Source: a virus (lineage: Duplodnaviria > Heunggongvirae > Uroviricota > Caudoviricetes). From it: a stretch of DNA of 4,419 nucleotides. A program made the position numbers and the translations under genes. Below the pieces are notes generated by a model. That model was not told where the DNA came from, searched no databases, and saw only the letters and a program-made list of their open reading frames with translations. Where the stretch lies: the IMG/VR virus record IMGVR_UViG_2571042636_000010. The stretch is one strand, 5' to 3'. Of the stretch, positions 1 to 4,419 are shown piece after piece (within the stretch, counting starts at the first letter, position 1; the number at the start of each line of letters is the position of its first letter).

Positions 1-393
1 GCACTGTGCGTCATCAATGAATGCGGCCTGAGTGCGTTCTATCAGGCGGAGATTTGTCAGAACTTCTGACTCTCTTACGGGGTAAGGGGTAATCAGGTAT
101 TTGTTCTGCAATTCGGCGATAATGATGTATTGCTGTAGCTCCGAGCCAATAATATGAATAAGGTGTCCAATGTCAGATAAATTCAGTCTGGTGGTTGGTT
201 GTGTTTTGAGAACCGTTAGTTCAGCATCCTGTTTTTCGATAATTTCGGCTGCTTCGGCGGTTACTCTTGCTATCATCATGGCTGTGGTAGCAGGCCCAAT
301 CATTCCTGCATTTGTTGCATCCTGAATGGCTCTGTTTGCGGTCTTCGATATATTTTTTAGCGCAGTTACAATGCCTTTTTCTTTTGCGTTCAT
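1..393 (-). CDS. hypothetical protein, first 131 codons only (gene continues past window start)
   Basis: Minus-strand frame is open for all 131 codons from ATG at 393-391 to position 1, with no stop. GGAGA Shine-Dalgarno lies 7 nt upstream (reverse complement of 401-405). Translation starts MNAKEKGIVTALKNISKTANRAIQGCNNAGMIGPATTAMMIARV. Absent from the ORF track because it has no in-window stop. No family recognised. Confidence 0.5.
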   Translation of the reverse strand, partial: MNAKEKGIVTALKNISKTANRAIQDATNAGMIGPATTAMMIARVTAEAAEIIEKQDAELTVLKTQPTTRLNLSDIGHLIHIIGSELQQYIIIAELQNKYLITPYPVRESEVLTNLRLIERTQAAFIDDAQC

Positions 394-486
394 TTTTGTA
401 TCTCCATTATTTACGTGCGTGAATACCTCCGCTAATTCGGATGGTTTTCACGTTTTCTTATTTAATCTGGTGTTTTATTTGTGCTG

Positions 487-600
487 TTATTCGTCAGAGA
501 AAAAACGCTCAATCTTTTTCACTGAATGAATAATTCGCATAATGCCAATAGCGCAGATCACCGAAATAATCAGAACAAGCCATGACATAAATATGCTCAT
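487..600 (-). CDS. 37-aa hydrophobic small protein (putative single-pass membrane peptide)
   Basis: ATG at 600-598 overlaps the TGA stop (599-597) of the upstream 80-aa gene as an ATGA junction. Hand translation gives MSIFMSWLVLIISVICAIGIMRIIHSVKKIERFFSDE, with TAA stop at 489-487. About 18 hydrophobic residues are followed by a charged tail. Too short for the ORF track. Confidence 0.35.
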   Translation of the reverse strand: MSIFMSWLVLIISVICAIGIMRIIHSVKKIERFFSDE

Positions 601-839
601 ACGATATTCCCCAGTTTATACGGTTCAATGCGTTCTCCGCATTCTGCAGCACAGACGAGTTCGGAAAGTTCGTTAATTGCATCCAAATCGTCAGCGTAAA
701 AAGCCACGTCATAAAGGCTTCTGATTGCCCTTGCTAATGAATCATGGGCTGCGTGTTCTGCCTGGGCCCCTGATGTGTTTAGGCGAAAATAAAAACGCTC
801 AAGTGCTTTGTTGACAAGAGCTTTATATTCTTTGTCCAT
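597..839 (-). CDS. hypothetical small protein (80 aa from internal ATG)
   Basis: Part of track ORF 597..917. ATG at 839-837 follows the TAA stop of the upstream gene (852-850) by 10 nt, with an AAGGG Shine-Dalgarno-like motif 6 nt upstream. The longer start at ATG 917 would overlap the upstream gene by 68 nt. Begins MDKEYKALVNKALERFYFRL. No family recognised. Confidence 0.5.
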   Translation of the reverse strand: MDKEYKALVNKALERFYFRLNTSGAQAEHAAHDSLARAIRSLYDVAFYADDLDAINELSELVCAAECGERIEPYKLGNIV

Positions 840-849
840 CGCACACCCT

Positions 850-1137
850 TTAATCTGCCTTCTGGATTTCTGCTTCTGAATCCATACAAATAATTTCGAT
901 ATAGGGTTTATCGCCATTAACCTGACGAGCCTTTTCAGCTTCGCTAATGATTTCGCGTACGGTCTGGTACGGAAGTTCCACGATCAGTCGCGTGCCGTTC
1001 AGATAAACGTAAGTGGCTTCGGCGGCTCCGTTTTTACCCGCCGGAGCCACTCCATCAATAGCGGATGCACGTAATAACAGTTCACCGCGAAAATCAATAA
1101 AGCGGATAAATACACCTTGTGCATGGTCTTTGGTCAT
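850..1137 (-). CDS. hypothetical small protein (95 aa from internal ATG)
   Basis: Track ORF 850..1197 begins at a TTG. The first ATG is at 1137-1135, 10 nt after the TAA stop (1150-1148) of the upstream gene, so the genes are arranged like an operon. Begins MTKDHAQGVFIRFIDFRGELLLR. The ribosome-binding site is weak (GGGTG). No family recognised. Confidence 0.5.
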   Translation of the reverse strand: MTKDHAQGVFIRFIDFRGELLLRASAIDGVAPAGKNGAAEATYVYLNGTRLIVELPYQTVREIISEAEKARQVNGDKPYIEIICMDSEAEIQKAD

Positions 1138-1147
1138 AAAGCACCCG

Positions 1148-1498
1148 TTATAAGTCAGCCTGTTTAATAAAACTTTGCCCACGAAGCAGACGATCAACCG
1201 TGCGAAGCGCTTCGTATAATGTGAAATCCTGTCCGAACTGATTGTCTCCGCTGCTCAGCGCAAAAATGCGGTTTCCGGTAAACGGATTGCGCTGGCATTT
1301 GTGGACCACGATTCCGGCTTTCTCAATCAGCCAGGTGTGCTCGCCGATTTGTTTTACAGCGTGTCCGTCTGGTGTTGCGTGCGTTTCGCTCAGGCTGTAG
1401 CGAGAGCTGCTACGTGATGCACTGGTAGCGAAGCGGTTAGCGTGGCGTTCCGCCCCGTTGCGGAATCGCTGCTGTGAAGAATTACGTCGTTGCTTCAT
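1148..1498 (-). CDS. hypothetical protein with basic Ser/Arg/Gln-rich N-terminal region (116 aa; alternative starts give 136 or 160 aa)
   Basis: Track ORF 1148..1630 begins at a TTG (1630). In-frame ATGs are at 1558 and 1498. I chose 1498 (MKQRRNSSQQRFRNG...) because the longer forms overlap the divergent upstream region; the start is uncertain. The C-terminal half (HAVKQIGEHTWLIEKAGIVVHKCQRNPFTGNRIF...) looks like a folded domain. No family recognised. Confidence 0.45.
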   Translation of the reverse strand: MKQRRNSSQQRFRNGAERHANRFATSASRSSSRYSLSETHATPDGHAVKQIGEHTWLIEKAGIVVHKCQRNPFTGNRIFALSSGDNQFGQDFTLYEALRTVDRLLRGQSFIKQADL

Positions 1499-1640
1499 AC
1501 AAAAAATATCCTGCTGCTGTTGCGAATTTGTGCCGGGTTTTAGCCATGCCCGGCGCATGGTTTTGTGGTATTTTTCCACCGCCCGCAGTCTTGAAGGGGC
1601 TGTAAAGGGCGCGTGTTCAACTAACCACAAAGGAGTTGTT
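1499..1640. promoter_or_regulatory. putative divergent intergenic/control region between the leftward small-gene cluster and the rightward 155-aa gene
   Basis: A 142-bp gap if the starts at 1498 (-) and 1641 (+) are correct. Contains GC-rich dyad symmetry: GCCGGG (1532-1537) pairs with CCCGGC (1549-1554), and CCATG (1544-1548) pairs with CATGG (1556-1560). A TGgTATTTT extended -10-like motif sits at 1566-1574 on the + strand. No convincing -35 elements found by eye. Confidence 0.25.
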
Positions 1641-2108
1641 ATGGAATTAGATGCTTCTGTGTGTCTGCGAATTTTTGAAAAACACTACGAGCGAGTTGCT
1701 AAAACCTATCGTGAGGTGCTGGATAAAGAAACAGCCAACTCAGCATTTGTTGCTACTCGAGCATTGATTCTCCTTAAATTGGATTTGTTACTTGTCGAGT
1801 ATCGAAGAAATATTGATTCCAAGTGCGTAGTCCTCTTCGGGAAAAATGTGCTTTATCATTATCTTTTCACCCAAAAGGGCGTTTCATTGTCTGATGCCAA
1901 AAATATGTGTCTCCATGACATACTTATTGTTCTCTGGAATGATATTAATGCATATGTAATACCAGAGCATGTATCCGAGCGTATCCAGATTCTTTATAAG
2001 TACGAGCTCTCATCTCCAGTGCCTGATTTAAGTTATGAAGATGAAAGTCTGTTGCATTTTAAGGATTCTGCTTGGGATTTTTATCCTGCCGATACACGAC
2101 TGAATTAA
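1641..2108 (+). CDS. hypothetical protein, 155 aa, AT-rich accessory (moron-like) gene
   Basis: ATG at 1641 is preceded by AAAGGAG (1629-1635) with a 5-nt spacer, the strongest ribosome-binding site in the window. Frame is open to TAA at 2106-2108. My hand count over several 60-nt lines gives roughly 35-45% GC, against roughly 50-60% in the integrase and leftward genes. The track ORF 1458..2108 begins at a TTG and the extension overlaps the minus-strand gene, so the internal ATG is preferred. No family recognised. Confidence 0.6.
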   Translation: MELDASVCLRIFEKHYERVAKTYREVLDKETANSAFVATRALILLKLDLLLVEYRRNIDSKCVVLFGKNVLYHYLFTQKGVSLSDAKNMCLHDILIVLWNDINAYVIPEHVSERIQILYKYELSSPVPDLSYEDESLLHFKDSAWDFYPADTRLN

Positions 2109-2670
2109 GAAACTCATTGTTTCTATCTATTTCAGTCTGGTAGGCCTCTAACTCATGCCGTAATTGTTGTTGTCTTAGTGGTAACTTGTTGCGGCATTTC
2201 AATTCTGCTACAACGGTTTCCAAAAAACTTATCAGTTCTTCATCAGTGTATGAGCCAGCATAAATGTACGGTTTAGTGTTAGCGCATGTACAGTCTGCTG
2301 TTTCTTTAATGAGCATTGATTCGTCATCCATAATCTGTCGATAAAGTTCAAATGCTTCTTCGGCAGGAAACCTGAGCATGACGCCGCATACTGGTTCTAA
2401 AACCAATCCGAACGTTCCCTTTGCGTTATCCCGACAAAAATGTCCGTATTCATCGTCGGGATGCAGGGTGGCATCTTTCAAATCTTCGCCATTCTGAAGC
2501 TTTGATTTAAATGCCATCAGGTCAGCGAACGTTCTGTGTAATTCGTGGTAGTCAATGCTGATTTCAATCTGCGGTTTGCCCGGAAAAACCAGCAAAAGCT
2601 TCTGGTGTGGTTTTTCGTTTTTCAGGGTTTCCAGTCGTTCCAGTAGTGCTTTGTCTTCGTGGTTTGTCAT
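2059..2670 (-). CDS. hypothetical protein, 203 aa, translationally coupled to cox
   Basis: ATG at 2670-2668 lies 1 nt after the TGA stop of the Cox-like gene (2674-2672). The track ORF 2059..2796 starts at an upstream ATG inside cox in another frame, so I prefer the internal start (MTNHEDKALLERLETLKNEK...). The long open frame has a moderate GGGG ribosome-binding site. No catalytic or nucleotide-binding motif recognised. Confidence 0.6.
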   Translation of the reverse strand: MTNHEDKALLERLETLKNEKPHQKLLLVFPGKPQIEISIDYHELHRTFADLMAFKSKLQNGEDLKDATLHPDDEYGHFCRDNAKGTFGLVLEPVCGVMLRFPAEEAFELYRQIMDDESMLIKETADCTCANTKPYIYAGSYTDEELISFLETVVAELKCRNKLPLRQQQLRHELEAYQTEIDRNNEFLNSVVYRQDKNPKQNP

Positions 2671-2671
2671 T

Positions 2672-2953
2672 TCAAAGCCCCAGCCACAGCAACCATGCGT
2701 CTCGTTGTTCTTTCGGGCGTGCAAAGAATGCTTCGCGCATCGCTTTGTTGAACTCCGGGATGTAAACCCAGTTTTCAGCGCGTGAACGCAGTGCATTAGG
2801 GTTCTGCCATTTCACAATTGGAAGTTTGCCGTCAGAAATCATGTCGCTCACAGCAGATGCTGGTTTACCGATCATCTCGGCGAATTTGGGGCCGGGGACG
2901 GCATCAATTGGATAACCAATATTGATATATCGCTCTAGTTCCCTGTCTCTCAT
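2672..2953 (-). CDS. cox: Cox-like excisionase / early-promoter regulator (P2 Cox family)
   Basis: Translation ...FAEMIGKPASAVSDMISDGKLPIVKW...ENWVYIPEFN...ARPKEQRDAWLLWLGL matches my recollection of phage P2 Cox (FAKLIGK...GKLPV...WVYLP...RPKEIRDGWLMWLGL) in order and spacing. It is divergent from the repressor gene, as in P2. Start is either ATG 2953 or TTG 2959; GGAGA lies 5 nt before the TTG and 11 nt before the ATG. Confidence 0.7.
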   Translation of the reverse strand: MRDRELERYINIGYPIDAVPGPKFAEMIGKPASAVSDMISDGKLPIVKWQNPNALRSRAENWVYIPEFNKAMREAFFARPKEQRDAWLLWLGL

Positions 2954-3048
2954 GTGCAATAATTCTCCGTTTAGGGCTATTGGCGGCTTGTATCCGCTTA
3001 TAGCGGTGATGTGTATTGGTAGAAACTTCCACCCTTTAGGAGAATGTT
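2954..3048. promoter_or_regulatory. putative immunity switch region (divergent C / cox control, Pe and Pc-type promoters and operators)
   Basis: An ~90-bp gap between the divergent cox and C starts. The minus strand carries a TATAAG -10-like hexamer (2997-3002) about 40 nt upstream of the cox start. TATTGG occurs twice in direct orientation (2978-2983 and 3014-3019). A short dyad CCGC..GCGG sits at 2994-3006. Assignment rests on the P2/186 face-to-face promoter architecture; exact sites are not established. Confidence 0.35.
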
Positions 3049-3372
3049 ATGGTAGAGACTTCCACCCAGTCAAGAGGGATAGGGGAAAAAATCCGCATGA
3101 TTAGAGATGCTGAAGGTCTTAGCAGACAGCAATTCTTTGAATTGACGGGGATTCCTGCGGGGACGCAAAAGTATTATGAAACTGGACGGGTTGAAAAAAT
3201 AGGTAGTGATATTTTGCTAAAGATCACGCTTCATTCTCAATTTTCTAAATATGCCCTGTGGCTTATGACCGACAATATTGCGCCAGAATCAGGGCAGATT
3301 GCCCCGCCTCTCTCCCCTGATGGGCACGAAAATGCAGTAATGTCGCGCCGCTCCGTCCGCAAAACTGGTTAA
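3049..3372 (+). CDS. C: phage immunity repressor, P2 C-type (short helix-turn-helix repressor)
   Basis: ATG at 3049 with AGGAG (3036-3040) 8 nt upstream; TAA stop at 3370-3372. The 107-aa product contains LSRQQFFELTGIP (helix-turn-helix-like) and YALWLMTDNIAPESGQIAPPL, matching my recollection of P2 C (LSRQQLADLTGVP ... YTLWFMTNQIAPESGQIAPAL). Lies upstream of and co-directional with the integrase, as in P2. Confidence 0.75.
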   Translation: MVETSTQSRGIGEKIRMIRDAEGLSRQQFFELTGIPAGTQKYYETGRVEKIGSDILLKITLHSQFSKYALWLMTDNIAPESGQIAPPLSPDGHENAVMSRRSVRKTG

Positions 3373-3438
3373 CGTTACATTTTGATTTTATTGACTGGTT
3401 AGAGACGGTTTCATTGGCGTCAACCGGAGGGCTTCGCT

Positions 3439-4419
3439 ATGACGATTAAGAAGCTCGAAGGAGGGCAATATCAGGTGGATATTTACCCGCGTGGGCGTGA
3501 AGGCAAGCGCATACGCAGACGTTTCAAGAAAAAACAGGAAGCTATTCTGTTTGAGCGGTATGTGATGGCTAACGTCGAGAAAAAAGAATGGCTCGGCGCA
3601 AGCGTTGATCGCCGTACGCTTGGGGAGTTGCTGGAAATCTGGTGGCTGTTGCATGGTCAGACACTGGAGAACGGTGCAATCGAAAGACAACAACTGGAAA
3701 AGACAATCAGGGCGCTTGGTAATCCTGCCGTTAACCGGCTTGATAAGCGTGAAATTGCCAGGCATCGCGGTGAACGGCTTACAGATGGTATTAGCGCATC
3801 AACCATTAACCGCGATGTTTATCGTTTGTCCGGTATGTTTACCGCATTGAGTAAGCTTGGAGAATTTCGCGTTGAAAATCCCTGTCATGGTTTGCAGCCG
3901 TTACGGGAGGCACAGCCACCAATGACTTACCTTACAAAACAGGAAATCGCCCGATTGCTGGAATTTCTGGAGGGTGACAATCGCCGGGTGGCATTGCTGT
4001 GTCTCAGTACCGGGGCGCGGTGGAATGAGGGAAGCACGCTGCGGGCTGAGCAGGTCAATCATGGACGTGTGACCTTTCTGAAAACGAAGAACGGCAAAAA
4101 AAGGACGGTGCCGATTTCGGAAGTTCTGGAGCGGGAGATCAAAACCTGCGAGACGGGGCCGTTGTTCGATGTGAATTATGCTCAGTTCCGTGAGCAATTA
4201 CGGCGTGTAAAACCTGATTTACCACGGGGGCAGTCAACGCATGTGCTTCGCCACACGTTCGCCAGTTGGTTCATGATGAACGGAGGAAACATTATTGCGC
4301 TTCAGCAAATTATGGGTCATGCCAGCATTAAACAAACGATGGTTTATGCGCATCTTGCACCGGATTTTCTCCAGCACGCGATTACGTTAAATCCGCTTGG
4401 TGGAGGTCTGGGGATTTGA
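3439..4419 (+). CDS. int: site-specific tyrosine recombinase, P2/186-family phage integrase (complete, 326 aa)
   Basis: ATG at 3439 with GGAGG (3426-3430) 8 nt upstream; TGA stop at 4417-4419, the last bases of the window. The C-terminal catalytic region HVLRHTFASWFMMNGGNIIALQQIMGHASIKQTMVYAHL carries the tyrosine-recombinase R..H-x-x-R..Y signature, with LSTGARWNE upstream. The N-terminus MTIKKLEGGQYQVDIYPRGREGKRIRRRF resembles P2-type integrases. Confidence 0.9.
   Translation: MTIKKLEGGQYQVDIYPRGREGKRIRRRFKKKQEAILFERYVMANVEKKEWLGASVDRRTLGELLEIWWLLHGQTLENGAIERQQLEKTIRALGNPAVNRLDKREIARHRGERLTDGISASTINRDVYRLSGMFTALSKLGEFRVENPCHGLQPLREAQPPMTYLTKQEIARLLEFLEGDNRRVALLCLSTGARWNEGSTLRAEQVNHGRVTFLKTKNGKKRTVPISEVLEREIKTCETGPLFDVNYAQFREQLRRVKPDLPRGQSTHVLRHTFASWFMMNGGNIIALQQIMGHASIKQTMVYAHLAPDFLQHAITLNPLGGGLGI

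Follow-up and report, generated by a model that had tools for sequence, protein, structure and literature searches.

We analysed a 4,419-nt stretch of phage DNA (hereafter the window), which is the int / C repressor / cox early region of a P88-like prophage (Xuanwuvirus, Peduoviridae, in the P2 family) and shares 85-88% identity with P88-like phages by megablast (Table 1). The gene order in phage P88 is int, C, cox, DUF4761, an orf, DUF4754, gp07, more small genes, and the replication endonuclease gene A, which is the early-lytic (cox) side of a P2-type switch. The gene studied here (the peptide gene, with 37 codons) lies on the cox side of the C/cox switch, and in homologous loci it is found upstream of the replication gene A; the first-pass annotation had placed it in the early region of a prophage, and the P2-family gene order bears this out. 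The segment from 400 to 1000 of the window is present in 1344 of 5426 complete E. coli genomes, including O157:H7 and O25b:H4 (ST131) strains.

Table 1. Features in the window, with positions counted from its first letter.
Feature	Position	Strand	Evidence or remark
Tyrosine integrase gene	3439-4419	+	
Helix-turn-helix repressor gene	3049-3372	+	
Cox-family gene	2959-2672	-	
DUF4761 gene	1498-1148	-	
95-aa gene	1137-850	-	phrog_3800
DUF4754 gene, 80 aa, upstream translational partner	597..839	-	PF15946, E 8e-47; phrog_2549
Shine-Dalgarno-like GGGG	609..612	-	last base of the Leu-76 codon and the Gly-77 GGG codon of DUF4754
ATGA overlap of DUF4754 stop and peptide start	597..600	-	ATG 600-598, TGA 599-597
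Peptide gene, 37 aa, P88 gp07 homologue	487..600	-	ATG 600-598, TAA stop 489-487
Codons 3-21, predicted transmembrane helix, IFMSWLVLIISVICAIGIM	538..594	-	Kyte-Doolittle; AlphaFold2; invariant residues
Codons 22-37, predicted basic amphipathic cytoplasmic tail, RIIHSVKKIERFFSDE	490..537	-	hydrophobic moment; invariant residues
Conserved intergenic stem-loop 3′ of the peptide gene	408..442, core TCCG/CGGA 418-431	-	folding z-score -2.7
Next gene (phrog_9338), start at 393, leaves the window	1..393	-	

There is a variable cargo slot between cox and DUF4761, which holds a 1.2-kb insert in the window and different genes in other loci. Two genes were recognised in the insert: one on the opposite strand (1641-2108, plus strand), which encodes an ECs1072-family phage-associated protein (NF033230, E 5e-32), and one on the minus strand (2059-2670), which encodes a 203-aa protein without a family. 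A PADLOC scan of the cargo slot genes gave no defence match. Comparison of the homologous loci places the peptide gene in the invariant core of the region, outside this insert; and from the arrangement in P88 we infer that a transcript from the cox promoter would reach the peptide gene across the cargo.

Several minor features of the region were also observed. A 45-nt stretch (1530-1575) contains a GC-rich inverted repeat (GCCGGG...CCCGGC) followed by a T-rich run on the plus strand, and is 93-96% identical to short segments of Yersinia phage vB_YenM_42.18 and Salmonella phages SEN4 and SEN5; the remainder of the window had no megablast match to these three phages. In some P88-like prophages (L027-L029, positions 2757-3105) the cargo 3′ of the peptide gene includes a gene for a Band_7 (SPFH/HflK-like) membrane protein. 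The region was also found at about 87% identity in NZ_JBQPOM010000071.1 (L003), a record titled Vagococcus sp. WN89Y, which is a Gram-positive genus; this assembly is probably contaminated or mislabelled.

The 37-codon frame and its conservation

Read from its ATG on the minus strand (600 to 487), the 37-codon frame gives MSIFMSWLVLIISVICAIGIMRIIHSVKKIERFFSDE; the coordinates, the 37-aa product and the ATGA overlap with the upstream 80-aa gene are exactly as first described, according to the ORF listing and the minus-strand reading. The upstream frame, which starts from the ATG at 839, matches the Pfam family DUF4754 end to end. Since the window contains 82 ORFs of at least 20 aa, a 37-codon ORF is unremarkable by itself, and it is conservation that lifts this one above chance. 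The GGGG element near the end of DUF4754 would pair with the 3′ end of 16S rRNA at a 7-nt spacing from the peptide ATG, with a predicted duplex energy of -5.5 kcal/mol (-3.8 to -6.6 for the neighbouring genes); and a purine-rich element is found 3-7 nt 5′ of the peptide ATG in all variants (GGGGAA, GGGAG, AGAGGTGG or GAAGGGGAA). The ATGA junction, together with a Shine-Dalgarno-like element inside the last codons of DUF4754, fits an arrangement for termination-reinitiation coupling; judging from the same GGGG element, independent initiation of the peptide is possible as well.

We compared 24 intact loci from genomes and phages and 80 intact loci from IMG/VR. All of them (24/24 and 80/80, 104/104 in total, counts that are not independent, as the loci are related prophages) retain the ATGA junction and stay open for 30 codons or more after it, so the frame and junction proved conserved in related prophages, a check that the first-pass annotation had proposed. 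DUF4754 stays at 80 codons in all 104, and the full 37- or 41-aa form of the peptide is present in 97 of them. Where DUF4754 is only 35-36% identical to the copy in the window, the peptide is 54-62% identical and retains its ATGA start.

Loss of the frame in homologues, or absence of a synonymous bias there, had been named as grounds for rejecting the gene. When the comparison was run, the peptide frame had a pN/pS of 0.23-0.32 (pooled pairwise Nei-Gojobori), similar to that of DUF4754 (0.20-0.37), against 1.2-2.3 for the other two sense frames over the same bases, which serve as an internal control. Variable sites are most frequent at the third codon position (21, 13 and 31 sites at positions 1, 2 and 3, p = 0.02), and only the peptide frame lacks stops in all the loci. 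In one antisense frame pN/pS is 0.35, yet this frame contains a stop in most sequences, and we interpret its low value as an effect of the codon structure of the sense strand. On these between-frame comparisons, the 37-codon frame is a genuine, selectively maintained coding gene.

A longer ORF on the same strand (509-712, 67 aa) uses the third sense frame and covers the end of DUF4754 along with most of the peptide gene; it was rejected as a candidate gene, with a pN/pS above 1 and stops in homologues. It is found in the databases only as part of frameshifted fusion proteins, namely "DUF4754" proteins of 103-128 aa (e.g., P0020, P0022, and P0036), and these fusions look like frameshift or assembly artefacts.

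Altered and lost alleles of the peptide gene are also found. A 1-nt deletion in codon 4 occurs in 72 blocks of the contig collection, where gene callers start at an ATT instead and so rescue a 34-aa ORF. Phage Chuche and one IMG/VR contig have a stop at codon 31; in phage PhiR44_2 and in four IMG/VR contigs, a 1-nt change in the 3′ T-run lengthens the product to 45 aa. In an O111 remnant, codon 7 has been joined to the replication gene by a deletion, and prophage 503458 contains a degraded copy. These natural truncated and frameshifted alleles, some of them in deposited phage genome records, indicate that the gene is accessory and dispensable for phage growth. The T-run itself (CGTTTTTTC, window 490-510, codons 32-34) is a site of recurrent 1-nt changes (L013 and four IMG/VR loci). 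The tail of the 45-aa variant is unrelated to the normal one: it is Asn/Thr-rich and extends into the spacer. With no fewer than four distinct tail sequences found, this variant either persists or arises repeatedly.

Predicted product and downstream stem-loop

The Kyte-Doolittle hydropathy of the product (19-residue window) peaks at 2.68 over residues 3-21, which gives it one stretch of at least about 19 residues above the hydropathy threshold for a membrane helix. There is no charge before this helix, and four basic residues (R22, K28, K29, and R32) follow within 11 residues after it; the 41-aa variants end in KRRK. With this charge bias, the positive-inside rule predicts that the N-terminus is out and the C-terminus is in. 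The single predicted membrane-spanning stretch and the charged tail, which had both been noticed at first reading, are thus confirmed by hydropathy and by the four K/R residues after the helix. AlphaFold2, which was given a small family alignment, predicted one continuous helix over residues 2-35 (pLDDT 88). Residues 22-35 of the tail have a hydrophobic moment of 0.7-0.84, which makes the tail a predicted amphipathic helix. Taken together, we consider it very probable that the gene is translated and that its product is a tiny single-pass inner-membrane protein.

Among the 46 unique 37-codon sequences, ten residues are invariant (F4, S6, W7, L10, I18, G19, I20, I23, I24, and K28) and three more are nearly so (I30, E31, and F34), and the changes are concentrated at positions 5, 8, 9, 15, 25, 29, 32, and 36. 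The variability of the tail follows a helical period (peak at 100 degrees, shuffle p = 0.026) and spares the hydrophobic face; for the membrane helix, this test gave no significant result (p = 0.17). Within the membrane helix the polar or small residues S6, C16, and G19 are almost invariant, and such conserved residues inside a membrane helix suggest that it may make specific helix-helix contacts.

The peptide gene is followed by a 94-bp spacer that contains a conserved stem-loop (RNA sequence CGUGAAAACCAUCCGAAUUAGCGGAGGUAUUCACG). Its core, AUCCG(C)...(G)CGGAGG, is kept in 16 of 16 unique loci, including the most divergent ones, and three sequences share one compensatory change from C-G to U-A. 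Lacking a U-run, the stem-loop does not qualify as a canonical terminator. The downstream genes differ between loci, and the switch occurs just 3′ of the stem-loop.

Annotation and spread of the family

The first-pass annotation described the peptide as unlisted, which holds only against a 60-aa ORF cutoff and is otherwise largely wrong: NCBI has the exact 37-aa peptide, named "hypothetical protein [Escherichia coli]", in a 33-variant cluster, and wherever a RefSeq genome that we examined had an intact copy (STEC, ST131, and O157:H7), PGAP had annotated it as a 114-nt CDS that shows the 4-nt overlap as well. Phage P88 gp07 is labeled "membrane protein", and the homologue in phage 569R5 "putative membrane protein". 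That the gene is easily missed was partly right, since it is absent from the annotation of the Citrobacter phage Shae_phiSM record and of the RefSeq record of phage 520873; but NCBI, PGAP and the P88 record (as gp07) do carry it. P88 gp07 (YP_009113050.1) and the PGAP homologues (e.g., WP_000021715.1 and WP_000021655.1) are 37 aa long and 86-89% identical to the peptide in the window; they occupy the same site after DUF4754, with the same 4-nt overlap, and their differences are allelic only.

We searched the peptide against Pfam, PHROGs, NCBIfam, and PADLOC and found nothing significant (the best E-values, in Pfam and PHROGs, were 0.065-0.23); NCBIfam had no match for the 37-aa form, and a PDB sequence search with the peptide profile gave no match either. 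When 1.84 billion representative proteins were searched exhaustively with a profile, 19 hits came out at E ≤ 0.001; each is a variant, a fragment or a frameshifted form of the same peptide, from this lineage only. A word-indexed protein search with a 41-aa variant found only five close relatives, and a scan of genome contigs with a single DUF4754 protein found only two loci. The named carriers are almost all E. coli, with a few Salmonella, E. albertii, and Citrobacter, and the peptide is accompanied by DUF4754 in every locus examined. We found no functional study in the literature on DUF4754, DUF4761, the peptide, P88, or 186 fil/dhr.

The peptide is therefore uncharacterised but already annotated, and it belongs with the small membrane proteins encoded in early operons of phages, a familiar group. 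As a finding from a genome scan it is modest, since the ORF is already in databases and its anatomy is usual for a small phage membrane protein. Nevertheless, this gene, which has neither a family model nor a name, occurs in roughly one in four complete E. coli genomes, O157:H7 and ST131 strains among them; small membrane proteins that phages make early are well known to yield host-inhibiting activities and tools to probe essential membrane machines, and a conserved, plainly selected gene with a fixed partner makes a cheap and well-defined experimental target.

Possible function and related systems

The explanation that we favor is that the peptide is an accessory early-lytic inner-membrane protein, coupled to DUF4754 and directed at the host; taken as a whole, we hold it with roughly even confidence. 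The two-residue N-terminus would be periplasmic, residues 3-21 would form the transmembrane helix, and residues 22-35 would form a basic amphipathic helix on the cytoplasmic side. The gene would be transcribed with the early-lytic (cox-side) genes, and the ATGA junction and the internal Shine-Dalgarno-like element would link its translation to that of DUF4754, so that both are probably made together. The product would be a non-essential accessory protein that makes specific contacts at the inner membrane, and it may be a membrane-bound partner of DUF4754. By analogy with fil and dhr, which occupy the same position in the early operon of phage 186, the phenotype that we think likeliest is a transient block on a host membrane process (division or an envelope function) after induction or infection, a proposal we advance tentatively.

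Phage 186 is the best positional precedent that we found for such a host-directed role. Its early operon runs apl, cII, fil, dhr, the terminator tR1, non-essential genes, and A, in which fil encodes a 75-aa cell-division inhibitor and dhr a 66-aa protein that depresses host replication; the P88-type operon runs DUF4761, an orf, DUF4754, the peptide gene, the conserved stem-loop, variable non-essential genes, and A. Like fil and dhr, the peptide gene is thus a small non-essential gene that ends the first segment of a P2-family early-lytic operon, before a stem-loop, and that stem-loop is a positional analogue of tR1, here without the U-run of a terminator. Phage division inhibitors such as lambda Kil and 186 Fil lie in early-lytic operons, as the peptide gene does, and a division inhibitor was also among the first suggestions for it; Pfam and PHROGs gave no hit that would tie the peptide to a characterised inhibitor. 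The translations of Fil and Dhr, unlike the peptide, have no hydrophobic stretch long enough to span a membrane. The C-terminus of Fil, FLIIRIVHFVIKGVK (fil is at L031 2953-3180), resembles the conserved motif of the peptide, IMRIIHSVKKIE, but not to a statistically significant degree: BLASTP gave no alignment of the peptide with Fil, and hhalign aligned only six residues (E 0.097, probability 0.6%), so this likeness (IIRIVHFVIK against IMRIIHSVKK) was set aside.

Other systems resemble the peptide in anatomy. Bacillus phage SPO1 gp56, the product of an early phage gene, and Caulobacter SidA are small single-pass membrane proteins that inhibit cell division; both are very small membrane proteins that arrest a host membrane machine, and we liken the peptide to them by size and predicted membrane location. 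TatA and the Pf3 coat protein have the same predicted layout as the peptide (N-terminus out, a transmembrane helix, and a basic or amphipathic cytoplasmic helix). Membership in the TatA family was considered and rejected, since the match of the 41-aa variant is sub-threshold (E 0.013, 15 bits against a cutoff of 104) and the genomic context is unrelated.

Several other readings compete with a host-directed early-lytic protein. The peptide could be a superinfection-exclusion or defence factor, which would keep the DNA of other phages from entering or shield the infected or induced cell in another way. T4 Imm and HK97 gp15 are small membrane proteins that block DNA entry, and P22 SieA is also a superinfection exclusion protein; the peptide is a small predicted membrane protein of a temperate phage, its gene is dispensable, with natural loss alleles, and it is very widespread in E. 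coli, all as expected of such a factor. However, the gene is on the early-lytic (cox) side, whereas lysogens express the genes for the repressor and the integrase, so that exclusion acting in lysogens fits poorly; unlike typical defence cargo, it is part of the invariant core and lies outside the variable cox-DUF4761 insert; and it matched no defence family in PADLOC, PHROGs or Pfam, so that we regard exclusion, which was among the first suggestions for this peptide, as rather improbable. The lysis-lysogeny decision offers a different role, that of a modulator of a host membrane protease or of quality control that tunes this decision, as lambda CIII acts on FtsH. An early operon and a conserved amphipathic helix predicted at the cytoplasmic face of the membrane would suit a modulator of this kind, but the peptide has no sequence similarity to CIII or to such a family (in Pfam, PHROGs, and NCBIfam), no CII-like factor is annotated in P88, and P2-type switches rest on mutual repression by C and Cox; we consider this role very unlikely.

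A membrane-damaging toxin, either a type I-like stabiliser of the prophage or a holin- or antiholin-like lysis timer that collapses the membrane potential, is also unlikely, a little more plausible than a protease modulator and less so than an exclusion factor. The type I toxins Hok, Ldr, Fst, and TisB are shorter than 60 aa and consist of one hydrophobic helix with a charged tail (PMC8309996, PMC2887945), and the peptide matches them, as well as small holins, in both respects. Type I toxins are stand-alone loci under the control of antisense RNA, whereas the peptide gene lies within an operon and is linked to the conserved gene of another protein, its start codon overlapping the preceding gene of a same-strand gene string in every locus. 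In addition, the window has no match to an antitoxin RNA family in Rfam (known families, E ≤ 1), antisense promoter-like sites number 10 against 7.0 ± 3.0 in shuffles, which is not above expectation, there is no terminator-like site on the plus strand, and P88 has a separate hok/gef gene. As for a holin, P88 has its own, gp30, next to the endolysin gp31 in a late holin/endolysin/DUF2570 cassette at 17.9-18.6 kb, about 15 kb from gp07 at 2.9 kb. The small-toxin and holin-like suggestions of the first-pass annotation thus both lose ground. Least probable of all, if only slightly below protease modulation, is that the frame is untranslated or functionless and owes its conservation to linkage, to recent spread of the prophages, or to constraint on an RNA or DNA element. 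The compared loci are indeed related and loss alleles are tolerated, but the synonymous bias is specific to the peptide frame and as strong as in the neighboring Pfam gene, the frame survives divergence to 54% identity of the peptide and about 35% of its neighbor, and the Shine-Dalgarno-like element and ATG are retained in all intact loci. An Rfam search of the whole window gave no match at E ≤ 1, so the RNA-element explanation has no support.

Within the favored reading of a host-directed early-lytic membrane protein, DUF4754 and the peptide might form a previously undescribed two-part early module, in which a soluble three-helix protein, held at the membrane peptide or acting through it, would stop a process at the inner membrane of the host (division, envelope synthesis or transport). 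We regard this extension as doubtful; if true, the module would act in a quarter of sequenced E. coli strains, including the O157:H7 and ST131 lineages. AlphaFold2 predicted DUF4754 as a three-helix bundle (pLDDT 91), and a Foldseek search of this model against the PDB found only generic helical bundles (E > 2) and gave no functional lead. One peptide allele was found behind both 78%- and 36%-identical alleles of DUF4754, which indicates that recombination separates the two genes and argues against a tight allele-specific co-evolution; any physical partnership would thus rest on residues that are invariant across DUF4754. Furthermore, the ATGA of a 33%-identical DUF4754 on the Klebsiella pneumoniae phage-plasmid CP052639 (L010 2001-2515) leads into a soluble 92-aa protein instead, so DUF4754 can do without the peptide. 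This 92-aa protein also starts with MSIF, which is either a remnant of a shared junction or chance.

Follow-up and report, generated by a model that had tools for sequence, protein, structure and literature searches.

An accessory gene of the ECs1072 family and its convergent partner in the early region of a P2-like prophage

Results and Discussion

Organization of the early region

The stretch of DNA analysed here (4,419 nucleotides, referred to as the window) belongs to a P2-like prophage of the P88/SEN4 type. On the + strand it carries the integrase gene int (positions 3439..4419, identified by Pfam) and the gene of a C-type immunity repressor (3049..3372; phrog_147, 5.9e-31; HTH_31). Located on the − strand is cox (2672..2953; Pfam Phage_Cox, 7.9e-24; phrog_272), the first gene of the early operon, which is controlled by the promoter Pe. 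This operon runs antisense through gene A, the open reading frame under study (1641..2108, + strand), and resumes past the slot that houses it with a DUF4761 gene (1148..1498, − strand; Pfam, 2.2e-69). A DUF4754 match by Pfam likewise lies on the − strand, to the left of gene A. Since Phage_Cox and DUF4761 are found on the − strand and repressor and integrase on the + strand, gene A is antisense to the cox-led operon and co-directional with C and int, in agreement with an earlier note on this DNA.

Gene A extends from the ATG at 1641 to the TAA at 2106–2108 and encodes 155 amino acids. The program-made list of open reading frames offers a TTG at 1458 as an alternative upstream start; the methionine that opens the MEL... 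sequence is the start in all homologues, and the ATG at 1641 is preceded by a Shine-Dalgarno sequence. The latter, AAAGGAG (1629..1635, + strand), is separated from the ATG by a 5-nt spacer, forms part of a conserved leader described below and pairs with the anti-Shine-Dalgarno sequence with a duplex energy of −8.2 kcal/mol. This ribosome-binding site is canonical and well spaced, as had been noticed, but not strictly the strongest of the window, because the GGAGG at the int start reaches −10.0 kcal/mol; gene A ranks second, ahead of C (−7.3 kcal/mol).

The low GC content ascribed to gene A was confirmed by computation (38.2%, GC3 34.0%), whereas the 50–60% assumed for the neighbouring genes was too high: these range from 42.3 to 52.4%, with 46.0% for the window as a whole. 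Gene A differs in composition from its flanks and lies below every non-overlapping 468-nt segment of the window (minimum 38.9%, mean 46.9%, SD 3.7). The AT-rich block reaches past the gene to about position 2310, with 38.4% GC over 1641–2310 versus 47.4% elsewhere.

Gene A is a genuine protein-coding accessory gene. An open reading frame inside an operon of the other strand could be spurious, the more so as AT-rich DNA yields long chance frames less rarely, or it could encode a core early protein of P2 or 186. However, homologues of only 15–25% identity retain both length and motifs, dN/dS amounts to 0.15–0.43 and thus stays below 0.45, the protein passes a curated NCBIfam model, and no − strand frame of the list spans 1641–2058. 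Moreover, the gene is missing from P88, P88_4B11 and Shae_phiSM, all of which have both flanks in common with it, and a tblastn search with protein A through 50,697 phage records, expected to include P2 and 186, returned nothing at E≤1e-3. Conservation, dN/dS, the family match and the absence from relatives refute both variants of a non-accessory reading, which can practically be disregarded; the 155-residue frame with its AAAGGAG-N5-ATG start is real.

Protein A and its family

No known domain had been recognised in protein A, which nevertheless has a family. It matches the NCBIfam model NF033230 ('ECs1072 family phage-associated protein') with 111 bits (curated cut-off 70 bits; E 4.6e-32), residues 8–154 aligning to positions 3–141 of the 142-position profile and hence over the full length. 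Close relatives are annotated accordingly in RefSeq, and 34 out of 34 aligned relatives match the same model, which is classed as 'hypoth_equivalog', i.e. as a family without assigned function. In addition, there is a weak likeness to PHROG 5286. Among 1.84 billion proteins, protein A is represented by 37 cluster representatives, all of about 145–160 residues. Members of the P2-like branch are at most 46% identical to SEN4-type members of NF033230 and 15–39% identical to the others.

Within 34 sequences of the family, Trp145 (W145) is invariant and G67 is conserved in at least 90%, and in the close set of relatives R40, K46-L47-D48 and R55 are conserved as well. The family motifs present in protein A comprise the R-A...K-L-D helix, Y/H-R, G67 and the C-terminal E-W-D-P. 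The AF2 model (pLDDT 79, pTM 0.80) displays an all-alpha protein of nine helices, in which residues 149–155 are predicted to be disordered; the protein is acidic with a pI of 5.5. No fold relative of this model could be detected, even the best matches to the HEPN/HepT fold having E values >1. Likewise, Pfam assigned no domain, a GNAT match (15 bits versus a threshold of 23.8) being rejected as noise. Searching PADLOC-DB v2.0.0, whose models are no newer than 2023, gave chance-level Cas7f matches only (E 0.011–0.017, 13 bits), equally dismissed as noise, and no PADLOC match was obtained for other members of the gene A family or for alternative cargo of the slot. A convincing transmembrane segment is absent from protein A; the most hydrophobic helix contains conserved R, K and D residues.

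A convergent partner and an exchangeable cassette

Gene A converges on a second AT-rich coding segment, termed B (2059..2310, − strand; GC 38.5%), which constitutes residues 121–203 (about 83 residues) of a 203-aa gene, orf203. The N-terminal part of orf203 (residues 1–120; 2311..2670, − strand; GC 45%) is a backbone early gene. The 3' ends of A and B overlap convergently by 50 bp (2059..2108), within which both strands are coding. B is predicted to form a helical hairpin or coiled coil resembling phrog_1744 and displays the motif KPxIYxGSxxDEELISFLE. Residues 131–183 of orf203 match phrog_1744 weakly, and free-standing B homologues that adjoin gene A match it at 4.8e-34 to 7.6e-11. The free form of B measures 91 residues in one type of locus (L002) and 68 residues in the SfIV type. 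A single-sequence AF2 model of orf203 reached a pLDDT of 48, too low for the model to be used.

Homologues of orf203 measure 121–173 residues (most about 135) and cover only 56–63% of the query. In sister prophages the N-terminal part stands as a separate protein of ~135 residues, which is fused to B in the window, and one sister locus (L003) possesses the N-terminal domain with neither A nor B. Within orf203, no internal Shine-Dalgarno sequence was found ahead of B. Among 29 loci, a B profile matched all eight that bear A and none of the 21 sister loci without A. Judged from these loci, B is an obligate partner of A, with which it strictly co-occurs. In Brenneria, B is interrupted by an IS21 element and A is intact. 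Together, A and B occupy about 1636–2310 on both strands (~0.7 kb, AT-rich) and very probably represent a real accessory cassette.

Comparison with sister prophages delimits this cassette. Their flanks are 85–97% identical at the nucleotide level and unrelated genes are situated in the same slot, which identifies gene A as horizontally exchanged accessory cargo. Homology to prophages with other cargo ends at 1634/1635 and returns at about 2305–2332. These breakpoints, the AT-rich composition of the block between them and the swapping of cargo substantiate the earlier proposal of a horizontally acquired moron. Apart from the slot element upstream of gene A, the only stretch of the cassette that can be aligned with SEN4-type loci is 2058–2119 (85% nucleotide identity).

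Relatives in other prophages

Pairs of A and B are also found in SEN4-type P2-like phages, where a B-like gene converges on A in the order C|B|A|cox, and in lambdoid prophages of Providencia, Proteus, Arsenophonus and the SfIV type of E. coli/Shigella, where B again converges on A and the pair recurs at the position of lambda sieB. The convergent overlap measures 25–227 bp in these other contexts. SfIV, ST64B and Klebsiella phages were reached only through a distant family member, P0027, used as tblastn query. The P2-like branch of gene A occurs in 2 of 5,426 complete E. coli genomes, the SfIV-type branch in 421 of them. A phage CsrA-like gene often adjoins genes of the A family.

The layout of the SfIV-type locus is lambda-like, with cI, a terminator, operators, B and a convergent A. 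The interval from cI to B contains two mutually identical operator-like 15-mers, which share 87% identity with a 15-mer of the cI-cro region; one terminator follows cI, and a + strand terminator just past the start of B follows the A/B pair. These operators and terminators around B identify it as the first gene of PL, with A convergent to it. Upstream of both A and B starts, a common motif of ~20 nt is present (inverted repeat I3).

The Salmonella prophage ST64B harbors the only member of the A family for which direct lysogen transcription data exist, STMMW_20121 (97.8 bits; spacing to holin and sb50 identical). Its B-like partner STMMW_20131 (sb50) is convergent with it and overlaps by 71 bp, and like gene A, STMMW_20121 is antisense to lytic genes. 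It is reported to have its own promoter and to be transcribed in almost all conditions (PMC7067206), which supports the reading of gene A as a moron and makes expression of gene A in the lysogen likely. The ST64B pair differs in its location, between a Q-like gene and the holin gene in the late region instead of within the early operon, and in its B, a phrog_3501 protein that resembles phrog_1744 in the motif only. STMMW_20131 is also transcribed in ST64B lysogens, at 22–257 TPM (PMC7067206). ECs1072 itself gave a regulated signal on Sakai arrays. The transcriptome of BTP5, a P2-like prophage covered by PMC7067206, is uninformative about the slot that houses gene A. A survey of the literature on ECs1072, STMMW_20121 and sb50 yielded expression data but no function.

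Strict co-inheritance of two small genes, a convergent 3' overlap of this extent in most contexts, transcription of both A and B in ST64B lysogens and the motif shared by both SfIV-type starts would suit an addiction or stress module of the toxin-antitoxin kind, of either polarity and regulated via the 3' overlap, which stabilises the prophage or triggers dormancy. However, searches of Pfam, NCBIfam and PADLOC linked neither protein to a toxin or antitoxin family and the genes are convergent, not arranged as the usual co-directional, autoregulated operon, so that they do not resemble a type II pair. Type I pairs such as txpA/ratA consist of a small hydrophobic peptide and an RNA antitoxin with overlapping 3' ends. 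A and B are equally convergent, 3'-overlapping and co-inherited, but both are conserved proteins of 70–200 residues that match no such family. Furthermore, B of the window is joined in one chain to a protein of the early operon, downstream of the repressed Pe, and lacks its own Shine-Dalgarno sequence, which is hard to square with a constitutively needed antitoxin, and due to the intact A beside the broken B of Brenneria, A would have to be a tolerated toxin. A toxin-antitoxin module is therefore rather improbable.

A comparably small chance is given to a host-directed factor, acting in lysogenic conversion or counter-defence and having no role in excluding other phages. Protein A is soluble, acidic and all-alpha, and its conserved C-terminal tail (D-x-E-W-D-P, with the invariant W145), together with the predicted disorder of residues 149–155, is reminiscent of a peptide that binds a partner, as is typical of small inhibitors. 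The frequency of the family in pathogenic and commensal E. coli, carried by the SfIV type, and the often adjacent CsrA-like gene point in the same direction. On the other hand, no similarity to known anti-defence or virulence proteins is apparent, early anti-defence genes usually share the transcript of the early operon, and position as well as orientation of gene A fit classic exclusion genes.

A conserved expression slot upstream of gene A

The region in front of gene A contains a slot element of 45 bp (1530..1575, + strand), which is composed of an inverted repeat with the arms AGCCATGC (1542–1549) and GCATGGTT (1555–1562) and of the subsequent invariant TGnTAnTTT, here TGGTATTTT (1566–1574, + strand), resembling an extended −10. 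The element is a putative promoter/operator or, alternatively, a + strand terminator. It is connected to the start codon by a slot leader (1576..1640, + strand), which is predicted to be structured, contains the Shine-Dalgarno sequence and is partly conserved between different cargo types; for the RNA of 1515–1645 the folding z-score is −2.75. The ACCACAAGGA region is conserved ahead of different cargo frames.

Among P2-like phages of Yersinia, Salmonella and E. coli with differing flanks, the slot element is 93–96% identical, and the stem of the Brenneria element shows two compensatory changes. It precedes cargo in the phages of Yersinia, Salmonella and Brenneria as well. The 29-mer of the element was located in 29 IMG/VR contigs, where a + strand frame usually begins 63–71 nt downstream; the + strand cargo that follows the element in these viral contigs falls into at least six unrelated families, none of them annotated. 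Because homology with other-cargo prophages continues to 1634/1635, the Shine-Dalgarno sequence is assigned to the slot: from the alignments, it and the region upstream are a property of the prophage backbone and not part of the acquired gene A.

Given its position and its extended −10-like motif, we infer that the slot element serves as a promoter for + strand cargo. Scanning for consensus promoters gave no sigma-70 site, either upstream of gene A or at the element, and Rfam had no match at E≤1 anywhere in the window, the 45 bp included. The sequence fits neither a P2 late promoter (TGT-N12-ACA) nor a LexA box, and both assignments were discarded.

Retention of the slot while its cargo varies hints that the act of + strand transcription may be important, in which case the main role would be a regulatory one for the prophage itself. 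Such transcription could act as a brake on the lysis-lysogeny switch, colliding with or running antisense to the early operon just downstream of Pe/PL, damping its leak and thereby stabilising lysogeny, and protein A and/or B may modulate the switch in addition. Such a role would agree with the constant orientation of A, antisense to the flanking phage operon near the immunity region, and with the lack of a predicted + strand terminator between A and C in the window, due to which the transcript could extend antisense over orf203 and cox. Interference between convergent promoters is, moreover, an established mechanism in the related phage 186. However, protein A is under purifying selection, as the dN/dS values given above indicate, and is kept across P2-like, lambdoid and ST64B contexts with unrelated switches, which is unexpected for a phage-specific regulator. 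In ST64B the pair resides in the late region, remote from the switch, and many sister prophages possess neither A nor B. A brake on the switch is thus considered unlikely, though somewhat less so than either alternative discussed in the preceding section.

A possible role in phage exclusion

Gene A probably acts in the lysogen and perhaps works against rival phages. The explanation that we tentatively prefer, while giving it somewhat less than an even chance, is a slot-housed A+B cassette acting as an exclusion module of the lysogen, from which B provides escape. In the lysogen, C would repress Pe, and A would be made from the slot promoter, for which the extended −10 at 1566–1574 implies a transcription start near 1580. 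Expressed from the prophage, A would then bring about exclusion or abortive infection, much as sieB does in lambda and P22. As soon as the resident phage or a B-carrying relative enters the lytic cycle, its early transcript would deliver B among the first products; B may neutralise A, presumably by interaction, and the same transcript, being antisense through A, would shut A off.

Structural parallels to sieB are found at the level of gene arrangement. In lambda, sieB (34482–35036, + strand) abuts N (35037–35438, − strand), and A of the window and of SfIV is likewise convergent with the first early gene or genes; both sieB and gene A lie antisense inside an early operon that is controlled by the repressor. 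The sieB/esc/sas system of P22, in which the early transcript of the phage itself supplies the escape function (PMC12197685), differs in that its escape factor is a shorter in-frame product, whereas the candidate B is a separate convergent gene. Homology to lambda SieB was considered and rejected: hhalign assigned the A-family profile a probability of 0.14%, and apart from the GNAT match mentioned above Pfam gave nothing at E≤0.1. SieB is membrane-associated, in contrast to protein A, which has no clear membrane segment. That A is a sieB-like exclusion factor and B its escape factor is our best guess at a function, to which we give a slightly lower probability than to the preferred explanation as a whole, and it is doubtful that the two genes amount to an unrecognised exclusion or abortive-infection system of two genes, with a fold that has no relatives and the slot as its plug-in site.

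The transcription of STMMW_20131 in ST64B lysogens makes a poor fit to an antidote B that is strictly confined to lytic growth.

Taken by itself, gene A is an ordinary prophage moron of a catalogued family. Three features of the locus are new: the cassette with its convergent B, the co-occurrence of A and B together with their recurrence at the sieB position, and the conserved slot with swappable cargo. Family membership in NF033230, the two-gene cassette and the ownership of the Shine-Dalgarno sequence by the slot had been missed in the first reading of the sequence. Unrelated temperate phages carry the A/B module where sieB classically lies, and one of its branches is found in hundreds of E. 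coli genomes. If exclusion is indeed its function, effector A, antidote B and antisense shut-off would generalise the sieB/esc/sas logic of P22, and the system would be spread over P2-like and lambdoid prophages of Enterobacterales, one branch being present in ~8% of complete E. coli genomes; further unannotated cargo families of the slot would then be candidate defence genes. Should A not be an exclusion factor, the strict linkage of A and B and their convergent overlap still indicate a regulatory pair worth dissecting. Independent of function, the 29–45-nt element of the slot provides a sequence handle for harvesting lysogen-expressed cargo genes of P2-like prophages.

The old, tin and fun(Z) genes of P2 are AT-rich, independently transcribed and non-essential lysogenic-conversion genes. 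Like gene A, they are AT-rich cargo of P2-like prophages at fixed hotspots, but their proteins are unrelated to protein A, as judged from the lack of a PADLOC match. The main hotspots of P2 are the gpA-gpQ interval and the tail region, whereas gene A is located in the int-gpA interval, a minor defence hotspot of P2-like prophages that accounts for 8% of systems (PMC13586616). Unlike the P2 hotspots, the slot of gene A is characterized by a conserved upstream element, and one cargo replaces another precisely from the start codon.

Integrity and surroundings of gene A

Gene A extends on the + strand from an ATG at 1641 to a TAA at 2108 and encodes 155 amino acids, as the earlier note had described, and the canonical start proposed there is present, with AAAGGAG at 1629–1635 followed by a 5-nt spacer. 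It is not, however, the strongest ribosome-binding site in the window, since its anti-Shine-Dalgarno duplex energy of -8.2 kcal/mol ranks second to that of int (-10.0 kcal/mol). The lower GC content of gene A was confirmed (38.2%, GC3 34%, compared to 46.0% for the window), whereas the neighbouring genes range from 42 to 52% instead of the 50–60% estimated by hand. No 468-nt window outside gene A reaches its AT content (GC minimum 38.9%, mean 46.9%, SD 3.7). Among 1.84 billion representatives, a profile search found 37 clusters matching gene A, nearly all of 141–163 amino acids, and dN/dS among its relatives is 0.15–0.43; gene A is therefore a real gene. Both a spurious ORF and a core early gene are excluded.

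The window belongs to a P2-like (Peduoviridae) prophage, of which it represents the immunity and early region. Matches in Pfam and PHROG identify an integrase (3439–4419, +), a C-type HTH repressor (3049–3372, +) and Cox (2672–2953, −), and left of Cox lies a 203-aa gene of unknown function (2059–2670, −). Further − strand genes are a DUF4761 gene (1148–1498), a phrog_3800 gene (850–1137) and a DUF4754 gene (597–839). Left of position 1635, nucleotide identity to P88-type phages (Xuanwuvirus) amounts to 85–97%, with 85–88% for the left arm, and int, C and cox share 79%, 73% and 63% amino acid identity with SEN4-type (Senquatrovirus) phages; the window is a mosaic of SEN4-type and P88-type parts. 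An ORF at 487–600 (−), located in a part of the early operon that is AT-rich (35% GC), encodes a 37-aa hydrophobic peptide (MSIFMSWLVLIISVICAIGIMRIIHSVKKIERFFSDE). In relatives it is annotated simply as hypothetical or membrane protein, and it may be a Kil-like peptide or a small membrane toxin.

The cassette and the partner gene B

Nucleotide homology with sister prophages bearing other genes at this site extends through the Shine-Dalgarno sequence up to 1634/1635 and resumes from 2305–2332. The block between these breakpoints has a GC content of 38.4% compared to 47.4% outside, and contains gene A together with the 3′-terminal ~83 codons of the 203-aa gene, referred to as B. Since residues 1–120 of the 203-aa product also occur as a stand-alone early protein of ~135 amino acids in many P2-like prophages, the gene following cox is a fusion of a backbone gene and B (residues 121–203), with the recombination joint located at about 2305–2332. 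B stands alone as an ORF in two comparison loci (L002 and L011), where its product, counted from the first ATG, has 91 amino acids. B is predicted to form a helical hairpin, carries the motif KPxIYxGSxxDEELISFLE and is distantly phrog_1744-like; free-standing B genes adjoining A in other phages match phrog_1744 at 4.8e-34 to 7.6e-11. A and B are convergent and their last 16 codons overlap at 2059–2108. An AT-rich block with sharp homology breakpoints at a cargo-exchange site bears out the previous reading of horizontal acquisition, and gene A can be classed as a prophage moron, its family being catalogued but uncharacterised.

A conserved slot upstream of gene A

A 45-bp element upstream of A (1530–1575) is 93–96% identical in P2-like phages of Yersinia, Salmonella and E. 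coli with unrelated surroundings. It comprises an 8-bp inverted repeat (1542–1549/1555–1562), which shows two compensatory changes in Brenneria, and an invariant TGnTAnTTT (1566–1574) resembling an extended −10. In 29 viral contigs, the start of a + strand ORF is usually found 63–71 nt past the element. Element, ~65-nt leader and Shine-Dalgarno sequence constitute a slot on the strand opposite to the early operon (1530–1640 in the window; also L003, L004, L007, L008, L010 and L029–L057), which is present in P2-like phages of E. coli, Salmonella, Yersinia and Brenneria. It is situated between cox and the DUF4761 gene in the window and between C and cox in SEN4-type phages. Of the 29 contigs, 8 carry an A-family gene as cargo and about 10 a 60-aa family, while the rest have a 78-aa family, a 156–159-aa protein with two TM segments, an unrelated 155-aa protein or other cargo. 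Altogether the slot is occupied by at least six cargo families that are unrelated and unannotated, including A and 68–74-aa proteins, and none of the cargo proteins tested matched Pfam or PADLOC.

Since the same element precedes unrelated cargo ORFs, element, leader and Shine-Dalgarno sequence belong to the phage backbone, with the cargo swapped at the start codon. The element is a putative cargo promoter. A consensus promoter scan found no sigma-70 site upstream of A, and the hairpin and T-run could alternatively act as a + strand terminator or attenuator; Rfam gave no match for the element. In Yersinia phage vB_YenM_42.18 (L007, NC_070913) the slot element is followed by a + strand 156-aa ORF (2733–3203) with two hydrophobic helices, and the annotated gp08 (2547–3212, 221 aa, −) has a junk-like sequence. 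In the published annotation, the gene was probably placed on the wrong strand.

Linkage and distribution of A and B

Among the 29 IMG/VR contigs bearing the slot element, a B-profile match was found in all 8 A-bearing contigs but never in the remaining 21; the matches, though phylogenetically non-independent, span three divergent A lineages. SEN4-type P2-like prophages and Brenneria display the order C–B–A–cox. In lambdoid prophages, among them those of Providencia, Proteus and Arsenophonus, the pair adjoins the cI repressor gene, the type of Shigella phage SfIV and its E. coli relatives occurs in 421 of 5,426 complete E. coli genomes, and in Salmonella phage ST64B the pair is flanked by a Q-like gene and the holin gene. 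In all contexts seen, A opposes the flanking phage operon and B is co-directional with it. The branch of A found in the window, by contrast, is rare, being present in 2 of 5,426 E. coli genomes and matching none of 50,697 phage records.

The orientation of A and the cargo-independent slot would also fit a lysogeny brake, in which + strand transcription interferes with the early operon. However, protein A is conserved across unrelated switches and the ST64B copy sits in the late region, which makes such a role unlikely.

Several loci show additional features. In Brenneria rubrifaciens (L010), an IS21-family element with IstA/IstB-like ORFs (6574–8540) interrupts B, leaving remnants at 8622–8774 and about 6440–6553 next to an intact convergent A. 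In Providencia-type lambdoid prophages (L018 4702–4890, L024 2–169, L025 2710–2895) a phage-encoded CsrA-family gene directly beside A is the next gene of the leftward operon. Two B-like genes adjoin A in several lambdoid loci (L019 5233–5805 and 5849–6070; L025 3251–3919 and 3924–4103), a long one of 190–220 amino acids, overlapping the 3′ end of A by ~200 bp and missed by the gene caller in L025, and a short one encoding a 59–73-aa phrog_1744 protein. The 68-aa B gene of SfIV (L022, NC_022749; 4365–4616, −; phrog_1744, E 4.8e-34) is unannotated in the record.

Family and predicted structure of protein A

Whereas no known domain had been recognised before, protein A matches NCBIfam NF033230 with 111 bits (cut-off 70), a hypothetical equivalog named 'ECs1072 family phage-associated protein'. 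All membership features tested are present in A, all 34 aligned relatives match the model as well, and near-identical copies in RefSeq already bear the family name. The papers found on the ECs1072 family contain expression data only and report no function. The AF2 model is usable (pLDDT 79, pTM 0.80) and all-alpha, with the last residues (149–155) predicted to be disordered. Conserved positions are R40, K46-L47-D48, R55, G67, H73 and a C-terminal D-x-E-W-D-P tail, in which W145 is invariant. Since the most hydrophobic helix (residues 34–52) bears conserved charged residues, a membrane location is unlikely. A matches no known defence protein in PADLOC v2 (2023) and belongs to no toxin-antitoxin family. 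An acidic helical protein with a conserved tail would suit a host-directed or anti-defence factor, but such a role is rather improbable.

Expression and sieB-like geometry

The A-family gene of ST64B (L023, NC_004313, about 3281–3715, +) is unannotated and scores 97.8 bits against the family profile. Because its 162-bp distance to the holin gene and its 71-bp overlap with sb50 are exactly those of STMMW_20121 of S. Typhimurium D23580, the two are the same gene. STMMW_20121, which lies antisense to lytic genes, is reported to have a promoter of its own that is active in almost all conditions. It reaches 60–270 TPM in most listed conditions, compared to 0.1–41 TPM for holin and lysozyme, and the B-like sb50 (STMMW_20131) is also expressed, with 22–257 TPM (Owen et al., PMC7067206). 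Lysogenic expression is directly evidenced for this homologue only, which resides in a different context from the window. A and B very probably form a lysogen-side accessory cassette. A toxin-antitoxin-like pair would agree with their linkage, overlap and co-expression in ST64B, yet B is fused behind a repressed promoter in the window and the Brenneria locus combines a disrupted B with an intact A, and we regard this reading as improbable, too.

In SfIV-type loci the cI gene is followed by a terminator, two operator-like 15-mers, B and the convergent A. The two 15-mers have the same sequence and share 87% identity with one in the cI–cro region, and a + strand terminator is located just past the start of B. 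Judged from this order, B is the first gene of the repressor-controlled leftward operon, to which the A transcript is antisense. B also heads the genes behind the C-controlled promoter in SEN4-type phages, and in the window it comes after cox. Lambda N and sieB share the layout of SfIV-type B and A, and in P22 a superinfecting or induced phage escapes SieB via its own early-transcription products (PMC12197685). A resembles sieB in position, orientation and probably expression, but it is no homologue of SieB and was therefore not filed under that name.

The sieB-like geometry suggests, as the model with the best support, that A, made in the lysogen, may be an exclusion or abortive-infection factor, and that during lytic growth the early transcript would supply B, which would neutralise A, and at the same time silence A by convergent transcription. 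An exclusion function of A is offered tentatively, as a possibility to which the analogy points. Among the defence hotspots of P2-like prophages, the int–gpA interval is already listed as a minor one (PMC13586616). The searched literature appears to contain no description of the A–B module, of its position resembling that of sieB in different phage types, or of the conserved plug-in slot, and it is these features that recommend the locus for experiment.

In E. coli 2014C-3061 (L058), a ~20-nt sequence, AATCTGGTTATCCCCAACAA, is found just 5′ of the A start codon, with an inverted copy just 5′ of B (2465–2484 and 3141–3160), which suggests a shared 5′-UTR or operator motif of the two convergent genes.

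What the first reader, a model, noticed from the sequence alone, without database searches (positions are those of the whole stretch)
2059..2670. Unrecognised 203-aa gene translationally coupled to cox, where P2 and 186 carry different early genes
Its start codon lies 1 nt after the cox stop, so it is almost certainly co-translated with Cox from the early promoter. I recall short ORFs and gene B downstream of cox in P2, and cII after apl in 186; a 203-aa protein here matches neither to my recognition. It is also relatively AT-rich. It could be a lineage-specific early regulator or an induction-triggered accessory function.
Basis: partly seen in the sequence, partly recalled or inferred. Interest (0 to 1): 0.5.

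Follow-up and report, generated by a model that had tools for sequence, protein, structure and literature searches.

The report
Chimeric early gene paired with antisense cargo
The 203-codon gene after cox is real but is a recombinant fusion of two small prophage proteins, and its tail always sits tail-to-tail with an opposite-strand gene (ECs1072 family), an arrangement that most resembles a prophage defence gene with its own early-expressed antidote, although no function has been tested.

Summary
ORF 2059-2670 (-) starts at an ATG 1 nt after the cox TGA. It is under purifying selection and occurs unchanged in at least 9 E. coli contigs.

The window is the int-C-cox end of a P88-like (Xuanwuvirus) P2-family prophage. 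The gene is not 186 CII and matches nothing in Pfam, PADLOC or the solved-structure sequences. It has no homologue in 50,697 deposited phage genomes.

It is a three-part mosaic:
- The coupled start codon belongs to a 31-codon mini-ORF in relatives; a ~117-nt deletion joined it to the next gene.
- Residues 3-116 are the head of a narrow 121-173-aa family found after cox in enterobacterial prophages.
- Residues 117-203 are a helical module that elsewhere is a free-standing 71-97-aa protein.

That module is always convergent with, and 3'-overlaps, an ECs1072-family gene (here 1641-2108, +). The ECs1072 gene has a confidently predicted all-alpha fold with no structural match. It is driven by a conserved extended -10 promoter that points against the early operon.

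The slot is hypervariable and holds other uncharacterised convergent pairs.

Best reading, an inference at about 0.4: ECs1072 is a lysogen-expressed accessory or defence protein, and the early-operon partner is its lytic-phase neutraliser, as in the Listeria TERi system.

This is a new variant of a known kind. Interest is moderate.

The parts
2059..2670 (-). 203-aa chimeric early-operon gene (the finding); stop TAA at 2059-2061
   Evidence: The identical protein is called on 9 contigs. dN/dS against the E300010-type copy is 0.26.
2323..2670 (-). N-terminal 'head' domain (aa 1-116). It belongs to a narrow family of 121-173-aa post-cox proteins with invariant PGKPQ.EIS, ELHRTF and D.YGHFCR motifs.
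   Evidence: only two 50%-identity clusters among 1.84 billion representatives. Window 2332-2664 is 89% identical to the 135-aa gene of L006. dN/dS is 0.11-0.24.
2059..2322 (-). C-terminal helical module (aa 117-203). Elsewhere it is a free-standing 71-97-aa protein. M117 (ATG 2322-2320) aligns with the start Met of the free-standing 91-aa form.
   Evidence: P0034-P0038; unannotated 91-aa ORF in L005. AF2 predicts helices 143-159 and 163-196 at low confidence. dN/dS against L005 is 0.33.
2659..2674 (-). Coupling junction: cox TGA (2674-2672), 1 nt, then ATG-ACA-AAC. It is a ~117-nt deletion scar that joins the start of a 31-codon mini-ORF to codon 2-3 of the head-domain gene.
   Evidence: L004, L006, L047, L049 and L050 keep TGAAATGAC + mini-ORF + SD + ATGAATCAC.
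2307..2332 (-). Recombination joint between head-domain DNA and C-module/ECs1072 cassette DNA
   Evidence: homology to L005/L027 (free-standing module + ECs1072) runs 414-2307, and homology to L006 (135-aa gene) runs 2332-2664. Alignment.
1641..2108 (+). ECs1072-family gene (155 aa), convergent with the 203-aa gene and on the same strand as C and int
2059..2108 (.). 50-nt overlap of the 3' coding ends of the two convergent genes, with no terminator-like site between them
   Evidence: 0 terminator-like sites in 1400-3100. The same overlap of matched stretches recurs in 11 of 12 loci fetched by ECs1072 homology.
1532..1574 (+). Conserved promoter-like element upstream of the antisense cargo. It has an extended -10 TGnTAnnnT (TG 1566-67, TATTTT 1569-74) and two overlapping dyads: GCCGGG 1532-37 / CCCGGC 1549-54, and CCATGC 1544-49 / GCATGG 1555-60.
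   Evidence: invariant T.TG.TA...T columns; 18 distinct sequences upstream of unrelated cargo genes, with compensatory dyad variants CCACGC/GCGTGG and CCGGA/TCCGG. The function is inferred, not shown.
1575..1640 (+). Leader of the ECs1072 gene, with a conserved CAACCAACCACAAAGGA ribosome-binding region (AGGAG 1631-35)
2672..2953 (-). cox (93 aa), the first gene of the early operon in this phage
   Evidence: PF10743 E 8e-24 and phrog_272 E 5e-37
3044..3073 (-). Pe-like sigma-70 consensus match (TTGACT-18-TAACAT) pointing towards cox and overlapping the start of C
   Evidence: This is a consensus match only. The position fits the face-to-face Pe/Pc layout known for P2, which I cite from my own knowledge.
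3049..3372 (+). C-type immunity repressor (107 aa)
   Evidence: phrog_147 E 6e-31 and HTH_31
1148..1498 (-). DUF4761 gene, where the conserved early-operon backbone resumes downstream of the variable slot
   Evidence: PF15958 E 2e-69; backbone homology

Best explanation
SHOWN
- The 203-aa ORF is a genuine gene of the early (Pe-cox) operon of a P88-like P2-family prophage.
- It lies in a hypervariable slot. In different phages the slot sits just after cox, or between the C repressor gene and cox (upstream of cox in the lytic direction).
- The protein is a recombinant of three pieces: the cox-coupled start codon of a deleted mini-ORF, the head domain of a small post-cox protein family, and an 87-residue helical module.
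- That module is the obligate neighbour of the convergent ECs1072-family gene, and their 3' coding ends overlap.

INFERRED
- ECs1072 is transcribed from its own conserved extended -10 promoter. It runs on the lysogenic strand, against the early operon, so it would be made in the lysogen as an accessory protein, most likely one that excludes or aborts other phages.
- When C repression is lifted, Pe transcription and cox-coupled translation produce the 203-aa protein.
- Its C-terminal module would then bind and neutralise ECs1072. Head-on transcription and the complementary 3' RNA ends would also lower ECs1072 expression, so the phage's own lytic cycle is spared.
- The fused head domain would carry a separate, unknown early function, kept because the in-frame fusion is tolerated.

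The confidence of 0.4 applies to the inferred mechanism; the shown part I hold at about 0.9.
For: Gene reality
-.
- dN/dS: 0.11 (head) against L004, 0.24 against L006, 0.33 (module) against L005.

Mosaic origin
- Exhaustive phmmer splits the protein into residues 3-122 and 131-202, which hit different proteins.
- DNA breakpoints fall at 2307-2332 and at 2664.
- The mini-ORF deletion is shown.
- A free-standing 91-aa module lies next to ECs1072 in L005, unannotated.

Obligate pairing
- 11 of 12 loci fetched by ECs1072 homology alone carry the module as a convergent ORF with overlapping 3' ends.
- All 8 IMG/VR loci fetched by the module alone are contigs that also carry ECs1072.
- The pairing holds at 35-46% protein identity. 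It holds in four different positions: after cox, between C and cox, after a CII-like gene, and possibly in lambdoid Sp4.

Orientation rule
- In every context the module is co-oriented with the lytic operon and ECs1072 with C/int.

Own promoter
- TGnTAnnnT is invariant, with a conserved leader, in 18 distinct sequences.
- No terminator-like site lies between the convergent genes.

Protein character
- ECs1072 is a compact globular protein with invariant polar residues and a confident fold.
- The minimal partner is a 71-aa helical protein.

Precedent
- In Listeria phi10403S the defence gene terI lies on the opposite strand inside the early lytic module. It has its own promoter and overlaps the early gene anti-terI2, whose product binds it (bioRxiv 10.1101/2025.02.27.640495, read).
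- BstA/aba is another defence with cognate self-immunity (title and abstract of PMC8585504).
- The integrase-primase interval holds 8% of recognised P2 defence systems, and hotspot chimeras can be functional (PMC13586616).
- The founder gene ECs1072 appears in a table of significantly changing genes in uninduced O157 Sakai cultures (PMC2241611), which is weak evidence that it is expressed.
Against: - No expression, interaction or phenotype data exist for any member of these families.
- Neither protein, nor any other cargo of this slot, matches PADLOC, Pfam or a solved structure. 'Defence' therefore rests on architecture and variability alone.
- Co-inheritance of the module and ECs1072 is partly trivial, because their coding ends physically overlap.
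- The promoter is a motif-level inference, and its overlapping dyads suggest it is regulated rather than constitutive.
- In the sister pair (135-aa head protein with a 60-aa antisense gene) the size relation is reversed. The early gene looks like the effector there, so the roles may be the other way round.
- The 203-aa AF2 model is poor (pLDDT 58.8).
- In Brenneria (L026) the module is a 2.2-kb-distant fragment. ECs1072 can therefore persist without an intact partner next to it.
Confidence: 0.4

Rival explanations
1. The roles are reversed. The early-operon proteins (head domain and/or module) are the active agents: host take-over or counter-defence factors made immediately on infection or induction. 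The antisense lysogen-expressed gene (ECs1072, or the 60-aa and 78-aa genes in sister cassettes) is a safety catch. It neutralises leaky early expression in the lysogen, by protein binding and by antisense transcription.
For: - Small, hypervariable, unrecognisable proteins at the very start of the early operon are typical of counter-defence genes (my own knowledge).
- In the sister cassette the early protein is the larger, motif-bearing one (135 aa, invariant D.YGHFCR) and the antisense gene is only 60 aa.
- The head domain stays under purifying selection without its usual 60-aa partner.
Against: - For the ECs1072 cassette the minimal early partner is a 71-aa helical hairpin. That looks like a binder rather than an effector, whereas ECs1072 is the globular, motif-rich protein.
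- The antisense genes share a conserved promoter and leader, as expected for cargo meant to be expressed.
Confidence: 0.2
2. The pair forms a lysis-lysogeny control module. The conserved antisense promoter at 1532-1574 would work like lambda pRE or 186 pE: it sits downstream of the Cro/Apl analogue and reads back through cox into C and int. The 203-aa protein and ECs1072 would then tune the switch, which is the first reader's 'early regulator'.
For: - The promoter points towards C and int with no terminator-like site in between.
- Two dyads with compensatory changes overlap its -35/spacer region, as for a regulated promoter.
- The gene occupies the place that cII holds in 186. In L024 the module follows a CII-family gene (PF06892).
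Against: - There is no similarity to CII or to any DNA-binding family.
- The promoter element occurs with many unrelated cargo pairs, and in phages that lack both the head domain and the module. Neither can therefore be its dedicated regulator.
- Close relatives (P88_4B11, PhiR44_2, Shae_phiSM) lack the whole unit and are deposited as complete phage genomes with an integrase and a C-type repressor. It is therefore accessory, not core to the switch.
Confidence: 0.12
3. The fusion is a tolerated by-product of hotspot recombination. Only the C-terminal module matters, possibly translated on its own from M117. The head domain is along for the ride or decaying, so the 203-aa protein has no function as a unit.
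For: - Both parts exist and evidently work separately elsewhere.
- The joint coincides with the start codon of the free-standing module.
- The head family shows at least five different C-terminal tails, so tails are swapped freely at this boundary.
Against: - The fusion ORF is intact in two lineages that differ at 14 positions. In the head part 7 changes are synonymous and 3 non-synonymous (dN/dS 0.11). These numbers are small.
- There is no Shine-Dalgarno-like sequence before M117 (read from the sequence).
- The fusion is found behind two different cox types, in E. coli and in E. albertii.
Confidence: 0.1

Closest known systems
TERi system of Listeria phage phi10403S (TerI with anti-TerI1/anti-TerI2; bioRxiv 10.1101/2025.02.27.640495)
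   Same: - A gene on the opposite strand sits inside the early lytic module and has its own promoter.
- It overlaps an early-operon gene.
- In TERi the early gene's product binds and neutralises the antisense-encoded defence protein during induction.
- The strand layout, the overlap and the position in the early operon are the same here.
   Different: - No sequence relation is expected or was tested: TerI is 65 aa and from a Gram-positive siphovirus, whereas ECs1072 is 155 aa.
- Here only the 3' ends overlap (about 50 nt), not the whole ORF.
- Expression, interaction and terminase targeting are unknown here.
ECs1072 family phage-associated protein (NCBIfam NF033230; phrog_5286), for the partner gene
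   Same: The convergent 155-aa gene is a member by score (111 bits against a cut-off of 70). All 17 aligned homologues match phrog_5286.
   Different: - The family has no assigned function.
- The founder gene lies in a lambdoid prophage (Sp4 of O157 Sakai), not a P2-like one.
- The finding itself (the 203-aa gene) is not a member; it is the neighbour.
P2-family hotspots of accessory and defence genes (Rousset et al. 2022, PMC9122126; PMC13586616)
   Same: - Variable cargo sits between conserved backbone genes, exchanged by recombination at conserved flanks.
- Chimeras form at hotspots.
- The integrase-primase interval is listed as a minor defence hotspot, with 8% of P2 systems.
   Different: - The described major hotspots are gpA-portal and Z/fun. 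A preprint adds a tail-CI hotspot.
- In the two later papers I searched I found no description of a slot inside the early operon next to cox, built of convergent overlapping gene pairs with a shared antisense promoter. I did not search the text of Rousset et al. 2022.
- None of its cargo is a recognised defence system.
186 CII and the P2 post-cox ORFs
   Same: Same map position: the first gene or genes after the Cox/Apl gene in the early operon.
   Different: - No match to PF06892 (Phage_CP76) or any Pfam family.
- No tblastn match in 50,697 phage records.
- Close relatives of this phage carry a 68-aa membrane protein here instead.
BstA/aba, a prophage defence with cognate self-immunity (PMC8585504)
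   Same: The concept that a prophage-encoded abortive defence needs a linked element that spares the prophage's own lytic cycle.
   Different: - I recall from the paper, whose text I did not read here, that aba is a DNA element inside bstA, not a protein.
- There is no sequence or architectural similarity.

Membership tests
186 CII (Pfam PF06892 Phage_CP76) | Sequence match to the CII family profile | tested here: not met
   0 Pfam families at E <= 0.1 for the 203-aa protein; none among 15 homologues.
Post-cox 121-173-aa head-domain family (unnamed; P0002-P0032, P0033) | Alignment over about 115 residues with invariant PGKPQ.EIS, ELHRTF and D.YGHFCR | tested here: met
   residues 3-122 are 57-86% identical to the enterobacterial members and 32% identical to P0033 (E 1e-14).
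Post-cox head-domain family | Position directly downstream of cox in P88-like prophages, paired with a convergent small gene | tested here: met
   the 135-aa form pairs with a 60-aa gene and the 164-aa form with a 78-aa gene. Here the partner is ECs1072.
C-module family (unnamed; P0034-P0038, weakly phrog_1744) | Motif P.I..G.L.D.ELI.FL followed by a helical region ending in N..I..V | tested here: met
   residues 131-202 are 35-43% identical to five proteins and 84% identical to the free-standing 91-aa ORF. phrog_1744 scores only E 0.005.
C-module / ECs1072 two-gene cassette | Convergent orientation with overlapping 3' coding ends | tested here: met
   11 of 12 loci; 8 of 8 reciprocal. The window overlap is 2059-2108.
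ECs1072 family (NF033230), partner gene only | Score above NCBIfam's curated cut-off | tested here: met
   111 bits against a cut-off of 70, for 1641-2108 (+). The 203-aa protein itself does not match.
Known anti-phage defence systems (PADLOC-DB 2.0) | Match to any defence-protein profile | tested here: not met
   no family for the 203-aa protein, and only chance-level Cas7f matches (E 0.01) for ECs1072; other cargo of the slot is also negative. Systems described after 2023 are not covered.
TERi-like defence with self-immunity (architecture) | Candidate defence gene on the opposite strand inside the early lytic operon, overlapping an early gene | tested here: met
   Searches give the layout. 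One search gives the description of TERi.
TERi-like defence with self-immunity (architecture) | Own promoter that is active in the lysogen | tested here: inconclusive
   A conserved TGnTAnnnT motif and leader are present, but there are no transcript data. The generic promoter scan did not call it.
TERi-like defence with self-immunity (architecture) | The early-gene product binds and neutralises the antisense-encoded protein, which blocks other phages | not testable with these tools
   Needs interaction and plaque assays. No complex prediction tool was available.
TERi-like defence with self-immunity (homology) | Sequence similarity to TerI or anti-TerI | not tested
   The sequences were not at hand. 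Sizes and hosts differ (65 aa against 155 aa).
Type II toxin-antitoxin module | Two co-transcribed adjacent genes on one strand | tested here: not met
   The genes are convergent. There is no TA family hit in Pfam.
HEPN-type RNase (considered for ECs1072 because of a K/R-N-x-x-x-H motif at residues 68-73) | Rx4-6H motif in a four-helix HEPN fold, with a profile or fold match | tested here: inconclusive
   - The motif is GKN.L.H in most members and GRNALTH in the Dickeya member.
- No HEPN family appears in Pfam for any of 17 members.
- I treat it as not a member.

The most novel reading that the evidence does not exclude
Temperate enterobacterial phages of the P2 family, and possibly lambdoid ones such as Sp4, carry an undescribed hypervariable slot inside the early lytic operon.

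A conserved, portable, operator-bearing promoter fires against the operon and drives diverse lysogen-expressed cargo genes. Each cargo gene overlaps tail-to-tail with a cognate early-operon gene that switches it off, at both the protein and the RNA level, when the prophage itself goes lytic.

This would be a general 'defence plus built-in self-immunity by convergent overlap' design. It would contain several new protein families, including ECs1072 with a fold unlike any solved structure, and modular head-tail antidotes such as this 203-aa chimera.
Probability: 0.3. Interest if true: 0.7.

Novelty: new variant of a known kind. Interest (0 to 1): 0.5.

Why it matters
Several things would follow if the architecture-based reading is right.

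- **A small test system.** The locus gives a two-gene system, 71-203 aa plus 155 aa, for studying how prophages keep a defence from harming their own induction. So far that problem is solved experimentally only for a few systems, such as BstA/aba and TERi.
- **A searchable landmark.** The roughly 45-nt promoter element marks a slot that current defence finders see as empty. At least six unrelated, uncharacterised gene pairs already sit behind it.
- **A fold worth solving.** ECs1072 is confidently predicted yet unmatched.
- **A natural example of hotspot recombination.** The 203-aa chimera shows recombination at a hotspot fusing modules in frame.
- **Annotation fixes.** Two pipeline misses were found: an unannotated 91-aa partner ORF, and a probably spurious reverse-strand gene in a Yersinia phage.

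Tried and rejected
**203-aa protein: no assignment from family or structure searches**
- Pfam, PHROGs, NCBIfam and PADLOC gave nothing usable. The weak phrog_1744 and PRK04325 hits lie on the coiled-coil-like tail.
- Profile searches of solved-structure sequences with the head, module and ECs1072 alignments returned only chance or coiled-coil hits (NEMO, SNAP-25).

**ECs1072**

**Other negative searches**
- tblastn of both proteins against 50,697 phage genomes: no match.
- Rfam scan of the window: nothing.
- The generic promoter/terminator scan did not call the ECs1072 promoter and found no terminators.

**Ideas I dropped**
- My guess that the 155-aa cargo of L007 is YegP-like was not supported by Pfam.
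- The idea that the promoter element is the displaced Pc promoter was dropped. The C-proximal switch DNA (window 2984-3073) stays next to C in the phages where the cassette lies between C and cox.
- The two dyads cannot form an H-type pseudoknot: the loop lengths of 0 and 1 nt are sterically implausible. They are more simply an operator.

**Limits of coverage**
- The genome-contig scan gave only 2 loci, because that collection holds one genome per species.
Full report
**1. What the window is**

The window is the left end of a P2-family prophage.

| Coordinates | Strand | Feature |
|---|---|---|
| 3439-4419 | + | integrase |
| 3049-3372 | + | C-type repressor |
| 2672-2953 | - | cox, 93 aa (PF10743, E 8e-24) |
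| 2059-2670 | - | the 203-aa ORF of the finding |
| 1641-2108 | + | a 155-aa ORF |
| 1148-1498 | - | DUF4761 |
| 850-1140 | - | a phrog_3800 gene |
| 597-917 | - | DUF4754 |

- The nearest deposited phages are Xuanwuvirus (P88-like) members at 85-89% DNA identity over the backbone.
- The same arrangement, with the identical 203-aa protein, is found on 9 E. coli contigs. In five of the six places shown it lies next to a citrate-synthase-family gene followed by a PrpD-family gene, probably prpC and prpD.

**2.

- The ATG at 2670 lies 1 nt after the cox TGA.
- The gene is mildly AT-rich. GC is 0.423 overall and 0.386 in its last third, against 0.50 in cox.
- It is a real coding gene. dN/dS is 0.26 against a 96%-identical copy in another prophage lineage, 0.24 for the head against a 135-aa relative, and 0.33 for the tail against a free-standing relative.
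- The upstream ATG at 2796 is not the start, for three reasons:
  - That stretch is cox read in another frame.
  - In prophages with a different cox, the homologous ORF opens only 7 codons before its ATG.
  - DNA homology to those copies ends at 2664.

**3. It sits in a replacement slot**

- P88_4B11, PhiR44_2 and Shae_phiSM carry only a 68-aa membrane protein, plus tiny ORFs, between cox and DUF4761.
- E. coli genomes with the same backbone carry other contents in this slot:
  - the same two genes behind a 175-aa Cox (E300010);
  - a 135-aa gene convergent with a 60-aa gene;
  - an unrelated 117-aa/155-aa convergent pair.
- Neither window protein has a tblastn match in 50,697 deposited phage genomes.

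**4. The protein is a mosaic**

An exhaustive phmmer search of 1.84 billion representatives found only 7 relatives, and they fall into two disjoint sets.
- Residues 3-122 match a 135-aa protein at 81% and a 131-aa protein at 32%.
- Residues 131-202 match five other proteins of 71-152 aa at 35-43%.

*The head.*
- The head family occurs in E. coli, Salmonella, Citrobacter and Yersinia.
- It keeps residues 1 to about 115 and carries at least five different C-terminal tails.

*The DNA breakpoints.*
- Window 2332-2664 is 89% identical to the 135-aa gene.
- Window 414-2307 is 88-95% identical to loci that carry a free-standing tail module next to ECs1072.
- The joint at 2307-2332 coincides with that free-standing gene's start codon, so M117 aligns with its initiator Met.
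- PGAP left that 91-aa gene unannotated in strain CFIAFB20180511.

*The 5' end is also derived.*
- In L004, L006, L047, L049 and L050 the coupled TGAAATGAC opens a 31-codon mini-ORF (MTKLFLTQITNHFRRRYFKHGQLVGYITLPE).
- That mini-ORF is followed by a Shine-Dalgarno sequence and the head gene (MNHKNK...).
- The window has lost about 117 nt, which joins ATG-AC to AAC-CAC.
- The tight coupling to cox is therefore inherited from the mini-ORF.

**5. The tail module and ECs1072 form a conserved cassette**

The + strand gene is an ECs1072-family protein (NF033230, 111 bits against a cut-off of 70; phrog_5286).

I built HMMs of the head, the module and ECs1072, and scanned six-frame ORFs of all fetched loci.
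- Of 12 loci retrieved by ECs1072 homology alone, 11 have the module as a convergent ORF whose 3' end overlaps that of ECs1072.
- The exception is Brenneria, which has only a module fragment 2.2 kb away.
- In the reverse direction, all 8 IMG/VR loci retrieved by the module alone are ECs1072 contigs.

The pairing survives down to 35% identity and in several contexts:

| Context | Module form |
|---|---|
| After cox (window) | fused, 203 aa |
| After cox (L021) | 129 aa |
| After a CII-family gene (L024) | 97 aa |
| Between C and cox (Dickeya L016) | 71 aa |
| Between C and cox (L030-32) | ORF of up to 159 aa; start uncertain |

In every case the module runs with the lytic operon and ECs1072 runs with C and int.

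When the module is instead at the N-terminus of a longer protein (L014, L020), the convergent partner is a different 63-64-aa gene. The 3' portion of the early gene therefore travels with the antisense gene.

**6. The antisense cargo has a conserved promoter**

A roughly 45-nt element (window 1532-1574) precedes ECs1072.
- It also precedes unrelated antisense cargo in 18 distinct sequences, including Salmonella phage SEN5 and Yersinia phage vB_YenM_42.18.
- Its invariant positions spell an extended -10, TGnTAnnnT.
- Upstream lie two overlapping dyads, each with compensatory variants:

| Dyad | Common form | Variant |
|---|---|---|
| inner | CCATGC/GCATGG | CCACGC/GCGTGG |
| outer | GCCGGG/CCCGGC | GCCGGA/TCCGGC |

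- The inner dyad is centred near -29, where an operator would sit.
- A conserved leader and ribosome-binding region follow.
- No terminator-like site separates the convergent genes or lies between ECs1072 and C.

That this element is a promoter is an inference from the motif, not a measurement.

**7. What the proteins look like**

- ECs1072 folds confidently as an all-alpha globule (pLDDT 86.6, pTM 0.85).
- It has invariant R40, K46, R55, D59, H73, Y74, K79, D93 and W145.
- The 203-aa model is poor. It suggests an alpha/beta head and a two-helix tail.
- No Pfam, PADLOC or solved-structure sequence match exists for any part, nor for any other cargo of the slot.

**8. Mechanism**

*Shown:* the gene structure, its mosaic origin, the obligate convergent pairing, the orientation rule, and the conserved promoter-like element.

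*Inferred:*
- ECs1072 is made in the lysogen.
- The early operon, on derepression, makes the 203-aa protein.
- The tail of that protein neutralises ECs1072, while head-on transcription and the 50-nt complementary 3' ends depress its expression.

The closest precedent is the Listeria phi10403S TERi system. There the defence gene lies on the opposite strand within the early lytic module, has its own promoter, and overlaps an early gene whose product binds it.

I put this reading at about 0.4. The rivals are reversed roles (0.2), a switch-control module with a pRE/pE-like promoter (0.12), and a functionless fusion (0.1).

**9. Comparison with what is known**

- The gene is not CII and matches no other Pfam family.
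- The slot falls within the integrase-primase interval, which a 2026 survey lists as a minor defence hotspot (8% of P2 systems) and where chimeras were shown to function.
- In the two hotspot papers I searched, I found no description of this specific slot, its convergent-pair construction or its shared promoter.
- The founder ECs1072 (now ECs_5703) lies antisense in the pR operon of lambdoid Sp4, after a gene in the cII position. An unannotated convergent ORF there carries a module-like motif (E 1.4e-4 in a small search).

**10. Verdict**

This is a real gene and a new variant of a known kind, namely prophage hotspot cargo. It is chimeric, its function is untested, and its interest is moderate (0.5).

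Noticed in passing
window 1532-1574 (also L037 2501-2546 and L038 2485-2545): A conserved roughly 45-nt element carries an invariant extended -10 (TGnTAnnnT) and two overlapping dyads that show compensatory changes. It lies upstream of unrelated antisense cargo genes in 18 distinct sequences from several Peduoviridae genera. What binds the dyads is unknown.
   Followed up: partly
L005 3662-3937 (-), E. coli CFIAFB20180511: A 91-aa ORF, the free-standing form of the C-terminal module, overlaps the stop of the 175-aa cox by 4 nt. It is not annotated in RefSeq, so the ECs1072 gene looks solitary there when it is not.
   Followed up: yes
L047 2384-2479 (same sequence in L004, L006, L049, L050); deleted in the window at 2664/2665: A 31-codon mini-ORF is translationally coupled to cox (MTKLFLTQITNHFRRRYFKHGQLVGYITLPE). 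Its RRYFK.G.L.GY motif recurs as the C-terminal tail of the 148-173-aa variants of the head-domain family (P0002, P0009, P0012, P0028).
   Followed up: partly
L004 4377-4449, L006 3942-4014, L007 4162-4234 (match window 2663-2735): Prophages with a 175-aa Cox keep a 73-nt remnant of the 3' end of the 93-aa cox type, at 90-95% identity, just upstream of the variable slot. It is a recombination scar that marks the slot's right-hand boundary.
   Followed up: partly
L038 2547-3212 (Yersinia phage vB_YenM_42.18 gp08): The annotated 221-aa reverse-strand gene has a low-complexity, implausible sequence. After the promoter element, the + strand holds a short ORF (MSNTEDEV...) and a 156-aa ORF with a long hydrophobic stretch suggesting about two membrane helices (2733-3203). 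These look like the real cargo.
   Followed up: no
L055 29114-29816 (E. coli O157 Sakai prophage Sp4): The family founder ECs1072 (now ECs_5703) lies antisense inside the lambdoid early-right operon, between a gene in the cII position and the replication gene. An unannotated convergent ORF (MSNDKK...PHIWRGGLSDVELAEWL) weakly matches the module HMM and overlaps it by about 310 nt.
   Followed up: partly
window 1842-1859 (ECs1072 residues 68-73): The motif G-K/R-N-x-L-x-H, with invariant G67, L71 and H73, resembles the HEPN Rx4-6H motif. No profile or fold search supports HEPN membership.
   Followed up: partly
P0031 (184 aa, on a 932-bp Logan contig): An apparent single ORF fuses a Cox domain to the head domain through the ...HGCCGWGFEMTNH... 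stretch. It is probably a frameshift or assembly error at the coupling junction, but a natural read-through variant is not excluded.
   Followed up: no
L006 3242-3424, L047-L054 2909-3091, L051 2989-3225: The 135-aa head-domain gene is always followed, tail-to-tail, by a 60-aa antisense gene, in four different immunity/cox contexts including Yersinia. The 164-aa variant is followed by a 78-aa gene. These are further uncharacterised convergent pairs.
   Followed up: partly
window 3044-3073 (-) and 3006-3018: A Pe-like promoter match (TTGACT-18-TAACAT) overlaps the start of C, and a CCGCTTATAGCGG dyad lies just upstream of C. This C-proximal DNA (2984-3073) stays beside C in phages where the cassette separates C from cox.
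   Followed up: partly

Follow-up and report, generated by a model that had tools for sequence, protein, structure and literature searches.

An inherited tail-to-tail gene overlap in a mobile ECs1072/partner cassette of P2-like and other prophages

A 50-nt overlap joins the 3′ ends of two convergent genes, encoding proteins of 155 and 203 aa, in the prophage DNA analysed here (the window, a whole stretch of 4,419 nt). As judged by comparison with relatives, this overlap is an inherited feature of a mobile cassette that carries an ECs1072-family gene and a partner gene, and not a local accident. The cassette consists of a leader/promoter element, an ECs1072 gene in the lysogenic direction and a gene for a helical partner in the lytic direction, with no intergenic space and no terminator. 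Reading on past the ECs1072 stop, the partner frame is closed by whichever stop comes first in that antisense frame. On balance, we consider it somewhat more likely than not that the overlap reflects a two-gene cassette whose genes would be expressed in different phage states and whose partner would counteract ECs1072.

Gene content of the prophage early region

The window takes in the early genes and the immunity region of a P2-like prophage, and its conserved parts share 85–88% DNA identity with P88-like (Xuanwuvirus) phages. The integrase and C-type repressor genes lie on one strand and are divergent from cox and the early genes, the arrangement expected of a P2-like (Peduoviridae) early region (Table 1). 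The HTH_31 score of the repressor is below the Pfam cut-off (21.5 versus 27 bits). The 155-aa ORF is the sole plus-strand gene within the minus-strand early operon. A sequence-only reading of this DNA had described convergent 155-aa and 203-aa genes sharing 50 bp at their 3′ ends, and the ORF list and the sequence both agree with this description, with the plus-strand ORF ending in TAA at 2106–2108 and the minus-strand ORF in TAA at 2061–2059. The PGAP annotation of Escherichia coli E300010, which is 97.5% identical, likewise contains both genes and the 50-nt overlap.

Table 1. Features of the window and the evidence for each
Feature	Coordinates	Strand	Evidence
Tyrosine integrase	3439–4419	+	PF24624, PF00589
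C-type HTH immunity repressor	3049–3372	+	Weak HTH_31, position, annotation in relatives
cox, first gene of the early lytic operon	2672–2959	−	PF10743, E 8.4e-24
203-aa ORF	2059–2670	−	ATG 2670, TAA 2061–2059
Resident 5′ part of the 203-aa ORF (first ~120 aa of the common 135-aa post-cox protein)	2308–2670	−	Homology, GC
Cassette-derived 3′ part of the 203-aa ORF ('partner' domain, residues ~122–203)	2059–2307	−	Homology to the L002 ORF and other partners
ECs1072-family gene, 155 aa, lysogenic direction (strand of repressor and integrase)	1641–2108	+	NF033230
Shine-Dalgarno AAGGAG	1630–1635	+	5 nt before ATG 1641; sequence
Tail-to-tail CDS overlap, 50 nt	2059–2108	Both	ORF list, sequence, relatives
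Exchangeable cassette, delimited against relatives with other cargo	1635–2331	Both	blastn breakpoints, GC
Conserved leader, putative promoter element upstream of the cargo gene	1513–1575	+	Conservation, sequence reading
DUF4761 gene, next early-operon gene downstream of the cassette	1148–1498	−	PF15958, E 4.6e-69; annotated start as in L001
phrog_3800 gene and DUF4754 gene		−	Family matches

The ECs1072-family protein

The 155-aa protein matches the NCBIfam profile NF033230 with 111 bits (cut-off 70; E 4.6e-32), and its residues 8–154 align to positions 3–141 of the 142 in the profile. NF033230 is entitled 'ECs1072 family phage-associated protein' and is a 'hypoth_equivalog' with no functional annotation; its namesake lies in prophage Sp4 of E. 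coli O157:H7 Sakai. The family core motifs RAL..KLD, LFGKN.L.HYLF and the C-terminal ..EW[DN].. are present through the C-terminus, and eleven residues are invariant in a 20-member alignment (R40, A41, K46, L47, D48, L65, F66, G67, Y74, L75, and W145). By its profile match and motifs, the protein is a bona fide member of a named, uncharacterised family. Among homologues at 33–48% identity, the C-terminal motif F-K/Q-D-S-x-W-D..AD.RLN is conserved to the last residue. ECs1072 homologues that end before the overlap, for which the sequence-only reading had left room, were not found. The CCACAAGGA context of the Shine-Dalgarno sequence is also kept in all aligned lineages.

The AlphaFold2 model of the 155-aa protein (pLDDT 89.3) is all-alpha, with C-terminal blocks of 93 and 85, and a fold search with this model gave no informative match. 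Searches of Pfam, PHROGs, and PADLOC provided no functional clue; the only matches were phrog_5286 (function unknown, E 2.9e-5) and Cas7f noise. For PADLOC-DB v2, the 155-aa protein yielded only this Cas7f-type noise (E 0.011–0.017) and the 203-aa protein nothing. A tblastn search of ECs1072 against 50,697 phage records found no match, so no annotated phage genome could be used for the ECs1072 family.

The partner protein

Partners of 71 to 153 aa adjoin every ECs1072 gene examined. They share the core motif PxIxxGxL[ST]DxELIxFLE...R...PExLR...NExIxSVV, in which P13, D22, L25, R39, and R50 are invariant across 15 partner sequences. A phmmer search with residues 122–203 of the 203-aa protein against 1.84 billion representatives retrieved 7 short relatives (E 6.7e-7 to 3.5e-4), indicating that the partner family is small. 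AlphaFold2, with an input of 8 sequences, predicts one long helix at residues 22–70 of the 82-aa partner domain, ending in ..NSV and followed by a tail with pLDDT 45–59. The N-terminal context of the partner is interchangeable: it occurs as a stand-alone protein of 71–96 aa, in a 153-aa form that has MVMKHEGR alone in common with an unrelated SEN5 protein, and in the 203-aa fusion. Its start is linked to cox by TGA-A-ATG in the window and by ATGA in the E. coli locus L002.

Beyond SxV, the partner tail has 2 to about 30 residues where ECs1072 is intact. The tails of partners P0053 and P0055 exceed this, with 80 or more residues, and ECs1072 is truncated in the P0053 context, which was examined. 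The comparison of C-termini that the sequence-only reading had proposed thus separates the two proteins: the ECs1072 end is conserved, while the partner tail varies in length and yet always reaches into the ECs1072 gene. The ECs1072 C-terminus is the constrained frame, and the last ~12 residues of the partner are a variable tail that is predicted to be disordered.

The partner is absent from the annotation in L002 (PGAP), Sakai Sp4, L007, L009, L015, and L017; the second gene of the cassette is often missed by annotation pipelines.

The cassette in related prophages

The cassette was found in P2-like and 186-like prophages and in one lambda-like prophage. Homologues at 33–48% identity were traced to contigs of Enterobacter, Salmonella, Citrobacter, Serratia, Pectobacterium, Erwinia, Lonsdalea, and Brenneria. 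An ECs1072-alignment scan of genome contigs gave two loci, and the contexts were otherwise obtained by exact-protein look-ups. In every intact cassette examined, ECs1072 and the partner are adjacent, convergent and overlapping at their 3′ ends, an arrangement seen in the window, L001, L002, L005, L008, L013, L016, L018, L019, L020, L022, and Sakai Sp4. The overlap is 50 nt in L001, L002, and L005 and also in L008 and L013. It is 53 nt in L019, 59 nt in L020, 80 nt in L016, 89 nt in L018, and 32 nt in L022. The partner ORF is present but uncalled in L007, L015, and L017, and the layout of L009 is alike. In the Brenneria locus L006, the partner is cut by an IS21-type element.

At least five kinds of cassette site were distinguished. 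The cassette occupies the post-cox slot in the window, L001, L002, and L005; lies between cox and the C repressor in L007–L014, L020, L022/23, and L006; follows cII in the 186-like prophages L015–L018; and is located behind three small post-cox genes in Erwinia. Locus L019 also contains the adjacent convergent pair. In the lambdoid Sakai prophage Sp4, the cassette is located between a cII-like gene and the replication gene O. There, ECs_5703, which is today's tag at the old ECs1072 position, is faced by an ORF that bears the partner motif but no annotation, and the profile HMMs of both families match exactly these two adjacent ORFs among 114 ORF pieces.

At all sites, ECs1072 runs in the repressor/integrase direction and the partner in the direction of the lytic operon. 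The proposal that one gene is transcribed in the lysogenic and the other in the lytic direction is therefore borne out at the level of orientation, which is kept at five kinds of site and fits state-specific expression. What looked like an annotation oddity is a portable unit, and three phage groups keep it in the same orientation relative to the lysis-lysogeny switch.

Leader element and cargo slot

In the leader upstream of ECs1072, the palindromes GCCGGG..CCCGGC and CCATGC-CCGGC-GCATGG overlap; after them come an extended −10-like TGGTATTTT at 1566–1574 and a strong Shine-Dalgarno sequence. The leader is common to all ECs1072 cassettes and was seen conserved in those of E. coli, Enterobacter, Salmonella, and Brenneria; one palindrome of the Brenneria version carries the compensatory change CCACGC/GCGTGG. 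A consensus promoter scan made no call at 1513–1575, and the promoter is putative, as read from the sequence. The same scan indicated a weak minus-strand promoter-like site inside ECs1072 (1887–1858), which could feed downstream genes.

The 29-nt core of the leader is found exactly in 29 IMG/VR contigs, where it lies upstream of at least 8 unrelated plus-strand ORFs. Convergent ORFs, where identified, end −21 to +9 nt from the stop of the cargo ORF. The presence of the core before unrelated cargo ORFs suggests that the slot is a cargo hotspot with a portable leader in the lysogenic direction. We also considered the leader as the Pc/Pe switch of the phage itself and rejected this assignment, since the leader always precedes a plus-strand cargo ORF with its own Shine-Dalgarno sequence and, in the window, is ~1.4 kb from the cox–C intergenic region.

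Transcription across the gene pair

No terminator-like site was found near 2059–2108 or between the genes, and a bidirectional intrinsic terminator was likewise absent there. A plus-strand hairpin at ~2096–2139 spans the ECs1072 stop (z −2.85); it has no U-tract, occurs in the window only and is not conserved. No Rfam family was detected in the window at E ≤ 1. The early operon (cox and the 203-aa ORF) runs on past the cassette to DUF4761 and onward to gpA. As the genes are not separated by a terminator, antisense transcription probably extends over all of ECs1072; with the operon continuing past the cassette, transcription from Pe would have to cross all 468 nt of this gene in antisense. By this gene order, the antisense relation would cover about 470 nt or more, and the 50-nt overlap is too narrow a unit.

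In phage 186, the convergent lysogenic-direction promoter pE causes no measurable interference on the lytic pR (PMC7708051). This suggests that any interference is probably one-sided, acting from a strong Pe against ECs1072. The Sakai ECs1072 gene is among those with significantly changed expression in uninduced cultures (PMC2241611), a weak hint that ECs1072 is expressed from the prophage.

Position, phase and length of the overlap

On the plus strand, the overlap encodes the last 15 residues of ECs1072 and part of the 16th (K141), DSAWDFYPADTRLN, followed by the stop. On the minus strand, it encodes the final 15 residues of the partner, NSVVYRQDKNPKQNP, again followed by the stop. Codon position 3 of the plus strand faces position 2 of the minus strand, and position 2 of the plus strand faces position 3 of the minus strand. 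Because of this pairing on both strands, wobble positions within the overlap are free in neither gene. The overlap lengths across intact cassettes (32, 50, 53, 59, 80, and 89 nt) are all 2 mod 3, so the antisense phase is identical throughout.

When ECs1072 genes were codon-shuffled, the first stop in the antisense frame appeared at a median of 23–38 nt. The probability of an overlap at least as long as observed was 0.08–0.41 for the overlaps of 32–89 nt; the four 50-nt cassettes that were shuffled gave 0.26–0.41. The presence of an overlap and its phase exceed chance, whereas the length of 50 nt does not. Since all intact cassettes examined overlap, in the 2 mod 3 phase and at chance-like lengths, what is conserved is the lack of a gap or stop before ECs1072, together with the phase, and not the length of 50 nt. 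An exception is the partner-like ORF of Sakai, which is open for 317 nt through ECs1072 (P 0.002) and which the chance-stop model fails to explain.

Multi-lineage nucleotide identity shows a local peak at the overlap (0.60–0.66 versus 0.34–0.45 in the flanks), which is not the maximum of the cassette, as the LFGKN.L.HYLF core reaches 0.71. In a blastn comparison of the window with an Enterobacter cassette, only 2058–2119 and the promoter element align within 1499–2331. The conserved protein ends (..ADTRLN and its stop versus ..FLNSVV) have ~20 nt in common, and two conserved termini encoded by the same ~20 nt probably explain both the aligned segment and the local peak. Among ECs1072 codons, the last ten have the highest third-position identity (0.60 versus 0.30–0.48). 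In the closer comparisons, the same codon is used at 60–77% of tail positions versus 40–55% in the body, and none of these differences is significant (Fisher p 0.06–0.75). Extra synonymous constraint in the overlap is thus a trend only, and we do not claim dual-coding selection as proven.

The overlap could itself be regulatory, with an mRNA duplex of ~50 nt (an RNase III target) or polymerase collision making expression of the two genes mutually exclusive in the style of oop and cII. Conservation of the overlap and its phase in all cassettes would fit this idea, but the length is unconserved (32–89 nt) and chance-like. The identity peak, which includes the sole coding stretch aligned by blastn between E. 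coli and Enterobacter cassettes, also fits, although it is explained by the two conserved protein termini on the same DNA. The lack of a terminator between the genes cuts both ways, as it would make the antisense overlap of the transcripts far exceed that of the coding sequences and would leave the 50 nt without a special role. The Sakai Sp4 cassette does lie between cII and O, the position of oop in lambda. No conserved RNA structure and no Rfam match were found, however, and pE leaves pR unaffected in phage 186 (PMC7708051). We therefore regard a regulatory overlap as rather unlikely.

Proposed function

For the inherited two-gene cassette, the following course of events can be proposed. ECs1072 would be expressed in the lysogen from its own promoter, as a prophage accessory (moron) function. 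Upon induction, transcription from Pe would make the partner and run antisense through the whole of ECs1072 toward DUF4761 and gpA, and this antisense run would reduce expression of ECs1072, through colliding polymerases or through antisense RNA. The helical partner would probably bind or counteract ECs1072 and thereby spare the lytic growth of the phage itself. The most economical model, which we offer tentatively, is an accessory protein expressed from the prophage and countered in the phage's own lytic cycle by a partner from the lytic operon.

A more speculative version is that ECs1072 and its partner are an unrecognised effector/antidote pair, with a portable promoter, a lytic-only antidote, a switch wired by convergent transcription, and a leader that marks a wider family of slots. 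We consider this full version rather unlikely. An example role for ECs1072 in such a pair would be that of an exclusion or abortive-infection factor against other phages. The leader would then mark 'antisense-embedded' cargo slots in P2-, 186-, and lambda-like immunity regions.

Alternatively, the pair could be a toxin-antitoxin or addiction module in which ECs1072 is the toxin, the helical partner is the antitoxin, the prophage is stabilised, and the overlap is mere compaction. The pair does consist of small, closely linked genes that are mobile and uncharacterised, phage backbones that are unrelated to each other carry the cassette, and the predicted single long helix of the partner is what would be expected of a binding or neutralising peptide. 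The genes are convergent, though, and not co-transcribed, and matches to toxins or antitoxins in Pfam, NCBIfam, and PADLOC are lacking. The pair has neither the co-directional bicistronic operon nor the recognisable toxin and antitoxin domains of type II systems. Moreover, the partner lies in the lytic operon and is translationally coupled, and would be repressed in the lysogen, where an antitoxin is needed. This explanation appears quite improbable.

Origin of the 203-aa protein

The ATG of the 203-aa ORF at 2670 lies 1 nt past the cox stop (2674–2672), forming the junction TGA-A-ATG, and this spacing places the gene in the early operon. An alternative start at 2796, giving 245 aa, was discarded: from there the ORF would run over cox in a different frame, and conservation starts at MTN. 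The 203-aa protein shares 100% identity with the representative sequence of a 34-member cluster. Its other closest relatives (121–173 aa) correspond to the first ~120 residues only, with 77–86% identity, and these N-terminal 120 aa match more than 25 other protein clusters, with 56–63% of the query covered. In L002 (E. coli CFIAFB20180511), the DNA homologous to 2059–2307 instead encodes a separate 91-aa ORF, which is missing from the PGAP annotation. This ORF has an ATG that overlaps the stop of cox, matches residues ~122–203, and has the 50-nt overlap with ECs1072.

Against relatives with other cargo, blastn breakpoints lie at 1634/2332 (L003) and 1635/2307 (L030). GC is 0.365–0.41 inside the cassette and 0.445–0.565 in adjoining segments, climbing from about 0.39 to 0.45 at the resident 5′ part (2308–2670). 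As the homology and GC indicate, the 203-aa chimera arose by cassette exchange, which left the initial ~120 codons of the resident post-cox gene followed in frame by the partner domain. The chimera illustrates clearly how a cassette can be exchanged at a breakpoint within a gene, with the C-terminus of a resident lytic-strand protein co-varying with the opposite-strand cargo. The suggestion that the inserted gene truncated or extended its neighbour holds insofar as the 3′ end of the neighbour was replaced at about 2307–2331. It fails as the origin of the overlap, since the replacement is the partner gene that belongs to the cassette and that had a 50-nt overlap with ECs1072 already. The same overlap pre-exists with the partner standing alone (L002) or on another N-terminus (L008 and L013).

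A local by-product, in which insertion of the 155-aa gene removed the neighbour's stop and the frame ran into foreign DNA, would account for the 203-aa and 135-aa proteins having only their first ~120 aa in common and for the breakpoint at 2307–2331 coinciding with the GC change. The ~80 aa past this breakpoint, however, are no random read-through: they carry a conserved motif and have homologues in the 91-aa ORF of L002 and in the partners of at least 7 other lineages. The 50-nt overlap also occurs in L002, L008, and L013, none of which involves a 135-aa gene. For the overlap itself, this explanation is contradicted and very unlikely; it survives only for the chimeric N-terminus. Least credible is an annotation artefact, with one ORF not real or its end misassigned: the partner is unannotated in the several records listed above, but conservation of both families at the protein level across genera, with family-specific motifs, partner start codons coupled to cox, and an ECs1072 alignment reaching profile position 141 of 142, contradicts it and argues that both ORFs are real genes.

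Comparison with known systems

The main accessory and defence hotspots of P2-like phages are the gpA–gpQ interval and the tail region (Rousset et al., 2022, PMC9122126; NAR 2026, PMC13586616), and the integrase–primase interval, where the present cassette sits, is a minor defence hotspot in the 2026 survey (PMC13586616). Like these hotspots (PMC9122126, PMC13586616), the window has low-GC exchangeable cargo between conserved flanks of a P2-like prophage. Unlike the main ones, its slot lies in the immunity/early region and has a common leader element and convergent gene pairs. If the proposed logic of lysogen effector and lytic antidote holds, it would also point to a cargo hotspot within the P2-like immunity region. 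The proteins of this slot have no PADLOC match, so a defence role stays hypothetical. As in the window, ECs1072 of Sakai Sp4 is antisense inside an early lytic operon and faces an unannotated ORF with the partner motif; the 155-aa protein of the window is only distantly related to the Sakai protein. In the literature, ECs1072 was found only in a microarray table (PMC2241611), with no paired gene or overlap described. Neither the partner family nor the obligatory tail-to-tail pairing, the fixed orientation or the common leader was seen described in our literature search.

Lambda oop RNA, encoded between cII and O, and the sieB/esc/sas region of P22 both involve a lysogenic-direction transcript that is complementary to an early lytic gene at its 3′ end, and in P22 antisense RNA governs self-immunity to an exclusion gene expressed from the prophage. 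The antisense partners oop and sas are short non-coding RNAs with defined terminators. By contrast, the cassette encodes conserved proteins on both strands, and neither a terminator nor an RNA family was found in it. The layout also resembles the switches of 186 and P2 (pR–pL and pR–pE; PMC7708051, PMC5001618) in having a lysogenic-direction promoter, here putative, that lies within the early lytic operon and faces it. However, pE of 186 is activated by CII and serves repressor expression, whereas the putative promoter of the window would drive a cargo protein gene.

A conceptual analogue of the proposed model is BstA/aba, in which an effector expressed from the prophage is reported to be neutralised only in the prophage's own lytic cycle (PMC8585504); a defence role for ECs1072 is hypothetical in this analogy. 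As described there, aba is a DNA element inside bstA, whereas the candidate antidote of the window is a convergent protein gene. BstA and ECs1072 are related in neither sequence nor fold. By itself the overlap is ordinary, and the conserved module behind it is a new variation on the theme of prophage morons and accessory cassettes. If a lysogen effector, an antidote from the lytic operon and convergent coupling are indeed combined in this module, it would represent a new self-immunity layout among prophage accessory systems.

Cassette exchange in the immunity region

The ECs1072 gene and the 203-aa gene convergent to it form a module whose sequence in the window matches that in the prophage of E. 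coli E300010 (L001) at 97.5% identity. The adjoining cox genes are of different types, encoding 95 aa in the window (2672-2959) and 175 aa in L001 (5365-5892), and the two prophages therefore carry different immunity modules flanking the same cassette. The common post-cox protein, encoded on the strand opposite the cargo (the exchangeable plus-strand ORF), has a C-terminus that co-varies with that cargo (window 2308-2670 compared with L003 3324-3731, L030, and protein entries P0002, P0009, and P0012). The 60-aa cargo is paired with a post-cox form of 135 aa ending in VIEVGNVPEKISGTGVK, the 78-aa cargo with a form of 162-173 aa ending in KMNRRYFKKGKFLGFINQ, and ECs1072 with the 203-aa form. This co-variation places a recombination breakpoint inside the post-cox gene, near codon 120. 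The 153-aa and 158-aa first-lytic-strand proteins of L008 and phage SEN5 (L025), otherwise unrelated, share the N-terminal octapeptide MVMKHEGR, suggesting a second cassette boundary shortly after the start of the gene adjoining the C repressor.

Coordinates of features identified in the window and in compared loci
Feature	Location	Strand	Remarks
Inverted repeat GACTGAA..GAAAC / GTTTC..TTCAGTC	window 2096-2139	+	covers ECs1072 stop codon
Conserved element, ~60 nt	window 1513-1575		also L003, L004, L006, L008, L013, L025, L027-L055
Partner-like ORF	L026 (Sakai Sp4) 29117-29677	+	faces ECs_5703, 29361-29816 (-)
153-aa first-lytic-strand protein	L008 4407-4868	-
158-aa first-lytic-strand protein	L025 (phage SEN5) 2812-3288	-

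The partner frame and the overlap

The partner, the helical domain encoded by the 3' part of the 203-aa gene, is often left uncalled by both PGAP and the collection's own caller (E. coli CFIAFB20180511, L002, 3561-3836 (-); L007, L009, L015, L017; L026), probably because it overlaps the ECs1072 gene. The ATG of the L002 partner overlaps the cox stop codon (ATGA). In Sakai prophage Sp4, which carries the family namesake, the unannotated partner-like ORF meets no stop codon over 317 nt antisense to the ECs1072 gene, and an open stretch of this length is rare among codon shuffles (P 0.002). Mechanical ORF prediction extends the 203-aa gene to an upstream ATG (window 2059-2796 (-)), giving 245 aa and overlapping cox in another frame, and similar N-terminal extensions are called in database entries P0002, P0010, and P0014. 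Conservation begins only with the MTN start at 2670. The inverted repeat at the ECs1072 stop codon folds on the plus strand with a z of -2.85; it lacks a U-tract and is not conserved in other lineages.

Altered partners were also observed. In Brenneria rubrifaciens (L006, ~3460-5540), the partner ORF is cut short by an IS21-family element with istA/istB-like ORFs that is inserted just 3' of the ECs1072 gene, whose C-terminus also differs there (..EFTERWLS). L021 (485-1058) encodes a 152-aa partner variant with a long additional C-terminal extension. Its sole convergent neighbour is a 63-aa ORF, so ECs1072 has apparently been deleted or truncated, and this variant could reveal how the partner frame behaves once freed from the overlap.

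Conserved element upstream of cargo ORFs

At least eight unrelated plus-strand cargo ORFs in P2-like prophages (ECs1072, two 60-aa types, and 78-aa, 155-aa 'MKFNL', 68-aa, 159-aa, and 109-aa ORFs) are preceded by the ~60-nt element. It comprises the palindromes GCCGGG..CCCGGC and CCATGC-N5-GCATGG, followed by TGGTAWTTT. The Brenneria copy reads CCACGC/GCGTGG, a compensatory change in the palindrome, and 29 IMG/VR contigs match the 29-nt core exactly. Judged from its sequence, the element looks like a portable, possibly regulated promoter or leader serving a hotspot for cargo genes within the immunity region.
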